Positions 1-64,000 of a stretch of DNA of 64,000 bases are shown in pieces. Numbering within the stretch: the stretch's first letter is position 1; each line of letters begins with the position of its first letter. The notes under the pieces were generated by a model. That model saw only the letters and a program-made list of their open reading frames with translations. It ran no database searches and was not told the DNA's origin. This DNA is from Candidatus Omnitrophota bacterium. GTDB lineage: Bacteria > Omnitrophota > Omnitrophia > Omnitrophales > JACQQS01. The translations under genes were made by a program, and so were the position numbers. The stretch is from contig JACQQS010000052.1 in the NCBI GenBank assembly GCA_016206925.1, positions 208 through 64,207 on the forward strand, written 5' to 3'.

Positions 1-41
1 CATTCTTCCGCGTAGCCGCTTTCAGCAATTGGCTTCTCGGT

Positions 42-368
42 ATGTCGACCATTTTTCACAAAGCCCAATTTGCCGCTTTCGGGCTGGAGCCGGTCAATTA
101 CCCTACGCTAATTATTTTTATGGGAATGCTAGGCGCTGTTCTTGGCATCCTTTATTGGGATATCGCCGAGGGACGGCAGGAACATCGCCTGGCATTGCTT
201 AGGATCGGTGTCATGGGAAAAGCAGGCGGATCCATTATCTGGCTGGCCGGACTGGTTACGGGTGATTTGCCCCCCATTTTCTGGTTTTACGCGATCTGGG
301 CCGATATCATCTGGCTCCCCGGTTTCGTTTACTTTTATGTTGTGCTCATGCGTGAAAGCCGGGCTTAA
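42..368 (+). CDS. hypothetical integral membrane protein (108 aa)
   Basis: Intact ORF in the track. Hydrophobic stretches LIIFMGMLGAVLGILYW, GGSIIWLAGLV and IWLPGFVYFYVVL. No family recognised. Confidence 0.45.
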   Translation: MSTIFHKAQFAAFGLEPVNYPTLIIFMGMLGAVLGILYWDIAEGRQEHRLALLRIGVMGKAGGSIIWLAGLVTGDLPPIFWFYAIWADIIWLPGFVYFYVVLMRESRA

Positions 369-450
369 TATTTTTTTTCACAGGGGCATCTTGTGCAAGT
401 AGAAATTAGCTGTCTCGCTGCATTTCCAGTTTTCCTAGGAATCTCACACC

Positions 451-696
451 ATGTTGCCGCAGAATAATCTGCGCCCGCCGGGCTGGTATTTCAAATTTTG
501 GGGAATGGTGCTGTTATTAATCCTTTTCGGGCCGCTCGCATTTCCTTTTCTCTGGGCTTCCAAGACGATTTCAAGACGTTGGAAGTTAATGCTCACCGTT
601 TTCTTCACCGCCGCAACGGTCTGGGTTGTCGGCGCTTCCATTAATGTTTACAAGGAAGTGCTCCAAGACTTACGCGAGGCCGGTTTGATGCGATGA
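451..696 (+). CDS. small membrane protein (81 aa)
   Basis: ORF with two hydrophobic helices (WGMVLLLILFGPLAFPFLW, LMLTVFFTAATVWVVGA). Its stop overlaps the next start (ATGA at 693-696), suggesting translational coupling. Confidence 0.45.
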   Translation: MLPQNNLRPPGWYFKFWGMVLLLILFGPLAFPFLWASKTISRRWKLMLTVFFTAATVWVVGASINVYKEVLQDLREAGLMR

Positions 697-2399
697 AAGT
701 ACTTGGCGTCGGAACCCCTTATCCGCATGACCCTTCGGCGGCCATCTACGTGGATGGCAAGCTGGTTGCAGCGGCGGAGGAAGAACGTTTTACCCGGGAA
801 AAACATGCCGAGTTTGATCTAACAGTGCATTCCGTTCGTTTCTGTCTAAAACAGGCGGGTCTTAAGCCGGACGATATCGACATCGTCGCTTTTCCCTGGT
901 CCTATGAATGGTACCAGGCGCGGCGCTGGAAATCCTTTCGAAGATTATTTTTCCCCTATATCTCGCGTGCCTTTAAGTCCGTCCTCAAGTCGGAAAAGGT
1001 GCGGAAGAATTCACTCGAGAAACTATACGGAACTTTAAAGGCAGCCGGATTTGATACGGAACGGGTGCGCGTAGAATTTGTTCCGCACCACATTGCGCAC
1101 GCTGCCGCAAGTTATTTCCCCTCGGGGTTTAAGCGCGCGGCTTTTATGTCCTTCGACGGGTCGGGAGAATTTACGGCAGGCATCCTGGGCACGGCGGAGG
1201 GAAAATCACTCCGTGTTGTGAAAGAGTGGATTTGGCCGGACTCGCTCGGCGCGCTCTACACAACATTTACGGAATATTGCGGATTCGAAAGAAACGAAGG
1301 CGAATACAAACTGATGGGCATGGCGCCGTTTGGAAAGACCGGAAAAATCGATTTTTCCGGCGTGGCGACGGTTGAGAAAGGCGATTTCAAAGTTCATTCC
1401 GGTTATTATCACGCGCCGCATCATGAGCGGTATCGTAACGGCATGAATATCAGCCGAAAGCTCGTCCGCCGCTGGGGGCCTCCGAGAGAAGGCGACGATC
1501 TTACGGAGCCTCATACGCATATCGCGTGCGAAACGCAGGAATTGTTTGAGAAAATTGCGATTCAGATGGTTGAATCGCATCTTAGCGATGAACTCAAATT
1601 GCACGGGAGGCTGTGTTTTTCAGGCGGCTGTGCTTTAAATGTCTCACTGAACAGGAAATTAATCAACCATCCGCTTATCAAGGAACTTTGGGTTGTTCCC
1701 GCGGCCGGTGATGCCGGCACGCCGCTTGGCGCCGCGGCTTACGTTGCGGCAGGGAGCGGCGATGAGATAGAACCTATGCGGCATCCCTATCTGGGGCCGG
1801 AATACAGTAATGAAGAGATTGAGTCAGCCATCAAAAAGAAATCGTTTTGTGCAAGAAAGGATACCGATATTTGCAGAACGGCAGCCGGGCTTCTTCAAAG
1901 AGGCGAAATCGTCGGCTGGTTTCAGGGCCGGATGGAATTCGGCCCGCGCGCTTTGGGCAACCGGAGCATTCTCGGCAATCCTACCGTTCGCGGAACGGCC
2001 GATCGCATAAACGCCATTGTAAAATTCCGGGAACAATGGCGGCCTTTTTGCCCCTCGCTTATTCGTGAGCTTGCGCCCGATTTTATTTTAAATAAGCACC
2101 CGTCACCTTTCATGACGTTTAGTTTCGAGGTAAATCCCGTTTGGCGGAGTAAAGTTCCGGAAGTGGTTCACGTTGACGGGACAGCCCGGCCGCAATATGT
2201 GAATCGCGACACCAATCCGCGATTTTATTCCTTGATCGAACATTTCCATCGCTTGAGCGGAGTGCCCATAGTTATCAATACATCTCTCAACCGGCGCGGC
2301 GAGCCCATGGCTTGCTCCCCCGACGATGCGCTTGACATGTTCGAAGGTTGTGGGCTAGGGTATCTTGCTTTAGGTGACTGGTTGGTTAGTAAAAAGTAG
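693..2399 (+). CDS. carbamoyltransferase (NodU/CmcH family)
   Basis: 568-aa ORF. The N-terminus HDPSAAIYVDGKLVAAAEEERFTREKH, FSGGCALN, and C-terminal HVDGTARPQ...INTSLNRRGEPM are typical of the family. Confidence 0.85.
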   Translation: MKVLGVGTPYPHDPSAAIYVDGKLVAAAEEERFTREKHAEFDLTVHSVRFCLKQAGLKPDDIDIVAFPWSYEWYQARRWKSFRRLFFPYISRAFKSVLKSEKVRKNSLEKLYGTLKAAGFDTERVRVEFVPHHIAHAAASYFPSGFKRAAFMSFDGSGEFTAGILGTAEGKSLRVVKEWIWPDSLGALYTTFTEYCGFERNEGEYKLMGMAPFGKTGKIDFSGVATVEKGDFKVHSGYYHAPHHERYRNGMNISRKLVRRWGPPREGDDLTEPHTHIACETQELFEKIAIQMVESHLSDELKLHGRLCFSGGCALNVSLNRKLINHPLIKELWVVPAAGDAGTPLGAAAYVAAGSGDEIEPMRHPYLGPEYSNEEIESAIKKKSFCARKDTDICRTAAGLLQRGEIVGWFQGRMEFGPRALGNRSILGNPTVRGTADRINAIVKFREQWRPFCPSLIRELAPDFILNKHPSPFMTFSFEVNPVWRSKVPEVVHVDGTARPQYVNRDTNPRFYSLIEHFHRLSGVPIVINTSLNRRGEPMACSPDDALDMFEGCGLGYLALGDWLVSKK

Positions 2400-2645
2400 C
2401 CAGTAGCCAGGGGCCAGTAGCCAGGCAAGTTGAGAAGTAATCAACATGCCAAGTGGATTAAAGAAGATATTGCCCCTGATGTGATATTAATGCTCAAGGA
2501 GTGAGAGGATAGCCATCAGCATTCTTGGTATGATGGCGTGATAATTGGGAATTTGACGATTAAGGGTTTTGTTGGTTTTCTTTATTTTGTTTCTTTTTTC
2601 CCGATTATTTCCCCCTTGCCCCTGGCTACTTGCTCGTGGCTACTT
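2395..2645. repeat. hairpin-armed intercistronic cassette A (heptad array AGTAGCC x4 plus complementary array 185 nt downstream)
   Basis: Left arm at 2395-2429: AGTAGCC AGTAGCC AGGGGCC AGTAGCC AGGCAAG. Right arm at 2615-2645: CTTGCCCCTGGCTACTTGCTCGTGGCTACTT. 2416-2425 pairs perfectly with 2621-2630. Confidence 0.7.
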
Positions 2646-2666
2646 CTAACCTAAGGAGGCCTTTAT

Positions 2667-3065
2667 ATGGCTGAAGTTAAGATGAGGAAACAACTCTCTG
2701 TGTTCTTATCCAACCGTCCCGGCGAGCTTAGCCGGCTTTGTGGAGTTCTGCGCGACAATAATGTAAATATGCAGGGCATTTCAGTACATGATGCGATTGA
2801 CCATTGCCTGGTCCGGATCGTGGTCGATAACCCTACCAAGGCAAGTTTGCTTCTGGAACGTGAGGAATGGCACGTGACGGAGCAAAACGTCGTTATGGTC
2901 AGCGTTATGAATGTACCGGGGGCACTCGGTAAGATTTCCCAGAAATTGGCCGAAGCGGACATTAACATTTGCTACGCGTATGCCTCCGCGCTTCCGGGCG
3001 CCGATGAGGCTATGATGATCTTAAACACGGACGCGAACGAACGCGCGGTGGAAGCTCTTCAATAA
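2667..3065 (+). CDS. ACT-domain (amino-acid-binding regulatory fold) protein
   Basis: 132 aa. Two ACT-like halves (LSVFLSNRPGELSRLCGVL..., VMVSVMNVPGALGKISQKLAEADINI). Strong SD AAGGAGG 8 nt upstream. Confidence 0.6.
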   Translation: MAEVKMRKQLSVFLSNRPGELSRLCGVLRDNNVNMQGISVHDAIDHCLVRIVVDNPTKASLLLEREEWHVTEQNVVMVSVMNVPGALGKISQKLAEADINICYAYASALPGADEAMMILNTDANERAVEALQ

Positions 3066-3068
3066 TTC

Positions 3069-4232
3069 ATGCAAGTTGCCATAGTAAAGGAAATCTCGGA
3101 TAACGAAATACGCGTGGCGGCTACACCCGAGACTGTCAAGAAATTTGTTGCCGCCGGTTTTTCGGTAGCCGTTCAAAGCGGTGCGGGGGAAGCATCCGCT
3201 GTTTCGGATTCCGATTACAAAACGGCGGGCGCTTCCGTTGAATCCGACGCGCGCTCGATTCTGGGCCAAAGCGATATTGTTCTTAAGGTTGAAAAGCCGG
3301 TCAAGAACACAGCGGCAGGAGCGCACGAAGCCGACTTAATTAAGGAAGGCGCGCTTTTAATCTGCTTTCTTCAGCCGCTAACGAATCATGAATTGGTCCA
3401 AAAGCTGGCCCGGAGAAACATTACCGCTTTTTCAATGGATGCGGTCCCGCGCATTGCTCGCGCTCAAAAACTCGATGCACTTTCTTCCCAGGCCAACGTT
3501 TCCGGATACAAAGCCGTTCTAGTGGCGGCCAACTTGCTCGGCAAAATGCTGCCCATGATGATTACGGCCGCGGGAACGATTTTGCCGGCGAAAGTTTTCG
3601 TCATCGGCGCGGGCGTGGCCGGTCTTCAAGCCATTGCTACGGCAAAACGCTTAGGCGCGGTTGTCGAGGCATTCGATACGCGTCCGGTCGTGAAAGAGCA
3701 GGTGGAAAGTCTCGGTGCAAAGTTTGTTCAGCTTGAAATCAAGCAGGAAACCGAAGATAAAAGCGGCTACGCCAAAGAGCTTTCTAAAGAGGATCACAGC
3801 CGCGAGCTTGAATTCATTGCAACCCACGCCAAGGTTGCCGACATCGTCATCACAACAGCGCAAATCCCCGGCAAACGGGCTCCTCAACTTATTACGGAAG
3901 AGACCGTGAAGAACATGCGCCGCGGTTCGGTCATTGTTGATTTGGCGGCAGAGGGCGGAGGAAATTGTACCCTGACCGAACCGGGCAAGGCTGTTCTCAA
4001 ACACGGCGTAACGATCGTCGGCACGCGGAATTTTCCAGCTCTGATGCCCGCCCAGTCAAGCCAGCTCTATGCGCGCAATATCGCCGGGCTTTTTTTTGAG
4101 ATCGTGAAGGACGGAAAGATTAATTTGGATTTGACGAACGAAGTTATCAAAGGTTCGTTAATTACGCACGGCGGGAAAATCGTTCACGAAGGAGTGGCGG
4201 GCGTGATAAATCACGCCCGTACGCTTGTGTAG
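3069..4232 (+). CDS. pntAA: NAD(P) transhydrogenase alpha subunit part 1
   Basis: 387 aa with the alanine-dehydrogenase/PNT fold. Rossmann motif VFVIGAGVAGLQAIATAKRLGA. Followed by the pntAB and pntB genes. Confidence 0.9.
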   Translation: MQVAIVKEISDNEIRVAATPETVKKFVAAGFSVAVQSGAGEASAVSDSDYKTAGASVESDARSILGQSDIVLKVEKPVKNTAAGAHEADLIKEGALLICFLQPLTNHELVQKLARRNITAFSMDAVPRIARAQKLDALSSQANVSGYKAVLVAANLLGKMLPMMITAAGTILPAKVFVIGAGVAGLQAIATAKRLGAVVEAFDTRPVVKEQVESLGAKFVQLEIKQETEDKSGYAKELSKEDHSRELEFIATHAKVADIVITTAQIPGKRAPQLITEETVKNMRRGSVIVDLAAEGGGNCTLTEPGKAVLKHGVTIVGTRNFPALMPAQSSQLYARNIAGLFFEIVKDGKINLDLTNEVIKGSLITHGGKIVHEGVAGVINHARTLV

Positions 4233-4252
4233 GGGCGCAATGCATTGCGCCC
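4233..4252. repeat. perfect 20-nt GC-rich palindrome GGGCGCAATGCATTGCGCCC directly after the pntAA stop
   Basis: Read directly: the 10+10 nt are self-complementary. It is preceded by GTAG, as in the related GC hairpins at 7127, 38774 and 42382. Confidence 0.8.
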
Positions 4253-4281
4253 GTTGTGAGTAATAAAGGAGGGAGATTGAT

Positions 4282-4560
4282 ATGGAGGCTATTCTCGTCG
4301 CATTTTTTATATTCGTATTGTCCTGTTTCATCGGGTTTGAGGTTATCTCGAAAATTCCCCCCACGTTGCACACGCCGCTTATGTCAGGTTCCAACGCGAT
4401 TTCTGGAATTACTATTGCTGGGGCGCTTCTCTGCGCGGGGCCGAAAGACATGAACGCTACTGCGATCCTGGGATGGGCCGCCATCATTTTTGCAATGATT
4501 AACGTGGTAGGCGGTTATTGGGTAACCGATCGCATGATGAGGATGTTTAAGAAGAAATGA
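4282..4560 (+). CDS. pntAB: NAD(P) transhydrogenase alpha subunit part 2 (membrane)
   Basis: 92 aa with three TM helices. Motif HTPLMSGSNAISGI. SD GGAGGGA upstream. Confidence 0.85.
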   Translation: MEAILVAFFIFVLSCFIGFEVISKIPPTLHTPLMSGSNAISGITIAGALLCAGPKDMNATAILGWAAIIFAMINVVGGYWVTDRMMRMFKKK

Positions 4561-4566
4561 CATGGA

Positions 4567-4663
4567 CGTCATCCCCGCGTAAGTGGGGATCTATAAATAA
4601 TAAGAAGAATGGATTCCCGCTGGAGCCTGCCCCCGAATGTCTCTATCGGGGGCGGGAATGACG
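4567..4663 (+). repeat. nested-hairpin REP/MITE-like element, copy 1 (97 bp)
   Basis: Termini are CGTCATCCCCG and CGGGAATGACG (11-bp inverted repeat, 1 mismatch). Internal hairpins are ATCCCC..GGGGAT and ATTCCCGC..GCGGGAAT. It is collinear with copy 2 at 58902-58991. Confidence 0.7.
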
Positions 4664-6049
4664 AATATCGACATGAACCTATTGGTTGATTTCTCCTATC
4701 TCATTTCCGCATGTCTTTTCATCGTTGGACTGAAACTGCAAAATCGGGTTAGGACAGCGCGCCGGGGAAACTTTCTTTCCGCCTTTGGAATGCTTCTCGC
4801 CATTGTCGTAACGTTATTGTTGCCCGAAGTCGTGAATTATTCCGTTATTTTTCTAATGTTGGCCATGGGTTCGGCAGTCGGGTTTTTGCTTGCGGTGAAC
4901 GTCCGGATGACGGCCATGCCGCAGATGGTAGCACTTTTAAACGGATTTGGCGGGTTGGCATCGGCGCTTGTGTCGAGCTCCGAATTTTTGCGTCAAGGTA
5001 CCGCTGCCGATACGATTTCTTTGGTTACCACGATGCTTGGCGTATTCGTGGGCGCGATTACGTTTACCGGCAGTGTCTTAGCTTATGCAAAACTGGAAGG
5101 ATGGGTCGAGCAGCAGCCCGTCACATTTCCATTGCAGCAAGTTTTAAACCTGATTTTAGCGTTGGCTTGTTTAGCTTTGGGCGTAATTCTTACCGGTGAT
5201 CGAAATGCCGCATGGGCTTTTTGGATGATCGCCATCATTTCATCCGTATTGGGCGTTTTGCTTGTCCTCCCGATCGGGGGAGCGGATATGCCGGTTGTGA
5301 TTTCGCTTTTGAATTCATATTCCGGAATTGCCGCCGCCATTACGGGATTCGTTCTGATGAATAAAGTTCTTATTGTTGCCGGCGCTTTGGTCGGCGCTTC
5401 CGGAATCATTCTTTGTCAGATCATGTGCCAGGCGATGAACCGGTCGCTCGTCAATGTGATGTTCGGCGGATTTGGAAAAGTTGAAGGAGGCACGGCAAGC
5501 AAAGATGGAGAATACACAAGCGTTAAAAGCTGTACGTCCGACGAAGCGGCGCTCGTTCTCGATGGCGCCCAGAACATCATTATCGTTCCCGGTTACGGTC
5601 TTGCAGCGGGACGGGCGCAGCATTCCATTCGCGAACTACAGAAACTGCTCGAGTCTAAGGGAGCTGCAGTTAAGTATGCCATTCATCCTGTTGCCGGCAG
5701 GATGCCTGGGCATATGAATATTCTCTTGGCCGAAGCGGAAGTCCCGTACGAGCAATTATACGAGATGAACGATATCAATCCCGAATTTGAGCAAGCCGAC
5801 GTCGCGCTTGTAGTCGGCGCAAACGATGTGACCAATCCCGTTGCCCGCACCGAGCGCGGGAGCCCCATTTACGGCATGCCGATTCTGGATGTCGACAAAG
5901 CACGCAGCGTAATTGTGATTAAGCGCAGCCTCAGCCCCGGATTCGCCGGAATCAAGAATCCCCTCTTTGAAAAAGAAAACACGATGATGTTTTTCGCCGA
6001 CGCCAAAGCCGGCATCGACTCCCTCGCCAAAGAGCTAAAAAATCTTTAA
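4659..6049 (+). CDS. pntB: NAD(P) transhydrogenase beta subunit
   Basis: dIII motifs GYGLAAGRAQH, YAIHPVAGRMPGHMN and VVGANDVTNP. The start is uncertain: the track ORF starts at 4637, inside the repeat element. The ATG at 4659 lies in the element's right terminus. The ATG at 4673 (MNLLVDFSYL) aligns best with known PntB N-termini. Confidence 0.88.
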
Positions 6050-6095
6050 TCACCTTGACCGTGCTTTCCGTAAGGCTATATAATTACGGCCACTT

Positions 6096-6677
6096 ATGAG
6101 TCACGCGGGAATTCTTGAACAACCTCGGACTGGAATAAGCAATGGCAAGCTGGCCATGTGGTTATTTCTTTGTTCGGAGGTCATGTTTTTCACCGGACTG
6201 ATCGGGGCTTACATTGTTCTCCGCATGTCCACGCCCGATTGGCCGACACCGTCCACCGTTTTAAATATCCCGCTTACCGCACTGAATACTTTTTTCCTTA
6301 TTTGCAGCAGCGTGACGATGGTCAACGCTTTCGCCGCGGCTACGGAAGGCCATCAAGCCGGCATCCGGAAATTTCTTTTTGCAACGTTTTTGATCGGGAG
6401 CCTGTTCCTATCCATTCAGATGTATGAATATCGCAAGTTAATTCATCATGGATTTGTAATCAGCGGTGGAATTTTTCCCTCCTGCTTTTACACCATGACA
6501 GGATTTCACGGCGCGCACGTGGCGGGCGGAGTGATTGCCATTTTTTGTTTGCTCATCCAGGCTTTTCGCGGAAAGTACGGCGCCGGGAATTACGCAGCGA
6601 TCGAGTATGTCGGCCTTTATTGGCACTTTGTAGATTTGGTTTGGATTATTTTATTCACGATTGTGTATTTAATCTAA
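6096..6677 (+). CDS. heme-copper oxidase subunit III-like protein
   Basis: 193 aa. Motifs GKLAMWLFLCSEVMFFTGLIGAYIV, GFHGAHVAGGV and YWHFVDLVWIILF. Confidence 0.8.
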   Translation: MSHAGILEQPRTGISNGKLAMWLFLCSEVMFFTGLIGAYIVLRMSTPDWPTPSTVLNIPLTALNTFFLICSSVTMVNAFAAATEGHQAGIRKFLFATFLIGSLFLSIQMYEYRKLIHHGFVISGGIFPSCFYTMTGFHGAHVAGGVIAIFCLLIQAFRGKYGAGNYAAIEYVGLYWHFVDLVWIILFTIVYLI

Positions 6678-6961
6678 TGTCGAACGCAGCAACCAAACAT
6701 CATCCGAATTACATCGCGGTATTTTGGGTTCTTTTAATTTTCACACTCCTCGAAGTCGGCATTGCCTATCTGCGTATCGCGAAATTGCCGATGGCGCTCA
6801 TTTTAATTTCGCTGGCCATGACAAAAGCCCTTCTGGTTGCCATGTTTTACATGCACCTCAAATTTGAGAAGCGTCTTCTTATTCTCATAGCGGTCTCGCC
6901 ATTCATTTTCGCGGTCATATTGACTTTGGCTTTAATGCCCGACATAGGAATTGGCCGTTAA
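6677..6961 (+). CDS. prokaryotic cytochrome oxidase subunit IV-like small membrane protein
   Basis: 94 aa from the internal ATG of track ORF 6545-6961 (MSNAATKHHPNYIAVFWVLLIFTLLEV...). Three TM helices. TAATG stop/start overlap with the subunit III gene. Confidence 0.6.
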   Translation: MSNAATKHHPNYIAVFWVLLIFTLLEVGIAYLRIAKLPMALILISLAMTKALLVAMFYMHLKFEKRLLILIAVSPFIFAVILTLALMPDIGIGR

Positions 6962-6980
6962 TCTCTAGATTCTCCTGCAT

Positions 6981-6996
6981 TGGCACGAAAATAGCA
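6981..6996 (+). promoter_or_regulatory. candidate sigma-54 promoter upstream of gltB
   Basis: TGGCACGAAAATAGCA against the consensus TGGCACG-N4-TTGCW. GG and GC are at the canonical 12-nt offset, with one mismatch in the -12 box. It lies 167 nt upstream of the gltB ATG. Confidence 0.45.
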
Positions 6997-7126
6997 CTGG
7001 CTTATAAGATAGTCTATGCTTGCGTTATCTCTAAGTTATTGCTTTGTTTTAGTTTATGATCGGTGTTGCTGATTTAACCTGGCTACTGTAAAATCAACTG
7101 CCGCGTAGACTTACAGCGGAATCATT

Positions 7127-7154
7127 TTAGGGGGCGCCCGGCAGGCGCCCCTAA
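7127..7154 (+). promoter_or_regulatory. GC-rich hairpin 9 nt upstream of the gltB start codon
   Basis: TTAGGGGGCGCC-CGGCA-GGCGCCCCTAA (11 bp plus a 1-nt bulge). There is no recognisable SD between the hairpin and the ATG at 7163. Confidence 0.5.
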
Positions 7155-7162
7155 CTGTAAAG

Positions 7163-10100
7163 ATGACAAAAATGTATAAATTTCGGCCGCAGCAAACTGG
7201 TTTGTATGATCCACGCAATGAGCGCGATGCCTGTGGTGTCGGATTCATTGCGAACATGAAGGGTGTTAAATCGCATGACATCGTTCAAAAAGGCATTCGG
7301 ATTTTAGTTAACCTTGCCCATCGCGGTGCGTGCGGCTGTGATCCGCTTACCGGCGACGGCGCCGGGCTTTTGATTCAAATTCCCCATGAATTTTTTGCGA
7401 GGGAAACGGAAAAACTGGGATTTGGCCTGCCTAAACCCGGTCAATATGGCGTGGGCATGGTTTTTATGCCGCGCGATTTGGAAGAGCGAAACCAGTGCAA
7501 ACTTATTTTTGAAACGATTGCGCGCGAGGAAGGTTTGGCCGTTCTTGGCTGGCGCGACGCTCCCCGCGACAACACGCACATCGGCTGGGTTGCCCGCGAA
7601 GCGGAGCCGGTCATCCGGCAAATTTTTCTCGGTGCCGGTCCGGATATCAAAGATACGAACCAGCTCCAGCGGAAGCTTTACGTCGTTCGCAAGTGTGTTG
7701 AAAACGCCGTAAGGAAACAGGGTTTAAGGGAGGAGAAATTTTTTTACGTGCCCAGCCTTTCTGCGCGTACGGTTGTGTACAAAGGCCAGCTCATTGCCTG
7801 GCAGCTTGAGAAATATTTTCTTGATCTGCACGATAATTCAATGGTCAGCGCCTTGGCCATGGTGCATTCGCGTTACAGCACGAACACATTTCCTTCCTGG
7901 GATCTCGCACATCCGTATCGTTTTATCTGCCATAACGGCGAAATCAATACGCTCCGCGGCAATATCAACTGGATGCGTACGCGGCAGGCCTTGATGGCCA
8001 GCGAACTTTTCGGTAAGGACATGAAAAAACTTTTCCCGATCATCAATGAAAAAGGGAGCGACTCAGCCATTTTTGATAATGCTCTGGAACTTCTCGTCAT
8101 GGGCGGCAGGAGTCTAAGACACGCCATTATGATGATGATTCCTGAGGCCTGGACCGGTGATGAATTCATGAGCCGGGAGAAAAAGGATTTTTACGAGTAT
8201 CATTCCTGTTCGATGGAGCCCTGGGATGGGCCGGCATCCATTGCCTTTTCCGACGGGCGGGAAATCGGCGCCGTGCTCGATCGAAACGGATTGAGGCCTT
8301 CGCGCTATACCGTTACGAAAGACGGTTTTGTCATTATGGCATCCGAAACCGGAGTGCTCGATATCGATCCGGCCAATGTGCTGCATAAAGACAGGCTCAC
8401 ACCGGGAAGGATGTTTTTGGTTTCGCTCGAAGAAGGCCGCATTATCGCGGACGAAGAAATTAAGCACCAGCTGGCCGCGCGGAGGCCGTACGGAAAATGG
8501 CTTAAGGAAAACCTTGTCCATTTAGAGAATGTTCCCAACCCGCGTTTTGTGCACGGATTTGACAAGGAGTCGCTGAAGAAACGGCAAGCAGCATTTGGAT
8601 ACACGGTCGAAGATCTTCGAATCATTATTGCACCGATGGCCATCGGTGCCCAGGAGCCCGTCGGTTCGATGGGAAATGATACGCCGCTCGCCTGTTTGTC
8701 CGACAAGGCGCCGCTTCTTTTTAACTACTTTAAACAATTGTTCGCGCAGGTGACCAATCCGCCCATCGATCCGATCCGTGAAGAGCTGGTCATGTCGACG
8801 GAGCTGACCATCGGTCAGGAACAAAATCTTTTGGACGAAACGCCGGAGCATTGCCATCAGCTTAAGCTGAAGCATCCGGTGATCAGTAACGAAGAGCTTG
8901 AGAAGATTCGAAACGTCGCCGAGGGAAAACTTCAATCGGCAACCATTCCTATCCTTTTCAACGTGGACAGCGGCCCGGATGAGTTAGAGAGGGCCATGAA
9001 AAAACTTTGCGAAGCGGCCTCGAAAGCGGTTGAGGAGGGAAACACGATTCTCATACTTTCAGACCGCGGCGTGGATGAGAAACATGCGCCCATTCCGAGC
9101 CTTCTGGCCGTTGCCGGTGTTCATCATCACCTCATTCGAGAAGGTACGCGGTCAAAAGTGGGTATCGTTATTGAAACGGGAGAGGCAAGGGAGATGCATC
9201 ATTTTGCCTTGCTCATCGGTTACGGAGCCGGCGCCGTAAATCCGTATCTTTGTTTTGAAACCATCATCCATCTCGTCCGCCATCCCGAAGTGCCGGGCAT
9301 CATGCCGACGGATTTGGATGAAAAGGATGCGGTCAAAAATTTCATCAAGGCCACACGTAAAGGCCTGCTCAAAATTATTTCTAAAATGGGCATCTCGACA
9401 ATTCAAAGTTACCGCGGCGCCCAGATTTTCGAAGCCGTGGGATTAAATGATGAGGTGATCGGCCGCTATTTTACGCATACCGCTTCCCGGGTTGGAGGTG
9501 TGGGTCTGGATGTCATCGGCAAAGAGGCGCTTATCCGCCACGAGCGGGCTTTCCCGAAACGGGAAACAACGGATAAACTTGAATTGGACGTGGGCGGTCA
9601 ATATCAATGGCGGCAGCGCGGCGAGTACCACATGTGGAATCCTGCTACGATCGCTTTGTTTCAACACGCCGTTCGTTCAGGAAAATATGAGCTCTTCAAG
9701 AAATTTTCTGAAACGGCCAATAGCTATGACAAGAAATTTTGCACGTTGCGTGGCCTTTTGGAATTTAAGTGGGCGGAGAAACCCGTTCCGATCGAAGAAG
9801 TCGAGCCGGTTTCAGAAATTGTAAAGCGTTTCAACACGGGCGCGATGTCTTTCGGATCTATCAGCAAGGAAGCGCATGAAAATCTGGCCATTGCCATGAA
9901 CCGCTTGGGCGGAAAGAGCAATACGGGCGAAGGCGGCGAAGATCCGGCGCGCTACATTCCGGATGCAAACGGAGACCTCCGGCGAAGCCGCATTAAACAG
10001 GTGGCTTCCGGCCGGTTCGGAGTGGATAGTTATTACCTCGTCCATGCGGATGAGCTTCAAATCAAAATGGCCCAGGGCGCCAAGCCCGGTGAAGGCGGGC

Positions 10101-11743
10101 AACTGCCGGGACACAAGGTGAGCCAGGAAATCGGCCGTGTGCGTTACACGACGCCCGGCGTTCAACTGATTTCCCCCGCGCCTCATCATGATATTTATTC
10201 CATTGAGGATTTGGCCCAGCTCATTTTTGATTTGAAAAACGGCAACGACCAGGCCAACATCAATGTGAAACTGGTAGCTGAAGTCGGCGTCGGCACCATT
10301 GCAGCCGGTGTGTCCAAAGGCCACGCGGAACTGGTGCTCATCAGCGGTGATACAGGCGGAACAGGGGCGTCACCGCAGACATCGATAAAACATGCGGGAC
10401 TTCCGTGGGAACTCGGCGTTGCCGAAACGCATCAGACACTTGTTTTAAACGATCTGCGCGGAAGAATAATCGTTCAGACGGATGGACAGATTAAGACCGG
10501 CCGCGATGTTGCCATGGCCGTGCTTCTCGGCGCAGAACAATGGGGTGTGGCCACCGGTTCGCTGATTGCTTCGGGTTGTATCATGATGCGCAAATGCCAT
10601 CTGAATACCTGTCCGGTCGGCGTTGCCACGCAGGATCCGGAGCTCAGAAAAAAGTTTTCGGGCAAACCCGATTACGTGGTTAATTTATTTTTCTTTATCG
10701 CTGAAGAACTTCGCGAAATCATGGCCAGGCTCGGTTTTCGCACCGTGAACGAAATGATCGGGCGCGTGGACAAGCTGGAAGTGAAAAAAGCGATCGATCA
10801 TTGGAAAGCCAAAGGACTTGATTTCAGCAAGATTTTGCATAAGCCCGATGTGCCGCCGCATATTGCCACGCACTGCGTCCAGAAGCAGGACCATGGCTTG
10901 TCGAAGGCGATCGACCACGAATTGGTTAAGGATTGCGCGAAGGCCATCGAGCGGAAGGAAAAGGTTCGTTTTGAACGTCCCATTCGAAACGCTAACCGCG
11001 CCGTGGGCGCCATTCTTTCAAGCCGGATTTCCCGCAAATATGGTTACGAAGGATTGCCGCAGGATACGATTCATATCAAATTCTCCGGCTCGGCGGGGCA
11101 GAGTTTTGGCTGCTGGCTTGCGCCGGGCATCACGCTTGAGCTGGAAGGCGATGCGAACGATTATTTGGGCAAAGGCCTCTCCGGCGGGAAACTCATCGCG
11201 TATCCGCCCAGGAATGCAAGTTATGTCCCCGAAGAAAATATCATCATCGGAAATGTTTGCTTCTATGGCGCCACGCGCGGCGAGGCTTACATACGGGGCA
11301 TGGCCGGCGAGCGGTTTTGTGTGCGTAATAGCGGCGTGCATGCCGTTGTCGAAGCGGTCGGCGATCATGGCTGCGAATACATGACGGGCGGATACGTTGT
11401 CGTGCTCGGGCCCACGGGACGGAATTTTGCGGCGGGCATGAGCGGTGGTATCGCGTACGTTCTTGATGAGAAAGGGAATTTCCCGAAGCTTTGCAATCAG
11501 GCCATGGTTGATCTGGAGAAGCCTGATGAAAAGGATATCGAGCGTATTGCCGGAATGATCGGGAAGCACATCGAATACACGCAAAGCAAGCTGGCTGCTG
11601 AAATTTTAAAACGCTGGGGCGATCTTGCGTCGAAATTTGTGAAAGTTTATCCGAAAGATTACAAGAGAGCGCTTACGGATCGCGCTAAGCAGGACGGTGA
11701 AGTTCAGCTGGCCAGCGCCGCCGTATTATCGAAAAGTGCATAA
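7163..11743 (+). CDS. gltB: glutamate synthase large subunit
   Basis: 1526 aa. Ntn-amidotransferase catalytic Cys context ([10 protein letters not shown]). FMN/Fe-S central domain (GEGGEDP..., [16 protein letters not shown]). GXGXG C-terminal domain. Confidence 0.95.
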
Positions 11744-11757
11744 GTATTCAAATGGAA

Positions 11758-11827
11758 AAATTCCAAATCCTAAGCACCAAATTCTAAACAAAATGCAAAA
11801 TCAGAAAATTCTAAACAATGAAATCAT
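11758..11827. repeat. cassette B left arm: about 10 A-rich heptads (AAATTCC AAATCCT AAGCACC AAATTCT ...)
   Basis: The 7-nt register was read directly. 11765-11773 AAATCCTAA is complementary to 12317-12325. The arm contains the ATG (11793) of the cargo gene. Confidence 0.65.
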
Positions 11828-12206
11828 ACCAGAGAAACTTTCAAGAGAGGTTCGTAAACAGGCCAAATACGACTTGGAAGACAGAACCCTTGCTTTTGCC
11901 GGCAAAGTCAGAGAATTTATAAAAATATTGCCAAGATCGACAGCTAATCTGGAAGACACTAGACAATTGATACGGTCTTCGGGTTCCGTTGGGGCGAACT
12001 ATATCGAGGCAAATGAATCACTCAGTAAAAAGGATTTTGTGCTACGCATTAAGATTTGTAAGAAAGAAGCAAAAGAAAGTCGATATTGGTTACGTCTCTT
12101 GGAAATGGATGGAAGATCAGAGGTAACCCGGTTTCGCGAAGACCTCATCGATGAAGTTACGCAACTAACGCGGATCTTTGCTTCGATTTTGACCAAGTGC
12201 GAGTGA
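11793..12206 (+). CDS. four-helix-bundle protein (23S rRNA intervening-sequence protein / Avd-like family)
   Basis: 137 aa from the internal ATG of track ORF 11697-12206. Motifs DLEDRTLAFAGKVREFIKILP, IRSSGSVGANYIEANESLSKKDFVLRIKICKKEAKESRYWLRLL. It looks AT-richer than its neighbours. Confidence 0.8.
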   Translation: MQNQKILNNEIIPEKLSREVRKQAKYDLEDRTLAFAGKVREFIKILPRSTANLEDTRQLIRSSGSVGANYIEANESLSKKDFVLRIKICKKEAKESRYWLRLLEMDGRSEVTRFREDLIDEVTQLTRIFASILTKCE

Positions 12207-12253
12207 GTTGAGCACGCTTTTATTTTCCGTGTTTAGTACGGATTTTGGTTCGA

Positions 12254-12337
12254 GTTTATTTGCGGTTGTGTATTCTTAAAGTTTATTTCGTTTGTTTGTG
12301 ATTTGGAATTTGGAATTTAGGATTTTGTGAGGGTTAG
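12254..12337. repeat. cassette B right arm: about 12 T/G-rich heptads including TTGGAAT TTGGAAT TTAGGAT
   Basis: The 7-nt register was read directly. It is complementary to the left arm, giving about 35 bp of imperfect duplex if G-U pairs are allowed. It ends 3 nt before the gltD ATG. Confidence 0.65.
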
Positions 12338-12340
12338 GTT

Positions 12341-13792
12341 ATGGGTGACGTGCAAGGGTTCATGAAATATAAGCGCGAGGATATCGAGGACCGCCCCGTC
12401 GAGGAGCGGTTAAAAGACTACCAGGATGTCCATATTCCGCTTCCGGAGGACAAGCTCAAGATCCAAGCCGCGCGCTGCATGGACTGCGGAACGCCCTTCT
12501 GTCACACCGGCTTCTCGGGCTGTCCGATTAATAACATCATTCCTGACTGGAACGATTTGGTTTACCGCAACCGCTGGCAGGAAGCCATCGAAGTGCTCCA
12601 CTCCACCAATAATTTTCCCGAATTTACCGGGCAGGTTTGCCCGGCGCCCTGTGAAGGCGCTTGCGTGCTTGGCATTAACGAACCGCCGGTTACGATTAAA
12701 AATATCGAACATGCCATTATTGAGCATGCTTTCCGCGAAGGCTGGGTAAAACCCGAACCGCCCAAAACGGAGACCGGGAAAAAAGTTGCGGTTATCGGTT
12801 CGGGCCCTGCGGGACTTGCTTGCGCTCAACAGCTCCGGCGCGCAGGGCATCAAGTCACCGTTTACGAGAAGGACGACCGGATCGGCGGGCTTTTAATGTA
12901 CGGCATTCCGGATTTTAAATTGGAGAAAGAAGTCGTCGAACGCCGCGTTGCGCAGATGGCCGAAGAGGGTGTAAAGTTTGTTACTAATGCGCACGTCGGA
13001 GTGAATGCGGATGTTTCCGGGCTCAGGAAAAATTTTGACGCCCTATGCCTTGCCGGCGGAGCCCAGCAGCCCCGCGATCTTCCGATTGAGGGCCGCGATT
13101 TAAAGGGTATCCACTTTGCGATGGAATTTCTGCCCCAGCAGAACCGCCGTGTCGCCGGCGAAAAGGTCGCTCCCGATAGAAGCATTACCGCGAAGGACAA
13201 GCGCGTTATCATTATTGGCGGCGGCGATACGGGCTCGGACTGTATCGGCACGTCGCTCCGCCACGGATGCAAATCGCTGACTTCTTTTGAACTGCTTCCT
13301 AAACCGCCGGATGACCGCGCACCGGAAAATCCCTGGCCGCTTTGGCCGCAGATTTTCCGTGTCTCCTCCTCACATGCGGAAGGCGGCAAGCGCGAGTTTT
13401 CGGTTTTAACCAAGCGCTTTATCGGTGAAAACGGCCATGTCAAGAAACTCCAGGCCTGCCATGCCGAATTTGTCCCTTCGAGTAACGGCACCGGCCGCTC
13501 CGAAATGCGTGAGATTCCGGGTTCCCAATTTGAAATTCCCGCCGATCTGGTACTTCTCGCAATGGGGTTTCTCGGCCCGGTTAAAAAAGGCATGATTGAA
13601 CAGCTTGGCGTTGAGCTCGACAGCCGAGGAAATGTGAAAGCCGATGAAAATAAAATGACCAGCGTTCCCGGCGTATTCACCGCAGGCGACATGACCCGTG
13701 GCCAATCCCTTGTGGTCTGGGCCATCCATGAAGGCCGCGCCGCTGCGCGCGGTATCGACAAATTCCTCATGGGTTCCACCGTCTTACCCTAG
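12341..13792 (+). CDS. gltD: glutamate synthase small subunit (NADPH)
   Basis: 483 aa. Fe-S Cys clusters (CMDCGTPFC, CPAPCEGAC) and two dinucleotide folds (VAVIGSGPAGLACA, VIIIGGGDTGSDC). Confidence 0.95.
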   Translation: MGDVQGFMKYKREDIEDRPVEERLKDYQDVHIPLPEDKLKIQAARCMDCGTPFCHTGFSGCPINNIIPDWNDLVYRNRWQEAIEVLHSTNNFPEFTGQVCPAPCEGACVLGINEPPVTIKNIEHAIIEHAFREGWVKPEPPKTETGKKVAVIGSGPAGLACAQQLRRAGHQVTVYEKDDRIGGLLMYGIPDFKLEKEVVERRVAQMAEEGVKFVTNAHVGVNADVSGLRKNFDALCLAGGAQQPRDLPIEGRDLKGIHFAMEFLPQQNRRVAGEKVAPDRSITAKDKRVIIIGGGDTGSDCIGTSLRHGCKSLTSFELLPKPPDDRAPENPWPLWPQIFRVSSSHAEGGKREFSVLTKRFIGENGHVKKLQACHAEFVPSSNGTGRSEMREIPGSQFEIPADLVLLAMGFLGPVKKGMIEQLGVELDSRGNVKADENKMTSVPGVFTAGDMTRGQSLVVWAIHEGRAAARGIDKFLMGSTVLP

Positions 13793-13976
13793 ATGAAAAA
13801 GCGGGACGATTACCCCATTGTTTACACTTTAGAAGCTATAAAAAAATACAGGCGTCTTTCGGCTAAACAAAAAACTGGAATAGCTTGAAACCGAAGCTGT
13901 TAAACGCTTTTCCGATCTTGCTCTTACACCCGAGCGAAAGAAAATCCGTGAAAAATTCCGCCGCGGCGAAATTTAG
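13793..13976 (+). pseudogene. decayed small ORF (about 60 codons) with one frameshift and one in-frame TAG
   Basis: Frame 1 reads MKKRDDYPIVYTLEAIKKYRRLSAKQK. The reading then continues in another frame as LE*LETEAVKRFSDLALTPERKKIREKFRRGEI*. The TAG sits where a TGG (LEWLE) would fit. Confidence 0.35.
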
Positions 13977-13988
13977 CCCGGACAATTA

Positions 13989-14480
13989 ATGAAACGAATC
14001 TATTCACTAGAACCAATCATTGATTTACGTTCGAAAGTTCTAATACTTGGTTCTATGCCGAGTGGGCAGTCTCTACAGAAATCGGAATATTATGGAAATT
14101 CCAGAAACCAATTCTGGAAAATTATTTGTTCTATCTTTGACGAAGCATTCCCGAGTTGTTATGAAGATAAGGTTAAATTGTTGGCCAAAAATCGCGTAGC
14201 ATTGTGGGATGTATTAAAGGAATGTGACCGTATTAAGTCGAGTGATGCTACGATTGGAAACGGCGCTTTTAACGATATTCCCACATTACTTAATAAGTAT
14301 CCACAAGTTACTCGTATTGTATTAAATGGCAAAAAAGCCAAAGCTTGTTTCGAAAATATCTTTGGAGCGGTTATGAAAATTCCTTATGTTTATGTTCCTT
14401 CAAGCAGCTCAGCCAATGCGAGAATATCCTTACACGAAAAGATTTGCAAATGGAAAAGAGCTATCCGTTGGGTCTCTTAA
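13989..14480 (+). CDS. DNA-deoxyinosine (hypoxanthine) glycosylase, UDG superfamily family-6-like
   Basis: 163 aa. The motif VLILGSMPSGQSLQKSEYYGNSRNQFWKII matches the family signature as remembered. The gene is visibly AT-rich. Confidence 0.6.
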   Translation: MKRIYSLEPIIDLRSKVLILGSMPSGQSLQKSEYYGNSRNQFWKIICSIFDEAFPSCYEDKVKLLAKNRVALWDVLKECDRIKSSDATIGNGAFNDIPTLLNKYPQVTRIVLNGKKAKACFENIFGAVMKIPYVYVPSSSSANARISLHEKICKWKRAIRWVS

Positions 14481-14514
14481 ATGAGACCATTAACTGAGCG
14501 TGGCCCCAAAACCA

Positions 14515-14536
14515 ATTTCTGCCGGCCGGCAGAAAT
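14515..14536. repeat. perfect 22-nt palindrome ATTTCTGCCGGCCGGCAGAAAT downstream of the glycosylase gene (possible hairpin/terminator)
   Basis: Read directly. No U-tract follows, so a terminator role is uncertain. Confidence 0.35.
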
Positions 14537-14613
14537 TGCCTGAAGAAGGCCGTAAAACCTGTAAAAATTTCATGAAAAACGCCCATACCGGCGTTGCAAT
14601 CATAGTATTTTTA

Positions 14614-14629
14614 TACTACACTTGTAGTA
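14614..14629. promoter_or_regulatory. candidate operator: TACTACA-CT-TGTAGTA palindrome upstream of the wHTH-MNT gene
   Basis: Perfect 7-bp arms sit 5 nt upstream of the ATG. A third half-site, GACTACA, overlaps the start codon (14636-14642). The downstream protein has an N-terminal winged-helix domain. Confidence 0.4.
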
Positions 14630-14633
14630 CATT

Positions 14634-15224
14634 ATGACTACAATGCCGTTTTACCCCTTCCACTTGACCAAGTCTCCCCTTAGGAAAAGGCTCTTGGCAT
14701 ACTTTTTCACGAATCCCGAGGCGCGTCTTTACTTAAGAGAAATCGCCGTCCAGCTTGACGTGGACCCCACCAACCTATCCCGTGAATTAAGAAAGCTTGA
14801 GCAAGAAGGTGTGTTTGTTTCGGAGAGAAACGGCCTTCAAAAGTATTTCTCACTCAATAAAAATTATGCGCTCTACGAAGAACTTCGATCAATGGTATTT
14901 AAAACAGTAGGTGTTCAAGGCGCCCTTACACGTCTTTTGCGGGACATTCAAGGAATTCATCGCGCTTTTATTTATGGATCATTTGCGAAAAACAGTGAGC
15001 GGGCGGGATCGGATGTCGACCTTTGTCTTATTATCGATAAGAAATATTTTAGAGAAGACCACCTCCTTGAGAAACTGCATAAGCTTGAACAGAAACTCGG
15101 CCGCGAGATCAACTATTCATTTTTTTCGGTGCAAGAGTGGGAATCAAAAATACGTTCTAAAGATAGTTTTGTTCTGGGACTCATGAAGGGCAAACGTATC
15201 GAGCTTATCCATGAAAAAGATTGA
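14634..15224 (+). CDS. winged-helix plus minimal nucleotidyltransferase (MNT) protein, antitoxin-type partner of HEPN
   Basis: 196 aa. ArsR-like wHTH (LREIAVQLDVDPTNLSRELRKLEQEGV) and NTase motif IYGSFAKNSERAGSDVDLCLI. It overlaps the HEPN ORF by 14 nt. Confidence 0.75.
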   Translation: MTTMPFYPFHLTKSPLRKRLLAYFFTNPEARLYLREIAVQLDVDPTNLSRELRKLEQEGVFVSERNGLQKYFSLNKNYALYEELRSMVFKTVGVQGALTRLLRDIQGIHRAFIYGSFAKNSERAGSDVDLCLIIDKKYFREDHLLEKLHKLEQKLGREINYSFFSVQEWESKIRSKDSFVLGLMKGKRIELIHEKD

Positions 15225-15674
15225 TTTAAGCGACCTTATCCGTGAAGGGCAAATTCAAGAAGAGCCCAGCATCGGTTGGGATCAGGTAGAACAGCTGATC
15301 AGGCGGGCATTTGAAGATCTCAAATCAGCGGATAGAAATATGCCGTTTGACGAACCCGGAGCCATGGATTTCATTTACAAAGCGATGTTTCATGCAGCGA
15401 ACGCTTTGCTCCGCTCCTACGGATTTAGACCCGGCGCTACGCGACAACATCAGGGCGTGATTACCGCCGTCAGCGGATTTTAGGACCGGAGTACAAGGCT
15501 CTAATCCTTAAGTTTGACAAATTGCGCAAGCGACGAAATCAGTTCGAATATCAGGGAATTTTTGAAATGGGCCGGGAAGAATTACAGGATTCGATCGAAC
15601 AAGCCAAGAAGCTTGTCGTTGCCATTCGCTCAGCCCTTGAAAAATCCAATCCCCAGAAGCATTTTGACTGGTAG
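15211..15674 (+). pseudogene. HEPN-domain gene interrupted by a frameshift
   Basis: Frame 1 (15211-15483) ends ...YKAMFHAANALLRSYGFRPGATRQHQGVITAVSGF*. Frame 3 (open from 15429) continues RILGPEYKALILKFDKLRKRRNQFEYQG...HFDW* to 15674. Together they form one HEPN domain. Confidence 0.6.
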
Positions 15675-15733
15675 AAAAAACTAAATGGGTCAATCTCAGA
15701 ACAGGCAATAATTGCAAAGAAAAGGAGATGGCG

Positions 15734-15970
15734 TGTGACAAAGCCCTTAAATGAATTTGGCGGCTGGCTTCGCTTCTTTCAAATCCTGTGTTAATATTTG
15801 GTTTTCTCAGTAATACAACTCGTGCCTGGCTCCGGCATATGAGCTATTGGAGAGAAAGCGTTAACGCGATTAGGCATGCTGTTATCATCGGTGTGTGGAT
15901 TCCCTATTTCATGTGTTCTAAGCGAGTGAAGGCGTATTACGGAGCAAACGCGACCAAGCTTTCCTTGTAG
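15734..15970 (+). pseudogene. possible remnant of a DUF2569-type membrane protein gene (N- and C-terminal fragments only)
   Basis: GTG at 15734 (SD AAAGGAG) gives VTKPLNEFGGWLRFFQILC*. ORF 15788-15970 ends ...VIIGVWIPYFMCSKRVKAYYG. Both resemble the termini of that family, and the middle is missing. Confidence 0.3.
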
Positions 15971-16009
15971 AGTCGTTGAAATGTTTTTAGCAGATGTATC
16001 GAATGACGC

Positions 16010-16240
16010 TTAAAGTTGATTGAGGATATCGAGATATTCCTGGTTAGAAATGCCGAGCGTTCTTAAGTTGCTCTTTATTTCAAAGACAGGAAGATCTTTC
16101 TTCGCACGAACAATCACGGGACGAATGAGATCGTTCCTGTCCCACACCCGATGATCTCCATGCTGCCGAACTGGATGGCAGCCCACGTACTCCAGAAATT
16201 TCTCGAAGGTTTTGTAGTGAATCGGTCGAAGGCCAGCCAC
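16010..16240 (-). CDS. hicA: HicA-family (YcfA-like) toxin
   Basis: 76 aa. FEKFLEYVGCHPVRQHGDHRVWDR fits the HicA dsRBD-like fold motif. It starts 2 nt after the hicB stop. Confidence 0.75.
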   Translation of the reverse strand: MAGLRPIHYKTFEKFLEYVGCHPVRQHGDHRVWDRNDLIRPVIVRAKKDLPVFEIKSNLRTLGISNQEYLDILNQL

Positions 16241-16242
16241 GA

Positions 16243-16536
16243 TTAGGCAGGAGCAGGTATTTCTACAGATTTACTCTGTTGATTAATGATGCGGGGAGGA
16301 CTCCATTCATTTCGAACTTTTTGCCAGCCGTACTCTTGAAGAACCTTTCCCCACGTCTTCTTGCGGCTGACTTCCTCGATAAAAAGTTTTAAAGTGACAG
16401 CAAAGGATTTTTCTGCGTCTTCGAATGAATCGCCATGTGCTACAAGATCAAATGCAGGGGAATAGCAAATGAAGGCATCTCCCTCTTTCATATATATTAG
16501 AGGAATGTTAACTTTGACTTTTGAGTGGTTGCCCAT
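16243..16536 (-). CDS. hicB: HicB-family (UPF0150) antitoxin, N-terminal domain type
   Basis: 97 aa. IPLIYMKEGDAFICYSPAFDLVAHGDSFEDAEKSFAVTLKLFIEE. SD GGAGA upstream. Confidence 0.7.
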   Translation of the reverse strand: MGNHSKVKVNIPLIYMKEGDAFICYSPAFDLVAHGDSFEDAEKSFAVTLKLFIEEVSRKKTWGKVLQEYGWQKVRNEWSPPRIINQQSKSVEIPAPA

Positions 16537-16684
16537 ACTTTATTTCTCCATCGGGAACAAGTATATCACATTTCGAAAAGCCAGATCGCTAATTCTATTA
16601 TTTTAAGTGGTTACGCGACTGGAGTTACCGCCTCATGATTTCGGCGTTGTGTTGATTTTGCCGAGATCGAGTCTTCTTTCAAAG

Positions 16685-18601
16685 CTAAGCAGTTGCTTTT
16701 CTAAGGCGGAGGTGGCCGAGTTCGATGCCGCGCTCGGTGCCTAAGTCGCGGAAATGCCAGGAAAGTTTGGCTTCCTTCTTCTGATCGGCGTCATGAATGG
16801 CGGGCGTAGCGGCAATTTGAAGCAGATTTTCCGGCACGATGCCGAATGCGGCCCAGGACAGGGCGGCTTCGATGCGGTAACCGCCGGCGGTTAGTTTCAT
16901 GGCAAGCTTTGTGGTTTCATTCAACTCAATTTCCTTCTCTTCGCCCCAGTTGTAGAGCCGCGGGCGTTTTGTCTTGGGATCAAAGCTGAACCCGAATTGC
17001 GGGTCGCGCGGCGATTTCCAGCGGAACCCGTCACCGTCAAGATCCATGAAAAGCTCAAGCAAATCATCTTTGTAGCTGTAGCGGACCGTCCGCTTGGCCA
17101 CGATTTGATCGTCATGAACGGCAGCCGCAATAAAAAGATGGGTTTCGTCCCATAGAAACGAAACATTGGCGCTCAGGTCATCCCGGTCTCGAACCACGCC
17201 GTAGTCAATGTGTTTAGCATCCGCCAGCATAATTTGTTCGGTGATTCCCCATTCGTTCAGGTCTCCGTCGACAGAAATGGCCTGCTCACCCCGGTGCGTA
17301 ACCGTGTATTCCGGCGCTTTTGAAAGGGCGGGCTCCATTGTGCCTTCGACAAATCCGGCAAGCGCCAGGCCGCGTTTTACGTTTTCATTTTGCATGAAAA
17401 GTCTCCAGATCAGCCCGGTGCGGTAATTTTCAATCATGGAAAGAAGCGCGCCGGCATCGATGCCGATAACCGATTTGGAGCGCCAGTCGCGGTCGAGATT
17501 CATGGAATCACTGAATCCGTAGCGGCCCCACATTTTATCCTTCAAATTCGAATAGACCTTTCGCATCTGCGCGATCGAAAGCTCCGGCTCGAAAACGATT
17601 GATGCTCCCGAAACCAGGGGCGAAATCGTCCCATCGTGCGAATTCCTGTCGCTTGCGCCGTAGGCCTTGTATCCGGCCGGGCCGTCGTAGGCACTCAGGC
17701 CCCAATATCCTTCGGCATACGTTTTAAATTCAGCGGCGTTGTTTTCGGAAAATTTCTTATTGGCCCGTGTGGCACGCCTTGAATTTTCAAAATAATCGGC
17801 AACGCCGTCATTTTTATTCCGCAAGTCCAGCCAGACCTGCGGATATTGATGGATGAATAGCGGACCGGCAAACATGAAAGTTTCGCCTTCCCGCTCCGCA
17901 ACCGGTTTCTTGACCTTGCTCCAGCTGTCATTCGGCACGGGATACGTTGGCGAACCGGTCGCCAGAATATATAGGAGGAGGCCCTCGGCAAATCCGGACC
18001 AGTAGGAAGGCAGAAATCCGCTTTCCTTCTGCCAGCCCATGCAGAGATAAGTCGTGCGGTTCCGCATCCAGTTAAAATCAACGCGCTCGTAGATGGATTT
18101 TGCAATTTCCGCAGCTTTCGTTCCGGGGAAATATTCGGCGGCTGTAAGCATCCCCGCCAGGAGCAGGGCCGTATCGATTGAAGAAAGTTCGGACTCGTAC
18201 ACATTTTTACCTTCGCGGCCTTCGAGAAAATGATAGAAGAAACCGTGCTGAGTCTCCGCGCGTTCGGAGAAAAATCGCAGCGCCGTAAGAATCCGCTCAT
18301 AGGCTTCTTTATTGCTGATCCAGCCCCGCTCGGAACCGATGATGAACGCGTTTATGCCGAATCCGGTGGCGGCAATGCTCGTTCGCAATTCGCGGAGCGG
18401 CTGGCCGTGATTGGCCGAGCTGTCATTGATCAAGCCTGTTTCGGGATGGTACTCGTTTAAAAAATAGCGGAACGTCTGCTTCTCGACCATATCCAGAAAT
18501 GCATCCGAATTTTCGGTTGCTTTAGGATCTTCTCCTGCGGCGAATACCGGTGAATTCAGGAGAAGGGAAGCGATTAGAATGCTAAGGGTTATCGTTCTCA
18601 T
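16685..18601 (-). CDS. secreted PF10091/COG5368 'putative glucoamylase' (GH144-like) glycosidase with a C-terminal CBM9-like domain
   Basis: 638 aa with a signal peptide (MRTITLSILIASLLLNSPVFAAG). Catalytic-domain motifs are shared with the 30390-34133 paralog: SIAATGF, GFFYHFL, ELSSIDTALLLAG, IENYRTGLIW. The C-terminus (ISVDGDLNEW...LWDETHLFIAAAVHDD) is CBM9-like. Confidence 0.7.
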   Translation of the reverse strand: MRTITLSILIASLLLNSPVFAAGEDPKATENSDAFLDMVEKQTFRYFLNEYHPETGLINDSSANHGQPLRELRTSIAATGFGINAFIIGSERGWISNKEAYERILTALRFFSERAETQHGFFYHFLEGREGKNVYESELSSIDTALLLAGMLTAAEYFPGTKAAEIAKSIYERVDFNWMRNRTTYLCMGWQKESGFLPSYWSGFAEGLLLYILATGSPTYPVPNDSWSKVKKPVAEREGETFMFAGPLFIHQYPQVWLDLRNKNDGVADYFENSRRATRANKKFSENNAAEFKTYAEGYWGLSAYDGPAGYKAYGASDRNSHDGTISPLVSGASIVFEPELSIAQMRKVYSNLKDKMWGRYGFSDSMNLDRDWRSKSVIGIDAGALLSMIENYRTGLIWRLFMQNENVKRGLALAGFVEGTMEPALSKAPEYTVTHRGEQAISVDGDLNEWGITEQIMLADAKHIDYGVVRDRDDLSANVSFLWDETHLFIAAAVHDDQIVAKRTVRYSYKDDLLELFMDLDGDGFRWKSPRDPQFGFSFDPKTKRPRLYNWGEEKEIELNETTKLAMKLTAGGYRIEAALSWAAFGIVPENLLQIAATPAIHDADQKKEAKLSWHFRDLGTERGIELGHLRLRKATA

Positions 18602-18784
18602 ACCGCTTGATTAAGCGCTGGTCGGGCGCCGCTTGTTCGAGCGGCGGTCGGCCGCTTAGTCCGGCGGTACCGAACGGTCGGTTCGGCGCTTGGTCAGGCG
18701 GTACCGTGCGATCGGCACGGTAATGCTCTTAAAGTATGCCATAGGGTGTTAATACGTCCAATGGGGGTGGGTGAGTTGTCATTA

Positions 18785-18860
18785 TTGACAAGGATCGATA
18801 AAGAGTGTTGCTCTGTGCGCATGCTTGAGCAAATCCGCGTGAAAAATTTCGCGCTTGTCG
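18785..18860 (+). repeat. duplicated recN promoter plus first 14 codons (fragment)
   Basis: 18821-18849 is identical (29/29 nt) to the recN start at 21289-21317. The upstream TTGACAA and CTCTGT boxes are collinear with 21254-21288. The following codons differ synonymously (NFAL). Confidence 0.8.
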
Positions 18861-18861
18861 T

Positions 18862-21153
18862 CTATTTCGTCTCCAAAGGTTTTGCCACCAGAATTACTTT
18901 GCTAAAAATCTTATCGCGGCCTTCCACACGCACATCATCGACAGCGGCTTCCACGTTCGAATCGGGCAGGGCATCCCGGACGCGTATTCGAATCTGCATT
19001 TGCGCGGAAAAGACGAACGAACGGGACTGTTTGGCGACAAGTTCGACGCGCTCAAACGCGCCGGTCCCCAGCGCTTCTATGTTGGTTGTGGTGATCGTAT
19101 CTAAGATCAAAAAACTGCTTCCACCGTTATTGCTGAGCGAAACTTCAAACGAATCTTCGTTGCCGGTGCTGTCCGTGATAAAGCGGCGGTAGAAAAGAAT
19201 GTTCAACGACCGCCAACGGCGGGCATCAAATACAGGAGAATAAAGCGACGTAAATCCGCCATCCAAATCCTGAATCGACGGTCCGCTTGGAGCGCTGACT
19301 GTGCGGTTTCCGGTTACATAAGCCATATGACCATCGAGGAGAGAATGGTCAAATTCCGGGGCAAACGCGCGGAAGCGTAAACTTCCCAGCGTGTCCTGAA
19401 ACGTTCCCGCCGGGTCGGCGCGCTCCCAGCGCCCGTCGGTGGCCGTGTCCGAATCTTGAAGCCGGTCGATGGTCCATCCTTTGTCGGATTCGAAATTATC
19501 TTCGAAAAGAACCTGCCAGCGTAATTCCCGCGTGTTTGCCGCGAGGGGTCGTGGAAAAAGTTCGACATTCAAATCGCTGGGTCCGTTGCCGACGTGAACC
19601 AGTATTGTTTGTTCCACATAATTGGGAGCTCGAAATGTAACGGTATAGTCTCCGGGAACAGCCGTGATGTGAAAATAGCCGAAACGAGGATTGCTTACGC
19701 GAACCTCTCCGCTGGGGTGGGTTATTTCATCGATGATAATCTCCGCAACAACCGGCTTTCCTGACCCCGCCTCCCGCACATGGCCCGATATGGCCGGTCC
19801 GTTCATGCGCTGTAGTAAATATGCCCACCCCGGGCGTTGGCCGAAGACAATAGGATTACGCCAAGTATTGTAATTGGGCTGAAATCCCAGACCGGAGCGT
19901 GTAGTTTCTACCACAAAAGCAATGGTCCCTTGTGAAAAGTATTGCCAGTCACGATCTACGCCGTCCACCGGATAAAGCGCTGGGCTTGAACCATATCCTG
20001 CTGTGCCGTTATCTCGAATAATATGTGAAGCAAATTCGCGCGCAATCACGCGGCTCATGCTTTGATCAGGAACGGCGGGTTGGATTAACACATTTTGAGG
20101 AGAAGCGAAAGAATTGCTGCTAAGGGCATACAACACCACCTCGCCTGTGGAGTGGTAGGATACGCTAAAGACAAACCTTTCCTTTTCGGCCAAGCGCATG
20201 ATGGCCAGCGCCTCCGGCTCAGACCCCGATGACGGCCCGCGATAGGTGGATGAACTTCGTGTTCCCGACGAACCGTTGGCCCAACCACCCCAGTAAAAAG
20301 GATAGTTTCTGTTGAGGTCGACGCCGTCTGAGAAGTTGATCTGACCATTGCCGTCGTTGTCTCGCACATTCTTACGCCAGTTAAGATCTATACCAAACAC
20401 GCGTTCGTTGCCGTCGGGGTTTACAACCGGCACACACCAGATCTCGTATCGATTTATCCAGTCGGTTAGTTCGGCATCGATGTTGTATTGGGTGGTTAGG
20501 CGCAGAATGATGTCCAGCACAATTTCCGGTGTGATGATTTCCCGCGCGTGATGCTGGCCGTTAAATAAAATGGCCGGCTCATCTTCTTCAAGTCCGGCGT
20601 TATCAGAAATCTTGAGCGCCCAAATTGTTCTCCCTTGATGCGACGAGCCGATGGGTACCAAAGCCGTGATGTTGGGAAAAGTTTCGGCAAACTGCCTGAG
20701 CAAAGCTTCGATTTGCGTCGAGGTGTGATACCCGTCATCTATGATGGGAACCGTAAGCGCGTCACTTGCTGCGTATGATCCGGTTACGCCTGATGAATCG
20801 ATTAAACTGATCTGGGCGCCCTGTTCAGCGAGGGAGCCGGAAATTGTTTTGCGGACCGACAGCGCCTTACGTTGGCGTTGGAGTGCCCGGTATTCTTCTG
20901 ACGTAGCCAGCAACCGGATTTCCCTCGGGCGGACATCAAAACTTTCCGTGTCTAAGCCGGTGCGTGCAAGGTCATGAAGCGTGCCTTGAGTTTCCTGGTT
21001 GCTTGCCACGGAAATACTCAGCTCGTAATACACATCGGGCGGGGAAGAAGTTTCGCCGCGCACGTCGGCCGCAAGAAAAAACATAACCGCGCCCGCCAGC
21101 GTCACCACCGCCAAAATAAAGCGGGAGGCGATTAGGAATCGATGTCTCATCAC
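18862..21153 (-). CDS. M14-family zinc carboxypeptidase with carboxypeptidase-regulatory-like and MAM/LamG-like C-terminal domains
   Basis: 763 aa with an N-terminal signal/anchor. Zinc motif NGQHHAREIITPE and the motif VVNPDGNERVF. The ISGHVREAGSGKPV region is a beta-sandwich. Confidence 0.85.
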   Translation of the reverse strand: MMRHRFLIASRFILAVVTLAGAVMFFLAADVRGETSSPPDVYYELSISVASNQETQGTLHDLARTGLDTESFDVRPREIRLLATSEEYRALQRQRKALSVRKTISGSLAEQGAQISLIDSSGVTGSYAASDALTVPIIDDGYHTSTQIEALLRQFAETFPNITALVPIGSSHQGRTIWALKISDNAGLEEDEPAILFNGQHHAREIITPEIVLDIILRLTTQYNIDAELTDWINRYEIWCVPVVNPDGNERVFGIDLNWRKNVRDNDGNGQINFSDGVDLNRNYPFYWGGWANGSSGTRSSSTYRGPSSGSEPEALAIMRLAEKERFVFSVSYHSTGEVVLYALSSNSFASPQNVLIQPAVPDQSMSRVIAREFASHIIRDNGTAGYGSSPALYPVDGVDRDWQYFSQGTIAFVVETTRSGLGFQPNYNTWRNPIVFGQRPGWAYLLQRMNGPAISGHVREAGSGKPVVAEIIIDEITHPSGEVRVSNPRFGYFHITAVPGDYTVTFRAPNYVEQTILVHVGNGPSDLNVELFPRPLAANTRELRWQVLFEDNFESDKGWTIDRLQDSDTATDGRWERADPAGTFQDTLGSLRFRAFAPEFDHSLLDGHMAYVTGNRTVSAPSGPSIQDLDGGFTSLYSPVFDARRWRSLNILFYRRFITDSTGNEDSFEVSLSNNGGSSFLILDTITTTNIEALGTGAFERVELVAKQSRSFVFSAQMQIRIRVRDALPDSNVEAAVDDVRVEGRDKIFSKVILVAKPLETK

Positions 21154-21288
21154 AAAAGTATGTCATATACTTCCGTGTTTTGCCAATGTTAATAACCTGC
21201 TGTAATTAAAGAAGCCTTGATTCCTGCGAAAATTTCCTGTTTTGCCGATCTCGTTGACAAAGACCAGCAAGCCGATTACTCTGTCAAC

Positions 21289-22713
21289 ATGCTTGAGCAA
21301 ATCCGCGTGAAAAATTTTGCCCTGATCGATGACCTCACCCTCGAATTTCATCCGCGTCTGAACGTCTTTACCGGTGAAACAGGGGCGGGCAAAACCATTT
21401 TAATTGACGCGCTTTCAGCCGTACTCGGCGAAAGGTTGGATCTTGTTTCGCTTCGCTTGAAAGAAGAAGGTTGTCTCACCGAAGCTGTATTTAATGTCGT
21501 AAAGACAACGAGGACCAGGGGTAACGTGTTCGGCGCGTGGTTCGGCGAAGATGCCGGAAAGAGGCGCGAACTTGAAGAACTCCGAAGTCTTGAAGCCGGC
21601 CGCGAGCGAGAAATAGATCTTTTGAAATTTCAAATCGGTGAAATCAGCAGAGTAAATCCAAAGCCCGATGAAGACGCAAAATTAAAGGAAGAACATATCC
21701 GCCTTGCCAATGCGGAGAAACTTTACGAGAAGGCCGCGCATGTAGTCGACAGGCTATCGGAAGGGGAGGGCTCGGCGATCGAGCAGATTGGCCAGTGCTC
21801 GAAATTTCTCTCCGAACTTGCCGCCATCGATTCTTCATTAAAGCCGCTCACGCAGGAAATCGAATCGGTTGAAAGCGGTTTGGATGAAATCGCGCGTTCC
21901 GTGCGCGATTATCAGGACTCCATTTCCTTCGATGCCGACCGGTTAAAAGCGGTTGAAGAGAGGATAGATGCCCTTGCCACAGTAAAGCGTAAGTACGGCG
22001 GAAGTCTCGAGGCCGCTCTTACTTTTTTGACGGAGTCCAAAAAACGATTGTCCCTCCTTGAAAATTCCGAAGTGAGAGGTAAGGAACTTGAGAAATCGCT
22101 CGCCGAACTTGAAACGAAGGTAAGGCGAGCAGGTAAAAAGCTTTCCGAAGAACGTTCCGAGGCTGCCGCTAAGCTAAAGAGTTTGATCGAAAGAGAATTG
22201 AAAGATTTGGGTATTGCTCACGCGCGATTTGAATGCCGCGTGGAAAAATCCGAACCGGCCGAAACCGGTTGTGAGCGCGTTGAATTTTACATCAGCCCCA
22301 ATTTGGGCGAGGAGATGCTTCCGCTTGCCAAAATTATTTCCGGAGGCGAGGCGTCGCGTGTGATGCTCGCACTCAAGCGTGCTTTGATTGATTCCGATGA
22401 AATTCCGACGATGATTTTCGACGAAATTGATACCAATATCGGCGGGCGGCTAGGCTCGGTCGTCGGCGAAAAACTGGCTGAAATTGCCAAGAAGCATCAA
22501 GTACTGCTTGTGACGCATCTACCTCAAATTGCTTCCTTTGCGGATCAGCACATCAAGGTTTCTAAGTCCGTTGAAGGAAAGCGTACAAAGACACATTACG
22601 CCGTGATCGATAGTGAAGCACGCGTGCGCGAACTGGCCGAGATGATGGCCGGTGAGAAAAAATCTGAAGTTGCAACCAAACATGCGCGCGAAATGCTCGC
22701 CGCACAACGATGA
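21289..22713 (+). CDS. recN: DNA repair protein RecN, unusually short (474 aa)
   Basis: MLEQIRVKNFALIDDLTLEF, Walker A GETGAGKTI, signature ISGGEASRVMLALK, Walker B MIFDEIDTNIGG, H-loop VTHLPQIA. The start is taken at the conserved MLxxLxIxNFA, not at track position 21217. Confidence 0.8.
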   Translation: MLEQIRVKNFALIDDLTLEFHPRLNVFTGETGAGKTILIDALSAVLGERLDLVSLRLKEEGCLTEAVFNVVKTTRTRGNVFGAWFGEDAGKRRELEELRSLEAGREREIDLLKFQIGEISRVNPKPDEDAKLKEEHIRLANAEKLYEKAAHVVDRLSEGEGSAIEQIGQCSKFLSELAAIDSSLKPLTQEIESVESGLDEIARSVRDYQDSISFDADRLKAVEERIDALATVKRKYGGSLEAALTFLTESKKRLSLLENSEVRGKELEKSLAELETKVRRAGKKLSEERSEAAAKLKSLIERELKDLGIAHARFECRVEKSEPAETGCERVEFYISPNLGEEMLPLAKIISGGEASRVMLALKRALIDSDEIPTMIFDEIDTNIGGRLGSVVGEKLAEIAKKHQVLLVTHLPQIASFADQHIKVSKSVEGKRTKTHYAVIDSEARVRELAEMMAGEKKSEVATKHAREMLAAQR

Positions 22714-22728
22714 GATAGGCAAAACCGT

Positions 22729-23004
22729 ATGATTTCACCCGATGAAGTTCAGAAAATGCTTGAGGATGCTTTTCCCGATGCCGAGATTACCGTTTCGGAC
22801 ATGACCGGCTCAATGGATCATTTCGACATCGAAGTTGTATCGCCAGCTTTTGCGGGGCTTACGCTCATTAAACAGCACCGACTGGTCCAGCAGCCGCTTC
22901 AAGCCGCGCTCGCCGACGGCCGCATCCACGCCATCGCCATCAAAACCTGCACTCCGGAGCAACGGAAGAAAGCGCAGGGCGGCGGCGGACTGAACGTGCT
23001 CTAG
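22729..23004 (+). CDS. bolA: BolA-family protein
   Basis: 91 aa. DMTGSMDHFDIEVVSPAFAGLTLIKQHRLV is typical of BolA. Confidence 0.8.
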   Translation: MISPDEVQKMLEDAFPDAEITVSDMTGSMDHFDIEVVSPAFAGLTLIKQHRLVQQPLQAALADGRIHAIAIKTCTPEQRKKAQGGGGLNVL

Positions 23005-24173
23005 CCTTTCACACACAATACTTGTTTCAATTTCGCTTTAACGCACACCAAGTCTTCCTGATCCTTCATGACTTGGTCGATGTTTTTGTAGGCGCCCGGA
23101 ATTTCATCGAGGACGCCGCGGTCCTTGCGGCATTCCACGTCTTTGGTCTGTTCCCGAAGGTCATTTTCCGTAAATTTCTTCTTGGCTGCATGCCGGCTCA
23201 TGCGCCGTCCTGCGCCGTGTGAACAGCTCATGAAACTCTCGGGGTTTCCGAGCCCTTCCACAATGTATGAGGCGGTGCCCATCGAACCGGGAATAATGCC
23301 GAGCTGTCCCTGCCGCGCGCTTACAGCGCCTTTGCGTGTGACGTAGACCTTTTCTCCGAAGTGTTCCTCATGCGCAACGTAATTATGGTGGCAATTCACA
23401 CGCATGAGAATAGGAAACGGTTTTCCTTCGTTTAATTCGCGTGCGAGTACTTGAATAATGCGCTCCACCATAATTTCGCGGTTTTCCAGAGCGTAATGCT
23501 GGCACCATTCGACATCGCGGAGATACGATTTAAATTCCGGATCTTTGGTGGTGAAATAAGCGAGATCCCGATCGGGAATTTTAAATTCCTGCCTCGCCAT
23601 AATTCGTTTGGCTTCATGAATGTGAACGTCGGCGATACTTTTCCCGATGTGGCGCGAACCCGAATGAAGCAAAATCCATACATTATTCTCCGTGTCGAGG
23701 CAGATTTCGATGAAATGGTTCCCACCGCCAAGCGAGCCGAGCTGTTCCATCGCTCTTTTCTTTAAATCACTTACTTTGCCGGTAAGCTCATGAAATAATT
23801 TCCAGCCTTCCCAGCTCTGGGCACGGCCTTCGATATGCCTGTTCCCTTCAAATCCAACAGGAATGTCGCGCTCGATGCGTTGGCGGATTTTGCCTAATTT
23901 TCCTTCTAGATCACTCGCGTGAAAATGTGTTTTAACGGCGCACATGCCGCAGCCGATATCCACGCCGACAGCGGCCGGCATAACGGCGGTCTTGGAAGGA
24001 ATCACCGCACCGATCGTTGCGCCAAGCCCCCAGTGCACGTCCGGCATGACGGCAACGTGCTTATAAATGAAGGGCAGCGAAGCCAGATTCTCGAGCTGGC
24101 GTATTGCCTCCGCTTCAATGTCTTTGGTCCAGACTTTCACCGGAACTTTGTTTTCCAAAACCGTTTGAATCAT
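23001..24173 (-). CDS. rtcB: RNA ligase RtcB
   Basis: 390 aa. Motifs PDVHWG, VGVDIGCGM, GGGNHFIEI, HSGSRHIG, NCHHNY and SCSHGAGR. Confidence 0.92.
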   Translation of the reverse strand: MIQTVLENKVPVKVWTKDIEAEAIRQLENLASLPFIYKHVAVMPDVHWGLGATIGAVIPSKTAVMPAAVGVDIGCGMCAVKTHFHASDLEGKLGKIRQRIERDIPVGFEGNRHIEGRAQSWEGWKLFHELTGKVSDLKKRAMEQLGSLGGGNHFIEICLDTENNVWILLHSGSRHIGKSIADVHIHEAKRIMARQEFKIPDRDLAYFTTKDPEFKSYLRDVEWCQHYALENREIMVERIIQVLARELNEGKPFPILMRVNCHHNYVAHEEHFGEKVYVTRKGAVSARQGQLGIIPGSMGTASYIVEGLGNPESFMSCSHGAGRRMSRHAAKKKFTENDLREQTKDVECRKDRGVLDEIPGAYKNIDQVMKDQEDLVCVKAKLKQVLCVKG

Positions 24174-24220
24174 TTGAGTTTCTCTTGCTTATATTCTAAA
24201 CCTTAAGGCAAGCGATTTGA

Positions 24221-24237
24221 GGTGCCAAATTGGCACC
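24221..24237. promoter_or_regulatory. 17-bp palindrome GGTGCCAA-A-TTGGCACC upstream of rtcB
   Basis: Perfect 8-bp arms sit about 50 nt upstream of the rtcB ATG. On the rtcB strand it contains TGGCAC. Confidence 0.35.
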
Positions 24238-24294
24238 CCAAAATGTTCCTTAAATTCCGCGTTCGACGGTTACCTTCAGCGCCACTCGATACAA

Positions 24295-24431
24295 AAGGCT
24301 TCAACCGATTGTCCGCGCACCGCTCCAGAATTACCGTCAAAGGTAATTCTGTCGCTCGACTCAGCGCTACTCCGCCATCCGTGGCTTCGTAACGCGCTTC
24401 GACGTGCGCTAAAACAATCGGTTGAAGCCTT
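24295..24431. repeat. 137-bp element bounded by perfect 18-bp inverted repeats (AAGGCTTCAACCGATTGT / ACAATCGGTTGAAGCCTT)
   Basis: The inverted repeats are at 24295-24312 and 24414-24431. An inner GCGCAC/GTGCGC pair and a perfect 9-bp hairpin AGAATTACC-GTCAAA-GGTAATTCT (24328-24351) lie between them. The right repeat encodes the last residues of LeuD. Confidence 0.75.
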
Positions 24432-25080
24432 GGGGTTCCAGTGTGTATTTCAATTGAGGATTATGGTTGGATTCGAAGGAAGAAATAGCCGCTTCTTCCT
24501 TTAGGGTGATGCCAATGTCGTCAAGGCCGTGGAGGAGCCGGGTTTTTAAGGGCGCATCGATATCGAAATGAAAAGACGTTTCCTCGCCGGAATGAATTGT
24601 AAGGCGCTGGTGCTCGAGATCGACCGTTGCCTCGAGATTCGGAAAGCGATCGACCCATTCGAAGATTTTCTGGACTTCCGGTTCGGAAAGCTCGATGGCG
24701 AGAAAACCGTTCTTGCCGCAGTTGGAACGGAAAATATCGGCAAAAGCAGGAACGAGCATGCTGCCGCGCTCTTGTCGCGGCGCGATCACGGCGTGAAAGC
24801 CGTATTGCTGAATGGCCCACACGGCGTGCTCGCGGCTTGAACCGCAGCCAAAGTTATTGCGTGTAACGAGAATCGTCGCGCCCTTAAACCGCGGCGCGTT
24901 TAACTCAAATGCCGGATTCGGTTTTCCGCCCGGCAAATAGCGCCAGTCGAAAAACAGGTTCTCGCCGAAGCCGGTGCGTTTGATCGATTTTAGAAACTGC
25001 TTCGGAATGATCTGGTCGGTATCGACATTTGACCGGTCAAGTGTGGCGATAAGTCCGCGGTGCGATTTAAACGGTTGCAT
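24409..25080 (-). CDS. leuD: 3-isopropylmalate dehydratase small subunit
   Basis: 223 aa from the internal ATG ([31 protein letters not shown]) and the motif GCGSSREHA. The start overlaps the leuC stop by 1 nt. The C-terminal tail runs into the inverted-repeat element. Confidence 0.9.
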   Translation of the reverse strand: MQPFKSHRGLIATLDRSNVDTDQIIPKQFLKSIKRTGFGENLFFDWRYLPGGKPNPAFELNAPRFKGATILVTRNNFGCGSSREHAVWAIQQYGFHAVIAPRQERGSMLVPAFADIFRSNCGKNGFLAIELSEPEVQKIFEWVDRFPNLEATVDLEHQRLTIHSGEETSFHFDIDAPLKTRLLHGLDDIGITLKEEAAISSFESNHNPQLKYTLEPQGFNRLF

Positions 25081-26480
25081 TATTTCCACTCCCTTACGTC
25101 TACAAAATGCCCGGCAACGGCGGCAGCGGCAGCCATTTCGGGGCTGACCAAATGCGTGCGGCCGCCCTTTCCCTGGCGGCCTTCGAAATTCCGGTTGGAT
25201 GTCGACGCGCATCGTTCGCCCGGTTTCAGCTGATCGGGGTTCATGCCGAGGCACATACTGCATCCGGACTCACGCCAATCGCAGCCGGCTTCCTTAAAAA
25301 TCCTGTCGAGGCCTTCGGCTATGGCTTGCTTTCTAACCTGCTGCGAGCCCGGCACCACGAGGGTATGAACATTCTTAGCAATTTTTCTTCCTTTGAGCAT
25401 TTTTGCAATCACACGCAGATCCTCAATGCGCGCATTCGTGCAGCTCCCGATGAAAACTTTTTCGATCTTGATTTCCGTAATCGGTGTCCCGGGCTTTAGC
25501 CCCATGTAGGTCAACGCCTGCTCCACATCCTTCCGGCTGTAACCGGGAACTTTATCGGGTTCGGGAACGTGCCCGGAGACATCGATAACCATTCCCGGAT
25601 TTGTTCCCCACGTAACCTGCGGTGCGACCTTTGAAGCATCGATCGTGATTTCACAGTCGAATTTTGCTCCGGCGTCGGACGGCAGTGATTTCCAAAATTG
25701 AACGGCCTTATCAAAGTCTTTGCCCTTCGGAGCAAATGGACGATTGCCGGAAGCGATGTATTGAAAGGTTGTTTCATCCGGCGCAATCATGCCCGCACGC
25801 GCTCCGGCCTCAATGCTCATATTGCACATAGTCATGCGGGCTTCCATCGAAAGTGAGTGTACCGCTTCGCCGCAATATTCAAAAACGTATCCCGTGCCCC
25901 CCGCCGTTCCGATTGTTCCGATGAGTTTCAGAATCAAATCTTTCGCGCCAACCGGCGGTTTTGAACGGCCGGTGAAATCGACTTTAAATGTCTTGGGCTT
26001 GGATTGCGGCAGGCACTGCGTAGCCAAAACATGCTCTACCTCCGATGTGCCGATGCCGAAAGCAAGTGTACCGAACGCGCCATGTGTTGAAGTATGGGAA
26101 TCTCCGCAGACAATCGTTGTGCCGGGCAGCGTAAGTCCAAGTTCCGGGCCGATGATGTGGACGATACCTTGTTTGTCGCTATCCAAATCATAAAGCGTGA
26201 TACCGAATTCCTTGCAGTTTTTTCTGAGCGTTTCTATTTGTTCCCGCGAAATCGGGTCCTTTATGTTAATCCGCTCATCGGTCGGCACATTGTGATCCAT
26301 CGTGGCAAATGTAAGTCCGGGCTTTCTTACTTTCCGTCCGGCCAGACGCAGTCCTTCAAACGCCTGCGGGCTTGTGACCTCATGGACAAGATGTCTGTCG
26401 ATATAAATGAGGTTCGTGCCGTCGCTTAGCGTCTTTACAAGGTGGCTTTCCCATATTTTTTCGAACAATGTCTTGGGCAT
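25080..26480 (-). CDS. leuC: 3-isopropylmalate dehydratase large subunit
   Basis: 466 aa from [15 protein letters not shown]. Aconitase-family motifs [18 protein letters not shown] and [13 protein letters not shown]. Confidence 0.92.
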
Positions 26481-26586
26481 AGGCCGCATAGTATATCGGC
26501 AGGCCGCGCGGGTTGGCAAGGCAAGCTTTCTCGACGAACTTTCTAAACTGTTTGGCCGTCACGCGTTGATGATATAATGCATAAAA

Positions 26587-26615
26587 AGGTAACGGGAAAC
26601 AGGTAACGGGAAAAC
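26587..26615 (+). repeat. tandem direct repeat AGGTAACGGGAAAC x2 in the msrB leader
   Basis: 26587-26600 and 26601-26615 (the second copy has one extra A). It ends 4 nt before the GTG start. An extended -10-like TGATATAAT lies about 20 nt upstream. Confidence 0.6.
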
Positions 26616-26619
26616 TACG

Positions 26620-27012
26620 GTGAAGAAAATTATAAAGTCGGAAGAGGAATGGAAGAAAGTTCTCACACCAGAGCAGTTTCAGGTAGCGCGAGAAAAAGGT
26701 ACAGAGCCCGCATTTTCCGGAAAATATAACGCCTGCAAAGACAAAGGCATGTACCGCTGTGTTTGCTGCGGCGCCGATCTTTTTAGTTCCGAAACCAAAT
26801 TTGATTCCGGAACCGGCTGGCCGAGTTTTTTTAAACCGGCCAAAAAGGAAAACGTGCGGGCCGAAGATGATTTCAGTTACAACATGCGCCGCACGGAGGT
26901 TCTCTGTAACGTTTGCGGCGCCCATCTCGGCCATCTCTTTAATGACGGGCCGGAGCCTACCGGTCTTCGCTATTGCGTTAACTCCGCCACCCTCAAGTTA
27001 ACAAAGACTTAA
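26620..27012 (+). CDS. msrB: peptide-methionine (R)-S-oxide reductase
   Basis: 130 aa with a GTG start. Zn-Cys pairs CVCCGADLF and [12 protein letters not shown], plus the GTGWPSF and RYCVNS motifs. Confidence 0.92.
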
Positions 27013-27085
27013 AAACGATCATTATCCAAACTTTACATTACCTCCGTTTTCATGTAGATTAACATTTCCCTAAAGCTGATTTGAG

Positions 27086-27787
27086 ATGCAAGAAACCGCA
27101 AAAGAAAAAATTTTGGCCGAAGTTGCCGAAAGTCCCCTAGCACCCTCCAAAGTTTTCCAAACTTTAGAGAACGAGCGCATCATAGCGGTTGTGCGTTCCT
27201 CTATTTATGAAAATGTGGAGGAGCTTACCAACGCTGTCATGGCAGGCGGCATACGCTGCGTTTTGATTTCGAATACCGTGCCGCAGCGGTTTCGCTTTAT
27301 CGAAACTATTTCCAAACAATATCCGGATGTGCTTGTCGGCTGTGCGCATGTTGCTACCGGAGAACAGGCCCAGAAGGCGATCGAAGCCGGTGCGAAAGTG
27401 ATTTCAAGCCCTTATCTGAACAAGGATATCGTCAATGTCTGCAAAAATAGCGGCGCGCTCGTTATGCAAGGCGCGGCCACGCCGAGTGAGATTATGGAAG
27501 CCGTGCAGTTCGACGCCGATATCGTTCAGCTATTTCCGATCAACCACCTGGGCGGTCCCAATTTTATCCGGACGATAAAAGATCATCTGCCTTCCGTAAA
27601 ATTTGCCGCCTGCGGTGGCGTGGGTTTGGACGATGTGGTAGATTTTATAAAGGCCGGCGCTACGGCTGTTATGGTAGATGATGCGCTGACGGACCGCGGC
27701 TTGATTCGAGAAGATAACTGGAAAGAAATTACCGAACGCGCCAAACTGTTTACACAAAAAATTGCCACGCTCAAAGCCTCCAAGTAA
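27086..27787 (+). CDS. KDPG/KHG aldolase (Eda)-fold protein lacking the canonical catalytic residues
   Basis: 233 aa. It aligns by eye to E. coli Eda (AGGIRCV..., EAGAKVISSP, CGGVG). The Schiff-base Lys context FKFFPAE reads VQLFPIN, and the LEVTLRT segment reads VLISNTV. Confidence 0.65.
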   Translation: MQETAKEKILAEVAESPLAPSKVFQTLENERIIAVVRSSIYENVEELTNAVMAGGIRCVLISNTVPQRFRFIETISKQYPDVLVGCAHVATGEQAQKAIEAGAKVISSPYLNKDIVNVCKNSGALVMQGAATPSEIMEAVQFDADIVQLFPINHLGGPNFIRTIKDHLPSVKFAACGGVGLDDVVDFIKAGATAVMVDDALTDRGLIREDNWKEITERAKLFTQKIATLKASK

Positions 27788-29918
27788 TCTGCCGAACCGC
27801 CCCCCTCAATGGCTTACCTTTGGTCCGACCGTTTGTTCCGAATTGGAGCTCTGCCTGGAGAAAGAATGGTTTTTGGGAAATGGTCTCGGGGGGTACACTG
27901 CGGGAACGATTGTTGGCTGCCCGACGAGAAGCACGCACGGGCTTCTGATTGCCGCCACCCGGCCGCCGGACGGTTTGATTTCCCTCATCTCTGCGTTTGA
28001 GGAAACTTTTTTTGTCCTGGACCAACCGTATCCGCTGTCCACTTTCTATTTTCGGGATACGATCTATCCGAAAGGTTACGAGTACCTCAGGCGGTTTTCC
28101 TTGAACCCCTTTCCGACTTTTACATTTGAAGTAGAGGATTTTCGTCTGGAGAAAACCGTTTACCTCAGGCGCGGGCAGAATACCGTTGTCGTCAACTATC
28201 GGCTGGTCTCCGGCGAGGAGGAACTTGTCCGGCTCGAAATAAAACCGCTTGTCACATGCCGCCCCGTCGGCGAAGTCAGAAAAAGTGCAAAAGCCATCGA
28301 AGGCGGACTGACCACATCAAAAGGTCAGGTGTGTTACAGGAGCTCGAAGCTCCTGCCGCCGATTTATTTTGCACACCAGGCAGCGATTGTGGACAAATCC
28401 GGAGACGGGTACGGCGAAATTGTCTATTTGCGTGATCAGGAGGAGGGGAAATCCTCAACCGAGCATCTGTATTACCCGTGCTCTTTCATTTATTCCTTTA
28501 TGGCCCGCGACGAAGCAATGCTTGCCGCTTCCACACAGCCCATCCAGCTGCCGGAATCGCCGTCGCTTTGGATGAATGCCGAAAGAGAATCGGTGCTTGC
28601 TGGGCGGAAGCGTTTTTTCCAGATGGCTTTGAAGGGAAGGCCGGGCGTGGCTGCGGAAGGCGCATCGGCGCCCCCACCGGATTCGGAAGAGGGTATTTCT
28701 CCGCTGACCGACGTTGATGAATTGCAGCATATGGTTTCGCAATCCGAACATTTTTTGGTGAAACGCGGGCATGACGGGGCAAGCTTCCTAAGAGGCTATT
28801 TCGACGGCGGAGACGGTGCGTGGTCATCCATGATCGCATTGCCGGGATTGCTTCTGGTCCCGCGAAGATATGACGAGGCAAAAAATCTTCTGCTTTTCTA
28901 CGCTTCTCTCATGGATAAGGGTTTTCTGCCCAGTTCGTTCCGCGCTTTGGAGGGACGCGCCTCGGACGGGGAATCTCTTTATGAGCAAATAGATGCCGCG
29001 CTTTGGTTTGTCGAAGCCGTATATCTTTATTGCCAGGAGAGTGAGGATTTCGAAACTGTTGAGAAAAAGCTGTTCCCCGTACTGCGCCGCTGCGTAAAAC
29101 ATTACGAGCGGGGGACGCATTTTGGCGTACGTGCCTCCGGCGACGGATTGCTTGAACAGGAGGAATCGAGAAAGGCGATTACCTGGATGAATGCGTATGC
29201 GGGTACGGTGCCCGTGACGCCGCGGTGGGGAAAAGCGGTTGAAGTGAACGCGCTTTGGTACAGCACACTTCGGGTCGTTGAGTATTTTGCGATTAAATTC
29301 CGGGACACACAAACGGCCAAAGCCATGGACCGCCTCGCGCTTAAAGTTTATTCTTCATTCAATTCGGCCTTTTGGAATGACAAGAAAGGGATCGTATACG
29401 ATTGTATTCAAAAGGAAAGGAAGGATCCTTCTATCCGCCCGAACCAGATCATCGCTTTAAGTTTGAGCTTTCCGGTGCTTCAGAAAAAGAGCTGGCCGGT
29501 TGTTCTTCAGACGGTGACGCAGGAACTCTTTACGCCGTTCGGATTAAGAACGCTTTCGAAACGCAGCAGGTTTTATCGGGGCCGGTACTATGGCGATCGG
29601 ATTAAACGAGCGCAGGCCGAACACCAGGGGACCGTTTGGGCCTGGCTCATCGGTCCTTATGTCCGTGCTTATCTTAGGACATACGGAAATACCCAGCCGG
29701 TGCGGGAGAAACTTTTAAGACTCTTTGAACCTTTCTTTAACCAACTGAGCCATTTCGGGCTGAATTCAATCTCATCCGTTTATGACGGGAATGCGCCCCA
29801 TACGCCGCGCGGGCTCGTGGGCGATGCGCTTGCGGCCGGCGAAGTCGTTCGCTGCTATGAAGAGCTTATCTCCGAAGGCCCCAAGAAACAAACGCTTGAA
29901 AAGTTTGAATTGAAATGA
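27762..29918 (+). CDS. glycogen-debranching-enzyme-type protein (GDE_N_bis plus amylo-alpha-1,6-glucosidase (a/a)6 barrel)
   Basis: 718 aa. EWFLGNGLGGYTAGTIVGCPTRSTHGLLIAA, TWMNAY, IRPNQIIALSL, FGLRTLS and GTVWAWLIGPY. It overlaps the Eda-like gene by 26 nt. Confidence 0.8.
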   Translation: MPRSKPPSNLPNRPPQWLTFGPTVCSELELCLEKEWFLGNGLGGYTAGTIVGCPTRSTHGLLIAATRPPDGLISLISAFEETFFVLDQPYPLSTFYFRDTIYPKGYEYLRRFSLNPFPTFTFEVEDFRLEKTVYLRRGQNTVVVNYRLVSGEEELVRLEIKPLVTCRPVGEVRKSAKAIEGGLTTSKGQVCYRSSKLLPPIYFAHQAAIVDKSGDGYGEIVYLRDQEEGKSSTEHLYYPCSFIYSFMARDEAMLAASTQPIQLPESPSLWMNAERESVLAGRKRFFQMALKGRPGVAAEGASAPPPDSEEGISPLTDVDELQHMVSQSEHFLVKRGHDGASFLRGYFDGGDGAWSSMIALPGLLLVPRRYDEAKNLLLFYASLMDKGFLPSSFRALEGRASDGESLYEQIDAALWFVEAVYLYCQESEDFETVEKKLFPVLRRCVKHYERGTHFGVRASGDGLLEQEESRKAITWMNAYAGTVPVTPRWGKAVEVNALWYSTLRVVEYFAIKFRDTQTAKAMDRLALKVYSSFNSAFWNDKKGIVYDCIQKERKDPSIRPNQIIALSLSFPVLQKKSWPVVLQTVTQELFTPFGLRTLSKRSRFYRGRYYGDRIKRAQAEHQGTVWAWLIGPYVRAYLRTYGNTQPVREKLLRLFEPFFNQLSHFGLNSISSVYDGNAPHTPRGLVGDALAAGEVVRCYEELISEGPKKQTLEKFELK

Positions 29919-29930
29919 GGAACAAAGATC

Positions 29931-30206
29931 ATGAGCAAAAATTCAGATGATGGTTTGATTCGCGGACCGTTTCCGGGTGATCAGAAAAGCCCCATCGGAA
30001 AAAATTGGAAGCCCCTCATTTTCATTGTCCCCCCTTTCCCGATCGCAGGAATCTGCTGGCTTTTTGGAATCCGCGAGCCATTTGCGGTGATTATGGTCAC
30101 GCTGCTTTGCTCAGCCGTGTTCAGCGCTCTTCTTTATTATCTCTTCTTTGCTGAATCAGACTACTTCACCGGGACTATGCGGAATTTATTTAGACGGAGG
30201 CAATGA
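29931..30206 (+). CDS. small membrane protein (91 aa, 2 TM)
   Basis: ORF with SD GAGGA 8 nt upstream. Helices LIFIVPPFPIAGICWLFGI and VIMVTLLCSAVFSALLYYLFF. Confidence 0.4.
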   Translation: MSKNSDDGLIRGPFPGDQKSPIGKNWKPLIFIVPPFPIAGICWLFGIREPFAVIMVTLLCSAVFSALLYYLFFAESDYFTGTMRNLFRRRQ

Positions 30207-30389
30207 CAAATTCCGTCGTTTTAGATCTATAAGTCGTTTAAATAAAATGACTTAAAAATTTTTCTACGCTTATTTGATTCCCTTTAAGTTCCTGTGTACA
30301 CTATCAGCAAGCAAAATTTATAAGACCTTAGCCTTTCCGGCATGTCCGGATGGGTTCATTTTATATCCGCTTAATTCAGCACTATTACA

Positions 30390-33300
30390 ATGGATAAAAA
30401 AACGCGCACTCAAAAAAGTCCGAGGCTACTCAAAGCAGTCGTTTTCCTTCTGCTTACCCTGGGCACCTTCTCTACGCCGCAGTCCCACGCGGCTGATATT
30501 CTGATTGATGATTTCGACGACGGTACAAGATCACCGAATTCGTTGGACGGTTTTACAGGATCGTTTATCAACGAAGACCAGGTTACCCACGAACGATTTG
30601 CGTTTTGTGCTGACCAGCTTAGCGAGGGCGGGATGGCGCTTGAGTTTTCACGCGACGCACGTCCTGAATCTTTTTGCGGTTTTTTCAGTCAGATGGGGCC
30701 TGGGGCGTCTATTGATTTAACAACTGCCGGTGTCAATCAACTGTCATTCAAAGTTCGCGGTGATTTGATAGACGGGGCGCCGGGCGGCGGGCACAACTTT
30801 CAAATTGAGATTAAAGATAGCTCCGGCAAACGGCTTATGACGGCGCTTGCCAATGCGCCGGGATTTGAAGCCGGAACGGTTCAGGGCGAGCTTCGCCAGG
30901 TAGACATTCCTTTTTCGGCAATGAGGCCGGACGGCGGCCCGATCGATTTGTCGTCCGTTAAGGAAGTTGCTATTGCTTTTAACAGAGAGTTTACCGCACC
31001 CAATGCACCAGTCGTAACAAGTAAAATTCTCATAGATGATCTAAAGTTCACTCGCCGGGAAGATCCTCCCCCCAGCATTCTTGAATCCGACCCGGCAAGT
31101 CTGGATATCGATCTCATCGCACGCGCATCTGTTATTGCCTCAGGCCCTTCAAACGCTCAGATAATGACCGTGGCCGAAGATCCCGGTTCGCTTCGCGGCA
31201 CTGCGCTTAAGCTTTATCACGACCTAACCGACAGCGGTGATTTTTTCGCCTTTTTTGTTTTTCCTTCGGAAAGCCCCGTCGACCTTGCTGGTGAAGGAAT
31301 TCGGACGGTGAAAATTCGCATGCGAAAAACCGGATTTGACAGCGCTCCCTTGAGAGTCGTTCTTGAGCTCAAGAAAAAGGGTGAGGACGGTCGACTGTCC
31401 GAGGTTGTTGGCACGGTGCTGAGCTACGGGGTCGGACAGGGTTCGGAAGGAACGGAGTATGCGGAGACCATTTTCCCCATTTATTCGGAGTCTCCTGTGA
31501 TCGATGGAGTGGTGCTTGTGTATTCCGACGGCGGTGACGGCGCTCTTTTGGTGGATAAGCTTACTCTTTCAACGGACCCTTATATTCCTAATAGTCCGCC
31601 CTATTTGCCCAGCGCGGGCCCGGCGCGAAGCGATGAAGAGCTTCTGGATTACATTGAGTCGCAGTCCGCGCGTTATTTTGTGGATCAATTGGTCGGCAGC
31701 AGTTTTCATGTCCGCGATCGTTCTGCTCCGGACAGCGCTTCTTCCATTGCTGCAACCGCATTCGCATTGAGCACGTTTACCGTGATGAGCAGAAGATACG
31801 ATCCCACGCCGGGAAGTCTTTGGGACATTGTGGACCGGAACGGCATCACGATTACACCGGCCGAATCCGCGTCGAGAGTAAAAACTTTGCTTGATCAATT
31901 TCTTGCCATTCAGGCCGCACAGCCCGACGTGAATACGGGGGAAGGCGATCCCGATCGTTTGTACGGCATTGCGGGATTCTTTTACCACTTCTTAAACGAA
32001 GACGGAACAAGGGCACGCGATTCCGAGGTTTCCGTCATCGACACGGCGATCTTGCTCACCGCGGCCATTCAGGCTGGAGAATATTTCGGCGGGGAAATCC
32101 GCGAGAAGGCCGAGCGGCTGCTTTCAAACGTGAATTGGAACTACATGTTTTATGAACCGGAGAAAGCATTTCGCCTCTCGTGGCTGCCTCTGGTCAAACG
32201 CGGATTCAGCATTCCGGATCCGGGCGGAATCGGATTCTTAAGCGACGGAACCGTCGGACGGCCGACGGATGAGCTTTTGCTCGTGAATATTCTGGCGCTT
32301 GCAAGCGACCCGTTGAATGTAGCGTTCCAGCAGGCGCTTTACAGCTATCCCCGTGTCGAGCGTATTTACCGTTCGCGGAACAACGGGAATTTCCCGGTCG
32401 TAAACTCATTTTTCGGCTCTGCGTTTACGTATCTCTACGCGCATTTATATTTTGATTTTGATTTGCTCGGGCCGGACAGGCCCGGCCTGATTACGGCCGA
32501 TTTGGAATTTCCCGATTCCGTGGACTGGTGGATTAACTCTGTCAATGCCTTTCGGGCAAACCGGCAGTTTGCCATCGACCGGTCGGAGCATTTTCCATTT
32601 TCGTTCCATGAGAATAGCTGGGGGATTTCTGCGGTGGAGCGGCCGGACGGAAAATATGAGGGACTTTACGGCGGTTCTCCGGCGGAAAACGGTCCGACGC
32701 ACGACGGGACCGTAGCCGTTCATATTCCTTTTAGCGCGCTTACGTTTTTTAAAGAAAGTTCGTCCGAGTTGCTCGGCGAAAACGAGGCATTTCAAGCTAT
32801 GCGCTTTGCCTACGACCATTTCTATGATGATTTGTTCGGCCCCTATGGGCCGGTGGATTCTTACAATGACCGCGCAGAATTTTCTGATTTTTATCTCGGA
32901 CTGGATCAAGGCCCCATCGTACTTTCGATAGAAAATTACCGCTCTGGATTGATTCTGAACACGTTTATGAGAAATACGCAAATTCAGGCGGCTTGCGCGA
33001 TTGCTTTCGGCCATGCGCCTGTGATCAATCCCGTTGCCGATCAAACAGTGGAAGCCGGGAACCATTTGTCATTCAATTTAACGGCGACCGACGCTGATGG
33101 CGACGGCGGATTGGAAATTCTCTCAAGCAATTTGCCGGACGGAGCTTCGCTCGTGAATGACGGGACAGGAATGGCCGCATTTAACTGGACGCCGGAAATT
33201 TCCGATGTTGGAAACCATGTTGTCGGCTTTACCGTGCGCGATGCATACCGGGATAATCCGGAACCGGTATTTGTTTCAATAAAAGTAGAGACACCGCCTG

Positions 33301-34133
33301 ATACGGAACCCCATGTATTCTTCCGGACGCCGGAGCCGGGTGCTGTTCTTACCGGTGTGGTGCATATTGAAGCAGCCTCAAGCGATCCGGTCCATACCCG
33401 TTTGGGAATCTTATACGTGGACGGCCGGCGGATTGCCTGGACGTACGGAGCGGAAGCGGCTTACGATTTGCAAACGGCGTTCTTTGCAAACGGTCCGCGC
33501 ACGTTTAAAGCCAGGTTTTATCATACTGTTTTGATGAGGTACCTTGAAGCGGAATTAATATTTGATTTTCAGAACAGTTCGATCATCGCGCGCTCCATCA
33601 AAATCATTCAGCCCCAGGCAGGCGCCATTCTCAGCGGCGAAATTTTGGTAGCCGTTGAAACTAACGATCCTCAACAGACCGCGCTTTACCAGGTGTATGT
33701 CGACGGAAGAAGAATGGCCGGCCGTATTCATTACAAGGGGCCTTTTACGATTGACACAAGGCGCTTTGCGGATGGAATGCACGCGATTACCGTGCGCGCG
33801 TATGATCGCTTTTCCGCGGAATTTCTGGCTGACCAGGTTCAGGTGGAGTTTGATAATTTTCAGCCGATGCTTCAGATCGTTGCCCCGGCGCACAACGCAG
33901 CCGTGTCCGGGCGAATTCAGATCCAGGCTGAGGCAGAGCCCGGGAAATTTGTCGTTTTGGGAAGATTATTTGTCGACGGAAAATATACGGCGCGGGATCT
34001 TTGGTCACCGTTTACTTTCACGGTAGATACCACGGCGCTTTCAAACGGCCCGCATCAATTCCGCGTGACCGCCTTTGCATTTCCTTCGCGGGAAACCCCT
34101 GAGCAAGAAATCACATTAAACGTTCAGAAGTGA
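30390..34133 (+). CDS. large secreted multidomain protein: two N-terminal beta-sandwich (CBM-like) modules, a GH144-like (PF10091) catalytic domain, a cadherin/He_PIG-like Ig domain, and three tandem Ig-like repeats
   Basis: 1247 aa with a signal peptide (LLLTLGTFSTPQSHAA). The catalytic motifs are paralogous to 16685-18601: SIAATAF, GFFYHFL, EVSVIDTAILLTAA, IENYRSGLIL. The Ig domain reads NPVADQTVEAGNHLSFNLTATDADGD. Three repeats of about 90 aa contain ...YVDGRR... (about 33310-34130). Confidence 0.75.
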   Translation: MDKKTRTQKSPRLLKAVVFLLLTLGTFSTPQSHAADILIDDFDDGTRSPNSLDGFTGSFINEDQVTHERFAFCADQLSEGGMALEFSRDARPESFCGFFSQMGPGASIDLTTAGVNQLSFKVRGDLIDGAPGGGHNFQIEIKDSSGKRLMTALANAPGFEAGTVQGELRQVDIPFSAMRPDGGPIDLSSVKEVAIAFNREFTAPNAPVVTSKILIDDLKFTRREDPPPSILESDPASLDIDLIARASVIASGPSNAQIMTVAEDPGSLRGTALKLYHDLTDSGDFFAFFVFPSESPVDLAGEGIRTVKIRMRKTGFDSAPLRVVLELKKKGEDGRLSEVVGTVLSYGVGQGSEGTEYAETIFPIYSESPVIDGVVLVYSDGGDGALLVDKLTLSTDPYIPNSPPYLPSAGPARSDEELLDYIESQSARYFVDQLVGSSFHVRDRSAPDSASSIAATAFALSTFTVMSRRYDPTPGSLWDIVDRNGITITPAESASRVKTLLDQFLAIQAAQPDVNTGEGDPDRLYGIAGFFYHFLNEDGTRARDSEVSVIDTAILLTAAIQAGEYFGGEIREKAERLLSNVNWNYMFYEPEKAFRLSWLPLVKRGFSIPDPGGIGFLSDGTVGRPTDELLLVNILALASDPLNVAFQQALYSYPRVERIYRSRNNGNFPVVNSFFGSAFTYLYAHLYFDFDLLGPDRPGLITADLEFPDSVDWWINSVNAFRANRQFAIDRSEHFPFSFHENSWGISAVERPDGKYEGLYGGSPAENGPTHDGTVAVHIPFSALTFFKESSSELLGENEAFQAMRFAYDHFYDDLFGPYGPVDSYNDRAEFSDFYLGLDQGPIVLSIENYRSGLILNTFMRNTQIQAACAIAFGHAPVINPVADQTVEAGNHLSFNLTATDADGDGGLEILSSNLPDGASLVNDGTGMAAFNWTPEISDVGNHVVGFTVRDAYRDNPEPVFVSIKVETPPDTEPHVFFRTPEPGAVLTGVVHIEAASSDPVHTRLGILYVDGRRIAWTYGAEAAYDLQTAFFANGPRTFKARFYHTVLMRYLEAELIFDFQNSSIIARSIKIIQPQAGAILSGEILVAVETNDPQQTALYQVYVDGRRMAGRIHYKGPFTIDTRRFADGMHAITVRAYDRFSAEFLADQVQVEFDNFQPMLQIVAPAHNAAVSGRIQIQAEAEPGKFVVLGRLFVDGKYTARDLWSPFTFTVDTTALSNGPHQFRVTAFAFPSRETPEQEITLNVQK

Positions 34134-34142
34134 ATTTCGACA

Positions 34143-34340
34143 TTACTTGACGGTCACAGGCTTACATGCATACTTGACATGCCCGATCTGAGAGATATTT
34201 CTCTTGCACCCCGGCTGCGGGTCCTTGGGTAACCCAACCGATCGCCGAGCTATCAGGGCCAATGCTTCTCCGCCAAGCAGATGAACGCTTACTGCGAGTA
34301 GCAATATCAAGATAAAATGTTTGTTTCGGAGCAAATTCAT
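34143..34340 (-). CDS. small secreted/anchored protein (65 aa)
   Basis: Signal-like N-terminus MNLLRNKHFILILLLAVSVHLLG. Strong SD GGAGGTG 8 nt upstream on the minus strand. Confidence 0.35.
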   Translation of the reverse strand: MNLLRNKHFILILLLAVSVHLLGGEALALIARRSVGLPKDPQPGCKRNISQIGHVKYACKPVTVK

Positions 34341-34587
34341 AGTTTTACACCTCCAGTTTATTTATCCAGTTTATTTAACCAAAGTTTTTTAAAAGTCCTT
34401 CAGAACGTGGGCAAAAAAAAACGCTCGCGCGCTAAAACTTCTGGTTTTTCAGATGCAAAAGTATAACATCCCGGCATTTAAGATTCAAACTCTCTTGGCT
34501 GATATCGCCGTAAGATAAGGTTTAGAAAAGACTTATCGCTGTTGAGTGGCGAAACTCTTCCCGTTGTATCGGCCCGGGTTATTTCTG

Positions 34588-36261
34588 TTAGGATGTGACG
34601 GCGCCTTGGGTGGCGGAGCTGACAAGGCGGTCGTATTTAGCCATGACGCCGCTTGTGTAGCGCGGCTTGGGGGGCTTCCAGGATTTAAGGCGGGATTTAA
34701 TTTCCTTGGCGGTGAGTTTCACGTCGAGTCTGCGATTTGGAATATCGAAAACAATCGTATCGCCGTTTCTGAGAGCAGCAATCGGCCCGCCCTTTGCTGC
34801 TTCGGGGGCAACATGGCCGGCCATGAGGCCGTGTGTTGCGCCTGAGAACCTTCCGTCGGTAAGAAGCGCCACACTTTCTCCGAGCCCTTCGCCGACGATC
34901 GCGGCTGTCACGCCCAGCATTTCGCGCATTCCAGGCCCGCCCTGCGGCCCTTCGTAGCGGATCGCAACGACGTCGCCTGGCTTTATTTTTCCGGCTTTGA
35001 CAGCCTTGAACGCATCTTCCTCACGGTCAAAAACTTTTGCTTTTCCTTCAAACGTTTTGTAATCAAGCCCGGCCACTTTTAACACTCCGCCTTCCGGAGC
35101 AAGATTTCCTTTTAAGATAACGAGCCCGCCGGTGGGTGAGAGCGGTCTTGTAAGCGGCATCAAAACCTCCTGGCCCGGCGTTTCGCTGGCCTCTTTTGCT
35201 TCTTCCCCGATATTTCTGCCAGTGACGGTAATACATTCTTTATTGAGAAGCCCAGCATCGAGCAGTCTCTTTGCGACCAGACGAATTCCTCCTGCCCTGT
35301 AGAGATCGGGCGCAGTAAACCGGCCGGCCGGCTTTAAATCAGCGAGAAGCGGCGTCTTTCGGCTTAAGCGGTCAAAGTCTTCTATCGAAAGTTTTATTCC
35401 CGCCTCGTGCGCAATGGCAAGCAGATGGAGAACGGAATTTGTGGAGCCGCCGGTCATGGCCACTGACCGTATGGCATTTTCAATAGATTTTCGAGTAATA
35501 ATCTCACTTGGCCTCAAATCCGCTTGGATCAAGTCCATCACAAGCCTTCCGGCGCGGTATGCTTCTTCGTCTTTTCTGGGATCCATGGCGGGAACGGCGT
35601 TTCCGTCCATGGGTGAAATGCCCATGACTTCGAAAACGGTGGACATCGTGTTGGCTGTGAATTGCCCGCCGCAGGAGCCGGCATTGGGGCAGGCCACGTC
35701 TTCAAGCGCGTGAAGTTCCTGCTCAGAAATTTTCCCCTTCGCAAATTTTCCGACCGCTTCAAACACATCCTGGATCGTGACATCTTTCCCGTTGAATTTT
35801 CCGGGATCGATCGAACCGCCGTAAAGCATAAGCGACGGCACATCGATACGAATCAGCGCCATGACGGTGCCGGGAATCGTTTTGTCGCAGCCAGAGATTG
35901 CCACCATGCCGTCGAACATATGCCCGCGCGCCATGAGCTCGATCGAGTCAGCGACAACTTCGCGGCTAATGAGGGAAGTTTTCATGCCTTCCGTGCCCAT
36001 GGTGATCCCGTCAGAAATGGCGATGGTGTTAAATTCCATTGGCGTGCCGCCCGCCGCGCGGACGCCTTCCTTGACTCTCTGGCTGAGGCGGCGGAGATGG
36101 AAATTGCACGGTGTAGTCTCGATCCAGGTATTGGCAATGCCGATGATGGGTTTGCGCAGGTCGTCGTTGCTGAATCCCATCGCTTTAAACATTGCACGCG
36201 CCGGTGCGCGGTCCGGACCTTCGAGAATCGTCTGACTTGGCCGTTTCTTCTTTTCTGGCAT
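34588..36261 (-). CDS. ilvD: dihydroxy-acid dehydratase
   Basis: 557 aa from [24 protein letters not shown]. Motifs [23 protein letters not shown] and [13 protein letters not shown]. The start at 36261 is preferred over 36291 because AAGGA lies 8 nt upstream. Confidence 0.95.
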
Positions 36262-36337
36262 GAATGATTCCTTTAATTTGAAGGAGCGCATTGTATCAGA
36301 TGAACAAACGAATTTACAATTCTATGGCCGAATATGC

Positions 36338-36361
36338 AATAGTCGCCCTGGGGCGACTATT
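36338..36361. promoter_or_regulatory. perfect palindrome AATAGTCGCC-CTGG-GGCGACTATT in the divergent ilvD/ilvB control region
   Basis: 10-bp arms with a 4-nt spacer, read directly. It lies 50 nt upstream of the predicted ilvB -35 box. Confidence 0.4.
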
Positions 36362-36410
36362 TAGCTTAATCAATGCGCTTCAATCACTTACGTTTTCGAA
36401 GGCACGAAGC

Positions 36411-36438
36411 TTGACTTAGAAAAGTCTTGTGTTAGAAT
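36411..36438 (+). promoter_or_regulatory. candidate sigma-70 promoter of the ilvB operon
   Basis: TTGACT (36411-36416), a 16-nt spacer, then TAGAAT (36433-36438). It lies 60 nt upstream of the ilvB ATG. Confidence 0.5.
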
Positions 36439-36498
36439 GCTCAGTTATCTTTGCGCACTTTTGCTAAGTGCCCTAAATAAAATGGGTTATCGCAATTT

Positions 36499-38175
36499 AT
36501 GAAGCTAAAAGGTAAGGATATTGTCATCGAAAGCCTGAAAAAGGAAGGCGTCGAAATGGTCTTCGGCCTTCCGGGCGGGGCAATTCTGCCTACATTTGAT
36601 GCCCTGTATGATTCGGGAATCAAGCTAATCTTGGTCCGGCACGAACAGGGCGCTACGCACATGGCTGACGGGTTTGCGCGCGCAACAGGGAAGCCGGCTG
36701 TCGTTATGGTAACTTCCGGTCCCGGCGCGACCAATACCGTGACCGGTCTCGCGACGGCCTACATGGATTCCATTCCTATGATTTGCATTACCGGACAAGT
36801 GGCGACGCACCTCATCGGAAACGATGCATTTCAGGAAGCAGATGTTACCGGCATCACACGGCCGGTCACCAAGCATAATTTTTTGGTGAGAGATGTTAAA
36901 GACCTTGCCCGTACGATTAAGGAAGCGTTTCATATCGCTACCACAGGACGTCCGGGCCCCGTTTTGATCGATCTGCCCGTCGATGTTTCGCGCGCGGAAT
37001 GTGAGTTTGAATATCCGAAAAGCGTCGAGATTCGCGGTTATCATCCGGTGGTGGAGGGTCACCCCCTTCAAATAAAGAAAGCCGCGGATCTTATCCATGC
37101 GTCCAAAAGGCCGGTGCTTTACGTGGGCGGCGGGGCGGTCATATCCGGCGCGCATGCGGAATTAAAAGAGCTTGCCGAGAAGACGACGATTCCGGTGACA
37201 ACGACGGTGATGGCGCTCGGTGTCTTTGACGAATGTTCCGATCTTTCACTGCGTATGCTGGGCATGCACGGATCCATGTACGCCAATTACTCGGTGCAGA
37301 ATTCGGATCTGCTGATCGCGGTGGGTTCAAGATTTGACGATCGCGTTACCGGAAAATTGGACATGTTTGCGCCCAAAGCCAAGATTATTCATATTGATAT
37401 CGACCCCTCATCCATTTCGAAGAACGTTAAAGTCGATGTGCCGATTGTGGGTGATGTGAAATGCGTTTTGCGTGAGTTGAATAAGCACGTAAAGAAGCTG
37501 GATATTGCGGAGTGGCATGCGCAGATTAACGAATGGAAGCGGAAGCACCCATTTAAATATAAGCAGGATCCGAACGGCGGCCTTACGTCGCAGTATGTCA
37601 TTGATCAGCTGGGCGAGGCGACGGATCACAATGCATATGTAACAACCGGTGTCGGCCAGCACCAGATGTGGGCAGCTCAATGGTACAAATTCCGCAAGCC
37701 GCGTTCCATGATCACCTCCGGCGGGCTTGGGACTATGGGTTACGGATTTCCTGCTGCCATCGGCGCACAGTTTGCCCGGCCGAACGACACGGTCATCTGT
37801 ATCGACGGCGACGGTTCGTTTCAAATGACCATGTTTGAACTGCCGACGGCGGCGCATTACAAAATTCCGGTGAAGGTGGCCATTCTGGACAACAAGTATC
37901 TCGGTATGGTCCGCCAGTGGCAGGAACTTTTCTATCAGAACCGCTACTCGGGCTCGGAGCTGGGTTCCTCCAATCCTGATTTCGTGAAAATGGCCGAGGC
38001 TTGTGGCGTTAAAGGTATTTATTGCGACAAAGTTTCCGGAGTGCGGCCGACGATTGACGCGGCGCTCAAGCACCATGGGCCCGTCGTCATGCATTTTGCG
38101 GTGATTCCGCAGGATAATGTCTATCCCATGGTTCCGGCCGGCCACGCGCTCGACAGTATCATTGACATGGCGTAA
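36499..38175 (+). CDS. ilvB: acetolactate synthase (biosynthetic) large subunit
   Basis: 558 aa. ThDP enzyme motifs GLPGGAILP, HEQGATHMADGFARATG and GGLGTMGYGFPAAIGA...DGDGSFQM. Confidence 0.95.
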   Translation: MKLKGKDIVIESLKKEGVEMVFGLPGGAILPTFDALYDSGIKLILVRHEQGATHMADGFARATGKPAVVMVTSGPGATNTVTGLATAYMDSIPMICITGQVATHLIGNDAFQEADVTGITRPVTKHNFLVRDVKDLARTIKEAFHIATTGRPGPVLIDLPVDVSRAECEFEYPKSVEIRGYHPVVEGHPLQIKKAADLIHASKRPVLYVGGGAVISGAHAELKELAEKTTIPVTTTVMALGVFDECSDLSLRMLGMHGSMYANYSVQNSDLLIAVGSRFDDRVTGKLDMFAPKAKIIHIDIDPSSISKNVKVDVPIVGDVKCVLRELNKHVKKLDIAEWHAQINEWKRKHPFKYKQDPNGGLTSQYVIDQLGEATDHNAYVTTGVGQHQMWAAQWYKFRKPRSMITSGGLGTMGYGFPAAIGAQFARPNDTVICIDGDGSFQMTMFELPTAAHYKIPVKVAILDNKYLGMVRQWQELFYQNRYSGSELGSSNPDFVKMAEACGVKGIYCDKVSGVRPTIDAALKHHGPVVMHFAVIPQDNVYPMVPAGHALDSIIDMA

Positions 38176-38231
38176 GAGAGCTATCAGCTATCAGCTGTCA
38201 GCTTTCAGCTAACAGCTCAGACCAAGGAGCA
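38176..38231. repeat. cassette D: the whole ilvB-ilvN spacer is an in-phase heptad array (AGAGAGC TATCAGC TATCAGC TGTCAGC TTTCAGC TAACAGC TCAGACC AAGGAGC)
   Basis: Eight 7-nt units were read directly. The unit core CAGCT is self-complementary, so the two halves can pair. The last unit is the ilvN SD. Confidence 0.7.
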
Positions 38232-38234
38232 CAC

Positions 38235-38771
38235 ATGAAACACACGATTGCATGTTTGGTGGAAAATCATTCGGGCGTGCTGGCCCGGATTTCGGGGCTT
38301 TTCTCAGCGCGCGGTTTTAACATCGACAGCCTGGCCGTCGGAACAACGACGGATCCGAGCGTTTCGCGCATGACTATTGTCACGCGCGGCGATGAAAAGG
38401 TGCTCGAGCAAATCATAAAACAACTCAATAAAGTCGTTGACGTCATCAAAGTGGCGGATATGACTACGGAAGAAACCATTGACCGCGAACTCATTCTGGT
38501 CAAGGTGAATACGACGACCAGCACGCGAAGCGACATTATGCAGATCACGAATACGTTCCGCGCCAAAATCGTGGATGTCAGTCCGAACTGGATGACGCTT
38601 GAGTCGACAGGAACGACAAGCAAGGTAGACGCCATGCTGGAGCTGCTTCAGCCCTACGGCATTCGGGAAATCGCGCGTACCGGCCTTATTTCCGTGGCGC
38701 GCAGGACCGATTTAAGCAGCACCGGCAAGAAGGGACAGTCAAAAAAGATAGCCAAAGAAGAAATAGTGTAG
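38235..38771 (+). CDS. ilvN: acetolactate synthase small (regulatory) subunit
   Basis: 178 aa. ACT domain HTIACLVENHSGVLARISGLFSARGFNIDSLAVG and the C-terminal ALS_ss_C region. Confidence 0.9.
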   Translation: MKHTIACLVENHSGVLARISGLFSARGFNIDSLAVGTTTDPSVSRMTIVTRGDEKVLEQIIKQLNKVVDVIKVADMTTEETIDRELILVKVNTTTSTRSDIMQITNTFRAKIVDVSPNWMTLESTGTTSKVDAMLELLQPYGIREIARTGLISVARRTDLSSTGKKGQSKKIAKEEIV

Positions 38772-38773
38772 CC

Positions 38774-38808
38774 GGGGCGCCGCGCGGTCGGCGCAGTGCC
38801 CCGCCTAC
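38774..38808. repeat. GC-rich hairpin plus GCCCCGCCTAC motif between ilvN and ilvC
   Basis: GGGGCGCCG...CGGCGCAGTGCCCC followed by GCCTAC. The 12-mer TGCCCCGCCTAC recurs at 42393-42404 in the same position relative to a start codon. Confidence 0.5.
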
Positions 38809-38820
38809 TAAGGGGGTTAC

Positions 38821-39849
38821 ATGATTAAAATCTACTACGACAAAGATGCGGACGTAAACGTTTTAAAAGGCAAACGAACGGCCATCATCGGTTACGGAAT
38901 TCAGGGGCGCGGTCAGGGCTTGAATTTACGGGACAGCGGCGTCGACGTCATCATTTCGCAGCGGCCCGGCGGGAAAAATTACGATATCGCCGTCGAAGAC
39001 GGATGGAAGCCCGTGCTGGCGGAAGAAGCCGCAAAGCAGGCCGATATCATTCAGATTTTGGCCCAGGACCATCTTCAAGCGGAAATTTATGAGAAGAGCG
39101 TGAAGCCGCATCTCAGGCCGGGCAAGGCGCTTCTCTTTTCTCACGGGTTCAATATTCATTTTGGCTACATTAAACCGCCGAAAGACATCGATGTTTACAT
39201 GGTGGCGCCCAAAGGCCCGGGGAGTTTGGTGCGGAATCAATATGTGGAAGGCAAGGGGGTCCCCTGCCTGGTCGCTATTCATCAAAACGCGACGGGAAAC
39301 GCGCTGAAACTGGCATTGGCACACGCCAAGGCCATCGGCGGAACGCGCGCTGGAGTTATTGAAACGAATTTTCGCGAAGAGACCGAAACCGATCTTTTCG
39401 GCGAACAGGTCGTGCTTTGCGGCGGATTGAGCGAACTCATCCGCGCGGGGTTTGAGACGCTGGTTGAAGCGGGATATGCTCCGGAAATGGCTTATTTCGA
39501 ATGCCTGCATGAGGTGAAACTGATTACGGACGGCGTTTTTGAGTCCGGCATAAGCGGCATGCACCGGCGCGTTTCGGATACGGCGGAATACGGCGATTAC
39601 ACGCGCGGCAAGCGCATCATTAATAAGGAAACCAGGCAGGAAATGAAAAAGATTCTGGAAGAAATCCGTTCCGGAAAATTTGCCAAGGAATGGATGGAAG
39701 AAAATAAGACGGGCCGGAGAAATTACAATAAGTGCCGCGAGGAATGCGACAAACACCCGATTGAAAAGGTGGGTGCCGAGCTCCGCAAAATGATGGGATG
39801 GGTCATCGAAGCTTCCAAGAATGTGGTCGGAGCGGGAATGAAGCGATGA
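38821..39849 (+). CDS. ilvC: ketol-acid reductoisomerase
   Basis: 342 aa. [26 protein letters not shown] and [12 protein letters not shown]. Confidence 0.95.
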
Positions 39850-41408
39850 AGGTTAAGGGTAGAAAGATTTACATATTTGATACGACGCTTCGAGACGGGG
39901 AGCAGTCGCCGGGGTGTAGTCTGACGCCGGTCGAGAAGCTGGAAGTTGCCGAACAGCTCGAGCGGTTAAACGTAGATATCATTGAAGCAGGTTTTCCCGC
40001 AGCATCTCCGGGCGAAGTAGAGGCCATTAAGAAACTTTCGCGTAGAGTTAAAAAGCCCGTCATATGTGCGTTGGCCCGCTGCATACGGAAAGACATCGAT
40101 TTTGTCCGTGAGGCATTGAAATACACGAAGCGCCCGCGATGCCATGTTTTTCTGGCCACTTCCAAGATTCACCGTGAATTTAAACTCCGCAAGCCCAAGG
40201 AAGAACTTGTCCAGATCGCCTCTGAACATGTGGCCTACGCGAAGAAATATTTTTTCGACGTGGAATTTTCGCCCGAAGACGCAGCGCGCACGGAGTATGA
40301 TTTTCTGATTCAGGTTGTGCGGGCGGCCATCGATGCCGGAGCAACCACCATTAACATTCCGGACACCGTTGGCTATGCGATCCCGAGCGAGTTCGGCGAA
40401 TTGATCCGCCAGCTGGTCGAATCCATCCCCGAGTTTAATCCGGAAAATCCGAAAGTAAATTTAAGCGTGCATTGCCACAATGATCTCGGCCTGGCCGTGG
40501 CTAATTCCGTCGCTGCGGTTAAGAACGGGGCCAATCAGGTGGAGTGCACGGTGAACGGCATCGGCGAGCGCGCGGGAAACGCTTCCATGGAAGAAATTGT
40601 GATGATCATTGATACGCGGGCTGACTTTATGGATTGTTACACCGACATCAACCTGGCCGAAATCACGAAATCCTCCCAGGCTGTTTCACGTCTGACCGGA
40701 ATGCTGGTGCAGGCAAACAAGGCGATTGTCGGGAAAAACGCGTTTGCGCATGAATCCGGCATCCATCAGGACGGCGTATTGAAAAAGCGCATCACGTATG
40801 AAATCATCGATCCGGCCAGAATCGGCCTTAAGGGCAGCAATATCGTTTTGGGCAAGCATTCAGGCCGGCATGCATTTCGTGAGCGCCTCACGAAGCTCGG
40901 GTATCAATTGAGCGATGCGCAGGTGGATCATGCTTTTGCGCATTTTAAGCAGATTGCCGATCAGAAGAAGGATGTTTATGACGAAGATCTGCATGCTATC
41001 GTTGCCGACGAACTGGCCCGCGCCGCTCAAATGTGGCATCTGGTCTCTTTTGAGGCCGCGGTTCATGCCGGCGGGACGGCAAAAGCGACGGTCACGCTCA
41101 GAAAGAGCGGAAAGAATTTTTCCGCTTCCGCCACCGGCGACGGTCCGGTCGATGCCAGCTGCCGGGCTGTAGAAAAAATTACCAAATGCGAAGGCCGCAT
41201 AAGAAAATTTTCCATCCAGGCCATCACGGCGGGCAAGGATGCGATGGGTGAGGCAACGGTCACGGTCCGCGCGAAGGGTCTCGAAGTGACCGGCCGCGGT
41301 TCGAGCACCGATATCATTGAGGCCAGCATAAAGGCCTACCTTTACGCCATGAATCGCATTCTGGCGATGACGGCCAAGCCCCGCAGGCAGCAGCTGAGCC
41401 AGGTGTGA
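39846..41408 (+). CDS. leuA: 2-isopropylmalate synthase
   Basis: 520 aa from [23 protein letters not shown]. Motifs [13 protein letters not shown] and the C-terminal LeuA dimerisation domain. ATGA overlap with ilvC. Confidence 0.95.
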
Positions 41409-42376
41409 GCAGGCTGGTCGCCGAAACTCCAGAGAAAAATATCTTGGGAACCGTACGAAAGCGTCATTGGGCCGCTGATTACAAGCTTTACGCCATTTTC
41501 GGGTATCCTCTCAAGCATACCTTTTCTCCCGTCATGCACAACAAGGCGTTTAAGGCGCTGGGTTTGGACAGTTACTACATTGATATTCCTATCAGGCCCG
41601 AGCGGTTTAAGCGCATCCGGCGCAATTTAAGAAACGCGCCGCTGGACGGATTCAATCTTACTGTACCGCACAAGGAACTGATTGTAAAAGTGCTCGACTC
41701 GGTTGATCGTGAAGCCGGACAGATCGGCGCGGTCAACACGGTGCTCGTCAAGAGAACGAATCAAATAAATCAGACGATCGGCAGGGGGGCCCGGCTGATC
41801 GGCTACAACACGGATACGTATGGTTTCCGGGAAGCATTGCGCCGCGAAGCACGGTTCAACGTGCACGGCAAATCCGTTTTGGTTCTGGGCGCGGGCGGCG
41901 CAGCACGCGCTTGCGTGCAAGCATTAATAAAAGAAGGCGTCCGGCAAATCATCATCGCCAATAGAACCGTCTCAAAAGCGCGCCGGCTGATCAGCGATTT
42001 TTCGCGTTTTGCGCGGAAGCGCGGCGCAAGACTGCTTCTTTCGCAGTCGGCGACGAAGGGCTGCCATTTGAACATATCCGGCGTGGATTTGGTTGTGAAT
42101 TCAACTTCGCTTGGACTTAAGAAAAGCGACCCTTTGCCTATTAAGCTTGGACTATTGCCAAAGAGGAAGTTATTAATCTTTGACTTAATTTATAATCCGT
42201 CCCGGACGAAATTATTACGCGAGGCATCGAAGAGAGGCTATCGGACGATGAACGGACTTCCGATGCTTCTCTATCAAGGCGCAAAGGCTTTTGAGATTTG
42301 GACGGGAAAACAAGCGCCTATTCATGTCATGAGGAAAGCATTAAACAATGTAGCCAGAGCGTCTCGCTCCGGTTAA
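41405..42376 (+). CDS. aroE: shikimate dehydrogenase
   Basis: 323 aa with a GTG start overlapping the leuA stop. FGYPLKHTFSPVMHNKAF, GFNLTVPHK, GAVNTV and VLGAGGAARA. Confidence 0.85.
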   Translation: MSRLVAETPEKNILGTVRKRHWAADYKLYAIFGYPLKHTFSPVMHNKAFKALGLDSYYIDIPIRPERFKRIRRNLRNAPLDGFNLTVPHKELIVKVLDSVDREAGQIGAVNTVLVKRTNQINQTIGRGARLIGYNTDTYGFREALRREARFNVHGKSVLVLGAGGAARACVQALIKEGVRQIIIANRTVSKARRLISDFSRFARKRGARLLLSQSATKGCHLNISGVDLVVNSTSLGLKKSDPLPIKLGLLPKRKLLIFDLIYNPSRTKLLREASKRGYRTMNGLPMLLYQGAKAFEIWTGKQAPIHVMRKALNNVARASRSG

Positions 42377-42381
42377 GATCT

Positions 42382-42408
42382 GCGGGGCAAGATGCCCCGC
42401 CTACAAAT
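42382..42408. repeat. GC hairpin GCGGGGC-AAGAT-GCCCCGC plus CTACAAAT directly abutting the pilD ATG
   Basis: 7-bp stem, read directly. It shares TGCCCCGCCTAC with 38797-38808. There is no SD between the hairpin and the ATG at 42409. Confidence 0.5.
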
Positions 42409-43215
42409 ATGGCAGACATTCTGGGTTTACCTCAATTTTTTTGGATCACGTTGATTTTTGCATTGGGCGCCTGCATCGGCAGTTTTCTAAACGTGTGCAT
42501 ATTCCGCTGGCCGCAGGAAGAGCTTTCTATCGTTAGGCCAAGATCGTTTTGTCCGAGCTGTAAGGAAATGATTGCGTGGTACGACAATATTCCGGTGGTA
42601 AGTTTCATTTTACTGCGCGGGCGGTGCCGGCGCTGTGCGTGGAGGATCTCGCCGCATTATCCGCTTGTAGAATTATTGTATGCGCTGATTTTTGTCTGGT
42701 TTTTCACGACACACGGTTTTACCGCAAGGTTTGCGTTTAATTCCGTTTTCATGGCGCTTCTCCTGATCGCGACGATCACGGATTTTCAAACGCGCATCAT
42801 CCCGGACGAGGTGAGCTTTTACGGAATTTTGTTCGCAATGTTGATGAGTTTTATTTTTCCGGGCTTGCAGAATGAAACAGGACATAAATTGGCTCTGGCC
42901 GATGCCACGCTCGGCGTACTTTTAGGCGGCGGGCTTTTGTATATTATCGCGGTTGTGGGCGATGCCATGTTTAAGCGGGAAAGCATGGGCGGCGGCGATA
43001 TAAAATTGCTTGCGATGATCGGCGCATTCCTGGGTTACCGTTTCGTTTTTCCGACGATGTTTTTCGCATCGCTGCTTGGCTCGGCTATCGGGATTTTTTT
43101 GAAGTTGACGCGAAAGGAAGAAACCATTGCTTTCGGACCGTATTTGGCAATGGGCGCAGTTGTATTGCTGCTTTGGGGCGATTGGTTGCTACAGAGGTTC
43201 TTTCCATTTCTTTGA
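42409..43215 (+). CDS. pilD: prepilin peptidase / N-methyltransferase (A24 family)
   Basis: 268 aa from MADILGLPQFFW. Motifs GSFLNVCIFRWP and the Cys box CPSCKEMIAWYDNIPVVSF...GRCRRC. Catalytic Asp contexts ITDFQTRIIPD and GGGDIKLLAMIG. Confidence 0.85.
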   Translation: MADILGLPQFFWITLIFALGACIGSFLNVCIFRWPQEELSIVRPRSFCPSCKEMIAWYDNIPVVSFILLRGRCRRCAWRISPHYPLVELLYALIFVWFFTTHGFTARFAFNSVFMALLLIATITDFQTRIIPDEVSFYGILFAMLMSFIFPGLQNETGHKLALADATLGVLLGGGLLYIIAVVGDAMFKRESMGGGDIKLLAMIGAFLGYRFVFPTMFFASLLGSAIGIFLKLTRKEETIAFGPYLAMGAVVLLLWGDWLLQRFFPFL

Positions 43216-43462
43216 CGGAAGACAGTTGAGAGACGATAGACGAAGGAAGAGAGACGATGAAAAGAGCAAGAAAAACTCCGAAAACAAAAGCCTAGGATAA
43301 TGAAAATGGTATCGCATAATTGCAAAATGAAGAGTGGTGAGCAAAAATTAAATCTTTCTTTTGTACACCTTTTTGCTTTTTCTATTCTTTCCCATTATTT
43401 CCTCTCTCGCCCTTCGTCTCTCGTCCATCGTCCTTCGTCCGTCTTCCTTTCTCTGGTTCTCG
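43214..43462. repeat. hairpin-armed intercistronic cassette C (purine-rich GA-heptads on the left, complementary TCGTC-heptads on the right)
   Basis: Left arm at 43214-43276: GACGGAA GACAGTT GAGAGAC GATAGAC GAAGGAA GAGAGAC GATGAAA... Right arm at 43400-43462: TCCTCTC TCGCCCT TCGTCTC TCGTCCA TCGTCCT TCGTCCG TCTTCCT... GGAAGAC (43217-43223) pairs with GTCTTCC (43441-43447), and about 26 of the next 35 positions pair if G-U is allowed. Confidence 0.7.
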
Positions 43463-43473
43463 GAGGTTCGTAG

Positions 43474-44595
43474 ATGTTTAACTACATCACTAGTGGTGAA
43501 TCACACGGACGGTTTCTCTCGGCCATCGTGGAAGGCGTACCGAGCGGAATTGAAATGGATCTTCCCTTTATTAATCATGAGCTGGCGCGCCGGCAGGGCG
43601 GGTACGGCCGGGGCGGGCGCATGAAAATTGAAAAGGATGAAGTCCAAATCACCGCGGGTGTTTTAAAGGGCCGGACGACGGGCGCGCCCATCGGGCTTCT
43701 TCTTGAGAATAAGGACTTTAAGATCGAACAGATGCCCGAAATTTCCCGTCCGCGGCCGGGTCATGCGGATTTGGTTGGCCATTTGAAATATGGCGAGGGC
43801 ATTCGCGCTGTTCTCGAACGCGCAAGCGCTCGTGAGACTACGATGCGCGTTGCGGCCGGTGCGACTGCCAAGCTTTTGCTTCGTGAATTTAATATTGCGG
43901 CTGCAAGTCATGTTCTCGAAATCGGCGGAATTTCGGCGGATGTTCGGGGGATATCTTTTGATGAAATTGTTAAAAACGCACCCCAGTCGGAGGTGTACTG
44001 CGTTTCTGCTTCCGCATCGGAAAAAATGAAAGCGAAAATCGACGAAGCCCGGAAAAACGGAGACACGCTCGGAGGACTTCTTGAGGTCCGTGTGAAAGGC
44101 TGTCCGCCCGGCCTGGGTTCATACGTTCATTACGGGAGAAAATTGGATGCGTTGATTGCCGCCGCGATGCTTAGCATTCAAGCCGTGAAGGGCGTGACGT
44201 TTGGAATCGGCGCCGATTTCGCAAAATTGCCCGGCTCCAAAACGCACGATGAGATTGGTTACAGCAAAGATCGCGGGTATTACCGTCTCACCAATCACTT
44301 GGGCGGGATCGAAGGCGGCATGACGACGGGAGAAGAAATTGTGACTCAGGTTATTATGAAACCCATTTCCACATTGAGGACACCGCTCAAGTCGGTGGAC
44401 ATCAAAACCAAGAAAGTGGAAGAGGCCGCATACGAGCGGTCGGATATCTGTACCGTTCCGGCGCTCAGTGTGATCTGTGAAAACGTGATCATGATTGAAA
44501 TCTCGAAAGTTTTTCTTGAAAAATTCGGCGGCGACTCTCTCCGCGAAATCCAACGCAACTACCAAAGCTACCTGAAGCAACTTCAAGAGTCGTAA
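43474..44595 (+). CDS. aroC: chorismate synthase
   Basis: 373 aa. GESHGRFLSAIVEGVPSG, RRQGGYGRGGRM and RPGHADL. Confidence 0.95.
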   Translation: MFNYITSGESHGRFLSAIVEGVPSGIEMDLPFINHELARRQGGYGRGGRMKIEKDEVQITAGVLKGRTTGAPIGLLLENKDFKIEQMPEISRPRPGHADLVGHLKYGEGIRAVLERASARETTMRVAAGATAKLLLREFNIAAASHVLEIGGISADVRGISFDEIVKNAPQSEVYCVSASASEKMKAKIDEARKNGDTLGGLLEVRVKGCPPGLGSYVHYGRKLDALIAAAMLSIQAVKGVTFGIGADFAKLPGSKTHDEIGYSKDRGYYRLTNHLGGIEGGMTTGEEIVTQVIMKPISTLRTPLKSVDIKTKKVEEAAYERSDICTVPALSVICENVIMIEISKVFLEKFGGDSLREIQRNYQSYLKQLQES

Positions 44596-44619
44596 ACTAC
44601 GGCTCGCCATTTTAGCGCG

Positions 44620-45138
44620 ATGAATAATATTTATCTGGTTGGAATGATGGGCGCGGGCAAAAGTGTGACGGGCCGGCATTTGGCGGAACTGCTGGGCCGC
44701 CGGTTCATAGAAACAGATCAGCTTATTGAGGAAGGAACCAAAAAAACCATCCAGAAAATATTCGAAGAGATGGGCGAACCGGCATTCCGTAAACTGGAGA
44801 GCGGCGTATTAAAGGATGTTTCGCGTTGTCAGGGCGCGGTGGTATCTCTCGGCGGCGGCGCGGTCCGGGACCGGGAGAATTTGGAATTGATCAAGTCTAC
44901 CGGCCGCATGATTTATCTCCGATCGAAGCCGGAAACGCTTTGGAACCGCGTACGCGGCGGCAAAGAGCGCCCGTTACTAAACGTAGCTGCTCCTTTCGAA
45001 CGGATAAAAACATTGCTGAAAGAACGCGCGGCTCATTACGAGGAAGCAGATATGATCGTGGATACGGACGGGAAAAGTCCGGAAGCCGTTGCGGAAGAAA
45101 TAAGGAGCCTCGTTGAAACACGCGCCCGTAAGAACTAG
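44620..45138 (+). CDS. aroK: shikimate kinase
   Basis: 172 aa. Walker A IYLVGMMGAGKSVTGRHLA, the D at ETDQLIE, and the GGGAV motif. Confidence 0.9.
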   Translation: MNNIYLVGMMGAGKSVTGRHLAELLGRRFIETDQLIEEGTKKTIQKIFEEMGEPAFRKLESGVLKDVSRCQGAVVSLGGGAVRDRENLELIKSTGRMIYLRSKPETLWNRVRGGKERPLLNVAAPFERIKTLLKERAAHYEEADMIVDTDGKSPEAVAEEIRSLVETRARKN

Positions 45139-46216
45139 GTCAATCCGCGTATCGTTGGGGGGAAGAAGTTATCCCATTCTTGTAGGCTCGGGGGTGCTTG
45201 CCGATCTCGGCCATCACGCGGCAGAACTCAGGGATGTAACCAATGTCATAGTCATCACCAGTCCCCACATTGCGTCATTTTATGTGAGTCCGCTTCAACG
45301 GGCGCTCTCGGAATCAAAATTGCCGTTCGAGATGCACCTCATTCCAGACAGCGAAACCGCAAAATCCGAGCCGGTGCTTTTCAATATATTTCATCATTTG
45401 CTTCGGTTCGGCGCGGACCGGGGATCTGTACTCGTCGCTTTCGGAGGCGGCGTGGTCGGAGATATCGCCGGTTTTGCGGCCAGCGTTTTTATGCGCGGCA
45501 TTCGCTGGATTCAAGTTCCCACAACGCTTCTTGCTCAAGTGGACAGCGCGATCGGCGGGAAGACAGCGATCAATCTGAAGGAAGGGAAAAATTTGATCGG
45601 CACTTTCTATCAGCCTAATTTTGTGTTGAGCGATATTTCACTCCTGCGTACGCTTCCCATGTCTGAATTGGCCACGGGATTTGCGGAGGTCATTAAATAC
45701 GGCATGATCGAAGGGGAAAATCTTTTTCGCTATTTGGAGCAATCCGCAGGGAAACTTCTTCAGGGAGATCCGAGGGTTCTTGGGAAAGTTGTATTGGAAT
45801 CCTCACGGATCAAGGGGCGGATTGTGAGCAAGGACGAACGTGAGAAATCCGAAATCAGAATGCAGCTAAATCTCGGCCATACATTTGCGCATGCTATCGA
45901 ACGAGAAGGCGGTTACCGGAAGATCAGCCACGGCCAGGCCGTTGCCGTCGGGCTCCTGGCCGCCGCGAGACTTTCCTATTTGAAAGGCTGGATGAAAGCA
46001 AGTACGGTGGAAAGAGTCGGAAATCTTATTCGGCTTGTTCGCCTTCCGGCCAAACTATCCGAACTTGGTCTTAAACCTGAAGTCGTCATCAGAGCCATGG
46101 AACATGATAAAAAGAAGAAAAAAGGTGTTCTGCGGTTTGTTCTTCCGAAGCGGCTTGGTGCGTTGGTGGTGACGGATAAGATAACGCCTGTTCAGCTCAA
46201 GCTGGCTTTAAGATGA
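45113..46216 (+). CDS. aroB: 3-dehydroquinate synthase
   Basis: 367 aa with a TTG start. SYPILVGSGVL, GGGVVGDIAGFAA and NLGHTFAHAIE. Confidence 0.9.
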   Translation: MKHAPVRTRSIRVSLGGRSYPILVGSGVLADLGHHAAELRDVTNVIVITSPHIASFYVSPLQRALSESKLPFEMHLIPDSETAKSEPVLFNIFHHLLRFGADRGSVLVAFGGGVVGDIAGFAASVFMRGIRWIQVPTTLLAQVDSAIGGKTAINLKEGKNLIGTFYQPNFVLSDISLLRTLPMSELATGFAEVIKYGMIEGENLFRYLEQSAGKLLQGDPRVLGKVVLESSRIKGRIVSKDEREKSEIRMQLNLGHTFAHAIEREGGYRKISHGQAVAVGLLAAARLSYLKGWMKASTVERVGNLIRLVRLPAKLSELGLKPEVVIRAMEHDKKKKKGVLRFVLPKRLGALVVTDKITPVQLKLALR

Positions 46217-46234
46217 TCTGATAGGGGCATCTAT

Positions 46235-46765
46235 TTAAGGAAGGTCTTTCCGGAATTTTTCGAAAATTTGTTTTACATCCGCATCGGCAGCGCGGTGAGC
46301 CAGGCTGGCAATAAATATTAAAATCGAAAAAGGCCACACGTCGTCCGGGCCGGTTAAAAGTCCTGTGTGAATATCTTCCCTTCGCTCGAGGTCGGCGGTG
46401 AAGGACTTTCTCGCATCCGCAAGATTTTTCTCCAAAACATCCACCGAGTACGATTCGTTGTTGTACTTCATGGATGGGTAGCGGATTCCCCTCAACAGGA
46501 AAAAATTAATAACGGAGTTGTCGCTCAAGCCCAGTTTTTCAAAGTCGAATCCGAAAAGCTGGGGGATCTGATGCGGAAGGACAATGGACGGTTTGTCTAC
46601 CACGACTTTTCCTTTGCGGACCGCCGTGTCGCCCGGACTTACGATCGATCTAGACAAGAAAATGTAAGGAAGCTCCGTGTCCTCAAAAGTCGCAAGCGGC
46701 TTAAGGCGGGTGCGGATAATCTCCGTTTCTTTCAAGGCTTTTTCCCAGTACTTATCGATATCCAT
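46235..46765 (-). CDS. hypothetical cytoplasmic protein (176 aa)
   Basis: Intact ORF with GAAGG upstream. No family recognised. Confidence 0.5.
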   Translation of the reverse strand: MDIDKYWEKALKETEIIRTRLKPLATFEDTELPYIFLSRSIVSPGDTAVRKGKVVVDKPSIVLPHQIPQLFGFDFEKLGLSDNSVINFFLLRGIRYPSMKYNNESYSVDVLEKNLADARKSFTADLERREDIHTGLLTGPDDVWPFSILIFIASLAHRAADADVKQIFEKFRKDLP

Positions 46766-46898
46766 TTTTTACCTTCTAGCTCTGGTTTTGACCGCATAGT
46801 ATACGTTTCGGCACGCTATTGGGCAACCTAAGGATTGTATCTTTCAGGATTTGCTAGAGTTACATTTAATGTGAGTCAATTCGCGTTGTCCGCCGGCG

Positions 46899-46927
46899 TT
46901 GACGCCATAATTCGCCGGTGGTACAAT
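46899..46927 (+). promoter_or_regulatory. candidate sigma-70 promoter (TTGACG-17-TACAAT)
   Basis: -35 box at 46899-46904 and -10 box at 46922-46927, with an exact 17-nt spacer. It is oriented toward dprA. Confidence 0.5.
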
Positions 46928-46965
46928 TCGCCCGGGTTGCTGCAGAAGCGTAAAGATTCTTATTT

Positions 46966-46999
46966 GCCCTCCGGTTCGAAAGAGCTGGAGGGCATTTTT
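46966..46999 (+). terminator. intrinsic-terminator-like hairpin in the dprA leader
   Basis: GCCCUCCGGUUC-GAAA-GAGCUGGAGGGC forms a 12-bp stem (2 G-U pairs) with a GNRA tetraloop, followed by AUUUUUG. It ends 22 nt before the dprA ATG. Confidence 0.6.
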
Positions 47000-47021
47000 G
47001 CTTTATGAGCCAAGGAGAGAT

Positions 47022-47921
47022 ATGGATCTTAAACTGAATCATGATCATTACCCGCCGTTCTTGAGGCAAGTTCATAGTCCGCCGAAGGTGCTGCACATTC
47101 GAGGCTCCTTGCTGGACTGCGACCGATTTGCGGTGGCCATGGTTGGATCGCGCAATGCAACGTTCTACGGACTTCGCGTTGCCGAGCAGCTGGCCTATGA
47201 TCTGGCGGAACGGGGCATCACCATTGTTTCCGGATTGGCCCGTGGAATTGATGCGGCAAGCCATAAGGGCGCACTCAAGGCCGGCGGCCGCACGATCGCT
47301 GTATTGGGTTCCTCACTCGATAAAATTTATCCCAAGGAGCATGAAAAACTTGCCGGGGAAATTGCCAAACAGGGCTGTGTTATCTCGCAGTTTCCAAACG
47401 GTACGGAAGCGTGGCCCGGCAATTTCCCCCTCCGTAACCGGATCATCAGCGGATTGAGCCTGGGCGTTATTGTGGTGGAGGCTTCACGAAAAAGCGGTTC
47501 CCTGATTACAGCATCCCATGCTGCGGAACAGGGCAGACAGGTATTTGCGGTGCCGGGCCCCGTTGATTCTTTGCTTTCGGAAGGCGCCCATTCCCTGATC
47601 AAGGACGGAGCCAAGCTAGTTGAAAGCGCCGAAGATATTCTTGCGGAGTTGGCGCCTATGCTAAAGGACATGCTTCCGAAAGAGATCCAAGCGCCTCGGC
47701 AATGTTCGTCATCGGCTGAAGCGCAATTGAATACCACAGAGAAAAGCATCATGGAAGTTTTGGAAGACGGTCCGCTTCAATCTGGAGATATGGCTGATAT
47801 TCTCGGATGTGCGGAGCCGGAAATACGGGAAGCTCTCGTTAAACTTGAAGTCGGGGGCAATATTAAACGTTTGTTTGGCGGTACTTACGAGATTGCCGAA
47901 TTCCCTTCCTCAGTTCAATAA
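47022..47921 (+). CDS. dprA: DNA-processing protein DprA (short form without the N-terminal SAM-like domain)
   Basis: 299 aa from the ATG preceded by AAGGAGAG. Rossmann-like core VAMVGSRNATFYG...IVSGLARGIDAASHKGAL...GNFPLRNRIISGLS. C-terminal winged helix. Confidence 0.85.
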   Translation: MDLKLNHDHYPPFLRQVHSPPKVLHIRGSLLDCDRFAVAMVGSRNATFYGLRVAEQLAYDLAERGITIVSGLARGIDAASHKGALKAGGRTIAVLGSSLDKIYPKEHEKLAGEIAKQGCVISQFPNGTEAWPGNFPLRNRIISGLSLGVIVVEASRKSGSLITASHAAEQGRQVFAVPGPVDSLLSEGAHSLIKDGAKLVESAEDILAELAPMLKDMLPKEIQAPRQCSSSAEAQLNTTEKSIMEVLEDGPLQSGDMADILGCAEPEIREALVKLEVGGNIKRLFGGTYEIAEFPSSVQ

Positions 47922-48046
47922 TTCAAGCCCTTTACTTTATACGCCGATGTATGCTATGACATTACCTACGAGTTTATAGGCTGTGAGATAATTTGCTCTA
48001 ATTTAAAAACCAAATTTTGTCACTGAAGCCTTAGTCCGGGAGGTAC

Positions 48047-48547
48047 TTGATCATGGAAGAAAATACAATGAAAGGAAGTAGTTGGGACGCATCAGGATCT
48101 ACAACACCGCCGGCCTCAAAGCGAATGAGGTTCGCAGCGGACTTTATCGATCTCCTCATAATACCCGCGGTTCTTGGAGGCGTTTTTGGCGTACTTCTCC
48201 TGACCGCATCTGATTTAGTGAGGGATATTGTTTTAACGGTCATCTATGTCGGATGGGTCTTTGTCCGCGATCTTTATTTCTCTCCCGGCCGCTGGATGGT
48301 AGGTTTGAAATTAATTTCGCTTGGCCATGATGCGGAGATTTCCTTATTTGGTTTTGTTAAATTGTTTACGTTTAAAACGGCGCCGGCTAATGAAAAACCG
48401 AGTTTACCGCAGGTATTTTGGAGAAATTTCTGGATCTATCCGTACATTCTAGTTGTCGGCTACATTGTCGAACTGGTCGGTCTTTTCGTGAAGTCCGAGC
48501 GGTTTATGGATTTGGCGGCCAAGACGCGGGTTGTTCAGGGGCGCTAA
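48047..48547 (+). CDS. RDD-family membrane protein
   Basis: 166 aa. The MRFAADFIDLLIIPAVLGG motif and hydrophobic helices. Confidence 0.5.
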   Translation: MIMEENTMKGSSWDASGSTTPPASKRMRFAADFIDLLIIPAVLGGVFGVLLLTASDLVRDIVLTVIYVGWVFVRDLYFSPGRWMVGLKLISLGHDAEISLFGFVKLFTFKTAPANEKPSLPQVFWRNFWIYPYILVVGYIVELVGLFVKSERFMDLAAKTRVVQGR

Positions 48548-48590
48548 ACCGGGTATCCTTTGGCTAGATGAAATTTTTGCGGGATACAGA

Positions 48591-48971
48591 ATGAGAAAGA
48601 GGGGGAAGAGAACCGCGGGGATTAATTCGATACGCGCGCACCTTCATCGTCCGTCACTCCGCTCTGCGGAAGGTGAAGTCAATTATTTAAAGCAGCACAT
48701 TGACAAATTATGGGAATGGTTTACCGAAGCAAGCGAAAGGATCAACGATCTCGAAGTGCATGCGGATTTGATGCAAAGACTGATCGTGTCGCTTGCGCTG
48801 GAGAAGATCGGTACGGATTTGCATGAGCTGAGGCGTCTAATAAGGCAGGCCGAAAAAGAGGCCATCGCGGATTCGGAAGTGTTCCAGCTTGAAGAGTTGT
48901 TCAAGATGCCTTCCAAAGGGCCCACACATAATAGTTTCCTGAAGAAGCGGCGTCGGAATCGAAAAAGATGA
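48591..48971 (+). CDS. hypothetical coiled-coil protein with basic termini
   Basis: 126 aa from the internal ATG (MRKRGKRTAG...) of track ORF 48531-48971. No family recognised. Confidence 0.4.
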   Translation: MRKRGKRTAGINSIRAHLHRPSLRSAEGEVNYLKQHIDKLWEWFTEASERINDLEVHADLMQRLIVSLALEKIGTDLHELRRLIRQAEKEAIADSEVFQLEELFKMPSKGPTHNSFLKKRRRNRKR

Positions 48972-49194
48972 CAATCTTGTCGAGTTATTGGTCATTGTTT
49001 CCGGCCTGTAGCAGAAAGAATTTTTTTACGTAACTTATTTAAGCACATGTACTTAAAATGTCCGATAAAGCGTTACTTTACAATTCTTTTTTTTTACACT
49101 AACATAGCAACGTTTAAATTCGCGTAAGTGGTGAATTATAGGCTGGCCAAGCGAAACAATTTGGTCGAGCATTCATTAATATTTAAGTACCGTA

Positions 49195-49407
49195 ATGCAA
49201 GTACGTCTTAATGGAGAGTTAAAAGAAATAAAAGAAGGGTTGAGCATAGAGGAATTGCTCAATGTCCTTGGATTTCACGCCCGGGCGGTAGTTGTTGAGC
49301 TGAACCGGTCGATCGTACGGTTTCCGCAGTTTGGCAGCACGGCGTTGAAATCGGGCGATGAAGTCGAAGTGGTGCGAATTGTAGGAGGAGGATCATTTGC
49401 CGAGTAA
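49195..49407 (+). CDS. ThiS/MoaD-like beta-grasp sulfur-carrier (ubiquitin-like) protein with a C-terminal extension past GG
   Basis: 70 aa. MQVRLNGELKEIKEGLSIEELL...SGDEVEVVRIVGGGSFAE. The ThiS-like pattern ends in GG followed by SFAE. Confidence 0.65.
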   Translation: MQVRLNGELKEIKEGLSIEELLNVLGFHARAVVVELNRSIVRFPQFGSTALKSGDEVEVVRIVGGGSFAE

Positions 49408-49447
49408 AAAGGGCCGCCGGGTAAAAACAGATTCAAAATCGGAGAAA

Positions 49448-51520
49448 ATGAGTTCGGCCCCAAATTTGGTCATTGTCGAATCGCCGGCGAAGGCGAAGAC
49501 GATCAATAAGTATTTGGGGGGCGAGTATGTTGTAGAAGCCTCCATGGGTCATGTGCGTGATCTTCCACGCAGCCGCATGGGGCTTGATATGGCAAACGGT
49601 TTTGAGCCCGAGTATATTGTCATGACCCGGGCACGAAAAACGGTTTCCCACCTCAAAAAGCTTGCGCAGGGAAAAGCCGGCGTGTATTTGGCGCCGGACC
49701 CGGATCGCGAGGGCGAAGCCATTAGTTGGCATTTGGCCGCCCTTCTTGAGAATTGCGGGGCGAAAATTCATCGCGTGGTTTTTAACGAGATTACGAAAGA
49801 CGCCGTACTTCAGGCGTTTAAACATCCCCGCGTCATTGATCAAAAGTTGGTTGATGCGCAGCAGGCCCGGCGCGTGATGGATCGCGTGGTGGGATACAAT
49901 CTTAGTCCGCTTCTTTGGAAAAAAGTTGCGCGCGGGCTTTCCGCCGGACGGGTTCAATCGGTTGCTTTGAAATTTATTGTCGAGCGCGAAGAAGAGATTC
50001 GCAATTTTAAGCCGCAGGAATACTGGTCCATTCACGCGGATTTATCCAGCATGCGGCAGGAAATTGCGGATAAGCACTTCAGAGCGAAGCTCGATAAGAT
50101 CAACGGGCAGAAGGCAGACATAAAGGACGGACCGTCTGCAGAGGCCATTAAGAAAGAGCTGGAGAAGGCCCCGTTTCAGGTTGTCAGCATAAGTTCAAAG
50201 ACGCGCCAGAGAAAACCGCAGGCTCCGTATACGACAAGCAAGCTGCAACAGGAAGCGTTCACGCGCCTTGGTTTTTCTGCGCAGAAAACCATGGTCATTG
50301 CGCAGAAATTGTACGAAGGTGTTGATATTGGGGAAGAAGGCGCCGTCGGTCTTATTACATATATGCGGACGGATTCGGTGAATGTTTCCGAACAAGCGCA
50401 CCGCGAGTTGAGAAAGTTCATCGGAGACAAGTTCGGCAAGGATTATTTGCCGGACGAGGCCAATGTGTACAAGTCGAAGAAACAAGCGCAGGAAGCGCAC
50501 GAAGCCATACGTCCGACATCCGCATTTCGCGAGCCGGAGCGGCTTGCCGGCTTTTTGGAAGCGGACGAGATGAAACTGTACGAGCTGATTTGGAGCAAGT
50601 TTGTTTCTTCGCAGATGAAGCCGGCTATTGACAACGTAGTCACTATTGAGATTTCTGCTTCGAGCCGTTACCTTTTTAAAGCTACCGGGAGCACGAATAT
50701 ATTCCCAGGTTTCCTACTGGTGTTTCAGGACCTTGCGCAGTTAAAACAAAAGCTGAAGCAGAAAGCAAAGGCAGCGGAAGAGGCCAGCGATGGCGAAGAA
50801 GATGAAATATCGGGCGAGTTTCCACCGTTAAAAGAGGGCGAAGCGCTCAAGCTCTATGAGATTATTCCTCAACAGCATTTCACCAAACCGCCGCCGCGCT
50901 TTAACGATGCCAGCCTGGTGAAGTTGCTTGAGGAGAATGGTATCGGCCGGCCCAGCACATATGCGCCGACCATCCAGACGATCGTTGCCCGTGGGTATGT
51001 CCTCCGTTCCGGGGGAGTGATGAGGCCGTCCGAACTTGGCGAACAGGTAACCAAAATTTTGGTTGAGCATTTTTCCGATGTTATGGATACCAAGTTTACG
51101 GCGTACATGGAGGAAGAGCTGGATAAGATCGCGGAAGGCCGGATTCCGTGGGCCAATGTGGTGCGTGAATTTTATGCGCCGTTTGAAAAAGATTTAGAGC
51201 AGGCGCGTTTGAAAATCAAGGACATGCGCAGGGAAGATGAACCAACGGATTACGTGTGCGATGTATGCGGAAAACCGATGGTCATCAAATGGGGACGATT
51301 CGGAAAGTTCATCGCGTGCACCGGTTTTCCTCAGTGCCGGTACACGCGATCGATTCCCACGGGGTTCCGCTGTCCCGAACCCAATTGCAATGGGGATTTG
51401 ATCCGGCTGCAGTCAAAAAAGCGCAGGTCATTTTTCGGATGTTCCAATTATCCGAATTGCCGCTATACAACGAATAAGCTGCCGGCTAAAGAGAAAGAGG
51501 AAGACGCACAAGCCGCTTAG
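49448..51520 (+). CDS. topA: DNA topoisomerase I
   Basis: 690 aa from MSSAPNLVIVESPAKAKTI (GGAG upstream); the alternative TTG at 49397 is in the track. TOPRIM DPDREGEAI, active-site YTMRTDS-like ITYMRTDS, and two C-terminal Zn ribbons. Confidence 0.95.
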   Translation: MSSAPNLVIVESPAKAKTINKYLGGEYVVEASMGHVRDLPRSRMGLDMANGFEPEYIVMTRARKTVSHLKKLAQGKAGVYLAPDPDREGEAISWHLAALLENCGAKIHRVVFNEITKDAVLQAFKHPRVIDQKLVDAQQARRVMDRVVGYNLSPLLWKKVARGLSAGRVQSVALKFIVEREEEIRNFKPQEYWSIHADLSSMRQEIADKHFRAKLDKINGQKADIKDGPSAEAIKKELEKAPFQVVSISSKTRQRKPQAPYTTSKLQQEAFTRLGFSAQKTMVIAQKLYEGVDIGEEGAVGLITYMRTDSVNVSEQAHRELRKFIGDKFGKDYLPDEANVYKSKKQAQEAHEAIRPTSAFREPERLAGFLEADEMKLYELIWSKFVSSQMKPAIDNVVTIEISASSRYLFKATGSTNIFPGFLLVFQDLAQLKQKLKQKAKAAEEASDGEEDEISGEFPPLKEGEALKLYEIIPQQHFTKPPPRFNDASLVKLLEENGIGRPSTYAPTIQTIVARGYVLRSGGVMRPSELGEQVTKILVEHFSDVMDTKFTAYMEEELDKIAEGRIPWANVVREFYAPFEKDLEQARLKIKDMRREDEPTDYVCDVCGKPMVIKWGRFGKFIACTGFPQCRYTRSIPTGFRCPEPNCNGDLIRLQSKKRRSFFGCSNYPNCRYTTNKLPAKEKEEDAQAA

Positions 51521-51607
51521 TTAGAACGATAAGTTAAAGTGGGGAGAAAGTAAAAAGTAACACGTATTTATATTTATTAAAGGTTTTTGGAAAAACAGGA
51601 GATTTGT

Positions 51608-52480
51608 ATGAAAAAGCAAACTGAGCAGTTTTTGGCATATCTGCAGGCAGAAAAAAATGCTTCCGACCATACGGTAAAAAACTACGCGGTGGACCTCCGT
51701 GACTTCGCTGCGTTTATTGGAGAATTGGCGCCGGACAAGATCGAATACATCCATGTGCGTAATTTCCTGGCGCATTTAAAGGAGCGGGACTTTTCCCAGA
51801 GTTCGATTTCGAGAAAGCTGGCTTGCCTGCGCTCGTTTTTTAAGTACATGGCGCGCGAGCAGTTGTTGACCGTCAATCCGGCCAGCAATATTGCTACGCC
51901 CAAGCGTGAAAAGAAGCTTCCGGAGTTTTTGAATCAGGATGAGATGAATAAACTGATCAATGCCGCATCGGACGCCACAAAAGCAGGGCGGCGGGACCGG
52001 GCCATTATCGAAACGCTTTACAGCACAGGAATGCGCGTTAGCGAGCTGATGGGTTTAAACATCGGCGATCTGGACTTCGTTGCGGGAACGCTTAAGGTTG
52101 AAGGAAAAGGCAAGAAGGAGCGCATGGTTCCAGTTGGAAATACGGCCGTTCGTGCGGTCGAGGCTTATATGGGCGATCGTCCGGAAAATGACAAGCAACC
52201 CTCTTCGCCGCTTTTCTTGAACAAGAACGGCACGCGTCTCACGGACCGGAGCGTGCGGCGTATTCTCATTAAATATGCAAAGCGTGCAGGAATTACCAAG
52301 GACATTTCGCCGCATACCATCCGGCACACGTTTGCAACACACTTGCTTGATCGCGGTGCCGACCTGCGCAGCGTGCAGGACCTTTTGGGACACGAAAATT
52401 TGTCTACAACACAAATTTACACCCATGTGACGACCAAGCGTTTAAAAGACGCTTACGAAAAGGCGCATCCTCGCGCTTAA
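51608..52480 (+). CDS. xerC: tyrosine site-specific recombinase XerC/XerD
   Basis: 290 aa from the ATG with AGGAG upstream. Motifs R..ETLYSTGMRVSEL, HTIRHTFATHLL and LLGHENLSTTQIYTHV. Confidence 0.88.
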   Translation: MKKQTEQFLAYLQAEKNASDHTVKNYAVDLRDFAAFIGELAPDKIEYIHVRNFLAHLKERDFSQSSISRKLACLRSFFKYMAREQLLTVNPASNIATPKREKKLPEFLNQDEMNKLINAASDATKAGRRDRAIIETLYSTGMRVSELMGLNIGDLDFVAGTLKVEGKGKKERMVPVGNTAVRAVEAYMGDRPENDKQPSSPLFLNKNGTRLTDRSVRRILIKYAKRAGITKDISPHTIRHTFATHLLDRGADLRSVQDLLGHENLSTTQIYTHVTTKRLKDAYEKAHPRA

Positions 52481-52510
52481 TCCATTTCCATAATCTGCCC
52501 CGGCTGGCGT

Positions 52511-54871
52511 GTGGTCATGATATGTTTCCTGTATGATCTCGTATTCCTTTTCTTCGCCCTCCTAGCTTTTCCGCGTTTTGTTTTTCGATTACGTCAGGCC
52601 AAAGATCCTTTCTGCCTTTTGAGAGAACGATGGGGATTTCTTTCTGATGAAGTTTGCGCGAAACTTGACGGCCGCGCGGTCGTGTGGGTTCACGCAGTGA
52701 GCGTTGGCGAAGTGCTAGGCGTGAAACGGCTGCTCGAGCGTGCCATGGAAAAATTCCCGCAGTTTCAATTTGTTTTGTCCGTAACCACACCGACAGGCTA
52801 TTCCATTGCCCAGGAAAAGGTAATGGGCGTGCCTCTCTTTTATGCGCCCTTTGACATCAGCTGGGCGACCCGTAGGGTTCTCCACAAACTGAATCCACGG
52901 ACACTGCTTTTGATGGAGACAGAGATTTGGCCCAATTTGATTTTGGCCTGTGCCGACCGCGGTGTAAAAATAGGGCTGATTAACGGGCGCCTTTCGCCGA
53001 AGTCGTTTAGAAGATATTTTTCGATTCGCGCGCTGCTTCGGCCATTGCTCGAATTAATTTCGTTTTTTGCGGTGCAAACGGAACAGGACCGGGAGAGATT
53101 TCAGGCACTTGGTGCTCAGAGTGAACGTGTATTTTTGACGGGGAATCTTAAGTTTGACGACGTGACGGAAGAGATTGCCGTGAATCCGGCGGCTTTGCGC
53201 GAAAAACTGAATATTCCGCAAGATGCCCGGATATTTTTGGCCGGCAGTACGCATCCCGGTGAGGAGGAATTTTTGCTCGATGTTCAGACCGAGCTTCTCA
53301 GGAAACATTCCCGTTTGTTTTTGATTCTAGCTCCCCGCCATGCGGAACGCGCGGACTGCGTCCTATCACTTACTAAACGAGCCAACTTGGGGGCAGGACT
53401 TTTTTCAAAACCGGTAACGGGAAAACAAGTGCTCGTCGTCGATGTCATGGGAAAACTCCGGGAGCTTTACGCGATAGCGGATGTTGTGTTCATGGGCGGG
53501 AGTTTGATAAGGCACGGCGGGCAAAACCCCGTCGAAGCAATTCGGTTTGCGCGCGGAGTCATTTCCGGCCCGTTTGTTTTTAATTTCCAGCAGATTTTTG
53601 ATATTTTGCGGGAGAATGGCGCAGCCCAGATCGTGCACAGCCGTGAGGAATTGATTCGTGCAGCGGATGAACTTTTGTCCGATGCGGTGAAGAGAAGGGA
53701 GATGGGGGAAAAGGCAAGACAGGTTGTGTTGAACTTGAGGGGCGCTACGGAAAAGCACTTGAAACTTTTTGAGTTACATTTGAACTTGCCTTTGAACCGG
53801 CCGGCCGAGCGGGAGGAAGGGGCAACAAACATTTGCAGGAATTTGGAGAAACTTTACCTGCGTATTTTGAGCGGCGATACCGCAGGACCGGTTGGCGCAA
53901 TATTCGGCGCAATTCTAGCTCTTCTGAGTTATCTGTATACGGCCGTTGTCCTTGCCATCCGCAGGCTCTATGGCAAGCAAATTCTAAAGGTAAAAAGATT
54001 ATCGATATCCGTTGTCAGCGTAGGCAATTTGACATGGGGCGGGACGGGAAAGACTCCGCTCGTGGATTACGTTGCCGAACATATTGAATCGGCCGGAAAG
54101 CGGGTCTTTATCCTGACACGCGGTTATGGGAGTGATGAAATAAAAGAGCTGGCGCGGGGCCATCCGGCTGCAAAGGTGGTTGTGGGAAAGGACCGCTATG
54201 CAGCGGCGAGAAAAGCACTTGAAAATTCCAAAGCTGATATTGCGATTCTAGACGATGGTTTCCAGCATTGGCGGCTCTTTCGGGATTTGGATATTGTTGC
54301 TGTCAATGCGCTAAATCCGTTCGGAAACGGAAATGTAATTCCCGCAGGCATTCTCCGGGAACCGGTTTCTGCCGTCCGCTATGCGGATTTTGTGGTCATC
54401 ACACATACGAATCTGGTCGAGAGAACGGTTCTTGACCAGTTAGTCGGCCGCCTTCGACGTAACGGCATTAGAGACGAGCAGATCGCAGAATCCGTCCATG
54501 AGCCTCAATATTTGTATCGTGCCAGCAGCGGAAAACGTGTTTTACCCGGAGAATTGGGCTCGAAACAGGCGCTGGCGTTTTCGGGAATCGGTCATCCAGC
54601 TTCCTTTGAAAGCACGCTGAAAGGCGCGGGGGTTAAGCTCAGCCGGTCGATTCGCTTTCAAGACCATCACAGCTATTCCGGAGATGAGCTTCGGAGCATT
54701 AAATCAGAGGCATTGGCGGTTGACGAATTAATCACAACGGAGAAAGATTTCCTGCGCTCGCCGGAATTGATGATCGACATCATAGATCCGCTGGTACTTA
54801 AGATACGCATACGTATTACGAAGGGAGAAAAGGTTTTGCATGCGCGACTCGATAGCATATTACGCCGTTAA
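52511..54871 (+). CDS. waaA-lpxK: fusion protein: Kdo transferase (WaaA/KdtA) N-terminal half plus tetraacyldisaccharide 4'-kinase (LpxK) C-terminal half
   Basis: 786 aa in a single frame. The WaaA motif is VWVHAVSVGEVLGVKRLL..VTTPTGY. The LpxK part starts near aa 440, with the P-loop SVGNLTWGGTGKTPLV and the motif ILDDGFQH. Confidence 0.85.
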   Translation: MVMICFLYDLVFLFFALLAFPRFVFRLRQAKDPFCLLRERWGFLSDEVCAKLDGRAVVWVHAVSVGEVLGVKRLLERAMEKFPQFQFVLSVTTPTGYSIAQEKVMGVPLFYAPFDISWATRRVLHKLNPRTLLLMETEIWPNLILACADRGVKIGLINGRLSPKSFRRYFSIRALLRPLLELISFFAVQTEQDRERFQALGAQSERVFLTGNLKFDDVTEEIAVNPAALREKLNIPQDARIFLAGSTHPGEEEFLLDVQTELLRKHSRLFLILAPRHAERADCVLSLTKRANLGAGLFSKPVTGKQVLVVDVMGKLRELYAIADVVFMGGSLIRHGGQNPVEAIRFARGVISGPFVFNFQQIFDILRENGAAQIVHSREELIRAADELLSDAVKRREMGEKARQVVLNLRGATEKHLKLFELHLNLPLNRPAEREEGATNICRNLEKLYLRILSGDTAGPVGAIFGAILALLSYLYTAVVLAIRRLYGKQILKVKRLSISVVSVGNLTWGGTGKTPLVDYVAEHIESAGKRVFILTRGYGSDEIKELARGHPAAKVVVGKDRYAAARKALENSKADIAILDDGFQHWRLFRDLDIVAVNALNPFGNGNVIPAGILREPVSAVRYADFVVITHTNLVERTVLDQLVGRLRRNGIRDEQIAESVHEPQYLYRASSGKRVLPGELGSKQALAFSGIGHPASFESTLKGAGVKLSRSIRFQDHHSYSGDELRSIKSEALAVDELITTEKDFLRSPELMIDIIDPLVLKIRIRITKGEKVLHARLDSILRR

Positions 54872-56783
54872 AATACTGGGCTGGATCGTTGTGCGGCTCC
54901 CGGAGTCTGCGGCGCAACTTGCGGCGGAGGCCTTTGCCCGCCTTTATTTTTTTCTGGATCCGAGGAAAAGATTCCCGTATCAGAATTTAAAAGCGGCTTT
55001 TGGCCCGGAGAAATCCGGCAGGGAAATCCGTCGCATCGCTTGTCAAAGTTATATGAGTCTGGCGAGGACTTTTGTGGAAGTCCTGCGGTTTCCTCTGCTC
55101 GGCGAGCATTTTGTCCGCAGCCGTGTTGTAGATCAGAAACCCCGGCGGCTCGAAGAATTGCTGGCTCCGCGCAAAGGCAAAGGCGCCGTCTATGTAACTG
55201 GGCATCTCGGCAATTGGGAGCTTTCGCAATTTGTTTCCAACCTGAGAGGTTTTCCTTTAAAAGTGATTGCCCGCCCGCAGCCGTTTGTTAAATTGGACGA
55301 ACTTTTAAACTCGTACCGGTCAGTAGCCGGTACGGGAACCATTCAGCGCGGTATGGGGATTCGAGATGCATTTCGCGCATTGAAGGACGGCGAAATTCTG
55401 GGTTTTGTACAGGACCAGGCGGGAGGAGCGGACGGAACTTACGTTCGATTTTTCGGAAGGCTGACCAGTTTTCCATTGGGCGCTTTTAAAATGGCGCGCG
55501 ATGCGGGCGTTCCGGCTTTCCCGGCGTTTGTCGTTAGAGTCAACGACCATAAGCACATGATCGTCATTGAAGATGCGAGAGTCTCCTCGGGGGAAAATAA
55601 GCAACAGGCTGCACGCAAAGACCTCGAGCATTTTGTAACCATTCTTGAACGGTATATCCGTGAATATCCGGAGCAATGGCTTTGGATGCACAGGCGCTGG
55701 AAGCATACGAAAACAAAGTTTATCGCGGTGCTTTTGGATGAGAAAGCAGGCCACTCGACCCAGTCGGGAGCCGTTCTGAATCTGGTTAAAAAAACGTACC
55801 GCAATCAAGACCCCGAAACGGAGATTTTGGAAAACAAAATTCTCGTTCGGTACAAGAGCCTGTTTCACCGCTGGGCGGCCCATGTCCTGACGTTTCTCCT
55901 GCTCCCCTGGCTTCAGGGGCGCCTCGGGCTTATCACATGGACTCTTGAGCGGAACTCGGCGCGGGCGATCGAAACCACTTATGCCGATATCGTCATCTCA
56001 GCCGGCTCTGCCAATCTCCCGATTCATGCAGCGTACGCGAAGGAAAATCGCGCCAAGAAAATCGTGGTTATGAAGCCTTCGTTCCCTTATTCGTTGCTTC
56101 GCTATGAGGTGGCCATCATCCCGGAACATGACCGCCCGAGCGCTGTGCGAGAATCCTTTTATATCGATCTCGCGCCGAATCTGGTCGACGGAACGTTACT
56201 TGAAGAAGCTGGCCGGAAACTTCGGGAGGGGCAAAACTTGCCCGACGGGCACTACATTGCGCTTTTGCTTGGCGGCGATACGAAAAGTTATGAGCTGGAT
56301 TTATTGAAATTGGATTTTATTTTCAGGGAGATTAACCACGCGGCGGAACGCTTCGGCGCCAAACTACTGGTAACGACTTCCAGGCGCACACCGGACCGCG
56401 TGGAAAAACTTGTCAGGGAGCACTTCGCTTCCAGTACGCTATGCCGGCTCTTGATTATTGCCAACGAAAGAAACATTGATGGTGCTGTCTATGGCATGAT
56501 GAGTTTAGCAGAGGCCATCGTAGTTACCGAGGACAGCATATCCATGATTTCAGAAAGTATTCAATCCGGAAAGCCGGTACTGGTTCTGCAGGCGGGAAGG
56601 ACGCATTTGCGCTCCAAGTACGAACGTTTTCAGCAGATTCTCCGGTTAAGAAATTATGCCGCTCTGGTTACCGCGACAGAGATGGCCCATGAGCTTTCCT
56701 CCATTTTGGAGCACCAGCGTGCGCTCCACCCCTGCGCAGATCGGGACCGGCTGACGCGTCAGCTTGCGGGTGTCCTCCTATGA
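54840..56783 (+). CDS. fusion protein: lipid A late acyltransferase-like (LpxL/HtrB family) plus an ELM1/DUF1022-like C-terminal domain
   Basis: 647 aa. Acyltransferase motif GHLGNWELSQ...VQDQAGG. The C-terminal half (FIAVLLDEKAGHSTQSGAV..., LLGGDTKSY, LLVTTSRRTP) resembles ELM1/DUF1022. Confidence 0.7.
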   Translation: MRDSIAYYAVKILGWIVVRLPESAAQLAAEAFARLYFFLDPRKRFPYQNLKAAFGPEKSGREIRRIACQSYMSLARTFVEVLRFPLLGEHFVRSRVVDQKPRRLEELLAPRKGKGAVYVTGHLGNWELSQFVSNLRGFPLKVIARPQPFVKLDELLNSYRSVAGTGTIQRGMGIRDAFRALKDGEILGFVQDQAGGADGTYVRFFGRLTSFPLGAFKMARDAGVPAFPAFVVRVNDHKHMIVIEDARVSSGENKQQAARKDLEHFVTILERYIREYPEQWLWMHRRWKHTKTKFIAVLLDEKAGHSTQSGAVLNLVKKTYRNQDPETEILENKILVRYKSLFHRWAAHVLTFLLLPWLQGRLGLITWTLERNSARAIETTYADIVISAGSANLPIHAAYAKENRAKKIVVMKPSFPYSLLRYEVAIIPEHDRPSAVRESFYIDLAPNLVDGTLLEEAGRKLREGQNLPDGHYIALLLGGDTKSYELDLLKLDFIFREINHAAERFGAKLLVTTSRRTPDRVEKLVREHFASSTLCRLLIIANERNIDGAVYGMMSLAEAIVVTEDSISMISESIQSGKPVLVLQAGRTHLRSKYERFQQILRLRNYAALVTATEMAHELSSILEHQRALHPCADRDRLTRQLAGVLL

Positions 56784-59002
56784 GAGTTCTTCAAATACTT
56801 CCCGCCATGCATGTAGGCGGCGTGGAGACCGGTACGCTTGATTTGGCGCGGGAACTGGTTAAGCGCGGGCATCAGGCCTATGTGGTTTCTACAGGTGGAT
56901 CCCTCGTGCCCGAATTGATCAAAGCAGGCGTGCATCATATCACGCTTCCGGTCAAGAAGAAGTCGCTTTGGTCCTTCCGGAGTGTTCCGGCCATCCGCCG
57001 TTTGATACAGAGAGAGAGCATTGATATTGTACATGCCCGAAGCCGTGTGCCCGCTCTGATTGCCTGCTTGGCCGTGCGTGGAACGCGCGCGACGTTTGTC
57101 ACCACCTGCCACGGTTTTTATTCCGACCACGCATTCAGCCGGGTCATGGGATGGGGCCGCCGTGTTATCGTGACGTCCAATGTGATTGGGCGCAGGATGA
57201 TGGATACGTTTGGTGTAGACCCCTCGCGTACCGCCATGGTTCATCGGGGAGTAGATCTTTCGCGTTTTACGTTTGACCAGAAAAAGTACGGCGCGGTAAA
57301 TAACGGTAAGTTTGTCATCGCCTGTGTCGGCCGTCTAAGCCCTATTAAAGGCATTGAAGACTTGATTAAAGCGCTATCCCTGCTCAACCGGAAGATGGGC
57401 AACGCTGAACTTTGGATCGTCGGAGAGGAAGAAAAAGATAAAAAACCTTATACGGAAAAATTGCGGGAGTTGACCCACCGTTTGGGACTCGAGAGTTCCG
57501 TGAAATTCTTGGGACACCGCCGTGATATTTCAGAAGTTCTCCGGGAAGTCCATCTTCTGGTCATGCCGAGCCGGGTGCCCGAATCATTCGGCCGCGTGCT
57601 TGTTGAGGCTGGTGCAACGGGGACAGCGGCAATTGCAACACGACTCGGAGGAGCACTTGATATTATCGAAGATGGCATTAACGGTTTGCTGGTTCCCCCG
57701 GCGGATGCCGTACAACTATCGGAGGCGATGGAGCGCGTGCTTCGAGACCGCGAACTGGCCAAGCGGTTTGGAGAAAGTCTTCGCGCCAAGGTTGAAAGAG
57801 TTTTTTCACTCGAAAAGATGGTTGACGGAACGCTTCGTGTTTATCAGGAAGCCTTGGAGGACCAAAGGATTCTGATCGTTAAGATCGGTGCTTTGGGAGA
57901 CATCGTGCTGGCGACCCCGAGCCTCAGGATGGTGCGAAAACGTTATCCTTCCGCACATATCGCTCTTTTGGCCGATCGGAAATTTTACAAGATCATCGGA
58001 TCGTGTCCTTATATGAATGAGATTATCCTGGTCGATCGCGACAAGTCCTGGAAAACTCTGGCCGGGTTCCTCCAGCTTTCCCGCCGGTTGAAAAAGTCTG
58101 GTTTCGATATTTCCATAGACCTTCAAAATACCGCCAAGACCCATCTGCTTTGCGCCCTGGCGGGAATTCGTACGCGGGTGGGATATCGGAGAATCTGGAC
58201 GGGCCGTTTTCTCACGCACGGCGCCGGCCGTTTTCGGGATGTTTTGCCGCCGATTGCGCATCAATTTCGCGTATTGCAACTAGTAAACATCCACGATTTT
58301 GATGACACGCTGAATTTGTGGCCTTCCGAGGAGGCTTCGGCATCCGTGGAAACCAAGCTGGATTCCGAGTGGGTAAACCCCAGTCAGCGATTGGCCGGAT
58401 TTGTGCTGGGCGCCAGTAATCGATGGGCGACAAAGCAGTGGCCATTATCCAAATTTGCCGAGCTTGCCGGCCGTTTATCCGCCGAGATGGGCGTGCGTGT
58501 TGTTTTGGTGGGCTCGGCAACGGACCGTTATTTAGCTGAGGAGTTTAAAAAACAAAGTCCCGTACCCGTGGTTGATATGGTTGCCCATACGGATTTGGAT
58601 GAACTGACCGCGCTTATTCAGAAGCTTGATGTGCTGATTACGGGAGACAGCGCGCCCATGCATATTGCAGCCGCCGTCAAGACGCCCCTGATCGCTTTGT
58701 TCGGCCCAACAAATCCCAAGCGACATGTGCCGCCCGGAACAGGGCATACGGTCATGTATAAGCAGGTTGCATGCTCTCCCTGTTACCGCACGACATGCCA
58801 GGTGGGTCATATTTGCATGAAAAATATTACGGTTGAGGAAGTATTCAGAGCAGTTGAAAGCCGGCTTCGCGGCCCGTTAAGCACAGGTCGTTTTCAATAT
58901 TCGTCATCCCCGAATGTTTTTACAGCGAAGCAGTCCTTTAGGATCGGGGATCTAAAACCACCATCTGATTCCCGCTTTCGCGGGAATGACGAGTTCACAT
59001 GA
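56780..59002 (+). CDS. fusion protein: GT4 glycosyltransferase plus GT9 (heptosyltransferase-family) domain
   Basis: 740 aa. GT4: MRVLQILPAMHVGGVETG...ESFGRVLVEAGATGTAAIAT. GT9 starts at about aa 358: RILIVKIGALGDIVLATPSL...GDSAPMHIAAA. The last 33 codons are encoded by repeat element copy 2. Confidence 0.8.
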   Translation: MRVLQILPAMHVGGVETGTLDLARELVKRGHQAYVVSTGGSLVPELIKAGVHHITLPVKKKSLWSFRSVPAIRRLIQRESIDIVHARSRVPALIACLAVRGTRATFVTTCHGFYSDHAFSRVMGWGRRVIVTSNVIGRRMMDTFGVDPSRTAMVHRGVDLSRFTFDQKKYGAVNNGKFVIACVGRLSPIKGIEDLIKALSLLNRKMGNAELWIVGEEEKDKKPYTEKLRELTHRLGLESSVKFLGHRRDISEVLREVHLLVMPSRVPESFGRVLVEAGATGTAAIATRLGGALDIIEDGINGLLVPPADAVQLSEAMERVLRDRELAKRFGESLRAKVERVFSLEKMVDGTLRVYQEALEDQRILIVKIGALGDIVLATPSLRMVRKRYPSAHIALLADRKFYKIIGSCPYMNEIILVDRDKSWKTLAGFLQLSRRLKKSGFDISIDLQNTAKTHLLCALAGIRTRVGYRRIWTGRFLTHGAGRFRDVLPPIAHQFRVLQLVNIHDFDDTLNLWPSEEASASVETKLDSEWVNPSQRLAGFVLGASNRWATKQWPLSKFAELAGRLSAEMGVRVVLVGSATDRYLAEEFKKQSPVPVVDMVAHTDLDELTALIQKLDVLITGDSAPMHIAAAVKTPLIALFGPTNPKRHVPPGTGHTVMYKQVACSPCYRTTCQVGHICMKNITVEEVFRAVESRLRGPLSTGRFQYSSSPNVFTAKQSFRIGDLKPPSDSRFRGNDEFT
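58902..58991 (+). repeat. nested-hairpin REP/MITE-like element, copy 2 (90 bp)
   Basis: It has the same termini as copy 1 (CGTCATCCCCG ... CGGGAATGACG). It shares the blocks GGGGATCT, GATTCCCGC, GCGGGAATGACGA and CCCCGAATGT. It lies inside the 3' end of the GT4-GT9 ORF. Confidence 0.7.
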
Positions 59003-60090
59003 AAGGCGGATTTTCAGGAATGCGAATTGCGTTTGTGACAAAGAACTGGCTCGGAGATATTTTGATGCAGACTCCGGCCATCCATGCGCTCCGTAAGAAT
59101 TTTCCGGATGCCGAAGTCATCGGATTTGTTCCCGAACGTTGCCGTGAGGTGCTTTTGAACAACCCAGACATCGACCGGCTGGTTTCCTTTCATGAAAGGG
59201 AAGATATGCGGGGCATCTTCAGTAAGCTCCGTTTCATCGCGGAAACGCGCCGGGAACGGATTGACCGCGCTTACCTTTTTCATCGCTCATTTACCCGGGC
59301 GCTGCTATTCACCTTGGCGGGTGCGAAGCGGAGAATCGGTTATGCCACCAAAGGCCGCGGCTGGCTTTTGACTGATCCGATTTGCGAGTTTCCGGCTCCG
59401 GTGCACCAGGTAGATTATTTTCTCCGGCTTTTGAAGGAATCGGGGCTGGATATTTCGAGCCATTTGGTTAGCACGAGGTTTTACCCTAATTCGGACGATT
59501 CCGCACATGCACGAGAATTGCTTCGCACAAACGGAATTCTTGGAAACGATTACATCATTATCCATGCCGGAGCCAACTGGGAGCCGAAGCGTTGGGATCC
59601 GAGAAAGTACGCCGAAATGGCCGACTATTTGTACAGCCGTTATCATGTCGACATCATTCTCACAGGTGGTGAGGCAGATGTTCCGCTCGCAAAATCCATT
59701 GCGTTCTCTGTCAAGCGAGCGCAAATTACCGATCTGACGGGCAAGACCCGTTTCGGTGTTTTGGGCGCTTTGTTTCAAACCGCGCAGCTTGTAGTTTCCG
59801 GGGATTCCGGCCCCATGCATTTGGCCGCAAGCGTCGGAGCGCCGCTTCTCGCGCTCTTCCTGGCTACAGATTCCGGATTAACCGGTCCCCGCGGCACCTC
59901 CCCTACCGTTATCGTCCAGAAGAAAGGCGCTGTGCGGCAGAAAGGGCTTTGCCAAAGCCTCCCGGCGTCCGTCTATGAAGTTGATGAACTGAATGTGAAT
60001 GAGGTTTTGAGAATAATTGAATCGGCCGGATTGTTGGAAATGGCCCATGCCGGACACCAGGATCGCAAGGCGAAGAGCATTCCATCATGA
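58999..60090 (+). CDS. GT9-family glycosyltransferase (heptosyltransferase-like) 2 of 5
   Basis: 363 aa. RIAFVTKNWLGDILMQTPAIHALRKNFP and GDSGPMHLAASVG. ATGA overlap with the upstream gene. Confidence 0.8.
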   Translation: MKGGFSGMRIAFVTKNWLGDILMQTPAIHALRKNFPDAEVIGFVPERCREVLLNNPDIDRLVSFHEREDMRGIFSKLRFIAETRRERIDRAYLFHRSFTRALLFTLAGAKRRIGYATKGRGWLLTDPICEFPAPVHQVDYFLRLLKESGLDISSHLVSTRFYPNSDDSAHARELLRTNGILGNDYIIIHAGANWEPKRWDPRKYAEMADYLYSRYHVDIILTGGEADVPLAKSIAFSVKRAQITDLTGKTRFGVLGALFQTAQLVVSGDSGPMHLAASVGAPLLALFLATDSGLTGPRGTSPTVIVQKKGAVRQKGLCQSLPASVYEVDELNVNEVLRIIESAGLLEMAHAGHQDRKAKSIPS

Positions 60091-61079
60091 ACATCATGGA
60101 TTCCAGGCGTATTCTGGTTGTTACGCTCAGCAATTTAGGCGATGTGATTTTGACTACGCCTGTATTTGCCGCGCTCAGGGAAACTTTTCCAGCCGCCGAA
60201 ATTTCCGCTTTTGTCGGTCCGAAAGCAGCGGATTTATTTCAAGATCATCCGTGGGTTTGCCATGTTTACGTATATGAAAAAAAGGCTTCTCTCCGCGAAA
60301 AACTGGATTTGATCATGCGTATCCGGAGGGAAAGTTTTGATCTTGTTGTGGATCTGCGGCATAGCCTGCTTTCGCTTTTTATTTCTCCCGGAAAGTCGAC
60401 TTCCATCTTCCGATGGCGCGGCGCTTCGAAAAAAGCGCATGCGGTGGACACGCACCTTTCCATTCTTGGCGAATTGGAAATACCGGCGGGTTTAAGGAAT
60501 CCCTTTCCGTTGTTTGGCCAAGAGCATCTGGAACGGGCAAGGGCATTGTTCCAAGCCAGGAAAATCAACTTGGATGAACCTTTCTTTGTCATAGTTCCCG
60601 GCGCGCGAAGTCATTTGAAACGCTGGCCGGCGAAACGGTTTAAGGCAGTAGCTCGCTTACTCAGGGAGCACAATCACGCACCCATTGTTCTTTTGGGTGA
60701 CAAGCAGGAGAGAACCGTTTGCAACGAAATTGGGGAGGATCTCGAAAATTTCGTTTTTAATTTATGCGGCGAGACGACCATCGGTGAATTTGCAGCCATC
60801 TTAGGTTCTGCCGGCCTGGTTGTGACCAACGATAGCGCGGCGCTGCATTTAGCGGATCTTCAAGACCGCCGTCTCGTAGCTATATTTGGCCCTACGGATG
60901 AAAAAAGATATGGACCGCGGAATCCCCGTGCACGCATTGTCAGAAAGGAATTATTCTGCTCGCCGTGCGGTCTGGCGCAATGCCCCTACAAGCACGAGTG
61001 CCTCGATCATCTTTCCGTGGAGGAAATCTTCCGGGCATGCGCGGATGTGCTGCAAGAAGATCGTCTGGTGACGCTATGA
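60087..61079 (+). CDS. GT9-family glycosyltransferase 3 of 5
   Basis: 330 aa. RILVVTLSNLGDVILTTPVFAALRETFP and NDSAALHLA. It overlaps the upstream stop by 4 nt. Confidence 0.8.
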   Translation: MNIMDSRRILVVTLSNLGDVILTTPVFAALRETFPAAEISAFVGPKAADLFQDHPWVCHVYVYEKKASLREKLDLIMRIRRESFDLVVDLRHSLLSLFISPGKSTSIFRWRGASKKAHAVDTHLSILGELEIPAGLRNPFPLFGQEHLERARALFQARKINLDEPFFVIVPGARSHLKRWPAKRFKAVARLLREHNHAPIVLLGDKQERTVCNEIGEDLENFVFNLCGETTIGEFAAILGSAGLVVTNDSAALHLADLQDRRLVAIFGPTDEKRYGPRNPRARIVRKELFCSPCGLAQCPYKHECLDHLSVEEIFRACADVLQEDRLVTL

Positions 61080-62119
61080 TTGAGCGCATTTTAATCACGC
61101 GAACGGATCGAATCGGGGACGTTGTTTTGTCCACGCCTGTTTTTTCTGCCCTGAGGAAGAGATATCCAAAAGCTTACATTGCGGCATTGATCGCTTCTTC
61201 CAACCGGCATCTTCTCGAAGGCAACCCGAACCTAGATGAAGTCATTCTCTATGACAAGGGGCGGCGTCACAAATCTTGGCTAAGCACTTGCCGATTTGCG
61301 CGCGCGCTCCGCACCCGGCGGTTTGATGTCGTGGTGAATCTACACGCGAATAACCGCGTTCATTGGATATCTTTCCTTGCCGGCATTCCCATGAGGATTG
61401 GTTACAGGAAGAGGAATGCATTTCTTTTAACGCACACGCTGCCTGATGAAAAGTGGAAGGGCCGGCGCCATGAGTCGGAATACAATTTTGACCTGCTCCG
61501 GTTTCTGGACATTCCTTTACCTTCACAGATGGATTTGCATTTGCCGCTTCAGCATTCAAGTTTAGAAAAGCTTCAAGCCGTTTTGGAGAATGAAAATTTT
61601 TCCTTGGATAAGCCTTATATTGTTATTCATCCGAGCGCCAGTTGTCCTTCCCGCCTTTGGCGGGCCGAGAGATATGCGAAGGTAGGGGATATTTTGAGCA
61701 AACAATGGGGCGTGCGTGTGATTCTGGTTGCAGGATCCGGCAGTGACTCCATTTTTACCGACCGCGTTCTTTCTTTCATGAGAAGCAATCCGCTCAATTT
61801 GGCCGGAAAACTTTCGCTGGGCATGCTGGCATGGCTTCTTAAGGAAAGCCGGCTGTTCATCTCCAATGATTCCGGGCCCATGCATATGGCGGCTGCGCTG
61901 AATGTTCATTTGGTGGCTATTTTTGGGCGGAACAAGCCCGGTCTTGGGCCCAAGCGCTGGAAGCCGTTAGGAATGAATAGCTCTTACATTCAAAAAGATG
62001 TGGGCTGCATCGAATGCGCTGCCCACAGGTGCAATCTGGGATTTCTCTGCCTGGATGAGGTGAAAGTAGAAGATGTTTTGAGGGAGATAGAGCGCCATGT
62101 TGAATGTTTTGCTTGTTAA
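61076..62119 (+). CDS. GT9-family glycosyltransferase 4 of 5
   Basis: 347 aa from the internal ATG (MIERILITRTDRIGDVVLSTPVFSALRKRYP). Motif NDSGPMHMAAA. ATGA overlap. Confidence 0.8.
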   Translation: MIERILITRTDRIGDVVLSTPVFSALRKRYPKAYIAALIASSNRHLLEGNPNLDEVILYDKGRRHKSWLSTCRFARALRTRRFDVVVNLHANNRVHWISFLAGIPMRIGYRKRNAFLLTHTLPDEKWKGRRHESEYNFDLLRFLDIPLPSQMDLHLPLQHSSLEKLQAVLENENFSLDKPYIVIHPSASCPSRLWRAERYAKVGDILSKQWGVRVILVAGSGSDSIFTDRVLSFMRSNPLNLAGKLSLGMLAWLLKESRLFISNDSGPMHMAAALNVHLVAIFGRNKPGLGPKRWKPLGMNSSYIQKDVGCIECAAHRCNLGFLCLDEVKVEDVLREIERHVECFAC

Positions 62120-63206
62120 TCCTTTTGGCATCGGGGACGTTTTATTTACCGTTCCATTGCTGAAGGCTTTGCGCAAAAATGGCGTAAAGCGGATTGACGT
62201 TATTTTAGGCTCCAGGACCGGTGAAGTTTTGCGCCATACGCCTTACGTAGACGAAATCATTTCAATCGATAAAGACGGCTTGAAGCAATCGTCGTTTTGG
62301 AAAGTGGCCTCATACATTATCCGGTTACTGATAAAGTTAAGGGCGCGCCGGTACGATACCTTAATCGATCTGTCTCTTACGCGGGAATATGCTTTTTGGT
62401 CCGCGTTTGTTCTGGGAATCAGGAGGAGAGCAGGGTTCGATTATAAAGGACGGGGAATATTCCTTACAGAACGAATCCGTATGAGCGAAGGCTTTACCGG
62501 CAAACATGTGATGGAATTCTACAAAGATTTGGCGGCGTTGCTGTCGTTGGACATATCCGAATTTCATCTGGAATGGCATACCAACTCAGATGAAGAAAGA
62601 ACGGCTTTCGATAAAGTTTCGCAGGCAGGCCTCGACACCGTACTTCCGTTCCTGGCCGTGGCTCCCGGCGGGGGGGCGAGCTGGGGAAAAGATGCTGTTT
62701 TCAAACAATGGGCTCCTGAAAAGTTTGCGCGTTTTCTCTTCTATTTGTCGCGCGAATGGGAAGTAGGGTGCGCGGTCATTATTGGTTCTGAAGACGAAAA
62801 AGGTTTGGCTGCCCGGTTGAAACAATCGTGCCCGCTAAATATTTTCGATCTGACCGGAAAGCTTTCTATCGGCGAGACGGCTGCTTTAGTTCGGAAGAGC
62901 ATATGCTTTGTGGGTAATGATGGCGGCCTTTTACATTTGGCAAAGGCCGTGGGGCGCCCGACCATTTCAATTTTTGGCCCGGTTGATGATCGTATCTATG
63001 GCCCTTTTCCAAAGGTGGATGAAGACGCCGTAATTTTTCACCGCCGGCTCGACTGCAGGCCTTGCTACCGGAAATTCCGGTACCGGAGCGATTGTGAGCA
63101 CCGGGCCTGTTTGACCGAGCTCGGCGTTGATGAGGCTCTGCGCCAGTTGAAGGAGCAGCCATTCATCCAGCGTATGAAGGCAAGATTCTATGAAACGGCC
63201 CGTTAA
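62097..63206 (+). CDS. GT9-family glycosyltransferase 5 of 5
   Basis: 369 aa. MLNVLLVNPFGIGDVLFTVPLLKALRKNG and NDGGLLHLAKAVG. Confidence 0.8.
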   Translation: MLNVLLVNPFGIGDVLFTVPLLKALRKNGVKRIDVILGSRTGEVLRHTPYVDEIISIDKDGLKQSSFWKVASYIIRLLIKLRARRYDTLIDLSLTREYAFWSAFVLGIRRRAGFDYKGRGIFLTERIRMSEGFTGKHVMEFYKDLAALLSLDISEFHLEWHTNSDEERTAFDKVSQAGLDTVLPFLAVAPGGGASWGKDAVFKQWAPEKFARFLFYLSREWEVGCAVIIGSEDEKGLAARLKQSCPLNIFDLTGKLSIGETAALVRKSICFVGNDGGLLHLAKAVGRPTISIFGPVDDRIYGPFPKVDEDAVIFHRRLDCRPCYRKFRYRSDCEHRACLTELGVDEALRQLKEQPFIQRMKARFYETAR

Positions 63207-64000
63207 CGTTTTCGCGAGCGCGGCGCTCTTTTCCTTTTTGTTGCTGGCTTCGCCGGTGATGCCGCTCGGTTTCGAAGGAATATCCGGCGTACCGTTGATC
63301 TCTCCCCCGCCTGCGCTACGTCTAACCCCGATTGAAGTTGGCGAACACGCACAAATTTGTTTCCGGTGGCTTGGGGTTACGGTTGCGTGGGGTGAGGTAT
63401 TACTCAAAGAGATGATCAAGCACCGCGGGCACGATGTTTGGCATGTTGTGTTGACCGTAAAAACGACGCGTTTTCTTGACTTCTTGTTTCCGGTCAGAGA
63501 TGAATATCACTCCTTTATCGATGTGGAGAACTTGCAGTCGCTCCGATTCGAGAAAATAGTTCAGGAAGGCGATTATCGCGCAGATGAGGTTGTGGAGTAT
63601 GATCATGAAAATCGGATCGGCCGCTATTTTTCCCGCTTTAATAAATCTGAAAAAACGTTTCTGACCGATACTCCCGTTCTTGATCCCATCGCGGCTGTGT
63701 ATTGGTTCCGGTCGCATATTCCAATGAGCGTTGGCAAGATCATAGATGTGCCTGTTAACTATGATGAAAACAATTGGTATGTTCGCGTGCCCATGGTCAG
63801 CAGAGAGACGCTTGATGCGGATGAACCTTCTCAGAAAAACGTCATCAAGATGAAACCCTATATCACAAATCTGGGAAATCACATCCACGAATGGGATGAA
63901 ACGCACCGGGAAATGCTTACGGGAAGCAAGATAACCGTTTGGGTCGAAGAGGGCGGGCATCGCATACCGCTTAAAGTTCATGTGAAAGTGCCCCTTATAG
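63190..64000 (+). CDS. DUF3108-like secreted protein (partial, runs off the window)
   Basis: Frame translated by hand from the ATG at 63190; it stays open for 270 codons to the window end, so it is absent from the track. Signal peptide MKRPVNVFASAALFSFLLLASP. DUF3108-like blocks FLFPVRDEYHSFID, LDPIAAVYWFR and ITVWVEEGGHRIPLKV. Confidence 0.6.
   Translation, partial: MKRPVNVFASAALFSFLLLASPVMPLGFEGISGVPLISPPPALRLTPIEVGEHAQICFRWLGVTVAWGEVLLKEMIKHRGHDVWHVVLTVKTTRFLDFLFPVRDEYHSFIDVENLQSLRFEKIVQEGDYRADEVVEYDHENRIGRYFSRFNKSEKTFLTDTPVLDPIAAVYWFRSHIPMSVGKIIDVPVNYDENNWYVRVPMVSRETLDADEPSQKNVIKMKPYITNLGNHIHEWDETHREMLTGSKITVWVEEGGHRIPLKVHVKVPLI

Follow-up and report, generated by a model that had tools for sequence, protein, structure and literature searches.

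In an Omnitrophota metagenome-assembled genome (MAG), the cistrons pilD and aroC are separated by a spacer of 260 nt in which an array of purine-rich heptads is followed, across a core, by an array of pyrimidine-rich ones. What is this segment, and how did it come to lie between two protein-coding genes? The question touches two older ones: the origin, mobility and function of the intervening sequences (IVSs) of rRNA and of the S23p/four-helix-bundle proteins have been open since about 1990, and we know of no explanation for the purpose of intergenic heptamer repeats. From comparisons within the window, by which we mean the whole 64,000-nt stretch of DNA that was analysed, and with related and unrelated genomes, we arrived at an explanation to which we give an even chance of being right, namely that the spacer, here cassette C, is a selfish stem-loop element without an ORF, similar to IVSs and of a class with inverted degenerate-heptad arms, that is tolerated between cistrons.

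Arms, core and pairing of cassette C

Cassette C fills the interval from the pilD stop codon to the aroC SD exactly. An initial annotation of this DNA had placed it there, and its coordinates and the heptad strings of both arms agree with the sequence (Table 1). The left arm reads GACGGAA GACAGTT GAGAGAC GATAGAC GAAGGAA GAGAGAC GATGAAA AGAGCAA GAAAAAC, and a 123-nt core (43277-43399) separates it from the right arm. The 7-nt register that had been noted is statistically sound: the left arm has a lag-7 identity of 0.54 (P=0.0045) and the right arm one of 0.61 (P<0.0005), with additional periodicity peaks at lags 14 and 21, and TRF returned periods of 7, 14 and 21 for the arms. The region is identical in an independent Logan assembly of this organism, so cassette C is not an assembly artefact.

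The inverted repeat comprises 59-nt arms that are 71% complementary, including a 26-nt stretch that is 85% complementary. Pairing at about 26 of 35 positions had been proposed; in agreement with this, 43217-43257 set against 43407-43447 in the same register gives 29 Watson-Crick and 4 G-U pairs over 41 positions. Long-range pairing of the arms is likewise predicted in the ensemble, where, in several registers, some 40 of the left arm's 63 nucleotides find partners on the right side. The initial annotation had also staked its reading on a pairing energy better than that of shuffled sequences, and on this point the outcome depends on where the arms end. When each arm was shuffled separately, the duplex of the arms as first delimited (-49.7 versus -43.9 +/- 4.4 kcal/mol, z=-1.3) was reached in 105 of 1000 shuffles, so the pairing potential of cassette C comes mostly from its purine/pyrimidine composition; with the inner A-rich/U-rich extension included, the duplex was significant (z=-2.7, 10 of 1000 shuffles). 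The fold of the whole spacer had z=-2.7 on the + strand and z=-3.7 on the - strand. The counts of G-U and A-C mismatches show no strand bias, and of 7 cassettes only 4 fold better on the + strand; neither comparison thus gives an indication of selection on the RNA.

Searches of the cassette for known signals were negative. With Rfam at gathering thresholds, the whole window gave no match in cassette C and no rRNA anywhere, and at E-value thresholds the segment 43150-43550 gave only weak, generic long-hairpin matches (such as miRNA precursors). Scanning for sigma-70 promoters and intrinsic terminators found nothing in cassette C; manual -35/-10 readings near CATTAT and TTGCAA were dropped, as they differ between cassettes. 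No rnc gene lies within the 64-kb window.

Table 1. Positions in the window of cassette C, its flanking genes, its sibling cassettes and the solo heptad arrays
Feature	Position	Strand	Remarks
pilD (prepilin peptidase A24) TGA stop	43213-43215	+	Left arm starts inside the stop codon
Left arm, cassette C	43214-43276	+	9 degenerate purine-rich heptads
A-rich inner left arm, cassette C	43256-43272	+	Pairs with U-rich 43370-43399 in the MFE structure, giving a longer stem
Loop/core, cassette C	43277-43369	+	AT-rich; only small local hairpins
U-rich tract, cassette C	43370-43399	+	Terminates in TTTCCCATTATTTCC
Right arm, cassette C	43400-43462	+	9 degenerate pyrimidine-rich heptads; complement the left arm in several registers
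Local 6-bp hairpin UCUCUG/CGGAGG	43450-43466	+	Masks the aroC SD; predicted pair probability 0.93
aroC (chorismate synthase), downstream cistron	43474-44595	+	ATG at 43474; GGAGG (SD) 43462-43466
Cassette A, between carbamoyltransferase and ACT genes	2393-2650	+	GTAGCCA heptads and their complement; core of ~180 nt
Cassette B, between gltB and gltD	11752-12330	+	Same architecture as cassette C, but gene-bearing
Cassette B left heptads	11757-11817	+	AAATTCC type
Four-helix-bundle / 23S rRNA IVS protein gene, in cassette B	11793-12206	+	Intact
Cassette B right heptads	12299-12328	+	ATTTGGA, complementary; preceded by a T-rich tract
Solo heptad array, ilvB–ilvN	38179-38217	+	AGCTATC x5.6; no inverted partner
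Second solo heptad array	26583-26614

Sibling cassettes and relatives

The family of cassettes that had been proposed from this DNA exists: A, B and C lie in the window, and relatives hold more. Tandem repeats of period 7, 14 or 21 are confined, in the 64 kb, to five gene-boundary spacers, and the arms of A and C, like the right arm of B, have significant heptad periodicity, which is weaker in the left arm of B. The heptad unit differs at each locus in the window and the arms of A, B and C have no sequence in common, which for cassette C had been noted before and held up on direct comparison. The arms of cassette A pair well beyond their shuffles (arm-shuffle z=-4.2). A homologous core had been claimed for A and C, of which a motif of about 15 nt stands: TTTCCC(G)ATTATTTCC is common to A (2597-2612) and C and recurs as CATTATTTCC in one of a relative's cassettes (L005, 3482-3491). 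Outside this motif the cores of A and C could not be aligned, and neither could those of the relatives' cassettes. The reverse complement of ATTATTTCC can be read as a minus-strand SD and ATG, a reading rejected on finding that the peptides have 10-15 aa and are not conserved.

The product of the gene in cassette B matches PF05635 (E=1e-11), TIGR02436 (67 bits, cut-off 24) and PDB 2rld. This gene had been missed by the initial annotation. As a gene for a 23S-rRNA-IVS protein, it links the cassettes to intervening sequences. A tblastn search with the cassette B protein against all other cassettes (A, C and those of relatives) found no remnant of a four-helix-bundle ORF, so what ties cassette C to a gene-carrying element is shared architecture rather than demonstrated descent.

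Cassette C is a lineage-specific insertion. Comparison of pilD–aroC junctions, a check suggested at the outset, showed that the spacer has 23 nt in the relative with 83% identity (L002-L004, L089, L090), against 39 in L088 and 16 in L006/L007; a more distant relative, L005, has a spacer of 304 nt with a heptad-armed cassette of its own. The heptad tandem repeats (period 7/14/21) are missing from the cassette-free relatives. Junction A shows the same insertion pattern, with a 16-nt spacer in L169 against one of 410 nt in L170. The same two junctions are occupied by cassettes in two non-sister genomes, which AroC identities assign to separate sister pairs, and in one relative's genome the cassettes at two different junctions share an identical right end of 22 nt. 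A wider AroC search of genome and metagenome contigs returned nearly all distant relatives and added only L008, L089 and L090 to the comparison.

Four-helix-bundle genes and intervening sequences

We examined 12 plasmid homologues of the cassette B gene, from Cyanobacteriota, Bacteroidota, Chloroflexota and Spirochaetota. Inverted heptad arrays were present on both flanks of 11 of them, with none of 200 shuffles reaching the observed score, and the signal around the Bernardetia homologue was weak (11 of 200 shuffles); cassette B of the window scored 1 of 200 on the same test. The flanked genes belong to Nostoc, Anabaena, Pseudanabaena, Planktothrix, Euhalothece, Gloeocapsa, Chlorohelix, Treponema and Chondrinema. 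Each plasmid copy has its own heptad, different from those of the other copies, 10 of the 12 are co-directional with both annotated neighbours, and in Planktothrix (L180) ORF-less two-arm cassettes adjoin the four-helix-bundle gene. Cassette C shares its heptad-arm architecture with cassette B and with homologous genes of four other phyla: outside rRNA, these genes have the layout of cassette B, and of cassette C minus the gene, and most lie between co-directional genes. Within the class of heptad-armed four-helix-bundle gene cassettes, which is defined in this analysis and not curated, cassette C has the inverted degenerate heptad arrays and the gene-boundary position between co-directional genes and lacks the enclosed TIGR02436/PF05635 gene. 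In the literature searched, we found no description of the association of heptad arms with four-helix-bundle genes. The TIGR02436 family numbers at least 6116 clusters at 50% identity, and its proteins, like those of PF05635, are related in structure to Avd, the accessory protein of DGRs.

The 23S IVSs of Coxiella burnetii, Leptospira and Salmonella resemble cassette C in their long terminal-repeat stem, their dispensable core and their sporadic occurrence among close relatives; they also have no promoter of their own, so an element of this type depends on host transcription. Cassette C has complementary termini and a long predicted stem around its core, and the whole segment is missing in the closest relatives. 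Some 23S IVSs carry an S23p/four-helix-bundle ORF, as cassette B does; cassette C has none. The Coxiella 23S IVS has inverted repeats at its termini, contains an S23p ORF and carries tandem heptamers, (GACAGAT)n and GACAGAA, whose copy number varies between strains; in vitro, RNase III cleaves this IVS in the stem region, at the first of the repeats (PMC4990558). Tandem heptameric repeats likewise occupy the stem region of cassette C, and GACAGAA/GACAGAT is the heptad of the cassettes in L170 and L005. In contrast to the 23S IVSs, which sit in helix 25 or 45 of 23S rRNA, cassette C lies between two protein-coding cistrons and, because it is outside rRNA, falls outside the literal definition of an IVS, which places the insertion in a helix of 23S (or 16S) rRNA. 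It also differs in having a long array of degenerate heptads as each arm, and in that its excision by RNase III would be expected by analogy.

On this analogy, transcription of cassette C and its cleavage by RNase III are probable. Promoterless, it would be co-transcribed with aroE-pilD-aroC-aroK-aroB, its arms would zip in any of several heptad registers into an imperfect duplex of about 45-60 bp, and RNase III would cut the stem, the core being thrown away. The operon RNA would be split into a pilD-side and an aroC-side half, and since both halves would stay translatable, the element could last only at sites where cutting the RNA does no harm, such as the tips of rRNA helices and the gaps between cistrons. 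That the four-helix-bundle protein acts in trans is speculation.

Classical 23S rRNA IVSs appear to belong to the same class as the cassettes. On the reading that we favour, itself an even chance, a four-helix-bundle (S23p / TIGR02436, Avd-like) gene is present in the full-length elements of this class. More tentatively, and with somewhat greater doubt than belief, we suggest that heptad-armed cassettes may form one widespread, undescribed class of selfish IVS at transcribed sites where a break is harmless, with ORF-less elements of the C type as non-autonomous derivatives. If this single-class reading is true, three puzzles would be linked: the IVSs of rRNA, the TIGR02436 family, and the STRR-like intergenic heptamers of cyanobacteria and other phyla. 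Should cassette C and its siblings be elements of IVS type between cistrons, IVSs would amount to selfish 'spacers' at the RNA level that form a general class reaching beyond rRNA, heptad arrays would be a recognisable signature for locating IVS-type elements, and annotators would gain a reason for spurious small ORFs and oddly long spacers in conserved operons.

Rival readings and other repeat families

Several observations would also be expected had cassette C arisen as a neutral by-product, by slipped-strand expansion of heptads and template-switch (quasi-palindrome) copying in lineages that tolerate longer spacers, and were it neither mobile nor a functional RNA. The arms differ in sequence at each locus, their pairing in cassette C is largely compositional, the balance of G-U and A-C mismatches points to complementarity at the DNA level, the arrays begin at or inside the upstream stop codon, and two solo arrays are present in the window. 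We nevertheless consider this origin unlikely, given that the same architecture surrounds 12 of the 13 four-helix-bundle genes examined, in five phyla, that the 22-nt identical right end at two junctions of one relative suggests copying between loci, and that two non-sister genomes have cassettes at the same two junctions. Direct heptamer arrays are known from other genomes: the cyanobacterial STRRs and the TAACTGA repeats of Beggiatoaceae are intergenic tandem heptamers, often just 5' of a start codon or SD, that sometimes overlap the end of the upstream ORF, with only one inverted case reported (PMC4679880). Unlike cassettes A, B and C, in which locus-specific heptads have an inverted partner, these consist of a single genome-wide heptamer in direct orientation; the window shows no such common heptamer, its unit changing from locus to locus.

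Alternatively, the segment could be a cis-regulatory hairpin of the host that sets the pilD/aroC ratio through 3'-end protection, translational uncoupling or masking of the SD, comparable to REP/BIME and intercistronic stabilisers. Its exact stop-to-SD position and the predicted local hairpin over the aroC SD would suit such a role, as would an unrelated hairpin of about 100 nt at the pilD–aroC junction of L008, another Omnitrophota genome. A precedent is hmw1A of H. influenzae, where RNase III processes a long hairpin of the 5'-UTR, one arm of which is a heptad repeat (PMC12721329). As in cassette C, a heptad arm, there (ATCTTTC)n, and a purine-rich partner form a long imperfect hairpin, the cleavage of which alters hmw1A expression (PMC12721329). 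The hmw1A hairpin differs from cassette C in lying in a 5'-UTR, in having its pyrimidine arm first and in pairing a perfect, phase-variable repeat with a non-repeat G-rich arm, and it is a conserved host regulatory element, whereas cassette C is an insertion that varies between relatives. The three closest lineages have no cassette (spacers of 16-39 nt), so the cassette is not needed to regulate this conserved operon, and neither core nor arms are conserved in sequence or matched in Rfam; a host regulatory role seems to us distinctly improbable. Cassette C also does not resemble a riboswitch, leader or known structured RNA, as it matches no curated family and is absent from the orthologous position in the closest relatives.

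That the core encodes a product of its own, either a 57-aa ORF (43300-43473) or a small RNA excised from flanking processing stems, is very improbable. The gene finder did call the 57-aa ORF in the Logan assembly, and the junction-A cassette of L170 encloses an ORF of 76 aa that includes a hydrophobic stretch and has an acidic tail. The former, however, crosses the pyrimidine arm and has no Pfam match, and the latter is an orphan, with itself as the sole match among 5.8 billion proteins and no above-threshold match in Pfam; the cores, moreover, cannot be aligned with one another and have no Rfam match.

The selfish, IVS-like element that we favour shares some traits with palindromic repeats of other kinds. 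REP/BIME, ERIC, Correia elements and MITEs are likewise imperfect palindromes in transcribed intergenic regions, and some are RNase III substrates or mRNA stabilisers, but they have a conserved consensus and conserved termini, and MITEs also have target-site duplications, unlike A, B and C; a motif of about 15 nt is all that A and C have in common. Comparison of filled with empty sites revealed no target-site duplication, and no termini are conserved among the copies. Readings as an integron attC site, a retron, a REP/RAYT element or an inverton were dropped because the motifs, genes or orientation variants that define them are missing. We regard as scarcely credible that cassette C is an inverton, or a MITE with terminal inverted repeats moved by a transposase, even though inverted repeats enclose a short segment whose presence varies among relatives, since the arms differ between copies, the core has no promoter consensus, the orientation is the same in two assemblies, and the only tyrosine recombinase of the window (51587) is syntenic in the cassette-free L002 (topoisomerase, recombinase, kdtA/lpxK).

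A heptad-armed insertion between pilD and aroC

The layout first described for cassette C was confirmed: the bases it gives for the pilD-aroC spacer match the sequence exactly, and a second independent assembly was identical over the region. The last right-arm heptad enters the aroC Shine-Dalgarno sequence (GGAGG), and a repeat search recovered an inverted repeat with 59-nt arms 71% complementary and a 26-nt stretch 85% complementary. In the register proposed by the initial annotation (43217-43257 against 43407-43447), 29 Watson-Crick and 4 G-U pairs form over 41 positions. Both arms have periods of 7, 14 and 21 (TRF), with a lag-7 identity of 0.54 in the left arm (P=0.0045) and 0.61 in the right (P<0.0005) and further peaks at lags 14 and 21.

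Features of cassettes C and B and their flanking genes
Feature	Position (nt)	Details
aroE	41405-42376	upstream of pilD
pilD stop	43213-43215	TGA
Cassette C left arm	43214-43276	nine purine-rich heptads
Cassette C core		123 nt, between the arms
Cassette C right arm	43400-43462	nine pyrimidine-rich heptads
aroC ATG	43474	aroK, aroB next downstream
gltB stop	11741-11743	
Cassette B left arm	11757-11817	A-rich heptads AAATTCC AAATCCT AAGCACC AAATTCT ...
Cassette B ORF	11793-12206	T-rich tract next
Cassette B right arm	12299-12328	complementary heptads, ATTTGGA x3.7; Shine-Dalgarno sequence next
gltD ATG	12341	

Cassette C is an insertion. The spacer is 258 nt in the window (AroC identity 100%), and in relatives located through AroC homologues it is 23 nt at 83% identity (L002/L003/L004, also L089/L090), 39 nt at 77% (L088) and 16 nt at 75% (L006/L007). 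At 74%, L005 has a 304-nt spacer with its own two-arm cassette, in which AGAAGAC/GACAGAA heptads face their complement and 34 Watson-Crick pairs form over 39 positions in one register; further two-arm cassettes lie at its aroE-pilD and aroC-aroK junctions. The carbamoyltransferase-ACT junction, the site of cassette A, measures 267 nt in the window, 16 nt in an 85% relative (L169) and 410 nt in L170, a locus from the same sample as L005 with GACAGAA heptads on both sides. Heptad arrays were found by TRF only in the window and the L005/L170 genome and were absent from L002, L006, L088 and L169. By pairwise AroC identity the window pairs with L002 and L005 with L088, and thus the cassette-bearing genomes are not sisters; on these sequences, the cassettes would have been either gained twice or cleanly lost three times. 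Cassettes at two different junctions of the L005/L170 genome have an identical 22-nt right end, which argues for copying between loci.

Several side observations concern these junctions. The L170 cassette contains a 76-aa orphan ORF (2497-2727) whose product combines a hydrophobic stretch with an acidic tail, and the stop codon of the gene upstream of the cassette lies inside the heptad array, making that gene's protein 3 aa longer. Candidatus Taenariivivens baikalensis (Omnitrophota; L008, 9850-9947 and 7994-8067) has an unrelated hairpin of ~100 nt with 29-nt arms exactly at pilD-aroC and, apart from it, an inverted repeat whose heptad arms are AT-rich.

Arm pairing and alternative explanations

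The initial annotation asked for the arm pairing to be compared with shuffled sequences of the same composition. The whole spacer folded better than dinucleotide shuffles (z=-2.7 on the + strand, -3.7 on the - strand). Under the stricter control it had called for, with the arms shuffled separately (1000 shuffles), the pairing was not significant for the arms as delimited (-49.7 vs -43.9 +/- 4.4 kcal/mol, z=-1.3, 105/1000 shuffles) and became so once the inner A-rich and U-rich extension was included (z=-2.7, 10/1000); cassette A gave z=-4.2. Since the arm duplex lies near composition-matched shuffles, much of the pairing potential comes from a purine tract opposite a pyrimidine tract. What is non-random in cassette C is the switch in composition, the 7-nt periodicity and an architecture that recurs. 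Such repeats might also be a neutral by-product of slippage and template-switching, a reading we consider unlikely.

The Boltzmann ensemble puts about 40 of the left arm's 63 nucleotides in pairs with the right side, with a probability of only ~0.4 for each single register; arms built of repeats can, on this model, close in several alternative registers. Locally, 43450-43455 pairs with 43461-43466 (P=0.93) in a hairpin predicted to sequester the aroC Shine-Dalgarno sequence. That the cassette is a host regulatory hairpin is somewhat less probable again, being weakened by its absence in the closest relatives. A gene finder called a 57-aa ORF that extends through the pyrimidine arm; the search assigned it no protein family, the cassette holds no promoter or terminator consensus, and a small gene or sRNA inside the core is very improbable. 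Least credible is that the inverted arms mark an inverton or MITE.

The four-helix-bundle gene of cassette B and its flanks across phyla

Cassette B, at the gltB-gltD junction, has the same architecture as cassettes A and C. The window's annotation matches an ORF at 11697-12206 to PF05635, '23S rRNA-intervening sequence protein', and the cassette B ORF encodes a four-helix-bundle protein of full TIGR02436 length (67 bits vs a cut-off of 24) that also matches PDB 2rld; the window's heptad-armed cassettes therefore include one with the gene that is the hallmark of rRNA intervening sequences (IVS). The gene is intact (cassette 11752-12330), its first ~20 codons lying within the heptad arm and outside the family's conserved region. 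Diversity-generating retroelements have an accessory protein, Avd, which PF05635 proteins resemble (PMC10053308). The protein family is very large, with at least 6116 representatives (50% identity) from a single-sequence search.

A tblastn search of PLSDB plasmids with this protein gave 27 records, mostly Nostocales, the others being Bacteroidota, Chlorohelix and Treponema. In 12 of these, the two gene flanks were compared for their best inverted match, and its score was set against shuffles: inverted heptad arrays flank the gene in 11 of the 12 loci (0/200 shuffles at the observed score), Bernardetia being weak (11/200), and window cassette B gave 1/200. The heptads were AATTCAA in Nostoc flagelliforme (31/31 complementary), CAATTCG in N. 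punctiforme, AAGTAAA in Anabaena, GAAGAAT in Pseudanabaena, GATTTAC/GATTTGG in Planktothrix, CAGTGAC in Euhalothece, GATTTTA in Gloeocapsa and the second Chlorohelix copy (L177), ATGAAGG/ATGAATT in the first Chlorohelix copy (L174), GGAAAGN in Treponema (about 300 nt) and CAGTNAN in Chondrinema. Ten of the 12 genes share direction with both annotated neighbours, lying for example between RND adaptor and RND permease, DrmD and MmeI, or helicase and methylase genes. In Planktothrix, complete ORF-less two-arm cassettes stand on either side of the gene. A 49-kb stretch of Chlorohelix has five period-7 loci, and two of these are the flanks of the four-helix-bundle gene.

Across the plasmid loci (L171-L182) each TIGR02436 copy has its own heptad, and the genes are often inside defence or transport operons, e.g. 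cas2/cas1, DrmD/MmeI and DUF1156/Swt1-HEPN. Roughly complementary period-7/period-21 arrays (GAACGAT... and TTCATCC..., ~1.5 kb apart) occur on a Chlorohelix plasmid (L183, 27085-27130 and 28621-28647) inside a single annotated 4.2-kb N-6 DNA methylase CDS adjoining a four-helix-bundle gene.

Class assignment and other repeats in the window

Cassette C resembles this class in its arms, its position and its U-rich 3' core, but it has no four-helix-bundle ORF or detectable remnant and matches no Rfam family; we therefore take it to belong, without an ORF, to a class of IVS-like stem-loop insertions with heptad arms, best filed as an IVS-type element between cistrons in Omnitrophota. The earlier interpretation is supported in part. 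The Coxiella burnetii IVS, called a selfish element, lies in 23S helix 45, carries strain-variable numbers of tandem heptamers ((GACAGAT) x2-3 + GACAGAA) and is excised by RNase III in vitro, with the 5' cut at the first repeat (PMC4990558). Its heptad is that of the L170 and L005 cassettes, beside which can be set the first bases of cassette C, GACGGAAGACAG. One arm of the long, RNase III-processed 5'-UTR hairpin of H. influenzae hmw1A is also a heptad repeat (PMC12721329). The literature searched held no description of heptad arms around four-helix-bundle genes outside rRNA, which is not proof of novelty. A wider class, open to direct test, is suggested by cassette B together with the survey of gene flanks across phyla.

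The insertion itself, its arms and its likeness to the class are demonstrated. By this reading, cassette C would most likely be transcribed within the operon, its arms would form a long imperfect duplex, and RNase III would cleave it with loss of the core, both operon halves staying functional. A cut leaving functional halves would explain elements both at rRNA helix tips and between cistrons. Caution is due because mismatches show no excess of G-U over A-C, the + strand folds better than the - strand in only four of seven cassettes, the cassette C duplex is near expectation and the window contains no rnc gene.

Other repeats were seen in the window. A long inverted repeat (30-nt and 47-nt arms) occurs at 24283-24443 and in the 83% relative L002 (14636-14830), with loop-proximal AACCGATTGT/ACAATCGGTT in common; this conserved hairpin element has no relation to the heptad cassettes. 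Between two minus-strand genes (18595-18720) stands a row of ~26-nt GC-rich repeats or hairpins (CCGCTTGATTAAGCGCTGGTCGG...), and a 14-nt unit, AAAAAGGTAACGGG x2.3 (26583-26614), lies immediately upstream of an msrB-like GTG start, with no inverted partner within the window. The ilvB-ilvN spacer carries a solo AGCTATC x5.6 heptad array (38179-38217) and the ilvN-ilvC spacer a GC-rich hairpin, GTAGCCGGGGCGC...GCGCAGTGCCCCGCCTAC (38771-38821); these spacers are only 15 and 10 nt in L002. A nucleotidyltransferase-domain ORF (14634-15673) is followed to 16685 by an unannotated stretch with several small ORFs on both strands, and the region may be a toxin-antitoxin-like island.
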